DNA of 64,000 nucleotides from Terriglobia bacterium (GTDB taxonomy: Bacteria > Acidobacteriota > Terriglobia > JAJPHL01 > JAPKYU01): contig CBDCVK010000010.1 of the NCBI GenBank assembly GCA_965223005.1, forward strand, positions 256,001 through 320,000, in the 5' to 3' direction. The notes under the pieces are model-generated. The model ran no database searches. It was given only the letters and a program-made list of their open reading frames with translations, and was not told the origin of the DNA. The position numbers and the translations under genes are program-made. This document shows positions 1 to 64,000 of the stretch, in pieces (within the stretch, counting starts at the first letter, position 1; each line of letters begins with the position of its first letter).

Positions 1-1
1 G

Positions 2-304
2 GAAATCCTGGAGGAAGTGGACCATCCTTCGATCCGCTGGCTGCTTGACTGCTACCACATGGCGCTGATGGGCGAGGATGTATGCGCCATGATACGACGT
101 GGTTTCCCTTTGCTCGACCATGTCCATGTCGCCGGCACAGCGGAGCGCGGCGAACTGGACCGCAGCGAGCTGGACTACCGCCGCGTGGCCGAGACACTCC
201 GGTCCCTCGACTACCGTGGCTTTGTGACCCTGGAGTTTGCGCCGCGCGGTCCGGAGGAAGCTGCTGTACGCCGCGGCGTCGAGATCCTTACGGGCGGCGC
301 CTGA
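2..304 (+). CDS. Sugar phosphate isomerase/epimerase or hydroxypyruvate isomerase-like TIM barrel, C-terminal part
   Basis: Frame open from the window edge; motifs LLDCYHM, HVHVAG, RGEL, YRGFVTLEF. Confidence 0.8.
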   Translation, partial: EILEEVDHPSIRWLLDCYHMALMGEDVCAMIRRGFPLLDHVHVAGTAERGELDRSELDYRRVAETLRSLDYRGFVTLEFAPRGPEEAAVRRGVEILTGGA

Positions 305-404
305 CGCCAAGCCATTGGCCGCGGCGCCTACGAGTTCTCCGATGATAGGGGCACCATCTGAGTGATCAGCATCAACCTCAAAGGGTACAGAAAGGAGGAT
401 AACC

Positions 405-1232
405 TTGCTGCTAAAAGGCAAGTTCGTCTTGGTTACCGGTGCCAGCCAGGGCATTGGGCACGCGCTGGCTGTTGGGATGGCCGCACGCGGGGCCGCCGTG
501 GGAATCAACTATAAGACGAACCGCCAAGGTGCCGAACGGACGTTGCGTCGTATCGAGCAAACCGGAGGCAGCGCCGCCATCTTTCAGGCGGACGTTGGCG
601 AAAAGCGCCAGGCCGAGAATATGGTCCACCGGTTCGTGGAACGTTTCGGGCGGATCGACACGCTAGTCAACAACGCCGCCCGAACCCGACTCGGACCTCT
701 CCTGGGGGTCACCGAAGAAGACTGGCTCGATGTAGTCAACACCAATCTAAAAGGCACGTACTTTGCGAGCGCCGCGGCTGTTGGTCATATGCAGGGCGAT
801 CAAATGGAGGGTGGCCATAAACAGAATGGCGAGGGCGGGTCGATCGTTAACGTCAGTTCCTGCGCGGCCAGTCTGATGGTGCCGTTTCACTCGGTCTACA
901 CCATGTCAAAAGGAGGAATCGAAGCCCTCACGCGTGAGTTGGCGGTGGAGCTGGCGCCGCGAGTTCGCGTCAACTGTATTTCGCCGGCGCCCACCAGTAC
1001 AGACCGCAATCGAGGCTATGATCCGCAATACGACGAGCGCTGGGGGGCAGTCATCCCCATGCAACGCGTGGCCCAACCGGAGGACATGGTGGGCGCGGTA
1101 GCATTCCTGGCCTCCGAGCACGCCGCGTTTATCACCGGCCAAATCCTGCAAGTGGACGGCGGCTGGACGCTCAAAGGACACACCCCGGATTTGACTCAGG
1201 AAGACTTCTCAGCGGACCGACTGCGTGGCTAG
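405..1232 (+). CDS. SDR family oxidoreductase
   Basis: TGASQGIG, NNAA, YTMSK (YxxxK), VDGG; AAGGAGGA RBS before TTG start. Confidence 0.92.
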   Translation: MLLKGKFVLVTGASQGIGHALAVGMAARGAAVGINYKTNRQGAERTLRRIEQTGGSAAIFQADVGEKRQAENMVHRFVERFGRIDTLVNNAARTRLGPLLGVTEEDWLDVVNTNLKGTYFASAAAVGHMQGDQMEGGHKQNGEGGSIVNVSSCAASLMVPFHSVYTMSKGGIEALTRELAVELAPRVRVNCISPAPTSTDRNRGYDPQYDERWGAVIPMQRVAQPEDMVGAVAFLASEHAAFITGQILQVDGGWTLKGHTPDLTQEDFSADRLRG

Positions 1233-1493
1233 ACCCTTGAGGCGCCCGAGCGTGCGACCAGAGAAACCAAAAAACTCGGTAGCTCGCCTTCATGTTTTAA
1301 CGGGAATTTCCGGGCATGCGTAGGACGACTACTTTGCCAAACCTAACTGTCTCCCGGCGCAGACAGGTAGCCGTGGTGCTGGGGGTGCTGATCTTGGGGC
1401 TTCACCGAGTGACTGACTTATATTTTGGCGCTAAGAAGTGGCCCATTCGAAATTCCAGGTGGGGTCGCTCGGGACCTATCATTTAGGCAATCT

Positions 1494-2504
1494 ATGCGAC
1501 GAAAAGTCATACTCAAAGCGCTGCGAGCAGTTCTGCTCGTGGAATTACTGTTCTTGCTGTTCGTTGGTCTGCAGTGGATTTACCCGGGAATGATCTGGTT
1601 CTTCATCGGTGGCGCTGGCCATTTGAGAGACCCGCATTGCTCAACTCTCAAGGCTGTGTGGGCGTCCCGCATCGTGAAAGCGGAGGAGGCTGCGGTAAAG
1701 AAAATCGCAGCCGAAACCCGACGCGTCGCTGTCGATGGAGACCTGGAGTTGCTGCAAACACCGGCAGGTCGCTACCTGGTTCCCGGCAATACGTCGGAAT
1801 CAAAACCAAGCTCGGGCAACCTCCTTGCAATACTTCTGGCTCAACAGCAGCGGGGCATTTACGGAAATTCGGAGTGGGGCGTTCGTTCCGGAGATACCGT
1901 GCTGGACGCCGGTGCACATGTCGGAGTTTTCACCCGGAAGGCGCTCGATTCCGGCGCGGCGTTGGTTGTCGCCATCGAACCTTCCCCGAAGGCAATCCGC
2001 TGCCTCCGACGAAACTTCGCTTCCGAGATTTCGGCCGGGCGGGTCATCGTTTATCCGAAGGGTGTCTGGAACCGGGACGAGATACTCACCTTCTATTTGA
2101 ACACCATCACTGGCGCTGGGGACAGCTTCCTCATTGCTGCTGGACAGCCATCCACACTCCAAGTTCCGGTAGTTACAGTCGATACCCTGGTGCGCGAACT
2201 CCGCCTGCCGCGCGTGGATTTCATCAAGGCCGACATAAAGGGAGCAAGTGCCCGCATGGTTCAAGGCGCCCGCGAAACTCTGACCGCGTACCGACCAAGG
2301 CTTGTTTTTGCAACAGAGGAGGTTGAAGACGAACCCCTCTTGATTGAGGAGGCAGTGCATCAAGCTTGCCCCGGATGCTACGAGATGAAGTGCGGCCCGT
2401 GTCGGGTTGGCGGCTGGCTCTGGGCCATTGGCGGCCACCGCGAAGTCTACATGGAGACGCTTTTCTTCCGGGCTGTGCCGGGCACCTCGCGAGTGGCCCA
2501 ATGA
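1494..2504 (+). CDS. FkbM family methyltransferase with N-terminal membrane anchor
   Basis: VLDAGAHVG SAM motif, IEPSP, VDFIKADIKG; hydrophobic N-terminus; ATG 1494 preferred to 1425. Confidence 0.8.
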   Translation: MRRKVILKALRAVLLVELLFLLFVGLQWIYPGMIWFFIGGAGHLRDPHCSTLKAVWASRIVKAEEAAVKKIAAETRRVAVDGDLELLQTPAGRYLVPGNTSESKPSSGNLLAILLAQQQRGIYGNSEWGVRSGDTVLDAGAHVGVFTRKALDSGAALVVAIEPSPKAIRCLRRNFASEISAGRVIVYPKGVWNRDEILTFYLNTITGAGDSFLIAAGQPSTLQVPVVTVDTLVRELRLPRVDFIKADIKGASARMVQGARETLTAYRPRLVFATEEVEDEPLLIEEAVHQACPGCYEMKCGPCRVGGWLWAIGGHREVYMETLFFRAVPGTSRVAQ

Positions 2505-2601
2505 ACCGGTAACAGAGGGAGAGGCACCTTGCGCGCTCAAGCAGCACCGCACCGCAGGAATGATTTGCAGGCCTGCGGGCATTTCGATACTTTGTAACGG
2601 C

Positions 2602-4026
2602 ATGGAGCAGCAGGCCGAAGGCGCAGTTCCTATAGACCCCTACAGACTATCGGAAGACGCGGTCCAGGAGCCGCCGACTTCGCTGCTGCAATCGTTGCGA
2701 AGGATCGGCCCCGGGCTGATCCTGGCCGGCTCCATCGTCGGCACCGGAGAGCTGATCGCCACCACACACGTAGGCGCGCAGGCGGGCTTCGCCCTGCTGT
2801 GGCTGGTGATTGTGAGTTGCTTCATCAAGACGTTCGCGCAGATCGAGCTGGCGCGCTACACCATCTCCTCAGGCCTGACCACGTTCGCCGCGTTTCGGCA
2901 ACTGCCCGGGCCGGGCTTCTTGCTGCCCTGGTGGTGGTTGGTGATGGCGGTGACAGCCCAAACGCAGGTGGCGGCCATGGTGGGCGGCATAGGCCAGGCG
3001 GTCCACATGGCCGTGCCAGGCGTTTCCTCTGCAATCGCTGAAGGCGTGGGCTTGGCTGCCCGACCCGAGCTGCCCTGGGCCGTGCTGATCGCGCTGCTGG
3101 TTGCAACGCTGACGGCAGTGGGCAGCTACGGGGTGGTGGAGCGCGGCACCACCTTGCTGGTGGCGGTCTTCACCTTGATGACGGTGGGCTGCGTGCTGCT
3201 GTTGCCCTGGACGGGCCACTCGTTTGGTTGGCGCGAGATCTCCTCCGGCCTTTCCTTTCAGATTCCCGCCCATGCAATCGGGCCGGCCTTCGCCATGTTT
3301 GGCCTCACCGGGGTGGCAGCCTCCGAACTGATCGCCTACCCCTACTTTTGCATCGAGAAAGGCTATGCGCGCCACGTCGGCCCGCGCAGCACGGATGAGG
3401 CCTGGATCCGACGCGCCCGCGGGTGGCTGCGCGTGGTGCACTTGGACGCCTTTCTGAGCATGGTCGTGTTCACGGTGGCCACAGTGGCCTTCTATCTGCT
3501 AGGGGCCTCGGTCTTACACCAATACACCGGGCCGGAAGGGTTGCCGGGTACTGTCAGCGGCATGCTGCAAGTGCTTTCGCAAATGTACGTGCCCGTGCTG
3601 GGCGAGCGCGTGGCGCTCTGGTTCATTGTGATCGGCGCCTTTTCCGTGCTGTTCTCTAGTTTCTTTGTCTCCACGGCCACCATCGGTCGCACCCTGACCG
3701 ATTTTCTGAAGGTCAACGGCTTTATCCAGCTTGCCCACCCGGGCGACCGGTGGTGGTGGATTCGCCGTTTCTGCTTCGTGTTTCCGTTTCTGCATCTCTT
3801 CCTGTTTGTGTGGGTTGCCAACCCAGTGCAGTTGGTCATCATTGGTGGGTTCGGCCAGGCCCTGACGCTGCCCATGATCGCCGCCGCTGCCGTCTACATG
3901 CGCTACCGCAGAAGCGACCGTCGCCTCACCCCAGGCTTGCTGTGGGATGCTTTCCTGTGGCTTTCCCTGCTGTGCTTCTTCGCCACCGCCTTCTACGGCG
4001 TCTGGAACACCTACCAGAAGCTGTAG
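2602..4026 (+). CDS. Nramp/APC superfamily transporter
   Basis: IGPGLILAGSIVGTGELI motif, many TM helices; ATG 2602 preferred. Confidence 0.8.
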   Translation: MEQQAEGAVPIDPYRLSEDAVQEPPTSLLQSLRRIGPGLILAGSIVGTGELIATTHVGAQAGFALLWLVIVSCFIKTFAQIELARYTISSGLTTFAAFRQLPGPGFLLPWWWLVMAVTAQTQVAAMVGGIGQAVHMAVPGVSSAIAEGVGLAARPELPWAVLIALLVATLTAVGSYGVVERGTTLLVAVFTLMTVGCVLLLPWTGHSFGWREISSGLSFQIPAHAIGPAFAMFGLTGVAASELIAYPYFCIEKGYARHVGPRSTDEAWIRRARGWLRVVHLDAFLSMVVFTVATVAFYLLGASVLHQYTGPEGLPGTVSGMLQVLSQMYVPVLGERVALWFIVIGAFSVLFSSFFVSTATIGRTLTDFLKVNGFIQLAHPGDRWWWIRRFCFVFPFLHLFLFVWVANPVQLVIIGGFGQALTLPMIAAAAVYMRYRRSDRRLTPGLLWDAFLWLSLLCFFATAFYGVWNTYQKL

Positions 4027-4202
4027 TGAGCCCAAAGTCCAAAGCCTGGACACTGCGATCTATTGCTCTCAGGGTGGCGGTGCATGACCCGCTTTCCCAA
4101 AGTGGACATGCAAACCCTCAGGGTGTAGTGTTGGGCATTCCCTATGAGATCGTTGGGAAAACCGATGGCTCCTAGGTTAAGGAGCACTCCGGCCGCGAGG
4201 TC

Positions 4203-4250
4203 CGGGAAAAAAGGCGGGAAAAAAGGCAGGAAAAGAGCCAGGAAAAAAGA
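4203..4250 (+). repeat. Four imperfect 12-bp tandem repeats
   Basis: cgggaaaaaagg, cgggaaaaaagg, caggaaaagagc, caggaaaaaaga directly before ATG 4254. Confidence 0.75.
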
Positions 4251-4253
4251 ACG

Positions 4254-5221
4254 ATGAATGTCGAAAATATCAGAAGGTTAGCTGTTATCGGCGCCGGCCT
4301 AATGGGCCATGGAATTGCCCAGGAATTTGCGGCGGCGGGGTATGAGGTCGCCCTCCACGATCTGACGGAGGAGAAACTACATCAAGCTCGAGTAAACATT
4401 CAGGGCAACCTCGCAATGCTAGCCGATATGGGGCTGGGAGACGCAAAGCAGATTCCGTCGGTAGCGAGGCGAGTTCATTGCTATACGGATCTCAAGGAGG
4501 CGGTCGACAGCGTCCAACTCGTAATTGAATGCGTCTCTGAAGACTTGGCAGTCAAACATCGGGTCTTTCGCGAGTTAGACGAGTTCTGTCCTCCTGCTGC
4601 CATACTGGCAAGTAATACTTCCAGCTTGCTTCCCAGTAGACTGGCATCCGTCACAAAAAGGCCTGACAGGGTTTTGGTGACACATTACTTCAATCCTCCA
4701 TACTTGATCCCGTTCGTGGAGGTGGTTCGAGGTTCTGAAACTGCGGCGGCCGTTGTCACAACCGTCTTTGAGTTACTCAAGAAGGTGGGTAAGAGTCCGG
4801 TTATCATGCAGAAGGAAGCTCCTGGCTTTATAGGGAATCGACTCCAGGCAGCCCTTTTTCGGGAAGCCCTCTCGATGGTGGAACGGGGCATCGCCAGCCC
4901 ACAGGACGTAGACCTAGCTGTCAATGGTCGCCAAACAACGGCTTTGGCCGGAGGCTGGCCGCTGCGGGAGTCTTTCAACTTCTTGATATCGCGGGCTGGG
5001 ACACGGTAGCTGGCAGCGAGCGAAAATATCTTCCCGGATATTGAATCTTCCAGGGGCAAGTATCCGCGGGACTGATGGGACAGATGGTCAAGCGCGGGGA
5101 GCTCGGAGTGAAAACCGGGAAAGGAATTTACTCATGGACTCCTGAATCGGCCACGACTTTGAAGCTCAGAATTGCACAAACTCTCGTCGATGTCGCGAAA
5201 AGAGATTCGGAAAAGCCGTGA
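4254..5221 (+). pseudogene. 3-hydroxyacyl-CoA dehydrogenase, frameshifted near the C-terminus (possibly sequencing indels)
   Basis: GAGLMG, ASNTSS, HYFNPP, PGFIGNRLQ; family tail GELGVKTGKGIYSW resumes out of frame and ends at TGA 5219-5221. Confidence 0.8.
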
Positions 5222-5294
5222 CGCAAACACAATTAGGGCGATCTTCGCGAATAAGAGAGGACTACTGAACGGCAGAAAAGTAATTGGCCGCCCG

Positions 5295-7553
5295 ATGATC
5301 CAATATCTTTCGCCGGCACACTGGCGGCGCCAGAAGTGTCATGGTCGCCGGCTCTGGCTTTTCTTCGCTGTCCTGTTTGCCTACGGAAGCTTTGCACTCG
5401 CCAGTTCAACGGGCTTCACGCCGCTGGCGGGGGATATGACTACCTTCGACCCTGCCCAGCAAGTGTTTCCTACCTCAGGTGATCGGATCAAAGTCGCCGT
5501 CTTCTTTCCATTCAGTGGTGCGGCAGCTATCAACGGGCATATCGCCTGGGCGAATATCGGTTGGGCTGTACACGACGCCAATACACAGGGAGGAATTTGG
5601 GTAGATGGTAAGAAGAAGAAAATCCAGCTGATTCGCGCAGACCATCAAGGCAAACCTTCCACGGCGAAGCGGGTCCTTGAAAGGATGTGTCAAAGCGAAC
5701 AGGTGGACGTGATTATTGGGACTTCCGGTAGTCATCTCAGCCTCATCGCCCAACAAGTGGCTCTAAAATATAAAACCATTTATCTGAATGCTGCCGCTTT
5801 GTCCGATATGCTCATGGATGAGCGGAATTTTAACCGTTATGCGTTCAGGACCTGTCCTACGACAACAATGCTGGCCAGAGGGCTAGCACACTTTTACGCT
5901 CCTCGGCCTGTCCGGAAATTTTATATCCTCTGCCAGGACTACGTGTACGGCCATGCGTTTGGGGAAGCCTTCAGAAAGACGCTGCTAGAGCAGAAGCCGA
6001 ATGCTCAGATCGTGGGGGAAGATTATCATCCTCTTTTTGCTAAGGACTACGCGCCCTACCTCGAGAAGGTACGGGGCTTCGGGGCAGAGGTCATCATTAC
6101 CGGCGACTGGCCGCCCGACATTGACAACCTGGTCAAGCAGTCGCGGCAATTGGGCATGCGGACTCCGATAGCAGGGCCTTTTGCCGATATGCCGACTGCA
6201 CTGGAAGCCGTCGGTGGGCCGGCTGGAGTGGGTCTGGCCGTGGTGAGCGCCTTCAATACAACTCACCCTCTCGCACAAGACTTTATGAAGGCCTGGAACA
6301 ACCAGTGGCGGACGTGGAAAGTGCCTCCTTACACCAGCAGCACGTTCAAGTGGCCAATTGGCATTCCCGCTTTCGAAACCATTTCCACTTACTGGTACCT
6401 CAATCTGCTTGCCGAGTTGGGCAGTACCGATCCGGAGAAAGTGGTGGGCGCATTTGAAAAGAGTGAATACCAGATATTTGGAGTGCAGCTGAAGATGCAG
6501 TCCTCAAATCATCAGACAATTATGGACATGGCTGCATCCGAGCTGGTCTTTCCCAATAAATGGCACGAAAACGCCGCTGGCTGGGGAAAGTTTGTAACCA
6601 TTCCCGCCGACTCAATCTCACGGAGCAGACCCCGGGGCGCCGAAGCTGACATTGCGCCGCGACAAGTGGCAAACCAGAGGTCCAATTGGCCGATGTACCT
6701 TTCCCAGGCCATCCATGGGTTGACCTACGGCATGCTGCTCTTCCTCGTCGCTTCTGGCCTGACTTTGATCTTCGGAATGATGGGGGTTCTGAACATCGCA
6801 CACGCGTCGTTTTTCATGCTGGCCGCCTATCTCTCCTACGAGATGCTCGTTCAGGTCGGCAACTTTTGGTTCGGGCTACTAGTAGCTCCTCTGGCCGTAG
6901 GCATCCTGGGCGTTCTGATGCAGCGATTTCTGTTGGCAAGAGTTCAGGCCCATGGTCTAGGACACATGGGCGAGCTACTCCTTACCTTTGGAATTGCCCT
7001 TCTGATATCTGAAGGCGTCAAGATGCTCTGGGGCACGGACAGTCTAGTGATACCGATTCCGGACTCCCTGAAAGGAGTCGTGACGGTTGGAGGAATTCAA
7101 TATCCAATCTATCGTTTATTCGTTGTTGGGTTGTCCTTTGCCATTCTCGGTTTGCTTGCCTTGCTGGTATTCAAAACGCGGTTGGGTACGACCCTGAGGG
7201 CCGCTGTTTCGGATGCCGAAATGGTCGGCGCCCTTGGCATCAATATGCGCCTCATTTCCTCGTTGGTCTTCGGGATTGGGACTTGGATGGCTGGGGTCGC
7301 CGGCGTGGCTGCGGCGCCGTTGTTAACCGTATATCCGGGCATGGCCGAGCAGATGAGCCTGGATGCCTTTGTCGTCGTGGTGGTTGGAGGGCTGGGAAGC
7401 CTGCCAGGGGCCTTCATCGTTTCCCTTGTCCTGGGTGAATTAAACGCTTACGGAATACAGTTCATTCCTCGTCTGGCGCCGGTGCTCACGTTCGCCCTGA
7501 TGGCAATCGTGCTAGCTGGCAGGCCGACGGGACTGTTCGGAGAAAGAAAGTGA
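5295..7553 (+). CDS. Branched-chain-type ABC transporter: substrate-binding protein fused to LivH-like permease
   Basis: Signal-like N-terminus, LivJ-type domain (QDYVYG, KDYAPY), then GLTLIFGMMGVLNIAH and VVVGGLGS permease motifs in one ORF. Confidence 0.8.
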   Translation: MIQYLSPAHWRRQKCHGRRLWLFFAVLFAYGSFALASSTGFTPLAGDMTTFDPAQQVFPTSGDRIKVAVFFPFSGAAAINGHIAWANIGWAVHDANTQGGIWVDGKKKKIQLIRADHQGKPSTAKRVLERMCQSEQVDVIIGTSGSHLSLIAQQVALKYKTIYLNAAALSDMLMDERNFNRYAFRTCPTTTMLARGLAHFYAPRPVRKFYILCQDYVYGHAFGEAFRKTLLEQKPNAQIVGEDYHPLFAKDYAPYLEKVRGFGAEVIITGDWPPDIDNLVKQSRQLGMRTPIAGPFADMPTALEAVGGPAGVGLAVVSAFNTTHPLAQDFMKAWNNQWRTWKVPPYTSSTFKWPIGIPAFETISTYWYLNLLAELGSTDPEKVVGAFEKSEYQIFGVQLKMQSSNHQTIMDMAASELVFPNKWHENAAGWGKFVTIPADSISRSRPRGAEADIAPRQVANQRSNWPMYLSQAIHGLTYGMLLFLVASGLTLIFGMMGVLNIAHASFFMLAAYLSYEMLVQVGNFWFGLLVAPLAVGILGVLMQRFLLARVQAHGLGHMGELLLTFGIALLISEGVKMLWGTDSLVIPIPDSLKGVVTVGGIQYPIYRLFVVGLSFAILGLLALLVFKTRLGTTLRAAVSDAEMVGALGINMRLISSLVFGIGTWMAGVAGVAAAPLLTVYPGMAEQMSLDAFVVVVVGGLGSLPGAFIVSLVLGELNAYGIQFIPRLAPVLTFALMAIVLAGRPTGLFGERK

Positions 7554-8521
7554 AGCGTCACAAACGAATCGCCCTGGGGGTGATTGGCATTCTCTGTCTG
7601 TTGACGACTCCCCAGTTCCTGAGTGCCATTCACACCAACATTCTGGTGGAGCTGGCCATCAGTGCGACGTTCGCCGTAAGTGTGAATCTCCTGTTGAGCT
7701 ATGCTGGGCTGCTCAGTTTTGGGCACGCTCTTTTTTTCGGGAGCGGCGCTTATGCCACAGCGCTCGCACTGACTCACATCGAGGGTTTAGGTCCGATCAC
7801 CGCTCTGTTACTCGGGGGATTGGCCGGGTTTCTGGTCGCTGCACTTTGCAGTCCGTTTCTCGGGCGGATCAGCGGAACGGCTTTTGCCATGCTGAGCCTT
7901 GCGTTAGGTCAGCTGATGTACGTCATGTGCCTGAAATATAGAGAAGTGACAGGAGGTGAAGACGGAATCGCGGGTTTCCCTATCCCTCCCTTAATTATCC
8001 CGGGGATTCTTCGCGTGGAACTGACAGACCCGACCAACTTCTTCTATTTTGCCCTCATCGTTCTTGGCGCTAGCATCGGGCTGATGTGGCACCTGACCAG
8101 GACCCCTTTTGGCAGCCTCGTGATCGGGATCGGAAATAATGCTGAAAGGGTCAGCTACCTGGGGTTTCACGTTTCCTACACGAAAGCCGTTCTCGTCATG
8201 ATTTCTGGAACGTTTGCCGGCGTGGCCGGATCCGTTTTCGCCCTTTTCCACAATGTGGTCTCCACGGATGGAGTTCTTCACCTGATGGTGTCTTTCTTTC
8301 CTCTCATGGCAATCCTCGTGGGTGGCATCGGAACCTTTTCGGGACCAATTCTCGGTTCCGGGATTCTGATTCTGGTCGAGGATTGGAGTAGCCGGTACAC
8401 AGAACACGTGGAGCTTGTGACCGGCTTAACATTCGTCGTGGTTGTGCTTTTCCTGCCTTCGGGACTGGGTGGTTTGGCAAAAATACTCAGGCGAAGATCA
8501 CTCACTGCTTCCCCGGAGTAG
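7550..8521 (+). CDS. livM: Branched-chain ABC permease (LivM-like)
   Basis: GLLSFGHALFFG, TGGEDG, LVGGIGT; GTGA overlap with previous gene. Confidence 0.85.
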   Translation: MKRHKRIALGVIGILCLLTTPQFLSAIHTNILVELAISATFAVSVNLLLSYAGLLSFGHALFFGSGAYATALALTHIEGLGPITALLLGGLAGFLVAALCSPFLGRISGTAFAMLSLALGQLMYVMCLKYREVTGGEDGIAGFPIPPLIIPGILRVELTDPTNFFYFALIVLGASIGLMWHLTRTPFGSLVIGIGNNAERVSYLGFHVSYTKAVLVMISGTFAGVAGSVFALFHNVVSTDGVLHLMVSFFPLMAILVGGIGTFSGPILGSGILILVEDWSSRYTEHVELVTGLTFVVVVLFLPSGLGGLAKILRRRSLTASPE

Positions 8522-8541
8522 ATCACGGAGTCAGGTTCTCA

Positions 8542-9288
8542 GTGAACATCCTCGAGACCAAAGATCTACATCACGATTTCGAGGGATTGAAAGTCCTTTC
8601 TGGAGTGAACCTGCAGGTCAAGCAAGGGGAACGTCACGCCATCATCGGACCTAACGGTGCGGGAAAGACGACTCTCTTTAATATTATTGCCGGTGCCTTT
8701 CGACCACGTAGTGGGCGCGTGTTCTACAAGGGTAGCGACATCACGGGCTTCAAACCTCACAGACTTGCACGGCTCGGGATTAGCCGATCGTTCCAGATTA
8801 CGAGTACTTTTCCGCGCCTGACGACCTTTGAGAACATGCGAATGGCGATTCTGTCCAATCACGGGATGCGCTTCAACTTTCACCGAAAGGTGGACAAACT
8901 CACAGCAGTGTCAGGGGCAACCCATGCCGCTCTAAGACGCGTTGACCTCGACGAGGACTCCGACCAACAAGCCGGCATGCTTTCTTATGGGAAGAGCCGC
9001 GCCCTCGAGGTGGGCCTGGCCGTGTTTACCAACACAGAGTTGGCCTTGCTCGACGAACCGACAGCCGGCATGTCAAAAGAAGAAACGGTTCGCAGTATCG
9101 ACCTGATTAGACAGTTGACAGCCGGGAAGACCGTCATCATCGTGGAGCACGACATGGACGTGGTCTTTTCCCTCGCCGATCGGGTCACCGTGCTCCACTA
9201 CGGCTCGATTCTGGCGTCGGGAAGCCCGAAGGAGGTTCGGGAGGACCCACGGGTCAAAGAGGCCTATCTCGGTCACGACCAGGCTTGA
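8542..9288 (+). CDS. livG: ABC ATPase (LivG-like)
   Basis: GPNGAGKT, LSYG, LLDEPTAG, EHDM, EAYLG. Confidence 0.88.
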   Translation: MNILETKDLHHDFEGLKVLSGVNLQVKQGERHAIIGPNGAGKTTLFNIIAGAFRPRSGRVFYKGSDITGFKPHRLARLGISRSFQITSTFPRLTTFENMRMAILSNHGMRFNFHRKVDKLTAVSGATHAALRRVDLDEDSDQQAGMLSYGKSRALEVGLAVFTNTELALLDEPTAGMSKEETVRSIDLIRQLTAGKTVIIVEHDMDVVFSLADRVTVLHYGSILASGSPKEVREDPRVKEAYLGHDQA

Positions 9289-10007
9289 CATTGCTTCTCG
9301 AAGTCAACCAACTCAACGCCTTTTACGGGTCAAGTCACGTCCTCCAAGGGGTGTCCCTCAATGTCAATCGGGCTGAAATTGTCGCCATCCTGGGACGCAA
9401 CGGCGTCGGGAAGAGTACGACGCTCAAAACGATCATGGGCTTGGTCCGGCCGAGGTCCGGTTCGGTCATCTTCGATGGATTGGATATCTCCGTTTTGCCT
9501 CCCTACAAGGTGGCCCGCGCTGGTATTGGTTATGTCCCGGAAGACAAAAGGATATTTCCTAATCTTTCTGTGCGGGAGAACCTTTTGCTGGCAAAGAGGA
9601 GCGTTGCGGCCGGCAACGAAGGCCAGTCGGAACTATGGACCGCGGAGAGAGTTTTCCAACGCTTTCCTATGCTCGAAAGGAGAGCTGACAACAAAGGGGC
9701 GCAGCTGTCTGGCGGCGAACAGCAGATGCTGGCCATTGGTAGAGCGTTGATGGGCAATCCTGTGCTCTTGCTCGTTGATGAACCAACCGAAGGGCTGGCG
9801 CCGCTTCTGGTTGATCAAGTGCGGGATGTCCTTCGTCAGATCAACCAGGCAGGTGTCTCCGTTCTCCTCACCGAACACAACATGCGCGTGGCGCTCTCCC
9901 TGGCACATCGCGTGTACCTGATGGGAAAGGGTCACATCGGATTCTCCGGGACCGTAGACGAGCTGAACTCTGAGCCTGAGATCAAATCGAAGTACCTTGG
10001 GATCTAG
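9285..10007 (+). CDS. livF: ABC ATPase (LivF-like)
   Basis: GRNGVGKS, LSGGEQQMLAIGRAL, DEPTEGLAP. Confidence 0.88.
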   Translation: MTLLLEVNQLNAFYGSSHVLQGVSLNVNRAEIVAILGRNGVGKSTTLKTIMGLVRPRSGSVIFDGLDISVLPPYKVARAGIGYVPEDKRIFPNLSVRENLLLAKRSVAAGNEGQSELWTAERVFQRFPMLERRADNKGAQLSGGEQQMLAIGRALMGNPVLLLVDEPTEGLAPLLVDQVRDVLRQINQAGVSVLLTEHNMRVALSLAHRVYLMGKGHIGFSGTVDELNSEPEIKSKYLGI

Positions 10008-10221
10008 AATCTCAGGTTGTCTGCGGACTCAAACTATATTCGCCTCAGGAATAAGAGTTCCTTTCGGGCAGCATCAACATTGCCTTCCGAGGGCCATATC
10101 CTAAAGCCTGTAGACGTTGACACCCCCAAAGGAGACCCAGATAATGCCTGGGTCAACCACAGCAAAAAGTCGAAAACCGTTCGGCCTGAAAAGACCATTC
10201 CAGGTGGGAGTTTGAATTCGC

Positions 10222-11010
10222 ATGGCAACAGCCAAATCGCTGCGTGTAGTGGTTACCGCAGGAGCCTCGGGGATTGGAAGAACCATTGCGGAGACCTTTC
10301 TCGCTCAGGGATCTTCTGTTCACGTCTGCGACATTTCCGAGACCTACCTTGAGGAGATCGCCGACACCCTTCCCCGCGTCGGCACGACACGGGCTGACGT
10401 TGCCGATGAACATCAGGTTGACCGGTTGTTTCAGGAAGCTACCAGCCACCTGGGTGGGCTCGATGTCCTGGTCAATAACGCGGGCATCGCTGGGCCGACA
10501 GCGGCGGTCGAGGAAGTCCAGCTGGAAGATTGGGCACGGACTTTGTTCACGCGGTCAACATAACGGGTCAGTTTCTTTGCGCTCGTCGCGTCAATAACGC
10601 GGGTCCCGCTCTTGAAGCGGGCCGGTGGCGGGTCGATCGTAAACATTTCCTCCGTCGCTGGGCGTCTGGGCCTGCCTTTGCGCGCGCCGTACTCAACATC
10701 GAAATGGGCGGTGGTGGGTTTCACCAAGACTCTGGCGGCGGAACTTGGCCCGCATGGAATCCGGGTCAATGCCATCCTGCCGGGGATGATCGACAATGAA
10801 AGAATGAAGGATGTCATCGAGGCTAAGGCGAGAGCGACTGGGATGAGCTATGCAGAATTGGAGGAGGAGTTAGTACGCTCGGTGTCGTTGCGAAAGAAAA
10901 TCAGCCCCCAAGATGTCGCTAACATGATCATTTTCCTTTGCTCCGATGCAGGAAGTAGCATCTCGGGCCAGGCGATCAGCGTCTGTGGGAATACGGAGTA
11001 TGCTCGCTGA
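10222..11010 (+). pseudogene. SDR oxidoreductase split by indels at about 10545-10610 (likely consensus error)
   Basis: TAGASGIG and NNAGIAGP in 10222-10563; YSTSK and VNAILPG in 10612-11010; junction repeats gtcaataacgcggg from about 10471. Confidence 0.8.
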
Positions 11011-11145
11011 GAAAGGCCTACAGGCTAACGGGGATTCACACGCAGACCTATTACGGGCATTAAATCCCTTCGTGATCTATAGCAGGATATTTGACAGACC
11101 AATAGTGGAGTACCAGGGGCCAACCTGGTTCGCTCGAAGATGCGG

Positions 11146-11565
11146 CTACACCCACCCAAGCTCCTTCATCGCAAGCCCCGAATTCCAAATCTTTGTCATG
11201 TGACTGAGCTTGTCGCCCTCGAAGAACATCACGTACACGTAGTCAGTCTTGACGCTCTTGCCGGTAGGCGGACACGGTCCGCCCTCGCCCGTATGCGTCG
11301 CCGAGAAAACAGCGTAGGCCGAAACGTTCTTGCGCTCGGCGTCAACGGCCCACGACTTGAGGTCGTAGCGTGCGTCGGGCATAAACCCGACCAGCGCCTT
11401 CATCCAATCGGCGTAGGCGGCAAGAGTCGTGATGCCGGCTAAAGGCTCGGCCTGAGCCGAGAAAGACGCATCCGGCTTGCAGTAGGGCGCGCACGTTTGC
11501 CAACCCTTTCCGGCCTCACAGGCCTCAAAAAAACCTCGCGCAGTTTGTTCCATAGAATGTGACAT
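11146..11565 (-). CDS. SnoaL-like / ester cyclase (NTF2-like) protein
   Basis: FFEACEAGKGW, ATHTGEGGP, DYVYVM, HMTKIWN. Confidence 0.8.
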   Translation of the reverse strand: MSHSMEQTARGFFEACEAGKGWQTCAPYCKPDASFSAQAEPLAGITTLAAYADWMKALVGFMPDARYDLKSWAVDAERKNVSAYAVFSATHTGEGGPCPPTGKSVKTDYVYVMFFEGDKLSHMTKIWNSGLAMKELGWV

Positions 11566-11699
11566 TGAATCCCCCCGGTGGCTTCAGCCGAGATTTCCTT
11601 TTTGGCCTTCCGGCGAGTGAAAATATACACTCATTTGCGTCCCACCGAGTACGATTGTTTCTCCGAGAGGGCCATCGGCTCAGAACCGCCCTTCCAGTT

Positions 11700-11864
11700 A
11701 AAGGTGGGAATCACCGGCGCTTCTCGTGGAAGAAGGGATTGACCTGGCGAGATCCAAAACTCTCCGGCATGCCTGACGGCCGGCTCATGATGGTCGCCGG
11801 CGGCGCAGTTTACGACGCAACCCGTCATCACACAGGATTCGTTTTACACGGGCAAGAACTCTAG
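11700..11864 (+). pseudogene. Remnant of a BNR/sialidase-like gene
   Basis: RDPKLSGMPDGRLMMVAGGAVY resembles sialidase-like propeller proteins; no credible start or remainder. Confidence 0.35.
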
Positions 11865-12721
11865 TTTGGTTCATCCCCGGTCGCGACATCATGGTCCTGC
11901 TCCCCGCCGGCAGCCGAAGCAGGGGCCAGCGCAAGCTGCGCTCCCGATTTGATGAGGCCGCCTTCGCCAGGGCCCTGGAAGAAACTGAATCCGTGACGGC
12001 CATTCCAAGCGAACGGACCGCCCAGCTTCTTGCCGGCTGCTAGAGTAGCGTCGTGGATTTTGGTGACTAACGCCTTGTACCTTGGGTCGCTCCGTTCCCA
12101 TCCTGTGAAGCTGCCCAGGTCGCCGCTCGCGGCGAAGATCACGTCGACGCCCGGAACCGCGGCGATCTTATCCACGATCGCAACACCGTCTGGCGATTCA
12201 ATCATGATCACGATCATGATGTTGTCGTTGGCGGTCTCACGGTAGTCCTTTCCCCAGACCGCAGCGTACTGACCACCACCGTGGCTGCGGCGCCCCAGGG
12301 GCGGGTACTTCGCATACTTGACCGCATCCTGAGCCTCTTCGACGGTGTGAACCATGGGAACGACGATCCCCAGAGCGCCGATGTCGGTCGCTTTCTGGAT
12401 GTCGCCTTCGGTGGCGTCCGGCACGCGAATGGAAGGAATGGCCGGAGCGTCCTTACAGGCCCAGATCATCTTGGCCACGTCGTTATACGTCAGCGGGCTG
12501 TGCTGCATCTCGATCCAAAGGAAATCGAAACCGGCGTTGGCCATGGCGCAATAGATGTTCGGGTCTGACGTGGAAACGGTGCCGCCAATAACGGGCTTGC
12601 CTTCCATCAGCTTCTGCTTCGCCGTGTTGTACATTCGCACCTGCGCTCGTACAGCCGATGGAATCACCAAGGACAGCATCATGCAGACCACAGTGGATAA
12701 GAGGACTCGTCTTCTAGTCAT
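11861..12721 (-). CDS. HpcH/HpaI aldolase family protein with predicted signal peptide
   Basis: DFLWIEMQHS, KYPPLGRRS, MIESPDG, GDL; AAGGAGAGG RBS before ATG 12721; N-terminus ends AVRA. Confidence 0.85.
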   Translation of the reverse strand: MTRRRVLLSTVVCMMLSLVIPSAVRAQVRMYNTAKQKLMEGKPVIGGTVSTSDPNIYCAMANAGFDFLWIEMQHSPLTYNDVAKMIWACKDAPAIPSIRVPDATEGDIQKATDIGALGIVVPMVHTVEEAQDAVKYAKYPPLGRRSHGGGQYAAVWGKDYRETANDNIMIVIMIESPDGVAIVDKIAAVPGVDVIFAASGDLGSFTGWERSDPRYKALVTKIHDATLAAGKKLGGPFAWNGRHGFSFFQGPGEGGLIKSGAQLALAPASAAGGEQDHDVATGDEPN

Positions 12722-13003
12722 GAACCTCTCCTTTGTTCGTGAGACGATGTTGTCAAACATTAGGCTTGGCTAGAACTTGGACCGTTCCAGGACACTGCGA
12801 TCCCCCCATCCTGGGTGGAGGTCCTCCAGTCGGACGTCGACCCTGCCAATATACATTTGAAACTAGTAGGGCGCTTGAACTATTCCCTGATGTTGTCGAG
12901 ACGCCATCAGGCCGGCAACTGCCTCATCCAAAAGTCGCGGATGTGATACAAGACCCTCGGTGACAGGTAGAGCAATCGACTGAGGAAGAGGAACTGGAGG
13001 CTA

Positions 13004-13967
13004 ATGCAAGAAGCCGGGCAATTCCTTCTTGAGCATGGCTACGCGGTCCTGTTCGCCCTGGTGTTCGCCGAGCAGATCGGCCTCCCCCTGCCTGCTATTC
13101 CCATCCTGCTGGCGACGGGGGCGATGGCCAGCACGGGCCATTTCTCTTTCACCCTGGCGCTGTTGGTGGCTGGTCTGGCTGCAGTGCTGGCCGACTGGAT
13201 CTGGTACCAGCTGGGCCGCCGCCGCGGCCACTCGGTCCTGAACCTGCTTTGCAGGATCTCCCTGGAGCCTGATTCCTGTGTGCGCCGCACGGAAGACGTC
13301 TTTGCCCGGCACGGCGCCCGCGCTCTGCTGTTTGCCAAGTTTGTTCCCGGCCTGAACGTTGTGGCGCCCCCGCTGGCTGGCATGCTGCGCATGCGCTTGG
13401 GGCGCTTTCTGGTATTCGACGGCCTCGGAGCGCTCTTCTGGGCGGGAGCGTTTGCTGGAGCAGGCTTTCTATTCGCCTCGCAGCTCGAGCGAGCGGCAGC
13501 CCAGGCTGCGCGGCTGGGGGCGTGGCTGCTTGTCCTGCTCCTTGCCGCGCTGGCCGGCTTCCTGGGTTGGAAGTACGCGCAGCGCCAGCGTTTTCTCCGC
13601 CAACTCCTCATCGCCCGCATCCACCCAAAAGAACTGATGGAGAAGCTGGAAGCCGGGGGGGGAGATGGTCATCGTGGACCTGCGCCACTTGATCACGTTT
13701 GAGGCGGACGGCGAAAAAGTGCCCGGCGCCCTGCACCTGCCACCCGAGCAACTGGATGCCCGCCACCAGGAGATCCCCCGGGACCGGGACGTGGTTCTCT
13801 ACTGCACGTGACCCAACGAAGCCACCAGCGCCCGGGTGGCGCTGCTGCTTCGTCGCCGGGGCATCTCACGGGTCCGTCCGCTGACCGGGGGCTTCGATGC
13901 CTGGCGCGCCGCAGGCTTTCCTCTGGAATCTGTAGCATCGCCTGGCGTTGCCAGTACAGCGCGATGA
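13004..13967 (+). CDS. DedA (VTT) domain-rhodanese fusion, predicted selenoprotein; +1 indel in G8 run 13655-13662, TGA=Sec at 13809-13811
   Basis: DedA motifs (EQIGLPLP, AKFVPG); after removing one G reads VIVDLR...VPGA...VVLYCT-TGA-PNEATSARVA...LTGGFDAW to TGA 13965-13967. Confidence 0.8.
13818..13851 (+). promoter_or_regulatory. Bacterial SECIS-like hairpin
   Basis: GAAGC-cac-CAGCGCC-cgggt-GGCGCTG-ct-GCTTC; apical loop 21 nt after the TGA with G at loop position 2. Confidence 0.65.
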
Positions 13968-13987
13968 CTGACCCGGCGGATCGCACC

Positions 13988-14016
13988 TTGACCCTAAGTG
14001 AAAGTGCAGATAGACT
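13988..14016 (+). promoter_or_regulatory. Sigma70-like promoter
   Basis: TTGACC-17 nt-TAGACT ahead of AAGGAG RBS and ATG 14034. Confidence 0.55.
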
Positions 14017-14033
14017 TAGAAGAAGGAGATTGT

Positions 14034-14573
14034 ATGTTGAGGCGCTGCACACTGTTGCTGGTGCTGGGTTTAGTCGTGGCTGTCACGCCGCTGACGGCCC
14101 AACTCCGCATCGGTGCGCGTCACGGCGGGCATCGCTTTCACAGCAGCTTCAGAGGAGGCTTCGGTTTCGCCTCCCACCGCAGCTTTTTTGCGCCTCGCTT
14201 CTTCGGCTCCGGGCTGTACCCGTACCACTTCGGATTCGGAGGCATTTCCCCACGGTTTGCTTATGGGGTGCCGATGGCCCGGCGCCCGCAGTATCGGGTA
14301 TGGGTTTTGGGCGCGACGCACGACTGGCGGTACTGGGACCCCACCTCTGGGATCGTCGAGGGGCCGCTGGTGGACAGCTCCGCGCATCAGGCCACCGGCG
14401 AAAGCGTTCCGCAGCCCTTCCTGGACAGCCGCGTCATCGGCATGGGGATCCCGCAGTGGGCACTCGGGAACCAGGAACCGTTGGGGAATGTGGCGCGGCG
14501 CCACCGGGCGCTGGCCGAGCGGACCCGCTCCGCCAGACCTCTGCTTGCCGCGCATCGCATCGAGCGGCCCTAG
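14034..14573 (+). CDS. Hypothetical secreted protein with G/F/H/R-rich N-terminal region
   Basis: RBS, signal peptide MLRRCTLLLVLGLVVAVTPLTA, C-terminal PLGNVARRHR. Confidence 0.6.
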   Translation: MLRRCTLLLVLGLVVAVTPLTAQLRIGARHGGHRFHSSFRGGFGFASHRSFFAPRFFGSGLYPYHFGFGGISPRFAYGVPMARRPQYRVWVLGATHDWRYWDPTSGIVEGPLVDSSAHQATGESVPQPFLDSRVIGMGIPQWALGNQEPLGNVARRHRALAERTRSARPLLAAHRIERP

Positions 14574-14749
14574 CCGGCGACAGACCAAGCTTCCTCTAAT
14601 TGCTCAGCTCCGGTGATTGCTCAGTACCTCTGATTTCTCAACTGCGGGCTCCTCTTCATCCCAAGAGCCAACAGAAGCAGCAATGTCAGGAATTGCCTTT
14701 CCGAAGTGAGCACATTTCGCGTACGAGCTTACTGCCGGGCTCAGCTCGT

Positions 14750-15628
14750 TCAGACGTAATCGGAGCAGGACATGTAGTAGCTGCAGCGGGAGCAGACCAG
14801 TTTGCATTTCTGCTCCACGAGGGGCGTACCGCAGTTGGGGCAAAACTTGGAGGGGGAAGCTTCCTCAGAATGCGCTTTCGAGTTCACGTGTTGCAGTGGC
14901 TTGGCGCCGGTGTGGGCGATGAGGCAAGTGGGTTTGCCTTTGGTGTCGCGGGCTTGCGACAGAGCGTCCAATAATTGCCGCATGTCGTGCCCATCCGCTA
15001 TGAGCGTCTGCCAGTTGAGGGACTTCCACTTGGGCTCCATTGGCTCGAGCTCCAGCAGTTTCTTGACCCGTTTGTCGAGCTGCGGGTAGTCGTAATCCAC
15101 AATGACGCACAGATGGTCGGCTTTGTGGAAGCTGCCCCACATGGCGGACTCCCAAAACTGGTCCTCCAGAATGTCCTGGTTGCCAAGCAGGACGTAGACA
15201 CGATAGTCCACCTGCTCGAGCCGCCCGGCTAGCGCCGCACCCAGCCCTAGCGACAGCCCATCGCCCAACGCCGCGCTGGAGGCTTCCAGCACCGGCAGCA
15301 TGTGCTTGTCGAGAGGGTGCGGAAGCCGGCTGCCAGCCTTGCACAAGCTCGGCAGCAAATCGCGAGGCAGGTAGCCAGCTTCGACATAGGCGCAGTAGAA
15401 AAGGGGCGCGCCGTGCCCTTTGCTCAAGAACAGGCGGTCGCGTTTCTCCCAGCCTGGCCGAGCCGGGTCGTGGCGCAGATGGTTGAAGAATAGGGCGGTC
15501 AGGATTTCGGTAGCCGACAGATGGGAGCTCGGCTGGTCGGAACCAGCCTCGGCGATCGTCCCGAGCAAGGCTTGCCGGATTCGGTTGGCGAGCTGCTCCA
15601 GCTCGACAATGTCTTCAATCTTCTTCAC
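14750..15628 (-). CDS. Degenerate transketolase N-terminal subunit fused to a C-terminal Cys-rich zinc ribbon
   Basis: RDRLFLSKGH, YRVYVLLG, DGHD, KPTCLIAHT; ends CPNCGTPLVEQKCKLVCSRCSYYMSCSDYV. Confidence 0.8.
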   Translation of the reverse strand: MKKIEDIVELEQLANRIRQALLGTIAEAGSDQPSSHLSATEILTALFFNHLRHDPARPGWEKRDRLFLSKGHGAPLFYCAYVEAGYLPRDLLPSLCKAGSRLPHPLDKHMLPVLEASSAALGDGLSLGLGAALAGRLEQVDYRVYVLLGNQDILEDQFWESAMWGSFHKADHLCVIVDYDYPQLDKRVKKLLELEPMEPKWKSLNWQTLIADGHDMRQLLDALSQARDTKGKPTCLIAHTGAKPLQHVNSKAHSEEASPSKFCPNCGTPLVEQKCKLVCSRCSYYMSCSDYV

Positions 15629-15761
15629 TGAAACCCAGGTGGGTAATGTAGCACAAGCTTTGCGCGCGAACCGGAGCGGTCGCGCCTGCGTAGGTCAGGC
15701 GCATTGCTGCGACCTCTGAGTGACCACTTGAAGGGGAAAACGGCAAGTCTCGCTGGCAATT

Positions 15762-16085
15762 TCAATAGAAGGTGATTTTTCCGTCGGCGACGTTGGCCAT
15801 GTAGTGGTCCCCCTCCAGGAACTTCATGATGCGGGCGCCGTGGCGGGCCCTCTGGGCCCAGAGCGATGTGGTACGCGGATTTTGCTCCACTCCCACCAGT
15901 TGCCGCCCCGCCACGATGAATTGCACCTGACGCAGGCGCTTGCTGCTTGTCTTGGTCACCGGATAGGCCCCGGCCCCCAGTTCCACCCGGTCCTTGCTGT
16001 CCACCATCACCTGGTGCCAGATGGAAACCAGTGCATCGGTCAGCAAATTACTTCGCGGTTCTGATGGGCCAGCGTCGTTTTCCAT
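15762..16085 (-). CDS. Conserved hypothetical protein (Acidobacteria-type)
   Basis: Compact ORF with LRQVQF, GVEQNP, WAQRAR, YMANVADG, recalled from Acidobacteria small proteins. Confidence 0.65.
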   Translation of the reverse strand: MENDAGPSEPRSNLLTDALVSIWHQVMVDSKDRVELGAGAYPVTKTSSKRLRQVQFIVAGRQLVGVEQNPRTTSLWAQRARHGARIMKFLEGDHYMANVADGKITFY

Positions 16086-16352
16086 ACCCAGTCAGTTGTC
16101 CAAGCCGGGTCATTATACCCCCATCATACTCTCATCCGGCGGATCAGGCAGGATCACCAGGCGGCCAGCGGCACCAAAGCCCAAGGCTCCTGGCGGCAAG
16201 GGCGATTGGGAGTATATAGAGGGCGATGCGGACAACCGCCCTGCGAGGAAAGTCCTGCCCCCCGCAGGGGGATCACATGTTTGCGTGCGCGGCTCTGCAA
16301 TTCGGACAGCATGCAGAGCCGCGCGTGTCAGGGAGAGTTCAGTTCAGGCGAC

Positions 16353-16898
16353 TTAGTGCTGCGGGCGATGAGACAGCCGGCGGTTGCGCCTTCGGAAGTC
16401 GTTGTCGCGCCGGTCGTGGCGCCGCTGGTGAACCTCGCGGTGCGCTTTCTGCTGGCGGCCGTGGAATCGGCGGTGCGCCCTAGAGCCGTCCGAGCCATCG
16501 AAGTCCGAGTACCGCTCGTGAAACTCGCCATGCCTCTCACGCAGGCCTCGATGAAACTTGCGGTGGTTTAGGCGGTCCCTCCTACCGCGTTGGTCGCGAT
16601 CCACAAACACACCACGGTCGTTGAAATTGAATATGCCGCCGCCCCTCCGCTGCAGCCCAGGTGGCAACTGGCCGGTACGCTGCACGTGCCGCGCCAGCCC
16701 CGGAGGCAAATTGCCGCCGCGCTTGGCCAACCCGGGCGGCAGGCCAACGCCACGCCCGCGGCCGTTGCGGAAAGCGCCATCTCCAAAACGACCTCTTCGG
16801 CCCCGTCGCTCTCCTTTGTGGTCGGCCATCAGGGAAGTGACCCCGAGGCCCGCCACCAGCATTGCCAACAACCCGGCTAACAACCCGCTTCGTTTCAT
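16353..16898 (-). CDS. Secreted LPPGL-repeat, His/Arg-rich protein
   Basis: AAGGAGG RBS, signal peptide, three LPPGL motifs, HxxFH repeats. Confidence 0.7.
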   Translation of the reverse strand: MKRSGLLAGLLAMLVAGLGVTSLMADHKGERRGRRGRFGDGAFRNGRGRGVGLPPGLAKRGGNLPPGLARHVQRTGQLPPGLQRRGGGIFNFNDRGVFVDRDQRGRRDRLNHRKFHRGLRERHGEFHERYSDFDGSDGSRAHRRFHGRQQKAHREVHQRRHDRRDNDFRRRNRRLSHRPQH

Positions 16899-17067
16899 AC
16901 TCCCTCCTTGTCCCCGCACAGCCGCCTATTCAGCGATTTGGACGAATCCGGGCACAAGACCGTTACGGGCAATATGCTCGACCAGGTAAAACAGGGGAGG
17001 TGCCAGGATTCAGAGGCCCCGTATCTCATTAGGTTTCCTGCGCAACTGAGCTTAGAATTAGTGCTAG

Positions 17068-18560
17068 CAGCCCGTGTCTAAAATCGCCAGATGGGGAAGA
17101 AACATGTTACTTCGGAAATGTTCTTACTTACAATCGGGCCATGGCCATGGGAACGCGCAAGCATCGTCAGCGACAAGAGCCGCTGTGGTATCGGGCAGAG
17201 TTGGCCGAGGCGCCCGGACACCCGTTCTACCGGCGGCTGCACCAACTGTTGGAGGAAGCCGATTTTGATCGATTCTGCGAGAGTCGGTGCCGGCAGTTCT
17301 ACCACGAGCGGCTGGGCCGACCGTCGTTGCCGCCGGGGATGTACTTCCGGTTGATGCTGATCGGCTTCTTCGAGGGGATCGACAGCGAGCGAGGCATCGC
17401 CTGGCGGGTGGCCGATTCCTTGAGTTTGCGGCAGTTTTTGCAGATTGGGCTGGATGAACAGACGCCGGATCATGTGACGATCTCGCGCACGCGGCGGCTG
17501 ATGGACGAGCCGACGCACCAGGAAGTGTTTGGATGGGTGCTGCGGCTGGTGGCCGAACGGGGCCTGCTGAAGGGCAAGACGATCGGCATTGACGCCACCA
17601 CGCTGGAAGCCAACGCGGCCATGAGGTCGATCATGCGGCGGGACAGCGGGGAAAGCTATACGGAGTACCTGAAGCGGTTGGCGGAGGCCGAAGGGATCGA
17701 AGCCCAGGATGCAGCGGCGCTGCGGAGGATGGACCGCTGCCGACCGAAGAAGATGTCCAATGCGAAGTGGGTGAACCCACATGATCGGGAAGCGGAGATC
17801 ACCCGGATGAAGGACGGGCGCACGGCACTGGCTTACAAGGCCGAGCATGCGGTGGACATGGAGACTGGGGCGATTGTGGCGCTGACGGCGCACGGGGGAG
17901 CGACCGGCGACACGGAATCGGTTCAGCAGACCCTGCCGGCGGCCGGCGCGGCGGTGGGCGAGCAGATCGCGACACCCACGGCCGAAGGGGAGTTTGTGGT
18001 GAACGCAGACGGGGTGGAAGAGGTGGTGGCCGACAAGGGGTATCACAGTGGGGAAGTGCTGGCAGAGATGCAGGCGATGGAGGTGCGGACCTACATTGCG
18101 GAGCCGGAGCGGGGACGGCGGCAATGGACGGGCAAGGAAGAGCAGAAGGCGGCGGTCTACCGCAATCGGCGGCGGGTGACGGGGCAGCGAGGGAAGGCGC
18201 TGCTGCGGAAACGTGGGGAGATGCTGGAGCGTCCGTTTGCGCACATGTATGAGACGGGCAGGATGAGACGCTTGTATGTCCGTGGGAAGATAAACGTGCA
18301 AAAGAAACTGTTGCTGCAGGCAGCAGCCTGCAACCTGGCGCTAGTTTTGCGCCAGCTGCTGGGGGCGGGAACCCCGCGAGGCCTGCAAGACCGCATCACC
18401 GAGCTGTTTTTGCTCGTTTTCTGGATCACTGCCACAAGAATGGCCCACCCCGAATCCCCCACGCCCCTATCCTGGTGCAACGGTCAAATTCACGGCTTTG
18501 CTCTTCACTTGCCCCGCCTGAAAAAGAGGCCGGCCCAAAGGCCGGTTTAGACACGGGCTG
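17068..18560 (+). mobile_element. Complete insertion sequence (IS1182/IS5-like), 1493 bp
   Basis: Perfect 15-bp terminal IRs CAGCCCGTGTCTAAA (17068-17082) and TTTAGACACGGGCTG (18546-18560), CTAG on both flanks. Confidence 0.92.
17141..18550 (+). CDS. DDE transposase
   Basis: GRPSLPP, IGIDATT, VADKGY, ERPFAH; stop lies within the right IR. Confidence 0.93.
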   Translation: MAMGTRKHRQRQEPLWYRAELAEAPGHPFYRRLHQLLEEADFDRFCESRCRQFYHERLGRPSLPPGMYFRLMLIGFFEGIDSERGIAWRVADSLSLRQFLQIGLDEQTPDHVTISRTRRLMDEPTHQEVFGWVLRLVAERGLLKGKTIGIDATTLEANAAMRSIMRRDSGESYTEYLKRLAEAEGIEAQDAAALRRMDRCRPKKMSNAKWVNPHDREAEITRMKDGRTALAYKAEHAVDMETGAIVALTAHGGATGDTESVQQTLPAAGAAVGEQIATPTAEGEFVVNADGVEEVVADKGYHSGEVLAEMQAMEVRTYIAEPERGRRQWTGKEEQKAAVYRNRRRVTGQRGKALLRKRGEMLERPFAHMYETGRMRRLYVRGKINVQKKLLLQAAACNLALVLRQLLGAGTPRGLQDRITELFLLVFWITATRMAHPESPTPLSWCNGQIHGFALHLPRLKKRPAQRPV

Positions 18561-18571
18561 CTAGGACCAGG

Positions 18572-19675
18572 ATGCGGCGGAGTCAGACAATTTGGCTGCT
18601 GAAGAGCAGGATGCTCGCGGCAGCTCTGTTCACGCTGCTCCCGCTCTGGAGCGCGGCTCAGGGGCCCAACGCGCCGCCCAGCCCGGTACGCTACACGGAG
18701 GCTCGCGAGCATCCGGTGCGCCGGGCGATCCAGTTACCCGGCACAGTTGAGTCGCCGACCGTCAGCCTGGTGGCTGGCGAAGTTGGCGGGCTGGTGCTGG
18801 AACTGCTGGCGCGCGAGGGTGCCACCGTCAAACAAAACCAGCCACTGGCCCGACTGCGCACCACCAACCTCGAGTTGCAGCGCGACGCTGCTCAGGCGCA
18901 GCTCAAAGAGGCCGAGGCGCGCCTGAAGCTGGCTGAGCGGAACCGGGACCGCGCTCTGGAACTGTTCGAAGCCCAGTTGATCTCGCGCCAGCAGTACGAC
19001 GATTCCTTCTTCGAGTTCAACGCCTGGCAGGGAAGTGTCGAGCGGCTGACTGCTGAAATCGCCCGCATCAACGACGACATCAGCCGCTGCACCATCCGCG
19101 CACCCTTTACCGGCGTGGTGACCGCCGAACAAACCGAGGTTGGCCAATGGCTCGCCGCCGGCGACCCGGTGGTGGAAATTGTCTCGCTGGCCATGCTGGA
19201 AGTGCGCGTTGAGGCTCCGGAGCAATATTTCCCTGACATGAAGCGCGGGACCAGGGCCAGCGTTACCTTTGAGTCTCTGCCCGGTTTGCAGGTTCGTGGC
19301 CGCATCACCGCCATCATTCCTCGCGCCGACCCCCAGGCCCGCACCTTCCCCCTCAAGGTACGCATCCCGAACCGCAGGGGTCGCCTCGGCGTGGGGATGC
19401 TGGCCCAGGTATCGTTCCCGGTCGGGAAGTCCTACCGCGCCACGGTGGTCCCCAAGGACGCTGTTCTAAGGCGCGGCCCTCAGGAGCTCATCGTCCTGAT
19501 GAACGGTGACAGTACCGTCAGCATGGTCCCGGTCGAGACCGGCCAGGGCGTCGGTGACTGGGTAGAGGTCCGGGGCCCGATCGAGGCTGGCACCAAGGTT
19601 GTCACCCGAGGCAACGAGCGCCTCCGTCCGGGCCAGGTGGTACAGGGCGAACCGCTGGAGTACCGGCTACCGTGA
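18572..19675 (+). CDS. RND efflux periplasmic adaptor (MFP)
   Basis: Lipoyl/hairpin pattern, IRAPFTG, VPKDAV, TRGNERLRPG. Confidence 0.9.
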   Translation: MRRSQTIWLLKSRMLAAALFTLLPLWSAAQGPNAPPSPVRYTEAREHPVRRAIQLPGTVESPTVSLVAGEVGGLVLELLAREGATVKQNQPLARLRTTNLELQRDAAQAQLKEAEARLKLAERNRDRALELFEAQLISRQQYDDSFFEFNAWQGSVERLTAEIARINDDISRCTIRAPFTGVVTAEQTEVGQWLAAGDPVVEIVSLAMLEVRVEAPEQYFPDMKRGTRASVTFESLPGLQVRGRITAIIPRADPQARTFPLKVRIPNRRGRLGVGMLAQVSFPVGKSYRATVVPKDAVLRRGPQELIVLMNGDSTVSMVPVETGQGVGDWVEVRGPIEAGTKVVTRGNERLRPGQVVQGEPLEYRLP

Positions 19676-22600
19676 AGATCATCAACGACGCCATTCGCTT
19701 CCCGGTCACCACTGCAGTCGGTGTGATCCTGTTGGTGTTGTTCGGCGCCATCGGCTTGTCCCGCCTGCCGATCCAGCTCACCCCCAACGTCGAGGAGCCC
19801 GAGATTACTGTGCGCACCCGCTGGCCGGGCGCCAGCCCCCATGAGGTGGAGCGCGAAATTGTCGAAGAGCAGGAGGAGCAGCTCAAGTCCCTGGATGGAC
19901 TCACCAAGATGGAGAGCTCCAGCTCCGACGACCAGGGCACCATCACCCTGACCTTTCAGGTGGGTACCGAGATTGACACCGCCCTGCTGAAAGTCTCGAA
20001 CCACCTGGAGCAGGTCCCCTCCTACCCCGACGACGCCGACAAACCCGTCATCCGCAGCGTGAATACCGAGGCCAACGCCATCGGTTGGTTTGCCTTGGCC
20101 CCTACAGAGGAAAACCCCTTCACCGGCGATATCTCCACGCTGTTTGATTTTGTAGACGACTCTATCAAGCCCGAGTTCGAGCGCGTCCCGGGCATCGCCG
20201 CCTCCAATATCTACGGAGGCCGCGAGCGGGAGATGCACGTCATTGTCGATCCGGCCAAGCTGGCCGCCCGGCGCGTCACCTTGAACGAGCTGGGCGCCGC
20301 CGTAGAGCGGGAAAACCGCAGCTATAGCGGCGGGGACTTCGACGAGGGCAAACGCCGCTACCTGGTCCGCACCGTGGGCGAGTACCGCTCGACCGAGGAC
20401 ATCGAGAATATCGTCATCGCCATCCGCAACGGCGTTCCCATCTACCTGAAGGACGTGGCCCGCGCCGAGCTGGGCTACCGCAAGGCCACCGCCAGAGTCT
20501 TCCAAGAAGGCGGACAGGTGATGGCCATGAACGCCGTCAAAGAACCCGGCTCGAACGTGCTGGAGGTGATGGACACACTGAAGCAGAAGGTGGCGCGCCT
20601 GAACGAGAAAGAACTGCGCGACCGCGGGTTGCAGCTTAGCCAGGTCTACGACGAAACTGACTACGTTCGCGGCGCCATTGACCTGGTGCGCCAGAGCTTG
20701 ATCATCGGCGGCGTGCTGGCCGTCATTGTTCTGCTGCTGTTCCTGCGCAGCGTCACCAGCATGCTGGTGGTCGCTATCGCCATCCCCATCAGCATCATCG
20801 GCACCTTCCTGATGATGTGGCTGTTTGGCCGCACGTTGAACGTCATCAGCCTGGCCGGGCTGGCCTTTGCGGTGGGCATGGTCGTGGACAGCTCGATCGT
20901 GGTTCTGGAGAACATCTACCGCCACCGGCAGATGGGAAAGCCGCGCTTTGCCGCTGCCTTCGACGGCGCGCGCGAGGTGTGGGGCGCGGTGCTGGCCAGC
21001 ACCCTGACCACCGTGGCCGTCTTCGTGCCGGTAGTGTTCATCCAGCAGGAAGTTGGCCAACTGTTCGGCGACATCGCCATCGCCATTAGCTGCGCTGTCG
21101 TCCTGAGCCTCCTGGTTTCGATCACCGTCATTCCCAGCCTCTCGGCCAAGATCCTGCACGCTGCCGAGGCGGACCCGGAGCGGTACAGCTTCCGCAATCT
21201 CTGGGGTGTCTCGTTGCTGGCGCGCCGCTTTACGAGCCTGGTCACTGGCACCGTCCACTGGATCACCGGCTCCACTCTGCGCCGGCTGGCTGTGGTGGCC
21301 GCATTGACCACGGCCTCGTTGGGGCTGAGCTACTGGTTGATGCCCAAGACCGAATACCTGCCGGTGGGCAACAACAACTTCATTTTCGCGTTCATGCTGC
21401 CGCCGCCCGGGTTGAACCTGGACGAGGTGGCGTCGTTGCGCACTGTCATCGACCGGGAAATGGAGCCTTTGTGGGGGGCTGCGACCGACGCGACCGACGC
21501 CCAGGACCTGCCGGGCGGCGGCATTCGGAGTTTCTTCTTTGTCGCCCTGAGGGACCGGGCCTTTATGGGGGCTCGCTCGAACGATCCGCTGCGCGTGGGC
21601 GAGCTAATCCCGGTGTTTCAGCGCACCGGGTCCCAGATTCCCGGTTCCATTCTGGTCGCCAGCCAGGCCAGCATCTTCCAGCGTGGCCTTGGTGAGGGAC
21701 GCAACATTGATATAGAAATTACCGGGCCTGAACTGGAGCGCCTGATGGAGTTGGGCAGCGAAGTGTTCCTCAACGTGATGCAGGTGTTGCCCGGCTCGCA
21801 GGCGCGGCCTATCCCCAGCCTGGACCTGGACAACCCCGAGCTACGGGTGCGGACTCACCGGCGCCGCGCCGCCGATGTGAGCGTCTTCAACCGTGAGCTG
21901 GGGTTTGCAGTCAGCGCGCTGGTGGACGGCGCCAAGGCCAGCGACTACCAACATGAGGGCAAAGAGATTGACCTGAAGGTGATGGGCGAGGAGAGCTTCG
22001 CGCACCGCACCCACCTGCTGGAACAGATGCCCATTGCCACGCCCGACGGCCGCCTGGTCACGCTGGGCTCGGTGGCCCAGATTTCGCTGGTCAACGGCCC
22101 CCAGACGATCAACCACATCAAGCGCGAGCGCGCGGTCACCATTCAGGTGACTCCCAGCGAGCAGGTGTCGCTGGAGGCGGCGATGGACTCGATTGAGTCC
22201 GACATCATTGGGCCCATGCGCCAGCAGGGCAAGCTGGGCAGCCTGTACCAGGCCAGGTTGAGCGGGACGGCCGACAAGCTAGCCGAGACTGGACGCGAGC
22301 TGCGCTGGAATTTCCTGTTGGTGCTGGTGATCACCTACCTGCTGATGGCTGCGCTGTTCGAGAGCTTCCTCTACCCCTTCGTGATCATGTTCAGCGTGCC
22401 CCTGGCGGCCCTGGGCGGCTTCCTGGGACTGGCCACCATGAACGTGTTCAGCTACCAGGCGCTGGACATGCTTACCATGCTGGGCTTCATCATTCTGGTG
22501 GGCACGGTGGTGAACAACGCCATCCTGATTGTCCACCAGTCTCTGAACCACATGCGCGAGGAGGGGCTGGCGCCTCGGGAGGCCATCCGTGAGGCGGTCT

Positions 22601-22860
22601 CCAACCGCATCCGCCCCATCTTTATGAGCGTCAGCACCTCAGTGTGCGCGATGCTGCCGCTGGTGCTGTTCCCGGGCGCCGGCTCGGAACTCTACCGCGG
22701 TCTGGGCAGCGTGGTGGTAGGTGGCCTGATCCTTTCTACGGTTTTTACCCTCTTCCTGGTACCGGCTCTGTTCAGCTTGACGCTGGACATCCGCTCCGCC
22801 CTGACGACCCGGCTGCACGGATGGCTCCACCCCGCCGAGCGCCCGGCCGGCGGCGATTAG
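19672..22860 (+). CDS. RND efflux permease (AcrB family)
   Basis: 1062 aa, GMVVDSSIVVLEN, VVNNAIL, RIRPIFMS. Confidence 0.93.
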   Translation: MKIINDAIRFPVTTAVGVILLVLFGAIGLSRLPIQLTPNVEEPEITVRTRWPGASPHEVEREIVEEQEEQLKSLDGLTKMESSSSDDQGTITLTFQVGTEIDTALLKVSNHLEQVPSYPDDADKPVIRSVNTEANAIGWFALAPTEENPFTGDISTLFDFVDDSIKPEFERVPGIAASNIYGGREREMHVIVDPAKLAARRVTLNELGAAVERENRSYSGGDFDEGKRRYLVRTVGEYRSTEDIENIVIAIRNGVPIYLKDVARAELGYRKATARVFQEGGQVMAMNAVKEPGSNVLEVMDTLKQKVARLNEKELRDRGLQLSQVYDETDYVRGAIDLVRQSLIIGGVLAVIVLLLFLRSVTSMLVVAIAIPISIIGTFLMMWLFGRTLNVISLAGLAFAVGMVVDSSIVVLENIYRHRQMGKPRFAAAFDGAREVWGAVLASTLTTVAVFVPVVFIQQEVGQLFGDIAIAISCAVVLSLLVSITVIPSLSAKILHAAEADPERYSFRNLWGVSLLARRFTSLVTGTVHWITGSTLRRLAVVAALTTASLGLSYWLMPKTEYLPVGNNNFIFAFMLPPPGLNLDEVASLRTVIDREMEPLWGAATDATDAQDLPGGGIRSFFFVALRDRAFMGARSNDPLRVGELIPVFQRTGSQIPGSILVASQASIFQRGLGEGRNIDIEITGPELERLMELGSEVFLNVMQVLPGSQARPIPSLDLDNPELRVRTHRRRAADVSVFNRELGFAVSALVDGAKASDYQHEGKEIDLKVMGEESFAHRTHLLEQMPIATPDGRLVTLGSVAQISLVNGPQTINHIKRERAVTIQVTPSEQVSLEAAMDSIESDIIGPMRQQGKLGSLYQARLSGTADKLAETGRELRWNFLLVLVITYLLMAALFESFLYPFVIMFSVPLAALGGFLGLATMNVFSYQALDMLTMLGFIILVGTVVNNAILIVHQSLNHMREEGLAPREAIREAVSNRIRPIFMSVSTSVCAMLPLVLFPGAGSELYRGLGSVVVGGLILSTVFTLFLVPALFSLTLDIRSALTTRLHGWLHPAERPAGGD

Positions 22861-22962
22861 CGACCGCTTGGTGGGACGCAAGCGCTGCCTGCGCACTTCG
22901 TAGTACACTCAACCGAGCCATCTTTAGATTCAGGCTTTGATCCACTCAAGAAGGCTATCTCG

Positions 22963-23370
22963 GTGACGAAAGACGATTGGCCGGTGGGATTTCTGGAAGG
23001 CGTCCGGCTGTTCAACCAGGGCCATTTCTTCGAGACCCACGAGGTGTGGGAGGAAGTTTGGAAGTCGGCGGCAGCCGAGGAGCGGGACTTCTACCAGGGC
23101 ATGGTCCACCTCACCGTGGCGCTCTACCAGGCCCGGCGCGCTAACTGGCGCGCCGCCCACTCCCAGTTGCGCCGAGCGGCCAAACGACTGGCGCGCTTTG
23201 AAGCGCACCGCAACCTGGACGTTCGGGGTCTGCGGATGGCGGTCGCCGAGGCCGTCGAGCAACTCGAAGCCGGTTCCCCAGCCGGTACACCAGCCCGTAC
23301 CGATGAGCCGCACTTTCCCCGAATCAGCCTCACTCCAACAGCTTGCCCCGAGTCTCCTGCAGGCCCGTAG
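22963..23370 (+). CDS. DUF309 family protein
   Basis: GVRLFNQGHFFETHEVWEEVW, FYQG. Confidence 0.85.
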   Translation: MTKDDWPVGFLEGVRLFNQGHFFETHEVWEEVWKSAAAEERDFYQGMVHLTVALYQARRANWRAAHSQLRRAAKRLARFEAHRNLDVRGLRMAVAEAVEQLEAGSPAGTPARTDEPHFPRISLTPTACPESPAGP

Positions 23371-23398
23371 CGATGAGGGCTGATGGGCAGCGAAGACG

Positions 23399-24238
23399 TC
23401 ACTTGATGACAGTGAACTTGGCTTCGTAGCGGATGTTTTGTTCAGCCAGCAGGTCGCGGATCTCCAGTCGAATCGTGTAGTCACCGGGCCGCAAATCCGG
23501 CTGGAGGTCCAGGCTGAAGGTCGCGTGGAGAAAACGGGGCGGGTAGAACATGCGGTGCTTTTCTACCAGCGCCTTGGGCTTGGCATACAGCACCTCGCCC
23601 TCCGCATCGAGCACCGTGAGGTCTTCCTCCACCCAGACCTGCTTCTCAGGGCCGACCCGGAAGCCTACCAGCCAGTAGCGTGCCCACAGCGTGCTGCCCG
23701 CCAGGTAGGTGGTGGAGGGTTTGGGAGTGCCGTACTCGGTGTCAGCAAACTGGAACTTGCGCACCGTCAAGGTGGCGCTGGGCTCGACGGTCTCGCCGCG
23801 CACGCTGAAATTCATCTGGTGGCGCACTTCCTGGCCGGCAACTTCATCGCGCACGAGGATGTTCACCCGATATTCGCCGCTGGGGGCAAAGGCAGGGATC
23901 ACCAGGGACCAGTTGACCTTGGGACGCCAGTCCTGGTCCTGCCGCCGTAGTCTCTCCTCGATCTTCTGGCTGAGGGTTTCCGTCAGCGGGACGTTCTTGG
24001 GGTCCACGCAGTCGATCCAGTAGGCGAGCCGCACTTGATCGTCCCTATCGGCCTGGAAGCCGCCGATACGGAACCTCAAGTACAGTGTGTCGCCGGCAGT
24101 GAGCCATTGCTCCCGCACCAGCACGCGGTCGTAGTCTTCGAAGTAGGCGTCCTGGATAGACAGGTCGGCTGCCGCCACCGGCAGGCGGAAGCCAGAGGCG
24201 AGGCAAATCAAAACGAGCAATAGAATGCGACGCCCCAC
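23399..24238 (-). CDS. Hypothetical secreted protein with two similar Ig-like halves
   Basis: Signal peptide; repeated GF...GEY/GDY...IRD pattern. Confidence 0.7.
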   Translation of the reverse strand: MGRRILLLVLICLASGFRLPVAAADLSIQDAYFEDYDRVLVREQWLTAGDTLYLRFRIGGFQADRDDQVRLAYWIDCVDPKNVPLTETLSQKIEERLRRQDQDWRPKVNWSLVIPAFAPSGEYRVNILVRDEVAGQEVRHQMNFSVRGETVEPSATLTVRKFQFADTEYGTPKPSTTYLAGSTLWARYWLVGFRVGPEKQVWVEEDLTVLDAEGEVLYAKPKALVEKHRMFYPPRFLHATFSLDLQPDLRPGDYTIRLEIRDLLAEQNIRYEAKFTVIK

Positions 24239-24401
24239 TTCTTCATTTTAGCGCAACATGTGCTGGTGCAGCGCACCGACCTACAGGGCGTTCAGGGCAG
24301 AGAAAGGCCCGCAGCAGTGCTCGGTGGCGTTTTTTGCCCCAAGATCCCTGCTGGAGTCGCAATCGTGAGTAAGAGAAAAACTGCTAAGAGATTGGGCGCA
24401 G

Positions 24402-24908
24402 TTAATCCGATTCGATACCGGCGCGACTTAACAGGCGCCGCAGTGCTGATTCACCCGCCGCCCCGCGTTGAGTCCCGGCAATGTACCCCTCGCGGTCGAT
24501 CACCACGTAAAACGGGACGCCCGGGCGGCTGAACCTGGCAGCAAGGTTGGTGTCCTCGTTCAGCACGACCCGGCATGACCGCGGATTCCGCCGAAGATAC
24601 TTGCGGACTGTTTTCTTCGACTCGCCGACGTCCACAGCGAGCACAATCAAACCCTGGTCGGAAAACTCCTTGTCGATTGCATCCACCAAGGACTGTTCCC
24701 TGCGACAGTAGCCGCACCACGTGGTCCAAAACTGGAGCAGGACGACTTTTCCCTTCACCGACTTCTTGGTGAACCTTTCGCCCGCGAGCGTTTTCGCATA
24801 AAACTGAGGAGCTGGTCCCTGCTTGTCCACCCCGCCAAACGCGAAAAGAATCGCGAGGTTCAGGAAGAAGAATAAAACTAGCCGGAACGTTCCGTTTCTC
24901 GCGCGCAT
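24402..24908 (-). CDS. TlpA/redoxin family thiol-disulfide oxidoreductase
   Basis: GKVVLLQFWTTWCGYC, GVPFYVVID; ATG 24908 preferred. Confidence 0.85.
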   Translation of the reverse strand: MRARNGTFRLVLFFFLNLAILFAFGGVDKQGPAPQFYAKTLAGERFTKKSVKGKVVLLQFWTTWCGYCRREQSLVDAIDKEFSDQGLIVLAVDVGESKKTVRKYLRRNPRSCRVVLNEDTNLAARFSRPGVPFYVVIDREGYIAGTQRGAAGESALRRLLSRAGIESD

Positions 24909-24951
24909 GTCATGGACTGTAGCACAGAAACAAATCACGAATTGGTGCCCT

Positions 24952-26160
24952 TTAGCGGACATGGAGGGGTCCATTCGGGTTGGCCTTTGGTCGGCCGGAA
25001 ACTTCGCCACCCGAGCCCGGACGGCTTCCGACGGCGGCAACTGAGCGGGCCTCATTTTCCCGCCCGGGCTCCTCCGTCGCATCGTCAGAAGCGCTGCCGG
25101 CTGAGCGGAGGCGCTCAAGCGCCCAGGCCGCATGCTCGCGGATCAGCTCACTGGGATGAGCTGCCAGCCGCTCCAGTTCCGGAAGCAACTTCGGGTCCCC
25201 GGAATTGCCCATCGCCACGCACACATTCCGCAGAAAGCCACGATAGCGAGCACGCTGGATGGGACTGTTGCGGAACAGACCGCGGAACTGTTCCTCACTG
25301 ATCCGAGCCAGCTCTTCCAGCGGCGGGTTGAACAGACCCGGACGCGGCAGGAATGCTTGCTCCTGAGTCGCCGGAGCCTTTCTATTCCAGGGGCAGACGT
25401 CCTGGCAGATGTCGCAGCCGAACACGTGGCGGCCTAGGCCGGGACGCATCTCGACGGGGATGGAGCCGCGGGCCTCGATGGTCCAATAGGAAATGCAGAG
25501 GCGGGAATCGAGCACCCGGGGCTCCAGCAGAGCGCCCGTGGGGCAGGCATCCAGGCAGCGGGTACAGGTACCGCAGCGGTCCGCGGCCGGCAGGTCCGGC
25601 TCCAGATCCAGGGTGGTCAGCACTTCGCCCAGAAACAGCCACGAGCCCAGTTGCTGATTGATCAGGCAGGTGTTCTTACCCAGCCAGCCGACCCCGGTGT
25701 GCCGCGCCAGTGCCCGCTCCAGCACGGGACTGGTGTCCACGGCGATTCGCGCCTGAAACGAAGACGGCATCCGCTGTTCGAGCAGGGTCACAAACGATTC
25801 GAGCCTCTCCCGGAACACCTTGTGGTAATCCTCGCCCCAGGCGTAGCGCGAAATCCAGGCGCGGGTGGCCTCCGGCAGGCTGGTCGAGTACGGCAGCGGT
25901 GTGTTGTAGTTCAGCGCCAGGCAAATCACCGAGCGAGTGCCGGGCAGCAAGCGCTCCAGGTCAGCGCGAATTTCGGCCCGCGTCCCGGTCATGTAAGACA
26001 GCGCAGCATGGTAGCCGCGCTCGAGCCAGGAAAAGAAAAAGGGCAGGTCCGGGCCGGTGGGTAGATCCGTGGCCCGAACCACTCCCCACAGGTCCAGACC
26101 GAGCTGTCGGGCCGCCGCTTTCAGCAGTTCCCGCTCTGGCAGCAGTTCCCGCTTGGGCAT
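24952..26160 (-). CDS. queG: tRNA epoxyqueuosine reductase QueG
   Basis: SRYAWGEDYH, VDTSPVLER, CGTCTRCLDACPT, FGCDICQDVCPWN. Confidence 0.93.
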   Translation of the reverse strand: MPKRELLPERELLKAAARQLGLDLWGVVRATDLPTGPDLPFFFSWLERGYHAALSYMTGTRAEIRADLERLLPGTRSVICLALNYNTPLPYSTSLPEATRAWISRYAWGEDYHKVFRERLESFVTLLEQRMPSSFQARIAVDTSPVLERALARHTGVGWLGKNTCLINQQLGSWLFLGEVLTTLDLEPDLPAADRCGTCTRCLDACPTGALLEPRVLDSRLCISYWTIEARGSIPVEMRPGLGRHVFGCDICQDVCPWNRKAPATQEQAFLPRPGLFNPPLEELARISEEQFRGLFRNSPIQRARYRGFLRNVCVAMGNSGDPKLLPELERLAAHPSELIREHAAWALERLRSAGSASDDATEEPGRENEARSVAAVGSRPGSGGEVSGRPKANPNGPLHVR

Positions 26161-26356
26161 CACGGGCTACTGTACCACCAAAAAGACCCCCCGCTTCGCC
26201 CCTCCCTAGTCCCCATACGACTATGAAAAGTAGCCCTTTAATAGAAAACAGTTAAGCTATCATGACACCGCCCTTAAGGTTAGGGAGCGGTTCGTGTGCC
26301 CCGCTATGGGAGGGGGTGCCGTATATTCTTAGGAACCCGAGTAAGGAGACGAGTAG

Positions 26357-28420
<2,064 letters not shown>

Positions 28421-28451
28421 TTTCCTGGGTCAGTCCCCCCCAGCGGCCATT

Positions 28452-28499
28452 GCGAACGGGGTAGCCAACTCGAAGCGGTTGGCTACCCCGTTTGCTTTT
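28452..28499. terminator. Rho-independent terminator between convergent genes
   Basis: GCGAACGGGGTAGCCAAC / GTTGGCTACCCCGTTTGC stem followed by TTTT. Confidence 0.75.
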
Positions 28500-28549
28500 G
28501 CCCACCCAGGTCGATTCCCCCAGCGAACGGTAGCCACTTTGCTCCCGCC

Positions 28550-29713
28550 TCACCGGCGGAAGAAGGCGGCAATGGCGGCGACCACGCGCTGTTGCTGCTC
28601 GTCGGTAATTTCCGGGAAGATCGGAAGGGAAAGGACCTCGCGCGCGGCGCGCTCGGCTTCCGGGCAGCCACCCTCCTTACCGCCCAGCGAGGCAAAGCAA
28701 CGTTGCAGGTGCAGCGGGAGTGGGTAGTAGATGGCGGTGCGGACGCCCTCAGCTTCCAGGGCCAGATGGAGCCGGTCGCGGTCGAGCGCGCGAATCGTGT
28801 ACTGGTGGAAGACGTGCCGGCCGGGGCCAGGCTCCACCCCCGGCACCACCACCGGGCGTTCGTCCGAGGGGTAAACAGCTGCGTCCTGCGCCAGGCCGCG
28901 CTCCACGAACAGGCGGGTGTAGCGCTCGGCGGCGTGCTCGCGGGCAGCCGTCCAGGCCTCCAGGTGCCGCAGTTTCACCAGCAGCACCGCTGCCTGCAAC
29001 GTGTCCAGGCGGCTGTTGAGGCCCACCTCCTCGTGGTAGTAGCTGTCGGTTGAGCCGTGCACGCGCAGACGGCGCAGCCGAGCCGCCAGTGCGTCGTCGT
29101 CGGTCACCACCATTCCGCCGTCACCATAGCCCCCGAGATTCTTGGCAGGATAGAAGCTGAAGGTGCCCATGCGCCCGAGGCCGCCGGCGCGGCGGCCATG
29201 GCGCTCGGCCAGAATAGCCTGCGCCGCGTCTTCCACTATGGGTACCCCCTCGGGCAGACGCTCCCGCAGCGCCTCCATGTCAGGAATCTGCCCGAACAGG
29301 TCTACCGGGATGGCGGCCCGCAGTTTCTGATGGCGGGCTACGGCTTGCTCCAGGGCGGCGGGTGACATGTTGAAGGAGCGCGGCTCGATGTCCACGAACA
29401 CCGGGCGTGCTCCCAATCGGGCTACCGCGCCGGCGGTGGCTACAAACGTGAACGATGGGACCGCGACTTCGTCGCCCGCGCGAATATCGAGCGCTAGCAG
29501 CGTCAGCAGCAGCGCGTCGGAGCCGTTGGCGCAGGCTACCGCATGACGGGTCCCGCACAAGCGCGCCATCTCCTCCTCCAGAAGGCGCACCTCGCGGCCC
29601 AGCACGAACTCCTGCCGCTCCAGAACGTCGGCTAGGGCCAGTGCAACTTCGGTGCGGATGGAATCGTACTGCGCGCGCAAATCGTGCAACGGCAGAACCG
29701 GCTTGCGGGACAC
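28550..29713 (-). CDS. DegT/DnrJ/EryC1/StrS aminotransferase
   Basis: EDAAQA, FSFYPAKNLGGYGDGG, NSRLDTLQAA. Confidence 0.92.
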   Translation of the reverse strand: MSRKPVLPLHDLRAQYDSIRTEVALALADVLERQEFVLGREVRLLEEEMARLCGTRHAVACANGSDALLLTLLALDIRAGDEVAVPSFTFVATAGAVARLGARPVFVDIEPRSFNMSPAALEQAVARHQKLRAAIPVDLFGQIPDMEALRERLPEGVPIVEDAAQAILAERHGRRAGGLGRMGTFSFYPAKNLGGYGDGGMVVTDDDALAARLRRLRVHGSTDSYYHEEVGLNSRLDTLQAAVLLVKLRHLEAWTAAREHAAERYTRLFVERGLAQDAAVYPSDERPVVVPGVEPGPGRHVFHQYTIRALDRDRLHLALEAEGVRTAIYYPLPLHLQRCFASLGGKEGGCPEAERAAREVLSLPIFPEITDEQQQRVVAAIAAFFRR

Positions 29714-29852
29714 GGCTTCGGGACTATATCACAGGACTCTTTGCGGGCCTTTGGAATGGGATTCTGAGCTCAGGAGTGAACAAGGCTTTGGCCTTTAGGC
29801 CTCGTATTTTCGACCATTCAAGCAGTAACCCCGGGCGGCCGGGACCCGTCTT

Positions 29853-30551
29853 ATGGGCATGAATTCCCGATCCTCCTTCCCACTGTTCGCCGTGATCGTG
29901 CTGCTGGCGGTTTTGGCTTCGGGGGCGTTGCCTGCCTGGGCGGTGACCCTGCAGCCGGGCACGGAGATTGTCGTCCGTCTGGAAAACCAGGTGGTTCCGG
30001 GTAGAAAAAGCCTGGAACGCTTCTCGGCCCTGGTGGTCTACCCGGTTTTTGCCGACGGGCAGGAGGTGCTGCCCGCCGGATGCGAGGTAGAAGGCCGGGT
30101 GCGCGGCAGCAAGAAGCGCATCCAGCTCAGCCCGCAGACCCTGATTCTGCCCAACGGCCGGCGCCTGGATTTCAACGCCGCCGTGAAGGCCATTGACCGC
30201 AAGCGCCTGCAAGCCGAAGCGAAGGAGGGAACCATCGGCCGGTCGGGCAGCAATGGGGATGCAATGGGGGAGGCGGTACAGATAGGCATGAGTGGAGCTG
30301 CTATCGGCGCCATGACTACCCGCAGCGCCAAGGGTGCTGGCATTGGGGCTGCGGCCGGTGTGGCAGCCGTGCTGATCGGGCGCAAAATCGCAGGCAGCCG
30401 CGCGCCGACCGTTATTCCTGCTGGAACTCAGTTAACCATGAGTCTGGCCCGCCCGCTGGAGATCCCCGAAGGACTAACCGAAGCACCCGTCTCTGAGCGG
30501 CGGCCCCGCGATCCCGACGATCGCCGGCCCATCCTCCGCCGCTACGATTAA
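29853..30551 (+). CDS. Secreted TrbI/VirB10-like protein with glycine zipper
   Basis: Signal peptide, PGTEIVVRL, GAGIGAAAG, IPAGTQL. Confidence 0.6.
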   Translation: MGMNSRSSFPLFAVIVLLAVLASGALPAWAVTLQPGTEIVVRLENQVVPGRKSLERFSALVVYPVFADGQEVLPAGCEVEGRVRGSKKRIQLSPQTLILPNGRRLDFNAAVKAIDRKRLQAEAKEGTIGRSGSNGDAMGEAVQIGMSGAAIGAMTTRSAKGAGIGAAAGVAAVLIGRKIAGSRAPTVIPAGTQLTMSLARPLEIPEGLTEAPVSERRPRDPDDRRPILRRYD

Positions 30552-30564
30552 CCCCGCTAATTTC

Positions 30565-30646
30565 AAAAGACAAATACAAAGACACGAAGGACAAAAAGCG
30601 TTCGGCTTTGTGAACTTTGTGCCTTCGTGTCTTCGTGTTGTCTTTT
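30565..30646. repeat. Imperfect inverted repeat of ACAC(G/A)AAG-like units between convergent genes
   Basis: aaaagacaaatacaaagacacgaagg pairs with ccttcgtgtcttcgtgttgtctttt. Confidence 0.7.
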
Positions 30647-32243
30647 AGATCTTGTGGGAGATGGCTTTGGCCTGGGTGAACAGCAGCAGGTAGTCGCGGC
30701 CGCCCGCCTTGGAATCGGTGCCGGACATGTTGAAGCCGCCGAAAGGGTGCGCCCCCACCATCGCCCCGGTACACTTGCGGTTGAAGTAGAGGTTGCCCAC
30801 GTGGAACAGGTCGCCGGCCTTTTCCAGCTTCTCGGGGTTGTCGGAGAAGACGGCGCCGGTCAGGCCGTATTCGGTGTCGTTGGCGATGCGCAGCGCGTCT
30901 TCGAAGTCACGGGCGCGGATCACCGCCAGCACCGGTCCGAAGATTTCCTCTTGGGCGACGTGCGACTTGGGATCCACGTCGGCGATGACGGTGGGCTGGA
31001 TGAAGTAACCCCCGCCATCGTCGGCGCCGTCGCCGGTCTTAGCGGCGCCTCCGCCGGTGACCAGCCGCCCTTCCTGCTTCCCCGTTTCAATGTAAGCAAG
31101 GATGGACTTCATGGCCGCTGCGTTGATCACTGGGCCCATGAAGCTTCCCGGATCGTCGCTAGCGCCGACGGTGATTTTCTCCACTCGCGTCTTCAGCTTC
31201 TCCAGGAAGCTGTCGTAGAGCGAATCCACCACGATGGCGCGGGAGCAGGCCGAGCACTTCTGCCCCTGGTAGCCGAAGGCGGAGGCCGTGACAGCTGCGG
31301 CGGCCTTCTCCACGTCCGTCTCGCTGTCGACAACGATGGCGTCTTTGCCGCCCATCTCGGCGACGACGCGCTTGATCCAGAACTGGCCGGGTTGATGCCG
31401 GGCTGCCCGCTGATTGATGCGCAAGCCCACCGGCTTGGAGCCGGTGAAGGTCACGAAGCGAGTGCGCGGGTGGTCAACCAGCGTGTCACCAATGAGGCTG
31501 CCGCTGCCCGGCAGGAAGTTCAGCACACCCTCTGGCAAACCGGCTTCGGTGAGGACCTCATAGAGCTTGTAGGCGATGGTCGGCGAATCGCTCGACGGTT
31601 TCAGCACCACCGTGTTGCCGGTGACAATCGCGGCGGTAGTCATGCCGGCGGCGATGGCCAGAGGAAAATTCCAGGGCGGGATGATCACGCCCACCCCCAG
31701 GGGGATGTAACGCAGCTCGTTGCGTTCACCTGGGAGGGGGGTCACCCGGCTGGGGTCGGGCAACAGCAGCCGCAGTGCCTCGCGCGCGTAGAAGTTGCAG
31801 AAGTCAATCGCTTCGGCCGTGTCTGCGTCGGCTTCCGCCCAGCTCTTGCCGACCTCAAACACCATCCAGGCCGACAACTCAAACTTGCGGCGCTGCATGA
31901 TGGCAGCCACGCGGAGCAGCCATTCTGCGCGCTGCTCGCCCGGCACCTGCTTCCAGCTTTCCAAGGCACCCTCGGCAGCCTCGATGGCCTGCCGGGCATG
32001 CCGGCGGCTGGCTTTGGGGAAAACGCCCACGACCTCCTCTGGCTTGGAAGGATTGCGGGATTCCCATCTTGCTTTGGGCTTGAGCTTTCGGCCCCCAAGC
32101 ACCAACGGATACAGCTTACCCAGTCCGCCACGCACTTTAGCTAGCGCCGCCTCCATCTTGCCGCGCTCTTCGGGGTTAGAGAAATCGGTAAACTTTTCGT
32201 TTTCAAACTCGGGCAAGGTCACCGTCATCGCTTCCACAGACAT
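30645..32243 (-). CDS. pruA: L-glutamate gamma-semialdehyde (P5C) dehydrogenase
   Basis: PWNFPLAI, FTGS, AEMGGKD, GQKCSACSR, EEIFGP, HPFGGFNMSGTDSKAGG. Confidence 0.92.
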   Translation of the reverse strand: MSVEAMTVTLPEFENEKFTDFSNPEERGKMEAALAKVRGGLGKLYPLVLGGRKLKPKARWESRNPSKPEEVVGVFPKASRRHARQAIEAAEGALESWKQVPGEQRAEWLLRVAAIMQRRKFELSAWMVFEVGKSWAEADADTAEAIDFCNFYAREALRLLLPDPSRVTPLPGERNELRYIPLGVGVIIPPWNFPLAIAAGMTTAAIVTGNTVVLKPSSDSPTIAYKLYEVLTEAGLPEGVLNFLPGSGSLIGDTLVDHPRTRFVTFTGSKPVGLRINQRAARHQPGQFWIKRVVAEMGGKDAIVVDSETDVEKAAAAVTASAFGYQGQKCSACSRAIVVDSLYDSFLEKLKTRVEKITVGASDDPGSFMGPVINAAAMKSILAYIETGKQEGRLVTGGGAAKTGDGADDGGGYFIQPTVIADVDPKSHVAQEEIFGPVLAVIRARDFEDALRIANDTEYGLTGAVFSDNPEKLEKAGDLFHVGNLYFNRKCTGAMVGAHPFGGFNMSGTDSKAGGRDYLLLFTQAKAISHKI

Positions 32244-32412
32244 TAAGAAATTCTCCTCAGGGGCGTTCCCGCGTCATTCTAACAGGTGCCAGGTACAGGC
32301 AGCACATGTTTCCGGACGGTGCGATAATCAAGGCAGTGTCAGGTTTCAGGGGATAGCTGGCAGGGCGGCGGAATGCACCCTCCGACGATTGAGACCTGGC
32401 TGACATTTGGAC

Positions 32413-33867
32413 ATGACAGAGCGGATTTATCAGTTTGTGAAACGGCACCGAATGCTGGAACCGGGGGACCGGGTGGCGGCAGCCGTTAGCGGGGGCGCTG
32501 ACTCAGTGGCAATGCTGCAGGTGCTGATGGAGCTGCGCGACCGGCTGGCGGTGGAACTGGCGGTGGCACATTTCAACCATCGCCTGCGCGGGGCGGAATC
32601 TGACGCCGATGCCCGCTTTGTGGAAGAACTCGCTGCCCGTCACGGCCTGCCTTTCTTCGTCAGCGCTGCCGATGTGGCCGCTGAAGCGCGCAGCCGTCGC
32701 CGCAACCTGGAAAGCGTGAGCCGCGAACTCCGCTACCGGTTTCTCCGCAGCCTGGTGGAACGCGGCGAGGTAAAAAAAGTGGCCACCGGGCACAGCGCGG
32801 ATGACCAGGCCGAAACCGTGCTGGCGCGTTTGCTGAGAGGCTCCGGCACGCGCGGCCTGGCTGGCATCTATCCTGTGGTAGAGAGGCGGCCTGTGGCAGG
32901 GGGTCGGCCTGCGGTAGACAGATGGCTGCTGCGCCCGCTGCTGGAACAGCGAAGGGCGGCAGTGCGCGCCTGGCTGGCTGCGCGGGGAATTGCCTGGCGC
33001 GAGGATTCCTCCAACCGGGACCTGCGGCTGACCCGAAACCGTCTGCGCGCCGAGGTGGTTCCGTTGCTGGAAACCTATAACCCCAGACTGGTGGAGCACC
33101 TGGCCGCCACCGCAGAAATTGCCCAGGACGAAGAAGCCTACTGGAACCAGCACACGGCGGAGCTGCTGCCCAAGTTCGCCACCTTGCATCAGGAGCAGGG
33201 AAGCGCGATTTTGAAACTCTCCCTGGCCCAATTCGTCCAAGTAAGTAGGGCCCAGCAGCGCCGCCTGCTATGGGCAGCGCTGGCGCGGACAGGTTCGCTA
33301 CAGCGCCTGGAGCTAGCCCACATCGAGGCCCTACGGAGGCTGGCGATGGCCGGCCAGAGCGGACAGCGGCTGCAGTTGCCGGCGCGCCAAGTAGTGCGGG
33401 TGTTTGACTGTTTGGAGTTCCGCCCGTCGGCTCACCCAGCTCCTGCCCCTTATGAATACCAAGTGCAGGTGCCTGGGACCTGTGTTATTCCCGCCGTGGG
33501 AAAGCGCCTGCTGTTTAATTTGGTGAGCCGTGGCCACGCAGAACAGGGTTATAATGGAGAGGAGGAATCTCTGGCGGATCTGGAGTCGGTCCAGAATCCA
33601 CTGACGGTGCGCAACTGGCGTCCGGGGGATGCCTTTGAGTCCCCTTCGGGTCAGGGAAGGAAAAAGATTAAGACGCTGTTGCTCGAACGCCGGATTCCCG
33701 CTGAGGAGCGCAAACTCTGGCCCGTGGTGCTCAGCGGGAACCAGATCGTGTGGGTGCGGGGATTCCCCGTAGCGCGCCCATTTCGGATGGGGTCAGCAAG
33801 GCAGGTTGGTATCCTGATTCGAGAAGAGGACTTGAGTGATGAAGAAGCTGGAAGTCCTCCTGAGTGA
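32413..33867 (+). CDS. tilS: tRNA(Ile)-lysidine synthetase
   Basis: SGGADS, HFNHRLRG, DDQAET, RNRLR; tilS-hpt-ftsH synteny. Confidence 0.93.
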   Translation: MTERIYQFVKRHRMLEPGDRVAAAVSGGADSVAMLQVLMELRDRLAVELAVAHFNHRLRGAESDADARFVEELAARHGLPFFVSAADVAAEARSRRRNLESVSRELRYRFLRSLVERGEVKKVATGHSADDQAETVLARLLRGSGTRGLAGIYPVVERRPVAGGRPAVDRWLLRPLLEQRRAAVRAWLAARGIAWREDSSNRDLRLTRNRLRAEVVPLLETYNPRLVEHLAATAEIAQDEEAYWNQHTAELLPKFATLHQEQGSAILKLSLAQFVQVSRAQQRRLLWAALARTGSLQRLELAHIEALRRLAMAGQSGQRLQLPARQVVRVFDCLEFRPSAHPAPAPYEYQVQVPGTCVIPAVGKRLLFNLVSRGHAEQGYNGEEESLADLESVQNPLTVRNWRPGDAFESPSGQGRKKIKTLLLERRIPAEERKLWPVVLSGNQIVWVRGFPVARPFRMGSARQVGILIREEDLSDEEAGSPPE

Positions 33868-34433
33868 GGAGCAAATCCAGCAGAAGGTGAGCGAGCTGGC
33901 AGCGACCATCTCGCAGGCGTACGGCCAGCGCACGGTCCACGTGGTCGCCCATTCTGGAGAATGGCTTCCTGTTCATGGCAGACCTGGTGCGGCGGCTCAC
34001 CTGCCCGGTGGTTTGCCAGTTCGTTAAAGTGGAAATGAGCGACGTGATGGAACACGGGCACGAGCGCCGCGTGGTCGTGCACACGCCCAAGCTGGAAGTA
34101 CAAGGCCAGGACCTGCTTCTGGCGGATTGCGTGCTGCACACCGGCATCACCCTGGATCATCTGGTCCAGCAGTTCCTGGCCAAGGGCGCCGCCTCGGTGA
34201 AGACGGCCGTGCTGGTGGACAAGATCGACGAGCGGCGGGTGGCCCTAAACCCCGATTTCGCCGGGTTCCAGATGCAGGGCCGCTTCCTGGTCGGGTACGG
34301 GATGGGCCACCGGGAGCAGTACCGCAACCTGCCCTATGTCGGGACGCTGACCGGGGACGAGGCCAAGGAATCGTCTGCGGTTTCCTCGGCGGGGAAGAAA
34401 GCAGTCGCCGCGACTGGGAAGAAGAAGGAGTGA
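33839..34433 (+). CDS. hpt: HPRT-like phosphoribosyltransferase with degenerate motifs; +1 indel at about 33950
   Basis: LLSEEQIQQKV..LA, FMADL, FLVGYGM, YRNLPY; removing one C joins the two ORFs. Confidence 0.75.
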
Positions 34434-34490
34434 TCCTCGTACGCAGCTGGGCCCGACGCCGGGACGCATGGGGGGATTGAGGGACAGGAC

Positions 34491-36416
34491 TTGAACTCAA
34501 CGGCAAAAACCGTCGTCTTCTGGGTCGTCATGCTGGCTACCGCCGTGCTCTTGTGGCAGGTGGTGAAGACCGGAACGCCCAATAAAGAGGAAGAGGTGAA
34601 CTTTACCCGCTTCCTCCGCGAAGTCGAGGCGGGCAATGTCGCCGAGGTCACCATCATCGGCACCAACAATGCGCCTCCTGAAATCCGCGGCAAGTTTAAG
34701 ACCCAGAGCCAGGCATTTAAGACGATCGCGCCCCCCAATTACCCGGACATGATCAAGCAGCTTCGGGAGAAAGACGTGGTAATCCAGGTCAAGGCGGTTT
34801 CCAGCAGTTCGTGGCTTACGCTGCTACTGCAGGCCTCACCTTTCCTGCTGCTGATCGGCTTCTGGATTTTCATGATGCGTCAGATGCAGAGCGGGGGCAA
34901 CAAAGCGCTCAGCTTCGGCAAGAGCCGGGCTCGCCTGCTCTCCAGTCAGCAGAAGAAGGTCACCTTCAATGACGTGGCTGGCGTGGAGGAGTCCAAGGAA
35001 GAACTGCAAGAGATCATCGAGTTTCTCCGGGAGCCTCAGAAGTTCCAGAAATTGGGCGGACGTATTCCGAAAGGCGTTCTGCTGGTGGGACCGCCTGGCA
35101 CGGGCAAGACCCTGTTGGCGCGGGCCGTGGCCGGCGAGGCCAACGTCCCCTTCTTCTCCATCTCCGGCTCGGACTTCGTGGAAATGTTTGTAGGCGTCGG
35201 CGCCAGCCGGGTGCGCGACCTGTTCGAGCAGGGCAAGAAGAACGCCCCCTGCATCATTTTCATCGACGAAATTGACGCGGTGGGCCGTCACCGCGGCGCC
35301 GGTCTGGGCGGCGGGCACGACGAGCGCGAGCAGACCCTGAACCAGTTGCTGGTGGAGATGGACGGGTTTGAGTCCAACGAAGGCGTCATCCTGATGGCCG
35401 CCACCAACCGGCCGGATGTGCTGGACCCGGCCCTGCTGCGGCCTGGCCGCTTCGATCGGCGCGTCGTGGTGCCCTGGCCGGACGCCAAAGGTCGCGAAGC
35501 GATCCTGCAGGTACACACGCGAAAGATTCCCCTGGACGAGGACGTGAAGCTGGCGGTGCTGGCTCGTGGCACCCCTGGCTTTTCCGGCGCTGACCTGGCC
35601 AACCTGGTCAATGAGGCGGCTCTGAACGCTGCGCGCTACAGCAGTAAGACGGTTTCCATGAGCGACTTCGAGCTGGCCAAAGACAAGGTGATCATGGGCG
35701 CGGCACGCAAGTCGCTGATCCTCAGCGAGGCGGAGAAGCGCAACACCGCCTACCACGAAGCCGGCCATGCCCTGGTGGCCGCCTCGATTCCCGGCGCCGA
35801 CCCGCTGCACAAGGTCACCATCATTCCGCGCGGCATCGCCCTGGGCGTCACCATGCAACTGCCGGAGGATGACAAGTACACCCTGACCAAGGAGTTCCTG
35901 GACGCCCGCATCGCCATCATGATGGGGGGGCGCGTCTCCGAGGAGCTGTTCATGAACCACATGACCACCGGCGCTGGCGACGACATCGAACGCGCCACCG
36001 AGCTGGCCCGCAAAATGGTGTGCGAGTGGGGCATGAGTGACCTGGGGCCGATCACCTTCGGCAAGAAAGAGGAGCAGATTTTCCTCGGCCGCGAGATCGC
36101 TCAGCACCGGGATTTCTCCGAGCAGACCGCGATCCGGATTGATGAGGAAGTCCGCAGGATTGCCCAGACAGGCTATGATCGCGCCAAGGCGATCCTGACC
36201 GAGAAGCACGATGCGCTGGTGCGCATCGCCGAGGCCCTGCTGGAACGGGAAGTGCTGGACGGGCACGAGATCAAGCTGGTGATCGAAGATAAACCGCTGC
36301 CGGCGCAGCCAGCTCCTACGCCCACCGAAGAGCCTGGCAAACAGCAGGTGATAAAACCGGAGTCCGCACCGAGCCCTCGGCCTCTGTCCGAGGGCGAGCG
36401 GCCGGCGACCGCGTAG
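34491..36416 (+). CDS. ftsH: ATP-dependent zinc metalloprotease FtsH
   Basis: [28 protein letters not shown]. Confidence 0.97.
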
Positions 36417-36610
36417 AAGCACCTCAACAGCAAAAAAGGGGTCCCTTCTTATTGCGGGCTGAGCGCAAGCAATCCATTTAGAAACAACCAGTTGTGCCTT
36501 GGGAGCCGCGTCTTGGTGCCAGCAGAGAAATCCTACGAAAAGCGTTGCTGCAGGAGAACGGGGGGCTAGGGAGGAATCGCAGAACCTGTGGCGATGTTGC
36601 GCGGCAAAAC

Positions 36611-37284
36611 CTACCGGTAGCGCTTGAGCTCTCCCGGGATCTCCCGTCCCCGGACGCGGTCGTAGAGGTAGCGGTCCGACACCGTCCCCAACGATTCGTT
36701 GTACAAGCTGGGCAGTTCCAGAGCTTGCTTCAACTGCTCATCGAAACTCTGGATTTGCTCCAGGTGCTCGGCCAGCGCGGGCAGGCTCCGCTCAGGTGTC
36801 CAAAGGTACTTCTGAAAGCCTTGCGGTCCTCCAGGCGAGAGATAAACTGCCCAACGAGGTACCGGTAGCGCTTGAGCTCTCCCGGGATCTCCCGTCCCCG
36901 GACGCGGTCGTAGAGGTAGCGGTCCGACACCGTCCCCAACGATTCGTTGTACAAGCTGGGCAGTTCCAGAGCTTGCTTCAACTGCTCATCGAAACTCTGG
37001 ATTTGCTCCAGGTGCTCGGCCAGCGCGGGCAGGCTCCGCTCAGGTGTCCAAAGGTACTTCTGAAAGCCACGGTCCTCCAGGCGAGAGATAAACTGCCCAA
37101 CGAGGTACCCAGGGGGTTCGGCAAAGCGAACCTGGCCGTCGGGCGTGCGCTCCAGGACTGCGGCGCACAGCCCTTTCTGGACGCGTGCGAGGTGGGTTTG
37201 CTGCGCGCTGACCTCAAAGCCAGCAGCGCGGAGGCGATCCTGAAGCTGGTCGAAACTCAGTTGGGGCGGCAGGCTGGGCAGCAT
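36611..37284 (-). CDS. Conserved hypothetical protein containing an internal tandem duplication
   Basis: RLEDRGFQKY, LYNESLGTVSDRYLYDRV; single-copy version ends KRYR-TAG at 36611. Confidence 0.65.
36612..37109. repeat. Tandem duplication with 248-bp period
   Basis: taccggtagcgcttgagc starts at 36612 and again at 36860; near-identical copies. Confidence 0.9.
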
Positions 37285-37397
37285 AGCTTCGATCTCCGGC
37301 AGAGATTAGCTCGATTCGCGAGTAGGATATAATAACACCAGGGTGAATTTACCTGGGCACGGATCACCCTAAAGAACGAAATCTTGTTCCCGGACAG

Positions 37398-38402
37398 ATG
37401 TCAGCACAAGCGCGCATGACCCTGAACCATTCTAGCTCCCAGGCTCGCCAAGAGCCAGTCGGGCTGCCTTCCTTGCTGGGACGCATCGGCAACACGCCTC
37501 TGCTGCGCCTGGAGAAGGCGACGCGCGACTTCTCCTCGGTGGAATTTTACGCCAAGGCGGAATGGTTTAACCCAGGGGGATCGGTCAAGGATCGCGCCGC
37601 CCTGAGCATGATCCTGGAAGGGGAGCGCACCGGCCAACTGACCCCGGACAAGATGATTCTGGACGCCACCAGCGGCAACACTGGCATTGCATACGCCATG
37701 ATCGCTGCCGCCCGCGGCTACCGGACCAAGCTATGCCTCCCAGCCAGCGCCAGCATCGAGCGCAAGCGTATGCTCCAGGCCTTCGGGGCGGAATTGGTAC
37801 TGACAGATGCGGCCGAGGGTTCCGATGGCGCCATCCGCAAGGTAAGGGAACTGTACGCGGCCGACCCGGAACGCTACTTTTACCCCGACCAGTACAGCAA
37901 CCCGGCCAACTGGCGCACCCACTACCAGACCACAGCCAACGAAATCTGGGCGCAGACCGAGGGCCGGATCACGCATTTTGTAGCGGGCCTGGGCACGACG
38001 GGAACCTTCGTCGGCACCGGCCGCCGCCTGCGGGAATTGAACGCCAACATACGTCTGATCTCTCTGCAGCCGGATTCCGGATTCCACGGGCTGGAGGGGT
38101 TAAAGCATATGGAAACGGCGATCGTGCCGGGCATCTACGACGCCACCCTGGCCGACCTGGACCTGGCGGTGGGAACCGAGGAGTCCTACCACGTGGTGCG
38201 CCGCCTGGCGCGCGAGGAGGGGCTCTTGGTGGGCCCCTCGAGCGGCGCGGCGCTGGCCGGCTGCTTGCGTGTGGCGCGCGAGATCCAGCAGGCTGGCCAG
38301 CGGGGCGTTGTGGTCACCATCTTCCCCGACGGCGCCGATAAGTACCTCAGCCAGAAATTCTGGGAAGAGCCAATTCTGGAAAGTGCCAGTTCTGGAAAGT
38401 GA
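37398..38402 (+). CDS. cysM: PLP-dependent cysteine synthase (CysM-type)
   Basis: IGNTPL, NPGGSVKDR, TSGNTG, GLGTTGT, GPSSGA. Confidence 0.88.
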   Translation: MSAQARMTLNHSSSQARQEPVGLPSLLGRIGNTPLLRLEKATRDFSSVEFYAKAEWFNPGGSVKDRAALSMILEGERTGQLTPDKMILDATSGNTGIAYAMIAAARGYRTKLCLPASASIERKRMLQAFGAELVLTDAAEGSDGAIRKVRELYAADPERYFYPDQYSNPANWRTHYQTTANEIWAQTEGRITHFVAGLGTTGTFVGTGRRLRELNANIRLISLQPDSGFHGLEGLKHMETAIVPGIYDATLADLDLAVGTEESYHVVRRLAREEGLLVGPSSGAALAGCLRVAREIQQAGQRGVVVTIFPDGADKYLSQKFWEEPILESASSGK

Positions 38403-38412
38403 GCGCTGAGGG

Positions 38413-38871
38413 ATGAGCCTGGCAATCCTGCCTCCCGAGTTAGCCAGAGTGAACGAGCACGCTCGACGCGCCTACCCGCACGAGTGCTGCGGCTTTCTGT
38501 TGGGAAAAGACGTGAACGGGTGGAAGCGGGTGGTCGAGGTCCGGGCCGTGGAGAACATCCGGCACGATTCCCCGCACAACCGCTTTCTGATCTCCCCCTC
38601 AGACTTTCGAGCCAGCGAACGCTACGCTCGCGAGCAGAAGTTGGATATTCTCGGCTTTTATCACTCGCACCCGGATCACCCGGCCCGGCCCAGCCAATAC
38701 GACCAGGAACACGCCTGGCCCTGGTTCTCCTACATCATCGTTTCGGTCCAGCAGGGGACTCCGGGCGAGGTCACCAGTTGGGAGCTGGCCGAAGACCGCT
38801 CCCAGTTTCACCGTGAGACAATGGAAACCGCGTTTCGCACTCTGGAGGAAGTGGAAGACCATGCCAGCTAA
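38413..38871 (+). CDS. JAMM/MPN+ (M67) metallopeptidase, Mec-like
   Basis: YPHECCG, GFYHSHPDHPARPSQYD. Confidence 0.9.
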   Translation: MSLAILPPELARVNEHARRAYPHECCGFLLGKDVNGWKRVVEVRAVENIRHDSPHNRFLISPSDFRASERYAREQKLDILGFYHSHPDHPARPSQYDQEHAWPWFSYIIVSVQQGTPGEVTSWELAEDRSQFHRETMETAFRTLEEVEDHAS

Positions 38872-40321
38872 AGTCCTGATTCCCACGCCGCTGCGCCAAT
38901 ACGCCGAGCGGCAAGAGACCGTGGAAGTTGCCGGCCATACCGTCAGCGAAGTGCTGGGGAACCTGACGACCCAGTACACCGACCTGCGCAAGCACCTCTA
39001 TACCGACGACGGCCGGCTGCGCAGTTTTGTCAACGTGTACGTGAACGACGAGGACATCCGCTACCTCAGCAAGGAAAGCACCGGTGTCAAGGAAACGGAC
39101 GTGATCAGCATCGTTCCGTCGATTGCAGGGGGTTTGTCTGTCCAGGTCGGAAAGTCCCCGGCCACCGCGGCTGCCGCCGGGGTGAAGCTGAGCAATGAAG
39201 AGATCCTTCGCTACAGCCGCCACCTGATCATGCCCGAGGTTGCCATGGAGGGGCAGCTCAAGCTGAAACAGGCGCGGGTGCTGTGCATCGGCGCCGGCGG
39301 GCTCGGCTCGCCTCTGGCCCTCTACCTGGCAGCCGCCGGAGTGGGCACTTTGGGCATGGTGGACTTCGATGTGGTGGACTTCACCAACCTGCAGCGCCAG
39401 GTGATCCACGGCACCGGCGACGTGGGCCGTCCCAAGCTGGAGTCGGCGCGCGACCGCTTGCGCGAACTGAATCCCAGCGTCGAAGTGGTCCCTTACGAAA
39501 CGCGCCTGTCTAGTGAGAATGCCCTGGACATCTTCAAGGATTTCGACATCATCGCCGACGGCACCGATAACTTCCCCACCCGCTATCTGGTCAACGATGC
39601 CTGCGTACTGCTGGGCAAGCCGAACGTTTACGCCAGCATTTTCCGTTTCGAGGGACAGGCTTCGGTCTTTGGCCTCACGGACGGCCCCTGCTACCGCTGC
39701 CTGTACCCCGAGCCGCCTCCTCCAGGCCTGGTGCCGAGCTGCGCCGAGGGCGGTGTGCTAGGCATCCTGCCCGGCCTGCTGGGGGTAATTCAGGCCACCG
39801 AAGCCGTCAAGTTGATTCTGGGGAAGGGCCAGCCGCTGGTGGGACGCCTGCTGCTGGTCGATGCGCTCGCCATGCGCTTCCGCGAACTGAAACTGCGCAA
39901 GAATCCCGATTGCCCGGCCTGCGGCGCCCACCCCACCATCCGCGAGCTGATTGACTACCAGGAGTTCTGCGGCATCCGAGGCGAAGAACAGGCGCCCGAA
40001 GTTGCCGTGCCGGAAACCACCCCCTTGGAGGTCAAGGAGAAGCTGGACGGGGGGGAGGGGCTGTTTATCCTGGACGTGCGCGAGCCGCACGAATACCAGA
40101 TCTGCAACATCAACGGCCACCTTATCCCTCTCGGCGAGCTGCCGGCCCGGGTGCACGAGCTGAACTCGGCCGACGAGATTGTCGCCCACTGCCGCAGTGG
40201 CATGCGCAGCGCCCAGGCTGTGGACTTCCTGCGCAAGGCGGGTTTCCGCAAGGTGAAGAATATGAAGGGTGGAATCCTGGCCTGGAGCGACCAGGTAGAC
40301 CCGCGCGTCCCCAAGTACTGA
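38861..40321 (+). CDS. moeB: MoaD/CysO-like Ubl fused to MoeB/E1 adenylyltransferase and rhodanese
   Basis: IPTPLR...PSIAGG, then RYSRHL, GAGGLGS, CYRC, CPAC, DVREPHE, HCRSG; ATG 38861. Confidence 0.9.
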   Translation: MPAKVLIPTPLRQYAERQETVEVAGHTVSEVLGNLTTQYTDLRKHLYTDDGRLRSFVNVYVNDEDIRYLSKESTGVKETDVISIVPSIAGGLSVQVGKSPATAAAAGVKLSNEEILRYSRHLIMPEVAMEGQLKLKQARVLCIGAGGLGSPLALYLAAAGVGTLGMVDFDVVDFTNLQRQVIHGTGDVGRPKLESARDRLRELNPSVEVVPYETRLSSENALDIFKDFDIIADGTDNFPTRYLVNDACVLLGKPNVYASIFRFEGQASVFGLTDGPCYRCLYPEPPPPGLVPSCAEGGVLGILPGLLGVIQATEAVKLILGKGQPLVGRLLLVDALAMRFRELKLRKNPDCPACGAHPTIRELIDYQEFCGIRGEEQAPEVAVPETTPLEVKEKLDGGEGLFILDVREPHEYQICNINGHLIPLGELPARVHELNSADEIVAHCRSGMRSAQAVDFLRKAGFRKVKNMKGGILAWSDQVDPRVPKY

Positions 40322-40412
40322 CCTCACCAGCCGGCCGCGACTGCACAATAGGAGGAACGAGAGGAAGCGATACGCGCAGCCACAAGGGAGTATTGGCTGC
40401 TAGGAAGCCAAG

Positions 40413-40820
40413 ATGCCAAAGAAGATGAAGACAAGAACTGGGACCATAGAGGATCTCTTGAGGGGACGTTCACCGCAAGTTCGCCAATGGACCAAAGCGC
40501 TGCAGCGTTTGGTGCGCTCCGCCGTGCCAAAGTGCTCCGAGCGTGCTTACATGGGGTGGCGCGTAATCATGTACTCGCGGGGAAAGATCGAGCCAGGGAC
40601 ACCCGTGCCGATGTCGACCATGTTTTGCGGGATCATGCCCTTGAAAAATAGCGTTTCTCTGTACTTTCTAAGGGGGGCCAAATTGCCGGATCCTGAGGGA
40701 TTACTCGCGGGCACGGGAAAAGGGATGCGTCACGTTAAGATCCGCGATGCGAAACAGATCCGCCCAACTGCCCTGAAGAAGCTAGTTCGCGCTGCTTACG
40801 CGTCCATGGCCAGTTCATAG
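40413..40820 (+). CDS. DUF1801 (YdhG-like) protein
   Basis: GAKLPDPEGLLAGTGKGMRHVKI. Confidence 0.8.
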   Translation: MPKKMKTRTGTIEDLLRGRSPQVRQWTKALQRLVRSAVPKCSERAYMGWRVIMYSRGKIEPGTPVPMSTMFCGIMPLKNSVSLYFLRGAKLPDPEGLLAGTGKGMRHVKIRDAKQIRPTALKKLVRAAYASMASS

Positions 40821-40863
40821 CCCGTTCATAGCAGGCCAGGCGGCAGTTCATCACAATCGGTTT

Positions 40864-41905
40864 ATGAACTCGACTTTCATCCACAAGCTTATCGCCGCTA
40901 AAGCACTTTTACTGGCTTTCTTTCTTTTTGATATACCTTTTGTTGTTAGGGCGGAGAATCACACTCTCAAGCAGGAAGTGAAAGTGTTCATCGGAGCTCA
41001 GTTTGAGATCGGGGAAAATACTGGAGACCGTGCTGGTGAGTTCCAGCATTGGTATGAGCGCTACTGGGCAGATGCTATACCGATAGAAGTGCGTGGGGCA
41101 GACAATCCCGTCTATTGCAACAAAGACGGAGTGTGCGGTGCTGTGTTGGGAATGGGGAAAGTGCGTTCCTCTTCATCCATGACCGCTATTCTGCTTGATC
41201 CCCGTTTCGATTTGTCCGATGCCTACTTTATTATTTCAGGTGTAGGCGGAACGCCACCTCGCGTAGGGACCATTGCTGCTGTATTTTGGGCGGATTGGTT
41301 GATTGATTACGATTTGGGGCACCGTTGGGCACCTAGAGAGGGTGAGCCCGGTGCGCCCGCGTTTAGCGCCACGAAGAGGTTATGAAGAGGTACGCTTGTT
41401 AAAACTTAATGCGGATTTGGTTCAATGGGCCTATCATTTAACGAAAGATGTGCCATTGAAGGATTCCGATGACGCGAAAGCCTACCGGATGCGTTATCCG
41501 GATACCGCCGCACGACGTGCCCCTTTTGTAGGGATGGGCACTCATATGTGTGGGGACACTTTTTTTCACGGCCCGGGACTTTCCAAAGAAGCTCAATATA
41601 TATGCGACCTTTACGGGGCAAGCACCTATGTGATCACTGAAATGGAAGGCGCCGCAGTAGCTTATGTGATCAAAAAGATTCTTTCATTAGATCGGGTGAT
41701 GAGTTTGCGAACAGCGGTAAACTTTGATCAAGGCAATGCCAATGAAACCACTTTGCAGCATTTTGATCCAGAGCCAGGCAACACGCCTGGTGGCTTTGGT
41801 GTAGGAGTAGAAAATAACTGCAATGTGGGAGCGGTTATGGTGGATCATATTGTGGCCAATTGGGAGCAATGGAAGCAGAGTATCCCACCATTAGGGAAAA
41901 AATAA
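40864..41905 (+). pseudogene. Purine nucleoside permease (NUP) family protein, frameshifted at about 41360
   Basis: GEFQHWYE, DPRFDLS, DYDLGH in ORF1; GDTFFHG, TEME, LRTAVNFDQ in ORF2. Confidence 0.75.
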
Positions 41906-41929
41906 CTGTCCTTTCACACCCTTCTCGGT

Positions 41930-42112
41930 TTTCTGTGAACTAATGGATCGGGTCTGCGGCAGCAAGAAGACCACTGCCCCCAAACCCAGCATCAACAGAC
42001 CTGAGCCGAAAACCGTCCGCCAAGGCACAGGTCTCCGGAAGCCCCCCACTGCCCAAGGCAGGCCGGCCAACCCAAACAGGCCCAACAGAGAAATCAGATG
42101 CAGCACACTCAT
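41930..42112 (-). pseudogene. Truncated NupC/CNT nucleoside transporter N-terminus
   Basis: ISLLGLFGL...RRPVPWRTV resembles the CNT first helix; breaks off after about 57 aa. Confidence 0.5.
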
Positions 42113-42210
42113 AGGTCTATTAACGCATACGCCGCAGTTGGGCTACAGTGTCCTCTTCCGGAGGAATCATCCGGTTGCTGCGTCGGATGCTTCGACGGGG
42201 TCACCGGGGA

Positions 42211-42441
42211 CTAGTCGCGGCCGGCTTGGCGGAACATTTCCAGGCTCCACTCACCGGCGCTGCGAAGGTGTTTCAGGATGTAGATGTTGGAATCTTCGGC
42301 GCGAACCTTGAAGTAAGCGTGGTCGGGACCGTACCAGCGGTCCATTACTTCCTCCACCTGAAAGGTGCGCCCCTGCAGGGTAAAGCGGGTGGGCCGTTGG
42401 TCCGCCTTGTAGCCGGAATAGCTCTCCACCTTCAGCTTCAT
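42211..42441 (-). CDS. Small conserved hypothetical protein
   Basis: YSGYKADQRP, DRWYGPD, YFKV. Confidence 0.7.
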   Translation of the reverse strand: MKLKVESYSGYKADQRPTRFTLQGRTFQVEEVMDRWYGPDHAYFKVRAEDSNIYILKHLRSAGEWSLEMFRQAGRD

Positions 42442-42511
42442 GCCGCCCCTCACTTCTCATCATAACAGAAGCCTGCAGGCGGCACGATCGCTCCCGGAGC
42501 CACTTTGGTGC

Positions 42512-42817
42512 CTAGCCGTACTTCTTGACCGCTTTCTCGATGGCGGGCCCGGCCTTCTCGAGGTCCTTGGCAACCATCGCCGGGTGGAACTCGACGGCGG
42601 CATTGAACCCGATGAACCACGGCTCTGCTATGGCAGGTATCTGTGATGCGTCCTGAAGATCGACAACAAGCAGCGTCGTTCTCTTTCCATTCTCTTCGTA
42701 AAAATACGCTGCCTCGGGCTTCAGCTCTTCAAGGATTGACGGGACAGCTTTGAAACCGTCCCTTGCCGCTGCATTGCCTGCCTCCACGGGCCATGAAATC
42801 TTGATCAAGAATCGCAT
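42512..42817 (-). CDS. DUF3303/GYD-like protein
   Basis: KPEAAYF, GKRT, IPAIAEPWF; GGAGG RBS. Confidence 0.7.
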   Translation of the reverse strand: MRFLIKISWPVEAGNAAARDGFKAVPSILEELKPEAAYFYEENGKRTTLLVVDLQDASQIPAIAEPWFIGFNAAVEFHPAMVAKDLEKAGPAIEKAVKKYG

Positions 42818-42937
42818 TCATCCCTCCTCAGAACTTTCAGTTTCGCCTCTTTGGGTGCACGAGTCTATGCTCATGCGCCTCCTCAGTGCAACCACGGGCC
42901 GCAGGATCGGGCCTTTGCCTGCTCGGGAGGCATTCGC

Positions 42938-43291
42938 TCAGACCCCCGCGGGAGAACTGCCCGGAGCCGCTGCTCCGGCAGTGAGCTCCAGGACCCGCTC
43001 CATCGGCACGGTAAGATCCTCCACTTCTCCGCCTTTCTCCAGCACTTCTTTCAGGTATCGCGCGGCGATCGCGCCCGCCTCTTCGTCGGTGAGGTCGCGC
43101 CCAGCGCGCCGCTTGTACTCGGTAAAAGCCACGTGTGGCAGCGCCACCGTGATACGTTTTCCGTTCACCAGGTAGCGGACGTCCACCGTGTCACTGTGGC
43201 GCAAGGAAATGGCGGTCTGAAGAAAAATGAAGGAGCAGTGATAGCGGGTGCCGCCTACCTGGGAAACACACTCAAAGTTTCTGTATTCCAT
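42938..43291 (-). CDS. Conserved hypothetical protein
   Basis: FLQTAISLRHSDTVDV motif. Confidence 0.65.
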   Translation of the reverse strand: MEYRNFECVSQVGGTRYHCSFIFLQTAISLRHSDTVDVRYLVNGKRITVALPHVAFTEYKRRAGRDLTDEEAGAIAARYLKEVLEKGGEVEDLTVPMERVLELTAGAAAPGSSPAGV

Positions 43292-43433
43292 CGTATGGCC
43301 TCTCGCCTCGCCGGGCCGTCCTGTCGCTCTCCCGTGCGTGCGCGGTGGTGAAGCAAGCGGACCCGGCCCATCGGATTCGAAGAATGCGTTCATGGTATAG
43401 TACAGATTTCCTGACCAGGAAGAGCCTTCGATT

Positions 43434-45311
43434 GTGCAGACCCGCCGGAAGGGCAGCAAAGGGCAGTCTTTGAGCAAGCGTAAGGAGAAAACCCGTGCCA
43501 GTCTCCGCGTAGCGGCTCGACGGGTTGGCCGGGTTGCCAAAACCACCGACCGCTATGTGGAGACCGTTTCCCGCGCCATCGAGAAGCTGGCTGGCACCGC
43601 CGACCCGGCAGTCCTGGTGACGGAACTGGCGCAAGCGTCGATAGACCACTTTGACGCGGTACTGGCCGAGGTGTGGGTCCCTGGCTTGCCTCACAAGGCG
43701 CCTCACGACGGCCCAGATAACGGCCCAGATAACCGATGGATTCGTCAAACCGTGCGGGCCCGCCGTGGCAAACCGCCGGAGCCCGACCCGATCCTGAGCC
43801 AACACTACGCGACTCTGGCCGGGCCCCAGGCCAGCCCACTGAAACGAGCCGGTAAGCAATTCCTGGCCTGGGCCCGCCGCAACGGCGCCAAATACGTGCT
43901 GGCCCAGCCGTTGCAGGTGAGCAATCGGCCTGCTGGATTGCTGGCCATATATTGCCGTAAGCAGCCACCTCCGGAAGCGCCGGGCTGGGCACAGGTTTAC
44001 GCAGCCATGACGGGCGCCACTCTGGACAGCGCGCGCGCCCTGAGCGAAAGCCGAAAGGCCATCACCCAACTCCAGTTTCTGGTGGAAGCCAGCCAGGTGC
44101 TGAATTCCACCTTGAATCTGGGCGATTTGCTGGACCTGATTCTGAACCTGGCCTGCAAGGAGACCAACGCCGACCGAGGCAGCGTTTTTCTGGTCGATCA
44201 GGATCGGAGGGAAGTCTGGACCATTGTAGCCCACGGCCTGGAGGAGCAGGAAATCCGGCTGGCCTTTGGACAGGGAGTGGCTGGCTATGTCGCCCAAACC
44301 GGCCAGACGCTGAACGTCGACGATGTGTACACCAGTCCCCATTTTGATCCCAGCTTCGACGAGAGGTTCCACTACCGAACCCAGAACCTGCTCTGCGCTC
44401 CCATTCGCAACCGCACCGGGGAGATTGTCGGTATCCTGCAATTGCTGAACAAAAGGGAAGGCCGCTTCGCCCGCGAAGACGAGGAATTTCTGAACACTCT
44501 TTCGGTGCACATGGCGCTGGCGCTGGAAAACGCCCGGCTGCACCGGGAGCTGCTGGAGAAGCAATGGCTGGAGCGGGAGCTGGCCCTGGCCCGCCGCATC
44601 CAGCGGGGCCTGCTTCCCGACGCACCGCCTGTGGTTCCCGGCTTCGACATCGCCGTGCTCAATGAACCCAGTCACGAAGTGGGTGGCGACTATTACGACT
44701 TCTTGACCCTGGGGCCTAACACGGTGCTGGTCGTGATAGCCGACGTGGAAGGCAAGGGTGTCACCTCGGCTCTGACCATGTCCAACCTGCAGGCCACCTT
44801 ACGAGCACTGGTGATGCACCTGCACTCGCTGGAAGTCATCACTCTCTCGCTGAATGAGATGATTCTGGCCGGCACCCACGCCGAGAAGTTTCTGAGTATC
44901 TTCCTGGGCCTGGTGGACACGCGCAGGACAGGCCTGCACTACATCAACGCGGGCCACATTCCGCCCATCGTGGTGCGCGCCAATGGGGAAGTATTGAAGT
45001 TGGAAGAGGGGGGGACGTTGATTGGTCTGTTCGATGCCGCCGAATACAAGCGGGCCTCGTTGAAGCTCCTGCCCGGCGACGTCCTGCTGTGCTGCACGGA
45101 CGGCATCACCAAGGCCCAGAACGCCGAGAAGGAAGAATTTGGTCTAGAACGGCTGGTGGAAGTGGCGCGGGCGCACCGCCACCTTTCCGCCCAGCAGATA
45201 GTGGACAAGGTGGCCCGTCAGGTCTCCTCCTTTGCCGGCGCCAGTACCCACTCGGACGACAAGGTCTTGATGGTGCTGAAACTGCTGAAAGACTCTAGTC
45301 CAGCGCCGTAG
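43434..45311 (+). CDS. GAF-domain SpoIIE/RsbU-type PP2C phosphatase
   Basis: GAF (GVAGYVA, LNKREG), VGGDYYD, ADVEGKG, NAGH, TDGIT, DD. Confidence 0.9.
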   Translation: MQTRRKGSKGQSLSKRKEKTRASLRVAARRVGRVAKTTDRYVETVSRAIEKLAGTADPAVLVTELAQASIDHFDAVLAEVWVPGLPHKAPHDGPDNGPDNRWIRQTVRARRGKPPEPDPILSQHYATLAGPQASPLKRAGKQFLAWARRNGAKYVLAQPLQVSNRPAGLLAIYCRKQPPPEAPGWAQVYAAMTGATLDSARALSESRKAITQLQFLVEASQVLNSTLNLGDLLDLILNLACKETNADRGSVFLVDQDRREVWTIVAHGLEEQEIRLAFGQGVAGYVAQTGQTLNVDDVYTSPHFDPSFDERFHYRTQNLLCAPIRNRTGEIVGILQLLNKREGRFAREDEEFLNTLSVHMALALENARLHRELLEKQWLERELALARRIQRGLLPDAPPVVPGFDIAVLNEPSHEVGGDYYDFLTLGPNTVLVVIADVEGKGVTSALTMSNLQATLRALVMHLHSLEVITLSLNEMILAGTHAEKFLSIFLGLVDTRRTGLHYINAGHIPPIVVRANGEVLKLEEGGTLIGLFDAAEYKRASLKLLPGDVLLCCTDGITKAQNAEKEEFGLERLVEVARAHRHLSAQQIVDKVARQVSSFAGASTHSDDKVLMVLKLLKDSSPAP

Positions 45312-45420
45312 CTACCCTCCCAAGTGTCATCAGCCAGCGATGCTTGCAGGGCGCGGGAGAGAAGCCAGACTCAACCAGTCCCGGCTGGCGCCGACGTGAC
45401 ACCGCACCGAGACAGCAGGA

Positions 45421-46608
45421 TTATCCTCTCACCGGTGCCTGCGCCAGCAGATGCTGGGCAGCAGCCACCCCTCGGCCGCCGGCGGTGAGGAATCCCTCTT
45501 CGTGCAGCAAGGTCTCCAGGGCACCCAGCAGCAGCAGGACATTCGACTCGCTGGAGGAACTACCCATCAGGCCGATGCGCCAGAGCCGCCCGCGGAAGCG
45601 GCCCAGTCCGCCGGCAATCTCAATGTTGTAGCGGCCCAGCAGTCGGGAGCGGATGCCCGCCTCGTCAAGCCCGTCCGGCACATGCACAGCGGCCAGTGTG
45701 GGCATGCGATGCTCGGCAGCGGGCAGCGCACGCAAGCCGAGAGCCTCCAGACCCCCCAACAGCGCTTCCATGTTTCGCTCGTGCCGTCTCCAACGCTCCT
45801 CCAGGCCTTCCTCTTCCACGAGCCGGAGCGCCTCGTCCAGAGCGTAGATCATGGAGATCGGCGCGGTGTGGTGGTAGGTGCGTTCGGCGCCCCAGTACTT
45901 TTGCACCATCGAGAGGTCCAGATACCAGCTCTGCACTTTGGTCTTGCGCCGTTGCAGCAGATCATTAGCCCGCGGGGAAAGAGTAATGGGAGCCAGGCCG
46001 GGTGGGCAGCTCAAGCACTTTTGCGAGCCGCTGTAGCACACATCAATTTCAGTGCCGTCAACCTCCACCGGCGCCCCGCCCAACGTGGCCACCGTATCCA
46101 CCACGAACAGAGTTCCGAACTGTCGGGCCAGACTCGCCAGGGGCTCCAATGGCTGGAGCACGCCCGTGGATGTCTCCCCATGCACAACGGCCAGCAGCTT
46201 CACTGGCCCAGAAGCCGACCGCAAGACCGCTTCCACGCGCGCCGGATCGGTGGCCGTCCCCCACTCCGTTTCCACGCGCAGCAGGCGCGCTCCGGTGCGC
46301 TCGGCGATGTCGCACATGCGCTCAGCAAACACTCCACCCGCGCAGATCACCACCGTGTCTGCTGGCTCAATGAAATTCACCAGTGCCGCTTCCATGCCCG
46401 CGCTGCCGGTTCCGGAAACCGGGATGGTCAACGGATTCGAGGTACGGAAGATACGTCGCAGCTTCTCCTGGACGTCGTCCATGATCTCCAGGAATTCCGG
46501 ATCCAGATGGCCAACGATGGGCGTGGTCAGCGCCCGGTATACCCGGTAGTCCACATTACTCGGTCCGGGGCCCATCAAAATTCTGTGCGGAGGTTCGAGC
46601 GTCTTCAT
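45421..46608 (-). CDS. Alanine-glyoxylate/serine-pyruvate aminotransferase (class V)
   Basis: MGPGPS, HGETSTG, SGSQKCLSCPPG, YHHTAP, WRIGLMG. Confidence 0.92.
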   Translation of the reverse strand: MKTLEPPHRILMGPGPSNVDYRVYRALTTPIVGHLDPEFLEIMDDVQEKLRRIFRTSNPLTIPVSGTGSAGMEAALVNFIEPADTVVICAGGVFAERMCDIAERTGARLLRVETEWGTATDPARVEAVLRSASGPVKLLAVVHGETSTGVLQPLEPLASLARQFGTLFVVDTVATLGGAPVEVDGTEIDVCYSGSQKCLSCPPGLAPITLSPRANDLLQRRKTKVQSWYLDLSMVQKYWGAERTYHHTAPISMIYALDEALRLVEEEGLEERWRRHERNMEALLGGLEALGLRALPAAEHRMPTLAAVHVPDGLDEAGIRSRLLGRYNIEIAGGLGRFRGRLWRIGLMGSSSSESNVLLLLGALETLLHEEGFLTAGGRGVAAAQHLLAQAPVRG

Positions 46609-46865
46609 GATTCAGTAATGATCCTCAGTTGAGCTCCCGGGCCGAGCAGCTTGTGCCCTCGGAGCCAGTCTTCAAACTTTTGGTGCAGGAAGTCCAGATC
46701 CACGTTGAAACCCGCTTCCAGCCTGCCTTCCGCTGTCGGCAGCGTGTCCTCCAGGGCGCTCAGCCCGGTGAAGTGGCGCATGAAGAAGCGGTCCAGCCAC
46801 TCCAGCGGGCAAAGGCGGACGCCTGCATCTTCTTTAATTTCGATCCGGAGCCGCCGTGCAAACAT
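46605..46865 (-). CDS. Small conserved hypothetical protein
   Basis: CPLEWLDRFFMR; ATGA overlap with the aminotransferase start. Confidence 0.6.
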   Translation of the reverse strand: MFARRLRIEIKEDAGVRLCPLEWLDRFFMRHFTGLSALEDTLPTAEGRLEAGFNVDLDFLHQKFEDWLRGHKLLGPGAQLRIITES

Positions 46866-46969
46866 GACTGTCCCCGAGAGTATAGCAAACCGGATACCGT
46901 AGTGCGGTTTCTCCGCGATGTGGTACCATGCTCGGTTTAACCGACAGCAACGGGGGCGGCTCGACAAGG

Positions 46970-48580
46970 ATGAAAGAAACTCAAGCTTCAAAAGCAGCAG
47001 ACAGACTGGCCGAGCACGGCATTCTCCATCCCGGGCCAGTCCATTGGAATCTCCCTCCAGCCACGTTGGTGGAGCATGTGCTGGCACGTGGCGAGGGGCT
47101 ACTGGCCGACAACGGCGCGCTCGTGGCGCGCACGGGCCGCTATACCGGGCGCACTCCACGCGACAAATACGTGGTGCGCGATCCGTCCACCGAATCCCAT
47201 GTCGTCTGGGGTAACGTCAACCGACCCGTGGCTCCGGAGGTGTTTGACCGGCTGCACGCCCGAGTGCTGGCCTATCTGCAAGGGCGTGAACTGTTCGTGC
47301 AGGATTGCATGGGCGGCGCCGATCCCGACTACAGCCTTCCCCTGCGCGTCATCAACGAGCGGGCCTGGCACAACCTGTTCGCCCGGCAGTTGTTGTTGCC
47401 CATCTCCCCGGAGCAACAGGATACACACCGGCCGCAGTTCACTCTCCTTGCAGCTCCTGGATTCCAGGCCAACCCGGAACTGGATGGCACGGTCGCCGAG
47501 CCCTTCATCATGCTGAATTTTGCCCGCGGGCTGGTGCTGATCGGTGGCACCGAGTACGCCGGTGAGATGAAAAAGTCGGTCTTCACCATCCTGAATTACT
47601 TGCTGCCCTCTCGCGGCGTGCTTCCCATGCATTGCTCGGCCAATGTGGCCGCTGACGGCGAGGTGGCGTTGTTTTTCGGCCTTTCCGGGACCGGAAAGAC
47701 CACCCTTTCGGCCGACCCCGGCCGTCGTCTGGTCGGCGACGACGAGCATGGCTGGAGCGAGCGTGGCATCTTCAACTTCGAGGGCGGCTGCTATGCCAAG
47801 TGCATCCGGCTTTCTCAGGAGCACGAGCCGCAGATCTGGAACGCCATCCGTTTTGGCTCGGTGGTAGAAAACGTCGTGGTTGATGCAGAACGCCGCCTGA
47901 ACTACGACGATGACTCCATCACCGAAAACACTCGCGCCGCCTACCCCGTCGAGTTCATCCACAACGCTATGATCCCCGGTGTTGCCGGACATCCGCGCCA
48001 TGTCCTGTTTCTGACGGCCGACGCCTTCGGGGTCCTGCCGCCGGTCGCCCGCCTTACTCCCCAGCAAGCCATGTACCATTTCCTCTCCGGTTATACGGCC
48101 AAGGTCGCAGGAACCGAAGCGGGGATGGGCAGCGAGCCGCAGGCCACCTTCAGCACCTGTTTTGGCTCCCCGTTTCTGCCCCTGCGCCCTTCGGTCTACG
48201 CCAACATGCTCGGTGAAAAGATAGAGAAACACCGGGCCCAGGTGTGGCTGGTGAACACCGGCTGGACCGGCGGGCCGTCGGGCGTCGGCCAACGCATGCA
48301 CTTGCCTTACACGCGAGCTATCGTGGCAGCGGTGCTGGAAGGCGCTCTGGACAAAGGAAAATTCGACATTGAACCCGCCTTCGGCTTGGAGCTTCCCCGC
48401 ACCTGCCCCGGCGTTCCCCCTGAGCTGCTGAACCCACGGAATACCTGGAAAGACAAGACCGCCTACGATGCCAAGGCACGCGAGCTGGCCGGCCTCTTCT
48501 TGAAGAACTTCCAGCGGTTTTCCGATGCTCCGGCCGCGGTTCGCGAAGCCGGACCCCGCCTGGAAGTCGGCGTCCGCTAG
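46970..48580 (+). CDS. pckA: PEP carboxykinase (ATP)
   Basis: [37 protein letters not shown]. Confidence 0.96.
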
Positions 48581-48598
48581 GGGCGTCCGCTGTGGGCC

Positions 48599-48621
48599 GT
48601 AGCGGCAGGCTTCAGCCTGCC
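48599..48621 (+). repeat. REP-like element
   Basis: GTAG foot plus GGCAGGCT-TC-AGCCTGCC hairpin; near-identical to 51201-51223. Confidence 0.7.
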
Positions 48622-48684
48622 AGGACCGCGACCCAAATGCGTATTACATTAATGGTTTCGCGAATTATGCAACAACGTCAGGTC

Positions 48685-49863
48685 ATGACCATCCGGATTC
48701 TGAGCGTAACCGTCGTCTTCACCACCCTCTTGATTTCCTGCGCCTGCTCCTCGCCGGAGAGCAGTCCCGAGGCCGAGGTCGGGGGCAAGTCCCACCCGAA
48801 ATGGGTGCGGCACGTCATTGCTGAGGGTTATGTCAACTTGACGGCGGTGGCGGCCGACTTCAGCGGCGACGGCCTGCCTGATGTCATCGTCAGCGCCGAG
48901 GCCAAGACGCGGCTGTACGTAGCTCCAGGCTGGCAGGAAGTTGTCCTGACGGACGGCAACCCGCCCCAAAGCGCCATCCACAGCGAGGTGATGGACGTGG
49001 ATGAGGACGGCGATCCTGACTACATTGGCGCGGTGTACAGCCCCGGGCCGGTATTCTGGTTGGAGCGACCGGAGAACCCGTTGAGCGATCCCTGGCCCTA
49101 TCGCGTGGTCGATGATGAGATCGACGGCACCCACGGTCTGATCGTCGGTGACATCGATGGGGATGGCAGAGGCGATCTGGTGGCCAACAGCGCGCAACCC
49201 AAGGGCCCGTTTCCGGAATCACTGGCCTGGTATGAGGTGCCGTCGAATCCTCGAAAGGCGGAGCGGTGGATCCGACATGTCTTTGCGGATCGCGACGCGC
49301 CCGGGCTCAGCCACTATATGGGCGTCGGCGACGTCAACGGTGATGGGAAAACCGATGTGGCCTCGGCGGCGAAGGTTCCCGAAGGGGGCAATTGGTTCGC
49401 TTGGTGGGAGCAGCCGGCCGACGGCAGCACGCCTTGGCCAAAGCATGTGCTAGCCGAACAGCAGGAAGGCGCCACGAACATCCTAATGGCTGAGATCAAC
49501 GGCGACGGTCGAACGGATTTCGTTGCCACCCGCGGTCATGGCAAGGGTGTGCTGTGGTTCGAAGCACCTTCCTACGCGATGCACGAGATCAACTCCGATC
49601 TCGAGGGGCCGCACAGTCTGGCGGTGGGCGACATCGACGGCGACGGCGATACGGATGCGGTCACCTGCGCGAGGGACAGCTTCATCGCCGCCTGGTTCGA
49701 GAATGATGGCAAAGGCGGTTTCCTTACTCACAACATTCACGAGGATCAGGCGGCCTATGACATTCGGCTCGTGGATATGGACAACGACGGCGACCTCGAT
49801 GTCTTGATCGCGGGCCAGAAGAGCAAGAACGTCGTCTGGTACGAGAATCGCCTGGCGGGTTAG
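48685..49863 (+). CDS. FG-GAP/VCBS repeat beta-propeller, probable lipoprotein
   Basis: Repeated DxxGDG loops, WYEN; LISC lipobox-like. Confidence 0.85.
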   Translation: MTIRILSVTVVFTTLLISCACSSPESSPEAEVGGKSHPKWVRHVIAEGYVNLTAVAADFSGDGLPDVIVSAEAKTRLYVAPGWQEVVLTDGNPPQSAIHSEVMDVDEDGDPDYIGAVYSPGPVFWLERPENPLSDPWPYRVVDDEIDGTHGLIVGDIDGDGRGDLVANSAQPKGPFPESLAWYEVPSNPRKAERWIRHVFADRDAPGLSHYMGVGDVNGDGKTDVASAAKVPEGGNWFAWWEQPADGSTPWPKHVLAEQQEGATNILMAEINGDGRTDFVATRGHGKGVLWFEAPSYAMHEINSDLEGPHSLAVGDIDGDGDTDAVTCARDSFIAAWFENDGKGGFLTHNIHEDQAAYDIRLVDMDNDGDLDVLIAGQKSKNVVWYENRLAG

Positions 49864-49956
49864 AGAAAACGACGCCGGACTTGATTGAGGCGTTTTATGG
49901 ATTAAGTGAACAATTAGAACCACGCTGCGCTTGCGGTTTTCCGCCATAAAACCCTA

Positions 49957-50483
49957 CTAGTGGCCAGCCAATCGTCGGAACTTCTGGGCCATTTGCTCGC
50001 ATCTTTGAGCAATCTGCTCATTGCTCCACCCTGAGATCGTGGTAACCAGGCCGTCCAACTGGTGAGGTCCGGCTCGTCAACTCCGGCTTTGCCGCGCTCA
50101 CCTTACCGCTGAGCAGGTAGACGGGCCCGGAATGTCGTTCCATCCATGCTCCCTTTGAGCAATCTGCTCATTGCTCCACCCTGAGAAGTCAAACTCCGGC
50201 TTTGCCGCGCTCACCTTAATTCCCACCGCAACCCTAGTGTCCTTCAGGCGGGGCAAGTGAAGTTCCTGAGTGTCCTGGTTCAACTCACCCAACAGCCGTG
50301 CCTCAAGCTCCAGCAACTTTTCCGCCATTACTTCTTTATGGAGCTTCAGACATAAGACACCTCCTCGTTACGTCATTAGGAACTGGTTGGCATTATCAGG
50401 TCAAACTCCGGCTTTGCCGCGCTCACCTTAATTCCCACCGCAACCCTAGTGTCCTGGTTCAACTCACCCAACAGCCGTGCCTC
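49957..50483. repeat. Mosaic of short repeated segments (probable misassembly)
   Basis: 34-mer at 50003 and 50153; 27-mer at 50079, 50192 and 50404; pieces of the DUF1772 gene and of the IS. Confidence 0.8.
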
Positions 50484-50531
50484 GCGTTTCAGATGTGATA
50501 ATGAAAATTTCACTCCTGTTACATCCTGCCC

Positions 50532-51014
50532 TCAATGCAAGAGCGCGATGGTAAGTAATACCTCCGCCGCCAGCGCTGCTGCTGTCCGCACGTGGTTCCA
50601 GGCCGTCCAACTGGTGAGGTAGCTCGCCCACAGCCTGGCGCCATTGGCACTGGCCGGGTCCACGGCCGCCAGCACATTGTTTCGCGGTACATTGAATACT
50701 ATCGTCACCAGGATGGTGCCGATGAGATAGGCTAGACCACCGCTGAGCAGGTAGACGGCCCCGGCTTCGTTCCATCTCAACAGTGAGGAGACCGCGACCA
50801 AGACGCAAGCTGCGGCGGTCCCCAGGAAAGCCGCCATGAACCATGGATTGATCACCGTGATGTTGATGGACTGCATGGCGGCAATGCCCTGCGCCGACGG
50901 GACACGGGCCAGAGCCTTCATCACGAAGGTAGAGAAAGCAAAGAAGATTCCGGCCACCAGCCCGCAGCCCAGCGCCGAGAAAAGGGTCAAGGCGAAGAGC
51001 AAGTGGTCGATCAT
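50532..51014 (-). CDS. DUF1772 / anthrone oxygenase family membrane protein
   Basis: GIFFAFSTFVMKAL, AMQSIN, NVPRN, WTAWNHVR. Confidence 0.88.
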   Translation of the reverse strand: MIDHLLFALTLFSALGCGLVAGIFFAFSTFVMKALARVPSAQGIAAMQSINITVINPWFMAAFLGTAAACVLVAVSSLLRWNEAGAVYLLSGGLAYLIGTILVTIVFNVPRNNVLAAVDPASANGARLWASYLTSWTAWNHVRTAAALAAEVLLTIALLH

Positions 51015-51200
51015 CTGGAGACTCCTCCCCAGACGCCGCTGCCGCCTAGGACGAGGGTTATATTCTGGTACGTTTTCATATCAACCTCCTCGGTTGAGCT
51101 AGGCTAAGCTATACGAAAGTTCCTTGATGTAACATCCAATCTGACACACGGGTCATGGACTACCTAGAAGTCAGCGTCGGCTAGGGGCAGCCACTGTGGT

Positions 51201-51255
51201 GTAGCGGCAAGCTTCAGCCTGCCAAGCCCCATGGCGGCCTAAAGGCCGCCGCTAT
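51201..51255. repeat. Inverted REP doublet (REPIN/BIME-like)
   Basis: GTAGCGGCAAGCTTCAGCCTGCC followed by inverted GGCGGCCTAAAGGCCGCCGCTAT. Confidence 0.7.
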
Positions 51256-51294
51256 GACAGCTCCTGGGGATTCAAAGCAGCCCCCTACTTCTAG

Positions 51295-51565
51295 GTGCAA
51301 CTTCTTTGCAACAAAAAAGCACTCCATTCGCCACCTCCGCCTTGACTGTGAAAGCTCCAGAGACTAGAATCTAGTTGAAACTTAGTTGCATCTAGAAGGG
51401 CTCGGCATGCAATTCGCTCCTGTACGGCATGCGCGTCTGGTCTTGTGTCCAGGAACCCTGGTCTCCCCCTCTCGATGTCGGCGATGCAGGGCTGATATGG
51501 ACTCGAAGCGGCGCGCAGTCGCAGTCAGCCCCGACATCTCGCAAGCAATTGAAATTTTATTGCAA
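51295..51565 (+). promoter_or_regulatory. Sigma70 promoter with three Fur-like operator boxes
   Basis: TTGACT(51342)-17 nt-TAGAAT(51365); boxes GTGCAA-N5-TTGCAA (51295), TTGAAA-N5-TTGCAT (51375), TTGAAA-N5-TTGCAA (51549). Confidence 0.6.
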
Positions 51566-51603
51566 CTAGGCCGAGTTTCCTCCCTGAGAAGAACGCCTAC
51601 CGT

Positions 51604-53982
51604 ATGAGATCCCTTTACCGCTCGGTCGGTCTACTTGCTCTGTTCGCAATTGTGCCCATGGGTCTGGGAGCTCAGACAATCCAGGGTGTCGTCACCGATC
51701 CCCTAGGCGTGCCGGTCATGGGTGTGCGGGTAGAGCTAATCCAGAGCGGGATGCAGGCCTGGACGAGCGGAACTGGCCACTACGAGATCCGAAACGTCAG
51801 CGCTGGAAGGTACACAATCCGTGTCCTGTCGGACGATTTCGAGGCGGTAGAAGCTCAAGTCCAGGTGCCAGCCGGGGGCATTCTCCGTCACGATTTCCGG
51901 TTCGCGGCCGTCCGCAGCAGTGCAACCTCGATTGAGGTGGTCGGGGAGTCGCGCGATGTCCTAAGAGAGATTCCAGGCTCGGTTTTCCTGATCGCGAAGG
52001 AAGAGTTGCGCGATTCCAAACCCATCGATGCCAATGAGGTGCTGCGACGTGTGCCCGGCGTGAACCTTCGCGAGGACTCCGGTCCTGTAGCCATGAGGTT
52101 GAATGTGGGTCTCCGCGGGCTCAACCCGGACCGGAGCAGGAAAGTGCTCATGCTGGAAGATGGCATTCCGATCTCCCTGGCGCCCTACGGAGAGCCCGAG
52201 ATGTACTATTCTCCGCCTATTGAACGCATGCGGCGCGTTGAAGTTCTCAAAGGCAGCGGGCAGATCGCACATGGTCCCCAGACCATAGGGGGCGTCCTGA
52301 ACTTCGTCACGCCCGATCCCCCGCCTAGCACACGCGGAGAACTGGATTTGGCGGGCGGCCAACGTGGGTTCTTCAGCGGAAGAGCTTCTCTTGGCGGTAG
52401 CAGCCGCGACCAGTCGAGCGGTTGGTTCCTCAACTTTCTCCGCAAGCAAGGGGACGGTTTTCGCGACTTCTATTTTGATATTAACGATGTCCAGTCCAAG
52501 TTCACACTGAAACCCTCGGAGAATCACAGCTTCGCAATCAAGCTCGGAGTCTACGACGAACGTTCCAACTCCACTTACCTGGGGCTCACCACGCCCATGT
52601 TCCTGGCCGACCCTACCCAAAACGCTGTGCCAAACGACCTGTTGGGGGTGCGGCGGTATTCGGGTTCCATCGCCCATACGACCGGGCTGAGTCCGAATGC
52701 TGTCTTGATGACAACCTTCTTCGCTTACAACACGGTCCGTAATTGGCGGCGGCAGGATTGGGACCGTGGTGATAACGGGAGAGATTATCTCGGTATCGCC
52801 GGCGACCCTACAATTCTGGGGGGCGGGGTTTTTCTTCGGAATTCCACCGGCAACCGGAATCGAGAGTTCCAGGTGGTCGGCATCCAGAGCAACCTCTCCT
52901 ACGAACACAGGTGGGGGGGGATCCGCAACAAACTCGATACTGGAATCCGCTATCTCTACGAAGATGCGGACGACAAGCGCATCAATGGCGACCGCTTCGA
53001 CTCCTCAACGGGGCTGATTCGGGACTACGAAGACCGTTTCGGTAACGCCGTGTCCGTCTTTGTCCAGAACCGCTTCTTTCTTACTCAGAAGCTGATCTTG
53101 ACGCCCGGCGTTCGGATCGAAAAATACGGCTACGAACGACACATTCTGCGGCAGCGTGTCGATGGCGTTCCGACAGACGTGAACATCCGGAAAAGTCAGC
53201 ACTTGGTCAAAGCGGTTCCGGGGTTGGGCCTATCCTATCAACTGGACCCGACGGTGACCGTGTTTGGCGGCGTGCATCGCGGCTTCGCGCCCCCGCGAAC
53301 CAAAGATGCAATCACGAGGGAGGGGCAGTCGCTGGACCTGGATGCGGAGTTGAGCTGGAACTACGAAACTGGCGTTCGCTTCGGTCCCCAGCGGGTTGTG
53401 CGGGGCGAGGTCACCTTCTTCCGGATGGACTTCGAAAACCAGATCATCCCCGCGGCGGAATCCGGTGGTGCCACCACTACGCTGATCAATGGTGGGGAGA
53501 CCCTCCACCAAGGCCTGGAAGCCAGCCTGCGCGTCAATTGGAACGAGCTGGTCGGCAGCTCGTGGGTGATTTATACCGATATTCGACACATGTATCTGCC
53601 GACGGCCAAGTTTACGCGCAATTTCCTTTTTGCGGACAATCGCCTTCCTTACGCACCGAGAACTACTTCTTCTTTTATGGTTGGCTTTCGGCAGCCTGGG
53701 AGATTCGGCTTCCAGCTCGACGCCAGCTACATAAACAAGCAGTTCGGAGACAACCTGAACACCATTACGCCCTCGCCCGACGGCACAATCGGACTATTGC
53801 CTGGCTACACGATTTGGAATCTGGGGTTCGACTATACGATCCAGCGGGAGCGCCTCCAGCTCAAGCCTTACTTCACGATCAAGAACCTGACGGACAAGAT
53901 TTATATTTCCTCTCGCGCTCCCCAGGGCATCCAGCCGGGCATGTTCCGACAGGTTAACGCCGGGATACGATTCGCCTTCTGA
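51604..53982 (+). CDS. TonB-dependent receptor, FecA-like
   Basis: Signal peptide, LRRVPGV, LEDGIP, EVLKGS, GGVLNF plug motifs, C-terminal Phe. Confidence 0.9.
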   Translation: MRSLYRSVGLLALFAIVPMGLGAQTIQGVVTDPLGVPVMGVRVELIQSGMQAWTSGTGHYEIRNVSAGRYTIRVLSDDFEAVEAQVQVPAGGILRHDFRFAAVRSSATSIEVVGESRDVLREIPGSVFLIAKEELRDSKPIDANEVLRRVPGVNLREDSGPVAMRLNVGLRGLNPDRSRKVLMLEDGIPISLAPYGEPEMYYSPPIERMRRVEVLKGSGQIAHGPQTIGGVLNFVTPDPPPSTRGELDLAGGQRGFFSGRASLGGSSRDQSSGWFLNFLRKQGDGFRDFYFDINDVQSKFTLKPSENHSFAIKLGVYDERSNSTYLGLTTPMFLADPTQNAVPNDLLGVRRYSGSIAHTTGLSPNAVLMTTFFAYNTVRNWRRQDWDRGDNGRDYLGIAGDPTILGGGVFLRNSTGNRNREFQVVGIQSNLSYEHRWGGIRNKLDTGIRYLYEDADDKRINGDRFDSSTGLIRDYEDRFGNAVSVFVQNRFFLTQKLILTPGVRIEKYGYERHILRQRVDGVPTDVNIRKSQHLVKAVPGLGLSYQLDPTVTVFGGVHRGFAPPRTKDAITREGQSLDLDAELSWNYETGVRFGPQRVVRGEVTFFRMDFENQIIPAAESGGATTTLINGGETLHQGLEASLRVNWNELVGSSWVIYTDIRHMYLPTAKFTRNFLFADNRLPYAPRTTSSFMVGFRQPGRFGFQLDASYINKQFGDNLNTITPSPDGTIGLLPGYTIWNLGFDYTIQRERLQLKPYFTIKNLTDKIYISSRAPQGIQPGMFRQVNAGIRFAF

Positions 53983-54208
53983 CCACGCTCTCAGGTCATG
54001 GATTCAACCCAGGACTTCCCTGCTGGAGCCGGAGGGCGCAATTGGGGTCGAACAGTTTCCTGGGATCCAGAACCGCGCTAATATCGGCCTTTCCGGACCC
54101 CTGAGGTGACGGCGGTTGAGATTTTGCGGCCGGCAACTTCAGACCTTCCCAAATCTTGTGCGGCCCGATAGAATAGAGGAAGCGAGTTCGTATTTTGGAG
54201 CGGTGGCG

Positions 54209-55270
54209 ATGAAGGGTGGCGATAGGCAATGGGTTCGAAAGTCGGCGACCCTGGTGATGGCGGTCGCGCTGGGATTCGTACTGTGTCGGGCGCAAAGCTC
54301 GCCCGAGCTGGAGACATCCTCCTCCGACCCCGACCTCCGCATCACTGTCGAGCGCGTCCACGTGCCTTTTACGGTCACTGACCACAAGGACCGTTTTGTC
54401 ACTGACCTCAAGCAAACCGATTTCACCGTTTATGAAGATGGTAAAAAGGTACCCGTAGACTTCTTCACCCCCATCTCCATGCTGCCATTGCGCGTCGGGC
54501 TGTTGTTGGACACCAGCAACAGCGTCCGGATGCAGTTCAAGGGTGAGAAAACCGCCGCCATTGATTTCGTCCACTCGCTGCTAAAGGGCAAGACCAAGCA
54601 CAGAATCTTCCTGATGACCTTTGACACCACCAAGGACGTGGTGACGGATTTCACCAACGACCCAAACGATCTGTCGGAAGCGGTGCGCAAGTTGAGGGTG
54701 GGCGGCGGCACGGCTTTGTTTGAGGCCATCTATTTTGCCTGCCGTGAAAAGTTGCTCCGAGAGACCGAGCCGGGCGGGCTGCGCCGGGTGCTGGTCGTCA
54801 TCACCGACGGGGAAGACGATGCCAGCCGGTACACTCTGGAGCAGGTGGTGGACATGGCACGCCGGGCCGAGGTCACCATCTACGCCATCAGCACCATTGC
54901 TCACGGCAGGACCAGTCCGGGAGAGAAAGTGCTGAAGAAACTGACCGCGGAGACCGGCGGCAGGATCGTCGCTCCCTGGAAGGAACCTCCTTCGGCTGAG
55001 TACGGCACCGGCAAACTGTCTCGGCTCCAGATCGGCAATACGAACGCCATCTATCAGATTGGCACGGGAAAGCACGCAGCAGAAGCTGCCGCCCAATTGG
55101 CTACGGCGCTAGCCCGAATCCAAAGAGAGCTGGAGCTGCAGTACACCATCGGCTATCGCCCGCCCAAGCCGGTAGTCGACGGGAAATTCCGCGAGATCAG
55201 GGTGGTGGCCCGCGAGGAGGATCTAAAGATTCGCGCTCGCAAGGGCTACTACGTCCGGCCGCCGTTGTAG
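54209..55270 (+). CDS. Acidobacterial-type VWA domain protein
   Basis: VTDHKDRFV, DTSNS (MIDAS), GGTALF, ITDGED, QYTIGY, RARKGYY. Confidence 0.88.
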   Translation: MKGGDRQWVRKSATLVMAVALGFVLCRAQSSPELETSSSDPDLRITVERVHVPFTVTDHKDRFVTDLKQTDFTVYEDGKKVPVDFFTPISMLPLRVGLLLDTSNSVRMQFKGEKTAAIDFVHSLLKGKTKHRIFLMTFDTTKDVVTDFTNDPNDLSEAVRKLRVGGGTALFEAIYFACREKLLRETEPGGLRRVLVVITDGEDDASRYTLEQVVDMARRAEVTIYAISTIAHGRTSPGEKVLKKLTAETGGRIVAPWKEPPSAEYGTGKLSRLQIGNTNAIYQIGTGKHAAEAAAQLATALARIQRELELQYTIGYRPPKPVVDGKFREIRVVAREEDLKIRARKGYYVRPPL

Positions 55271-55553
55271 TTCACGCCATCCCATCCGATACGCGAAGTA
55301 CATAGCTTTGGTAAATGGTTGCGCGCCGGCGTGCCACTACCGGCGTCTCAGCGCAGGGCTTGGCTTCTATATGTGGCCTGGGTCCCACTTGTCGCAGGCA
55401 CCGGGCGTGGGTCCCGGCAATGCATAGGAGGAATTCGGAGTGGGCCCGGCCCTCCATGTAGGAGGCGTGAGGGGTTTAGGAGAATCAGGGACCGGGCCTT
55501 GCCCGTCTTAAACCCGGTCCTTGACGGGAAGTTGCGCTGGCAATCTATGCCTT

Positions 55554-55657
55554 GGCGGCGGCGCTCGCGCCTTTCTCGATGGGCGCGTCTATTGAATCCG
55601 GGCGGACGCCGATTCTCCGGCGGCATCCTGAACTTCGCTGTGGTTCGCGAGAGCCCC
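55554..55657 (+). ncRNA. Candidate structured ncRNA (core recalls Acido-Lenti-1)
   Basis: Hairpins CGCGCC/GGCGCG and CGCCG-attctc-CGGCG flanked by TATTGAA and TGAAC; TTGACG upstream; family name from memory only. Confidence 0.4.
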
Positions 55658-55787
55658 TAGTGTAAAGTCAACGCGACCTGGCGTAGTATGACGTGCATTT
55701 CGAAAGTTACAGTGCTAATGATCGAGCGTCTCTGGGAAGCCGAAGTCAAGACGTCGTTCCGGAGGGAATCTCGTGAAGGAGTAAGGG

Positions 55788-56903
55788 ATGAGCAAGATAC
55801 GAGTACTGGTTGGCACACGCAAGGGCGCATTCGTCCTGACGTCGGACGCAAAGCGCGAACGCTGGGACATCAGTGGCCCCCACTTTGGGGGCTGGGCGAT
55901 CTTCCATCTCAAGGGGTCTCCCGCTGACCCGAATAGGCTGTATGCGTCGCAGTCCAGCGACTGGTTCGGGCAGGTGATGCAGGGCTCGAACGACGGTGGC
56001 AAGACTTGGGAACCGGTGGGTAACAAGTTCGTGTACGAGGGCGTCCCTGGCACTCACCAGTGGTACGATGGCACGCCGCACCCCTGGGAGTTCAAGCGAG
56101 TCTGGCATCTCGAACCGTCGCTTACCGATCCGGACACTGTTTACGCCGGGGTTGAAGACGCCGCCTTGTTCCGTTCTACCGACGGCGGCCAGACGTGGCA
56201 GGAACTCGCCGGACTGCGCGGCCACGGCACGGGGCCCCGGTGGCAGCCAGGCGCCGGCGGGCTGTGCCTGCACACGATCCTTCTTGATCCGAGCGGTCCC
56301 GGACGGATCGTCATCGCCATCTCGGCTGCGGGCGCATTCCGGACCGACAACGTCGGCAAGACGTGGCGACCGATCAACCGTGGACTGAAGTCCGAACACA
56401 TCCCCGACCCGAATGCCGAGGTGGGCCATTGCGTTCATCACATCGCGATGCACCCGTCGCGTCCTGACGTGCTGTTCATGCAGAAACACTGGGACGTCAT
56501 GCGCAGCGACGACGCCGGCGAGTCGTGGCAAGAGGTCAGCGGGAACTTGCCGACCGACTTCGGGTTCCCGATCGAGGTGCATGCGCACGAGCCGGACACT
56601 GTCTACGTCGTCCCGATCAAGAGCGACTCCGAGCACTATCCGCCCGAGGGAAAGCTGCGCGTGTACCGCAGCCGGACGGGGGGAAACGAGTGGGAGGCGC
56701 TCACGAAAGGTCTGCCGCAAAGCAACTGCTACGTCAACGTGTTGCGCGACTCGATGGCCGTCGACTCGCTCGATCCGTGCGGTGTGTATTTCGGCACGAC
56801 CGGCGGTCAGGTGTACGCGTCGGCTGATGCCGGAGACAGATGGACTCCTATCGTCCGGGATCTTCCGCCCGTGTTGTCTGTCGAAGTCCAGATGCTGCCA
56901 TGA
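55788..56903 (+). CDS. BNR/Asp-box repeat (sialidase-like) beta-propeller
   Basis: [36 protein letters not shown]. Confidence 0.85.
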
Positions 56904-57199
56904 TCCGAGTCGTGCTCCCGGCACATCTGCGGACTCTGGCGCACATCGAGGGCGAGGTGAAGCTCCACGTTGAAGGTCCGGTTACGCAGCGCTCGGTCCT
57001 CGACGCTCTCGAGGCCAGGTATCCGATGTTGCGAGGGACGTTCCGCGACCACGTCACGCAACAGCGCCGAGCGTTCCTCAGGTTCTTCGCCTGCGAGCAC
57101 GATCTGTCCCACGAACTACCGGACACCCCGCTGCCCGAGGCGGTCGCGATAGGGGCCGAACCTTTTATTGTCGTGGGGGCCATAGCAGCCCGTGTCTAA
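56900..57199 (+). CDS. MoaD/ThiS family Ubl, C-terminal GG replaced by IS sequence
   Basis: [18 protein letters not shown] then IS-derived ARV-stop; intact GAIAGG-TAA reappears ending at 58307. Confidence 0.85.
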
Positions 57200-58230
57200 A
57201 CCGGCCTTTGGGCCGGCCTCTTTTTCAGGCGGGGCAAGTGAAGAGCAAAGCCGTGAATTTGACCGTTGCACCAGGATAGGGGCGTGGGGGATTCGGGGTG
57301 GGCCATTCTTGTGGCAGTGATCCAGAAAACGAGCAAAAACAGCTCGGTGATGCGGTCTTGCAGGCCTCGCGGGGTTCCCGCCCCCAGCAGCTGGCGCAAA
57401 ACTAGCGCCAGGTTGCAGGCTGCTGCCTGCAGCAACAGTTTCTTTTGCACGTTTATCTTCCCACGGACATACAAGCGTCTCATCCTGCCCGTCTCATACA
57501 TGTGCGCAAACGGACGCTCCAGCATCTCCCCACGTTTCCGCAGCAGCGCCTTCCCTCGCTGCCCCGTCACCCGCCGCCGATTGCGGTAGACCGCCGCCTT
57601 CTGCTCTTCCTTGCCCGTCCATTGCCGCCGTCCCCGCTCCGGCTCCGCAATGTAGGTCCGCACCTCCATCGCCTGCATCTCTGCCAGCACTTCCCCACTG
57701 TGATACCCCTTGTCGGCCACCACCTCTTCCACCCCGTCTCGTTCACCACAAACTCCCCTTCGGCCGTGGGTGGCGATCTGCTCGCCCACCGCCGCGCCGG
57801 CCGCCGGCAGGGTCTGCTGAACCGACGCCGCAGCGCCACAATCGCAGTCGGTCCATGTCGCACGCTCCTTGTAAGCCAGTGCCGTGCGCCCGTCCTTCAG
57901 GCCAGGTATCCGATGTTGCGCTGCAGGGACGTTCCGCGACCACGTCATGGCCGCGCAACAGCGCCGAGGCCCCGTTCGGCCACCAGCCGCAGCACCCATC
58001 CAAACACTTCCTGGTGCGTTCGTCCATCAGCCGCCCTGCGCGAGATCGTCACATCCGGCGTCTGTTCATCCAGCCCAATCTGCAAAAACTGCCGCAAACT
58101 CAAGGAATCGGCCACCCGCCAGGCGATGCCTCGCTCGCTGTCGATCCCCTCGAAGAAGCCGATCAGCATCAACCGGAAGTACATCCCCGGCGGCAACGAC
58201 GGTCGGCCCAGCCGCTCGTGGTAGAACTGC
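57186..58230 (-). mobile_element. Second, partial and scrambled copy of the same IS
   Basis: IR at 57186-57200; matches the 3' part of copy 1 to about 57735, then deletions and interleaved MoaD sequence; no left IR. Confidence 0.88.
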
Positions 58231-58404
58231 CGGACACCCCGCTGCCCGAGGCGGTCGCGATAGGGGCCGAACCTTTTATTGTCGTGGGGGCCATAGCCGG
58301 CGGCTAACGGCCGGCAATCGTTCCGGAAGGAGAGATCAAAGGTGCGCCAGTTGTGCTATGCTGGAGAGCTTGTACAGGGCTATCGCAGGTGTTGAGGCCT
58401 AGGC

Positions 58405-58965
58405 ATGGGCTATCTTCAGAACAAATTCGAGAAGAACTTCATCATCACCTCGGTAGACTACGTGTTCAACTGGGCCCGCAAGTCGGCGATCTGGCCGTTG
58501 ACGTTCGGGCTAGCCTGCTGCGCTATCGAGATGATCGCCTCCAGCACCTCGCGGTTTGATATCGCCCGGTTTGGCGCCGAAGTTTTCCGACCCAGCCCGC
58601 GCCAGGCAGATCTGATGATCGTGGCCGGCACCGTCACCCTGAAGATGGCTCCCGTGCTGAAACGCGTCTACGACCAAATGCCCGATCCCAAGTGGGTCAT
58701 CTCCATGGGCGCCTGTTCCAGTGTGGGCGGCCCCTTCAACACCTACGCGGTCCTGCAGGGAGTGGACAAGATCGTGCCGGTGGACGTGTATGTCATCGGC
58801 TGCCCGCCTCGTCCGGAGAACCTGTTTTACGCGCTCCTCAAGCTGCAAGACAAGATTGACCAGATGAGCCTGGCCAAGCATCCCACCGAAGTGCGGCTGA
58901 CGCCCCCGATGGTAGAAAACTTCAAGAGCCAGGTGATGATCGCCCAGACTTCTCAACCGAAGTAA
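58405..58965 (+). CDS. nuoB: NADH-quinone oxidoreductase subunit B
   Basis: [31 protein letters not shown]. Confidence 0.95.
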
Positions 58966-58984
58966 ACGGGAGGGAACACACCTT

Positions 58985-59290
58985 ATGCTAGCGTTCGTCA
59001 AGGTAGCGGCTGTCGCAGATATTCCTACAGGGACTGTGCGCGAGGTGGAGGCCAACGGCAAGAAAATCGCGGTGGCTAACCTCCAGGGTCAATTCTACGC
59101 GATGGACAATACCTGCCTGCACCGTGGCGGGCCGATTGGCCAGGGCGTGCTGGAGGGGAATGCGGTTGAATGCCCCTGGCACGGCTGGCAGTACGATATG
59201 AAGACCGGGCAGTGTGCTTTCAATCCCGCAGCCAAACTCCCCACCTACGAGGTCAAAGTCGAGGGCGCTGACGTATTGGTCGCCGCTTAA
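58985..59290 (+). CDS. Rieske-type [2Fe-2S] ferredoxin
   Basis: CLH...CPWH. Confidence 0.92.
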   Translation: MLAFVKVAAVADIPTGTVREVEANGKKIAVANLQGQFYAMDNTCLHRGGPIGQGVLEGNAVECPWHGWQYDMKTGQCAFNPAAKLPTYEVKVEGADVLVAA

Positions 59291-59389
59291 AGGACCTGGC
59301 GCCGGAGCCAACCTCTCTCGTCCCCTCGCAAGAGCGCTAAAGCTGATGATTTGGTGAATTGCCGCCGCTTCGCGTCCGGGTGGCGCGTT

Positions 59390-60880
59390 CTAGGGCGTGT
59401 TGCCGCAGTAGGTTTTCGTGATCTGCTGGAGGTGGTAGCCGCGGATGGCCAGGCCCACTGCGGTCCCAAACTCGTGACGGTGATGACGCGCGGCCTGCAT
59501 CAGGAAGCGCCAATAGGCCATTCGCGAACTTCCCAGGACGCCCTGGCGCAGCAAGGAGGTGCCAAAGGCTAGGTAATCGGAAAGCTTGCGAACGGTCTGG
59601 GCAGTGCTCGGTCCACTGTGTTCCAGGAATCGCAACGCGCGGCGGTAGTATTCTTCGGGATTGTAGATGACCTTGAGAAGGTTCTTGTACCCATCGACCA
59701 GCGTCTCGGCATTCATCCGCGGGATGAAGTTCAGCATGCAATCCGTGGCCACGTTATTGCCGCTGCTCTGTATCAGCAGGCGGCCCTCACGCTGGAGGCG
59801 GCGGTAGAGCTGGGTGTTGGGCAGAGCCGTGAGCAACGCGACCATGGCGACGGGGATGGCGCTCGCGCGGATGAAATGCAGTTGCTCTTCGAAGATGTTG
59901 GGCGGATCGTTGTCGAAGCCCACGATGAAGCCACCCATCACTTCCAGACCATAGCTCTGGATCAGACGCACACTCTCCAGCAAATCCTTCCGGGTATTCT
60001 GATATTTCTGCGTCTCGATGAGGCTGGCCTCCACCGGTGTCTCAATTCCCAGGAAGACCTTCACGAAGTTGGCGCGGCGCATTTGCCGCAACAGCTCCTC
60101 GTCCTCGGCCAGGTTCAGTGAAGCCTCGGTGAGGAAGTAAAACGGGTGGTGATTCCGCTCGGTCCATTCGGCGAGCACCGGCAGAAGCTGCTTCACATTG
60201 GGTTTGTTGCCAATGAAATTGTCGTCCACAATGAACACCGAGCCTCGCCATCCGGCGCGCAGCAGCGATTCCAGCTCTTCCACTACCTGCGCGGGACTCT
60301 TGGTGCGTGGTTTGCGTCCGTAAATTTCGATGATGTCACAGAATTCGCAGTTGAACGGGCAGCCGCGTGAATACTGGAGAGCCATGGCACTGTACTTCTG
60401 GATGCGGATCAGGCTTAAGTCCGGCAGCGGCGAGCGAAGCAACGAGGGCCGCTCCGGGTGCCCGTATACCGGCTTCAAGCTCCTGGCTTCGAGGTCGGTG
60501 GCGAGCTGCCCGATCAGGTCTTCGGCCTCGCCCTGCATCACCGCGTCGGCGAGGTGGCTGAAATCCACCCCGCTGGTAATTGGGCCGCCCATGACCACGG
60601 GCAGACCATGGCGCCGGCAGCGGCGCGCCACTTCCTCCATCGACTCCTGCTGGACCAGCATCCCGCTGATCAGCGCCACGTCCGCCCACTTCAGGTCGCG
60701 GTCGCGCAGGGGCTCGACGTTCAAGTCCACCAAACGTCGGTTCCACCCAGCAGGAAAAAGGGGGGCGATGGTCATCAGGCCGAGCGGAGGGAAGGCCGAG
60801 CGCTTCCTCTCGAACTTCAAGGCATGCTTGAAACTCCAGAAGGTGGTAGGGAACTCAGGGTAGAGAAACAAGAGGTTCAT
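59390..60880 (-). CDS. B12-binding radical SAM protein (DUF4070 family)
   Basis: YPEFPTTFWSF, PPLGL, SRGCPFNCEFC, DDNFIGN, GFIVGFDND, LPNTQL. Confidence 0.88.
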   Translation of the reverse strand: MNLLFLYPEFPTTFWSFKHALKFERKRSAFPPLGLMTIAPLFPAGWNRRLVDLNVEPLRDRDLKWADVALISGMLVQQESMEEVARRCRRHGLPVVMGGPITSGVDFSHLADAVMQGEAEDLIGQLATDLEARSLKPVYGHPERPSLLRSPLPDLSLIRIQKYSAMALQYSRGCPFNCEFCDIIEIYGRKPRTKSPAQVVEELESLLRAGWRGSVFIVDDNFIGNKPNVKQLLPVLAEWTERNHHPFYFLTEASLNLAEDEELLRQMRRANFVKVFLGIETPVEASLIETQKYQNTRKDLLESVRLIQSYGLEVMGGFIVGFDNDPPNIFEEQLHFIRASAIPVAMVALLTALPNTQLYRRLQREGRLLIQSSGNNVATDCMLNFIPRMNAETLVDGYKNLLKVIYNPEEYYRRALRFLEHSGPSTAQTVRKLSDYLAFGTSLLRQGVLGSSRMAYWRFLMQAARHHRHEFGTAVGLAIRGYHLQQITKTYCGNTP

Positions 60881-61153
60881 CTTCGCAGTATCCTCAGATC
60901 CAGAAGGGTCTTCAGCTTACAGGCAAACATACAAAGTGCCAAGCGCAAAACGCCAGATGCGACAAAAAGGCAGCTAGCAGTGGCTAGAAGGGGTCCAGCG
61001 GTTCCCGGTGCCGGGTGCTCGATGCAAGTCTCACCACGACCGCCACTTTGGCCTTGCTTGTTGCTACCGGGGTATTAGAAAATAAAATTGACCCTCTCGC
61101 TTTCGGGCAACCTTAAAGGTCCAGCCTAAAAGCATGACTAGGAACCTTGGGAC

Positions 61154-63016
61154 ATGGTAACTAAGCTGGCTTCCTTATTCGTTTCATTCCTGCTCTGCGG
61201 TCTAACTCTGGCCGCCGAGGGTCCCACAGTGCCGCTGGCCGGTCAGGCGCCGGTGGTCGGTCAAGCAGTAGAGGCCTTCCCCGTGAAAGACCTCAGGCCG
61301 GGCATGAAGGCGGTCGGGTACAGCGTGTTTGAAGGGAAGGAAGTGGAGGCCTTCGCGGTAGAAATCCTGGGCGTGCTCAAGAACGTTTGGGGGCCCGGAC
61401 AGCACATCATCCTGGCACGGCTGGGAGACAGGGTGGAGAAAACGGGCGTGGCCGCCGGCATGAGCGGCAGCCCCGTCTACCTGGATGGCAAGCTGGTGGG
61501 GGCTATCTCGCTGCGCGTGGGAGTGTTTGCTCACGAGCCGATAGCCGGGATCACTCCTGCCGAGCTTATGCTGGAGATCAAGGAACAGGACGAGAGCAAG
61601 GGCCCTGGCGCGACCTTGACTGCCGGGACTGCCGGGCAGGAGGTGCCGCTGTCCGCCGAGTTCGAGGCGCTCCTGAAGCCGGAGCCAGTCAGCGGGCCGA
61701 GCCCGGACGCATTTCTGGTGCCGATTGAAACGCCCTTGGCCTTCACCGGATTCCATGACGAGGTGTTGCAACAGTTCACCGACGTTTTCCGGCGCTTTGG
61801 GGTCACCCCGGTGCAAGGGGGAGCGGGCAGCGCGCTGAGCAATCCCGAACCGATTTCCGACCCGGAGGCCCTGAAACGGGCCCTCCCGCCGGGCGGGGCC
61901 GTTTCCGGCGTCCTAATTTCTGGAGACCTGTCCGTGGCCGGGACCGGCACGGTCACGTACAACGACGGTCACCGGGTCCTGGCCTTCGGCCATCCCTTCT
62001 TCAACTTCGGCAGGATCGAGATGCCCATGGCGACCGCCGACGTGGTGACGGTGCTGGGCTCCGACTTCGTTTCGTTTAAGATCGTGAACACCGACCAAGT
62101 GGTCGGCGCACTGCGACAGGACCGCCACTCGGGGATTCTCGGCGTGCTGGGCCGGACCGCGCCGATGATCCCGGTGGAAGCCAGCGTCCGCGTTGGAGAC
62201 AACAGCCGAACGTATCGCTTCCACGTCTTCCAAAATGCCAGATTCACTCCCTTACTCATGATGCTGACCGTCTTCAATACCCTGTTCCGCACCAATGCCT
62301 ACGGCGAGGAAGTCACCTACCGGGTGAACGGTTCCATCCAGCTAGACGGCTTCCCCGACGTGAAGCTGGACAACCTATACCCCAACAGTGGGGGCAGGGG
62401 AAGGATGCGAGGCCCCATGGGCCTCAGCGCCTGGATCAGCGGTCGTTTCTCCCGAATCTTTAATAATCCTTTCGAGACGCCCAAGATCTCCGGCGTCAAG
62501 GCGGATTTCGAAGTCATCCCGGAACGGCGCACGGCCGCCATCGAACATGTCTGGGTGCAAAAAAACGAGGTCCGCCCGGGAGAAACCCTCGACCTCAAAG
62601 TTTTCCTGCGGCCCTACCGAGGTGACCGCATGGTCAAGGATGCCCGTGTGACGATCCCGACAACGACCCCCAAGGGCAACCTTCGAATTCTATTCAGCGA
62701 CGCGGATGTGGTGAATCGCTCCCAGAGGGTGTTGCTATCCCGCAATCGGATGGTCGGCTTGACCCAGCTGATTTCCATGATGAACCGGGAGCACGCCAAC
62801 GGGTGGCTCTACATTACTCTGCTGGGGCCCGGCCCCACAGCGTTTGTCCAGGACAAAGTTCTGCCCAGCCTTCCTTCCTCGGTGGCTAACGTCATTGACC
62901 CGAGCCGGACCCAAAACCGTCTGACCCTCCGGACGGGATCTTCTCTCCACCAGCAAGCCATTCCGGTGGACTACGTCATCTCTGGAAGCCAGACGGTGGT
63001 GGTGAGGGTGAAATAG
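61154..63016 (+). CDS. SpoIVB peptidase S55 domain protein, secreted
   Basis: Signal peptide, EILGVL, AGMSGSPV, AFGHPF. Confidence 0.85.
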   Translation: MVTKLASLFVSFLLCGLTLAAEGPTVPLAGQAPVVGQAVEAFPVKDLRPGMKAVGYSVFEGKEVEAFAVEILGVLKNVWGPGQHIILARLGDRVEKTGVAAGMSGSPVYLDGKLVGAISLRVGVFAHEPIAGITPAELMLEIKEQDESKGPGATLTAGTAGQEVPLSAEFEALLKPEPVSGPSPDAFLVPIETPLAFTGFHDEVLQQFTDVFRRFGVTPVQGGAGSALSNPEPISDPEALKRALPPGGAVSGVLISGDLSVAGTGTVTYNDGHRVLAFGHPFFNFGRIEMPMATADVVTVLGSDFVSFKIVNTDQVVGALRQDRHSGILGVLGRTAPMIPVEASVRVGDNSRTYRFHVFQNARFTPLLMMLTVFNTLFRTNAYGEEVTYRVNGSIQLDGFPDVKLDNLYPNSGGRGRMRGPMGLSAWISGRFSRIFNNPFETPKISGVKADFEVIPERRTAAIEHVWVQKNEVRPGETLDLKVFLRPYRGDRMVKDARVTIPTTTPKGNLRILFSDADVVNRSQRVLLSRNRMVGLTQLISMMNREHANGWLYITLLGPGPTAFVQDKVLPSLPSSVANVIDPSRTQNRLTLRTGSSLHQQAIPVDYVISGSQTVVVRVK

Positions 63017-63043
63017 CCCCGCATTGGGATCGGACCCGAACCC

Positions 63044-64000
63044 ATGAGACATTTTCTAGTTCTAGTTGCTTTTTCCAGCTTGGCCCTCGCCCTGAACCTG
63101 TCGGCGGCCGACACGCAGTTCTGGGAACAGAAGGGCTACCAAGATTTTGACAAGGGCACGCTCGAGGGACTGTCCCTTCGTAGCGACGGAAAACTGCGCC
63201 TGGCGCCGCGGTTCCGTCAGGTCTGCGATCCTGATCTGAACTACATTTGGGCGCTGGCGGAGGACAGCCGCGGTAACGTCTTCGCGGGTGGGGGCTCGCC
63301 CGGCAAAGTCGTGCGCATCGGCTCCGCATCCGCCGCCAGCGGCGAGGCGAAACCGGAAACGGTGTTTGAGGTCAAAGACCTTGAGATTCATGCGCTGGCT
63401 GTGGATGCAGCGGATAACCTCTATGCCGCCACTTCGCCGGACCCCAAGATCTACAAGATCACCCCTGACGGCGAAGCCAGTGTCTTCTTTGAGCCTGAGG
63501 CAAAGTATGTGTGGGCGTTGGCGTTTGACCCGCAGGGCAACCTGCTGGTGGCCACCGGGGACAAAGGCGAGCTGTACCGGGTGGACCCCAAGGGTGAAGC
63601 CAAGGTGTTTTTCAGGAGCGAGGAAACCCATGCCCGCTCGATCGCCGTCGACAAGTCGGGCAACGTGATCGTGGGCACTGACCCCAGCGGGCTGATCCTG
63701 CGCATTTCCCCTGCAGGCGAAGGCTTCGTCCTGTACCAGGCGGCCAAGAAGGAAGTTACGGCAGTGGCCATTGGCGCCGACGGCAGCATTTACGCGGCCG
63801 CGGTGGGCAACAAGCAACAGCGGCCGCCTACGCCAGCGGCTCCCGCTCCTCCGCGGTCCCAGGTGGTACCCGCCGCTGCTACCGTGCGTCGTCTGAGCCG
63901 ACCTGCGCCGCCTCCGGTGGCTGGCGGCACGGGGGTCTACCGGATCTTCCCTGACGGGGAACCGAGGCAACTGTGGGCCTCCAAGAATGAGGTCGTCTAC
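63044..64000 (+). CDS. Secreted beta-propeller protein, runs off the window (absent from the ORF track)
   Basis: ATG 63044: MRHFLVLVAFSSLALALNLSAADTQFWEQ...LSLRSDGKLRLAP...YVWALAFD...VATGDKG. Confidence 0.8.
   Translation, partial: MRHFLVLVAFSSLALALNLSAADTQFWEQKGYQDFDKGTLEGLSLRSDGKLRLAPRFRQVCDPDLNYIWALAEDSRGNVFAGGGSPGKVVRIGSASAASGEAKPETVFEVKDLEIHALAVDAADNLYAATSPDPKIYKITPDGEASVFFEPEAKYVWALAFDPQGNLLVATGDKGELYRVDPKGEAKVFFRSEETHARSIAVDKSGNVIVGTDPSGLILRISPAGEGFVLYQAAKKEVTAVAIGADGSIYAAAVGNKQQRPPTPAAPAPPRSQVVPAAATVRRLSRPAPPPVAGGTGVYRIFPDGEPRQLWASKNEVVY

Follow-up and report, generated by a model that had tools for sequence, protein, structure and literature searches.

The locus described here belongs to a conserved family of genes predicted to encode selenocysteine-containing (Sec) DedA-rhodanese proteins, and the copy in this Terriglobia genome is most likely a recent pseudogene that arose by expansion of a G run, a reading to which we give a probability of about 0.68. 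The window, by which we mean the whole 64,000-nt stretch of DNA analysed, displays the following features.

13004-13702, plus strand: DedA/VTT-domain ORF, 232 aa as the DNA stands
Residues 1 to ~200 of this ORF: membrane domain
Residues ~203-218 of this ORF: first rhodanese helix, already inside the DedA ORF, ARIHPKELMEKLEAGG
13 final codons of this ORF, past the G run: out-of-frame tail ending at TGA 13700-13702
C-terminus of the frameshifted (truncated) DedA product: ...EAGGGDGHRGPAPLDHV
13250-13279, plus strand: Cys pair C83-x8-C92 in a loop of the DedA domain, LCRISLEPDSCVRR (TGC 13250-13252, TGT 13277-13279)
13655-13662, plus strand: G8 run, whose one base in excess of the in-frame tract causes a +1 frameshift within the rhodanese domain
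13659-13967, plus strand: remainder of the rhodanese domain, read in the shifted frame (102 codons when the TGA is taken as U), stop TGA 13965-13967
13665, plus strand: ATG, possible internal start in the shifted rhodanese frame
13803-13805, plus strand: catalytic Cys codon TGC, residue 1 of the six-residue loop C-T-U-P-N-E
13809-13811, plus strand: in-frame TGA, the predicted Sec codon of the family, loop residue 3 (CxU)
13816-13853, plus strand: SECIS-like hairpin (lower stem 13816-13822/13847-13853, upper stem 13826-13832/13838-13844)

Read from position 13665, the downstream frame runs MVIVDLRH...VVLYCT, then TGA 13809-13811, then PNEATSARVALLL..., with 51 sense codons, including the conserved RPLxGGxxAW motif, between this TGA and the stop TGA 13965-13967. 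The DedA and rhodanese frames overlap by 65 nt (13638-13702), a segment that contains the G8 run, and removal of one G produces the junction LEAGGEMVIVDLRH, which aligns to EAGEEVTVLDLRH and the like in single-frame orthologues. An earlier note, made from the letters alone, had pointed to the G8 run, to a Y-C-T-TGA-P-N-E loop and to rhodanese-like sequence beyond the TGA, all of which are present. The flanking genes in the window (an HpcH/HpaI aldolase, an unassigned 191-aa ORF and a transketolase N-terminal domain) have no evident link to the DedA-rhodanese gene. Likewise, a search for shared neighbours around 42 loci gave no operon clue, with no partner present in more than 7 loci when alternative frames of the DedA-rhodanese gene were disregarded.

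Both domains score above their Pfam cut-offs, with 51.9 bits for VTT_dom (PF09335, cut-off 33.9) on the DedA part and 43.1 bits for Rhodanese (PF00581, cut-off 22.2) on the C-terminal part; the NCBIfam DedA and UptA models fall far under theirs on the DedA part (64 vs 236 and 52.5 vs 250, respectively). Both Cys of the C-x8-C pair are invariant in 101/101 aligned sequences (alignment A3), and so is the catalytic Cys (C267). In the structure model of an orthologue (pLDDT 89.7), the loop C267-E272 connects strand 262-266 to helix 273-284, and the G8 frameshift maps between helix 1 and strand 1 of the rhodanese fold. The best PDB matches found with Foldseek are rhodanese domains (~90-130 aligned columns), and no DedA-type membrane protein is among the matches listed. 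From the positive-inside rule, we infer that the rhodanese domain faces the cytoplasm.

We compared the loop column of the in-frame TGA across homologous loci. TGA occupies this column in 38 of 45 class-level loci (37/43 without two unpublished genomes), in 76 of 80 metagenome loci and in 60 of 71 motif-matched loci from named MAGs, the other 7, 4 and 11 loci, respectively, displaying TGC or TGT; altogether these are 174 TGA loci from several phyla with intact downstream frames. The claim that a CxU Sec codon resides on a DedA fusion is thus borne out at the level of the family, and the Cys homologues named in the earlier note, with C-x-C-P-N-E at the loop, were found as C-x-C-P-[NS]-E. In the orthologues, one frame stays open over about 311-420 aa when the TGA is read through; a hand count of 149 listed matches gave 88 with an internal TGA, 56 that are stop-free and 5 with other stops only. 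As anticipated, ORF callers miss the Sec part: in public databases the Sec forms are entered as 268-aa proteins that end at the TGA with ...VVLYCT. When compared to co-occurring strains, the rhodanese frame shows 18 synonymous and 5 non-synonymous changes, with a ratio of 8 : 1 past the TGA, and no variant is listed at TGA 13809-13811 in the contigs compared.

The upper stem of the hairpin starts 14 nt 3' of the TGA and closes a 5-nt loop, CGGGU (13833-13837), which lies 21 nt after the TGA and has a G at position 2. Its predicted fold has a minimum free energy of -22.8 kcal/mol (z = -2.35), which 3 of 200 shuffled sequences equal. The two-stem structure proposed earlier is present in this DNA, but only one of its stems holds up across relatives: the upper stem is paired in 91.5% of cells, in contrast to 54.8% for the lower stem (GAAGC/GCTTC, 13816-13822/13847-13853), which is specific to this sequence. 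The conserved element of the family is a 5-7 bp stem with a 5-nt loop. Among metagenome loci, 6-7 of the 7 stem pairs form in 76/76 Sec forms as compared to 5-6 of 7 in the 4 Cys forms, and among genome loci 6-7 pairs form in 53/60 Sec forms while only 1/11 Cys forms reach this number. Compensatory changes are seen at 2/7 upper-stem pairs (three C-G to G-C changes and four G-C to A-U changes, all four of the latter cells from a single clade); covariation stays modest, as the stem runs through the conserved codons for T-S-A-R-V-A-L. An Rfam scan of 13000-14100 returned two chance-level matches and no SECIS family, which is uninformative since gene-specific bacterial SECIS elements are poorly covered. 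The hairpin is best described as a putative SECIS element, its upper stem being well kept in Sec forms and less so in Cys forms.

The genome encodes the machinery that a Sec codon would require. A genome profile search recovered selD (357 bits), selA (551 bits) and selB (341 bits), all above their cut-offs, together with a tRNA-Sec gene, selC (78.5 bits; anticodon TCA by ARAGORN), so that all four genes looked for were found. The selD gene carries a TGA of its own, and the congeners G001 and G003 retain selA. Could the TGA nevertheless be an ordinary nonsense codon, and the family not selenoproteins at all? The negative Rfam result would fit; yet such a reading would have to account for one TGA column in 174 loci of several phyla with intact frames behind it, for a hairpin that goes with the TGA form, for Cys at this position elsewhere, for the synonymous bias past the TGA and for Sec machinery in the genome, and we consider it extremely improbable. 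Taken together, sequence comparison points to a genuine UGA-encoded Sec column in the CxU rhodanese loop of a membrane DedA-rhodanese fusion, a predicted selenoprotein.

The state of the present copy is a separate matter. The earlier note had proposed a hidden intact selenoprotein that appears once one G is dropped, which treats the extra G as a sequencing or assembly error. Homopolymers are prone to such errors, the very long contigs of the assembly suggest long reads, and dropping one G gives a perfect alignment to the orthologues. However, G8 is found without indel (0 gaps, word depths 11-16 over the run) in contigs of run X7 from study P6 and of runs X8 and X10 from study P7, a comparison of contigs, in which minority G7 alleles would be invisible. 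Run X8 represents separate data, as it carries one private SNP. Since these contigs from three runs and two studies were built independently, G8 appears to be real in the DNA. Furthermore, the tract reads GGGGAGG, 7 nt and in frame, in the congener G001 and in a co-occurring strain of run X11, and we take GGGGAGG as the ancestral state and G8 as derived. An ancestral tract with an A implies a substitution plus an insertion and not a simple length miscall. An intact gene behind a miscalled base is in our view very unlikely. A metagenome scan found no allele of the same species, the best match being 71% identical.

The open frame in this genome (G000) is 109 aa long versus at least 300 aa in relatives; G000 is the only one of 150 listed matches that is split at the G8 point, and frames of at least 300 aa are found in 147 of the 149 other listed matches, the other two being short. 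Within the genus, the gene is damaged in all three other genomes, each time in a different way, as read in representative assemblies: G001, which is 95% identical, carries a 1-nt insertion, a 4-nt deletion and an IS3-like element within the gene; in G002 the gene body (13038-13969) is replaced by ~63 nt in a clean deletion; and in G003 only the final 110 nt are left. The presence of G8 without indel, together with separate lesions in three congeners, indicates that the copy has probably been frameshifted recently and is not a hidden intact selenoprotein. In the DedA part, G000 and G001 differ by 24 synonymous and 6 non-synonymous substitutions; as these are mostly synonymous, the decay of the gene would be recent. 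Several observations speak against the pseudogene reading. Aside from the extra G the copy is pristine, with conserved motifs, TGA and hairpin all intact, and its DedA part shows the 24 : 6 bias; an ATG stands just past the shift, after a G-rich Shine-Dalgarno-like run; and the G001-like strain of run X11 is free of at least two of the G001 lesions.

The position of this ATG raises the possibility of two products, a 232-aa DedA protein and a separate 100-aa Sec-rhodanese fragment initiated at ATG 13665, which might re-associate with the first rhodanese helix in the DedA tail. The ATG directly follows GGGGGGGGAG, the DedA membrane domain is complete, and the fragment keeps the entire active-site loop and the SECIS-like hairpin. 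On the other hand, the Met is an ancestral internal residue (EEMVIVDL) and no new start, the fragment would be devoid of helix 208-216 of the fold as seen in the orthologue model, and no comparable split is seen in relatives, 147 of the 149 other listed matches having frames of at least 300 aa. We regard functional expression as two polypeptides as highly improbable.

Alternatively, G8 may act as a slippage site, where DNA phase variation, RNA polymerase slippage or a ribosomal +1 shift (GGG GGG G) restores the frame and results in a reduced or switchable output of the selenoprotein. The homopolymer sits exactly at the shift, inside the frame overlap, and slippage of DNA, RNA polymerase or ribosomes can occur on tracts of this sort; no further lesion is found downstream, and the G8 allele is fixed in runs of two studies. 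Against this, G8 is a derived accident that is conserved in none of the orthologues read, a typical stimulatory element for a programmed +1 shift was not seen when the sequence was read by eye, and the gene is lost outright in congeners. In addition, the genome has 46 G/C runs and 36 A/T runs of at least 8 nt (a simple frameshift-flagging rule applied to it missed the present locus itself), and many other G/C runs of this length lie within open frames, an argument against a high slippage rate on them. Slippage thus seems an unlikely explanation; should it be true, homopolymer slippage and Sec insertion in one gene would together govern how much of a membrane selenoenzyme is made, and peptides of a rescued product would span LEAGGEMVIVDLR or YCTUPNEATSAR. 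A more elaborate version, in which G8 and the UGA are stacked recoding or switch points and the CxU loop and CX8C pair make a four-chalcogen relay for selenite or persulfide at a DedA transporter, is one that we put forward only speculatively and with low expectations.

The recent pseudogene remains the preferred reading. In its intact form, the protein would carry one C-terminal rhodanese domain behind a DedA/VTT membrane domain, the UGA at 13809 being read as selenocysteine through the SelB pathway with the help of the short hairpin downstream. The selenol would be placed two residues past the catalytic Cys, in the loop C-T-U-P-N-E, and together with the invariant CX8C pair of the DedA part it would probably make up a thiol/selenol relay at the membrane, with a sulfur or selenium species as substrate; the earlier note had suggested that the protein may move or reduce S/Se species there. 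In this genome the G run has grown by one base (GGGGAGG to G8) inside the rhodanese domain, leaving DNA that, as it stands, encodes only the 232-aa DedA protein, with no functional rhodanese domain and the Sec part out of frame. The genus thus appears to be losing the DedA-rhodanese gene while retaining the selenocysteine machinery.

Among known systems, NF041203 (rhodanese_LYCAU) is the nearest catalogued family and the best NCBIfam match of the rhodanese domain, with an E value of 4.2e-22 and 78.1 bits, below the cut-off of 115. As in NF041203, whose selenoprotein status is also predicted, a rhodanese fold carries an L-Y-C-x-U motif (LYCTU at 13797-13811) with Sec two residues past the catalytic Cys; in contrast to the stand-alone NF041203 proteins of ~126 aa, the domain described here is the C-terminal part of a DedA/VTT protein of ~320 aa with an additional invariant CX8C. 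Cys-type DedA-rhodanese fusions share the architecture: they have the same two domains, a like length (313-335 aa) and 55-66% identity to the Sec orthologue query, and differ by a Cys at loop residue 3 (C-T-C-P-[NS]-E) and a relaxed hairpin. They are annotated as 'membrane protein DedA with SNARE-associated domain/rhodanese-related sulfurtransferase' (JGI) or as 'DedA family protein/thiosulfate sulfurtransferase GlpE' (NCBI). E. coli YgaP (PDB 5hbl/5hbo/5hbq) likewise anchors one rhodanese domain in the inner membrane, though it is without Sec. Its structural match to the rhodanese part comes at Foldseek ranks 38-42 (E about 5e-4, 19-22% identity). YgaP, whose rhodanese domain precedes two TM helices, is not known to have a DedA domain. 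TsoB (NF045694, a rhodanese/DsbD fusion-like selenoprotein), listed as rhodanese form 5 in PMC13188914, resembles the present family as a Sec-carrying fusion of a membrane protein and a rhodanese, but has a DsbD-like membrane partner and a UxxxxU motif, and its model matches our protein only marginally (17.8 bits vs a cut-off of 805). Finally, the DedA family itself (E. coli DedA/YqjA type; the undecaprenyl-phosphate transporter UptA) shares the VTT domain above the Pfam cut-off, while what sets this subfamily apart is its CX8C pair and fused rhodanese domain. DedA has been implicated in selenite uptake on the basis of Ralstonia metallidurans DedA mutants, according to a review (PMC11422209). 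The selenoprotein reviews searched contain 0 occurrences of DedA, VTT or SNARE, and the survey tables cited by PMC13188914 and PMC9312934 may list DedA-fused CxU rhodaneses.

With this family, the predicted CxU rhodanese selenoproteins would gain a form that is fused to DedA and bound to the membrane, and that gene callers systematically cut at 268 aa in Acidobacteriota, Methylomirabilota/Rokubacteria and some Proteobacteria MAGs. Its four invariant Cys/Sec residues offer a testable redox relay on a protein of the DedA family, for which the substrates are under debate and a link to selenite uptake has been made. The present copy is also a warning case, as a conserved Sec codon and a SECIS-like element do not guarantee a functional copy. 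Altogether, the genus appears to retain its Sec machinery and yet to drop one selenoprotein via four different lesions.

The earlier note described a DedA/VTT reading frame, a run of eight G residues, a rhodanese frame and an in-frame TGA, all of which were found in the sequence as described.

Features of the locus in the window
ATG 13004 to TGA 13700-13702, + strand: DedA/VTT open reading frame of 232 aa (PF09335, 51.9 bits, cut-off 33.9)
13655-13662, + strand: G8 run, read directly from the sequence
frame of 13665, + strand: rhodanese domain (PF00581, 43.1 bits, cut-off 22.2)
13809-13811, + strand: in-frame TGA, preceded by ...DRDVVLYCT and followed by PNEATSARVALLLRRRGISRVRPLTGGFDAWRAAGFPLE...

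Past this TGA the rhodanese frame runs for 51 sense codons to a TGA at 13965-13967, in agreement with the roughly 50 codons proposed previously. With one G removed from the G8 run the junction reads LEAGGEMVIVDLRH and aligns without gaps to EAGEEVTVLDLRH, DAGEPIVVVDLRN and similar sequences from orthologues encoded in a single open frame. As the sequence stands, the 232-aa product keeps the whole DedA domain and lacks the rhodanese domain; an orthologue's model places the shift after the first helix of the rhodanese fold and ahead of its first strand. Just downstream, 13998-14573 (+) encodes a 191-aa protein with a signal-like N terminus and no Pfam match, which keeps 78-89% DNA identity in the congeners G002 and G003 despite deletion of the DedA-rhodanese gene there. 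It is followed at 14750-15628 (-) by a transketolase N-terminal-domain protein (PF00456, 93 bits), whose Cys-rich C-terminal tail, CPNCG…CSRCSYYMSC, has the look of a zinc ribbon.

Searches with the rhodanese part, first in 40 relatives and later in 300 genomes from the class, gave orthologues in 175 of 301 genomes (E <= 1e-12). Among the 149 matches listed besides the window's own (69 further matches fall outside this count), a hand count gave 88 with a TGA inside, 56 without a stop and five with another stop only; when TGA is read through, the open frame spans ~311-420 aa in all matches listed but those of G158 and G049 (130 and 146 aa). TGA/Cys pairs do occur at the column, which was read directly in the 45 fetched loci carrying the motif (one further locus, L043, is without it) as TGA in 38 and as TGC or TGT in seven; leaving aside two genomes flagged unpublished, G096 (locus L051, Cys form) and G293 (L056, Sec form), TGA stands in 37 of 43. 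The best 80 metagenome contigs gave 76 TGA and 4 Cys, and 80 named genome contigs gave 60 TGA, 11 Cys and 9 without a match to the motif pattern, sets picked by similarity to the window's protein, whose proportions are not estimates of prevalence. By their titles, Sec-form records come from Terriglobia, Bryobacteraceae/Bryobacterales, Acidoferrales, Acidobacteriaceae, Thermoanaerobaculia, Rokubacteria/Methylomirabilota, Nevskia soli, an uncultured gammaproteobacterium, a 'delta proteobacterium' and a Spirochaetaceae MAG. In a more distant subfamily, whose rhodanese part is 32-39% identical, the motif survives as YLYCTU[LR]N[ED]ATS. Judged on this conservation, the TGA at 13809-13811 is predicted to be the conserved selenocysteine codon of the family, for which the idea of a DedA protein with Sec in its CxU rhodanese loop holds.

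The selA, selB, selC and selD genes are all present in the window's own genome, G000. Its selA (551 bits), selB (341 bits) and selD (357 bits, TIGR00476; locus L001, G000:C10:916629-917552) score above curated cut-offs, and the tRNA-Sec (78.5 bits) has the anticodon TCA according to ARAGORN. The selD gene has one in-frame TGA of its own, and SelD is probably Sec-containing. The genome also holds a second rhodanese selenoprotein candidate (G000:C9:112400-112900, match C9:112577-112765), a small protein with a hydrophobic, signal-like N terminus and an in-frame TGA in place of the canonical catalytic Cys (…RLVFYUQGGGRAS…); this UxxG type figures among the rhodanese selenoprotein kinds listed in reviews.

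A two-stem hairpin had been proposed 3' of the TGA; in the window its folding energy is -22.8 kcal/mol (z = -2.35), a stability matched by 3 of 200 shuffles. Across 37 Sec forms aligned from the TGA onward (L056 left out), the upper stem, columns 18-24 with 30-36, is conserved (91.5% of cells paired), but the lower stem GAAGC/GCTTC is paired in only 54.8% and is therefore not a family feature. Compensatory change affects two of the seven upper-stem pairs: 18:36 goes from C-G to G-C three times and to G-U once, and 22:32 from G-C to A-U four times, probably a single event since all four lie in one clade. Covariation of this SECIS-like stem is modest because the stem sits in conserved codons. 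RNAalifold retains the inner 5 bp and the 5-nt loop, whose second position is always G, part of a conserved Arg codon; no Rfam match was reported at the hairpin. Cys forms, several of them with the same encoded peptide as Sec forms, serve as the best control: the seven from fetched loci keep 4, 4, 4, 5, 6, 6 and 7 of 7 pairs, and most Sec forms 6-7. Metagenome Sec forms have 7/7 pairs in 62 loci and 6/7 in 14, their Cys counterparts 5, 5, 5 and 6; in named genomes, Sec forms have 7, 6, 5 and 4 pairs in 38, 15, 2 and 5 loci, and Cys forms 3 (1 locus), 4 (6 loci), 5 (3 loci) and 7 (1 locus).

The frameshift at G8 appears to be real, and is in itself an ordinary type of lesion. Independent contigs of sequencing runs X7 (study P6) and X8 and X10 (study P7) cover G8 without inserted or missing letters, with word depths of 11-16 at the G run; contigs are blind to minority alleles, and the assembly itself may derive from one of the three runs. 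A single SNP at 14022 sets X8 apart from the window and marks it as separate data. The assumption of the earlier note that one G could simply be removed is therefore not supported, with G8 kept in three runs from two studies, and a sequencing error in an intact gene is improbable. A related-strain contig of run X11 fits the window to 13658 and continues GCC GGG GAG GAG ATG GTG ATC GTA GAC CTG, in frame, with the 7-nt tract GGGGAGG; the same tract occurs in the congener G001, so that G8 represents an A-to-G change plus one extra G. Across all contigs of G000 we counted 46 homopolymers of G or C (8-11 nt) and 36 of A or T (8-9 nt). Many of them are inside long open frames, and a handful may mark further frameshifts (for example C5:272931-272941 and C9:62900-62907).

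X11 contigs of related strains diverge from the window by 5-10% over 13694-13931, with no variant listed at the TGA codon. Their rhodanese frame differs at 23 positions, 18 synonymous and five non-synonymous. Past the TGA the count is eight to one, the sole replacement being an N-to-S change found in other orthologues too, and this bias argues that the part was translated in the lineage's recent past.

In the congeners the gene is damaged in other ways. G001 is 95% identical over 12763-13690, but one nucleotide is inserted after 13065 and four are deleted near 13672, lesions absent from a G001-like X11 strain; homology stops near 13682 at an IS3-like transposase, and the 3' part was not found elsewhere in the G001 genome. 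The IS3-like element (~2460-3620 of locus L071, G001:C2:722610-726535), which consists of an orfA-like ORF and, behind it, one for a DDE transposase, sits at the very point where similarity to the rhodanese part of the window's gene stops. G002 has ~63 unrelated bases in place of 13038-13969, with intact flanks on one contig, and G003 keeps only the last 110 nt (13860-13969, 84% identity) beside conserved downstream genes. Thus each of the four genomes of the genus carries a different lesion. Elsewhere in this taxonomic family, an intact Sec form is present in one more genome, G006, and two others (72% and 94% complete) gave no match with the rhodanese query. Since selA is retained in G001 and G003, and G000 has SelD and the other rhodanese candidate, the loss is specific to the DedA-rhodanese gene. 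Between G000 and G001 the DedA part shows 24 synonymous and six non-synonymous substitutions. From these comparisons the lesions appear recent and the gene seems to be decaying in the genus. The simplest reading, which we hold at about two in three, is that the G000 copy is a recently frameshifted pseudogene of the fusion, from which a plain DedA protein is possibly still made. Slippage on the G8 run, restoring the full frame, is an unlikely account of the same copy; split expression as two products is less probable still, as a fragment started at ATG 13665 would, in the orthologue model, be without the first rhodanese helix.

The best NCBIfam match of the window's rhodanese domain is NF041203 ('rhodanese_LYCAU, rhodanese-related (seleno)protein'), at 78.1 bits below its cut-off of 115; that model describes a stand-alone protein of 126 residues, unlike the domain of the DedA fusion. 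The CxU rhodanese family of NF041203 is listed as a predicted selenoprotein in two reviews (PMC13188914, PMC9312934), in which DedA, VTT and SNARE are absent. A full-text literature search found no paper combining DedA, selenoprotein and rhodanese, nor did the titles retrieved on DedA/selenocysteine and CxU rhodanese selenocysteine describe the fusion. As anticipated, ORF callers miss the Sec forms, which protein databases carry under 'VTT domain-containing protein' or 'membrane protein DedA' as 268-aa entries ending at ...VVLYCT; the Cys forms, entered at full length (313-335 aa), go by the name DedA/rhodanese-related sulfurtransferase. The fusion family adds a new architecture to a known, predicted kind of selenoprotein.

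For an intact orthologue that shares 63-64% identity with the window's parts, AlphaFold gives a confident model (pLDDT 89.7, pTM 0.81), with nine helices to residue 200 and then a rhodanese fold. Loop 267-272, between strand 262-266 and helix 273-284, is what we take to be the six-residue cradle of sulfurtransferase-type rhodaneses. Foldseek listed proteins with rhodanese domains, aligned over ~90-130 columns, such as 3tp9, the persulfide dioxygenase-rhodanese fusion 5ve3 and YgaP, with no DedA-type membrane protein among them. The basic stretch WKYAQRQRFLRQ past the last helix suggests a cytoplasmic rhodanese domain. Four Cys/Sec positions are invariant in 101 aligned sequences: C83 and C92, a CX8C pair in the DedA part (LCRISLEPDSC, window 13250-13279) for which the literature available gave no earlier description; C267, the canonical rhodanese Cys; and column 269 (U or C). 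Neighbourhoods of the fetched loci held no conserved gene giving a functional clue. According to a review (PMC11422209), DedA is implicated in selenite uptake by Ralstonia metallidurans DedA mutants. In the intact protein, Cys267 would take on sulfane sulfur or selenium, the selenol two residues later would resolve it as a selenenylsulfide, the CX8C pair may recycle the equivalents or hand them on, and the DedA domain may bring or clear the substrate across or within the membrane.
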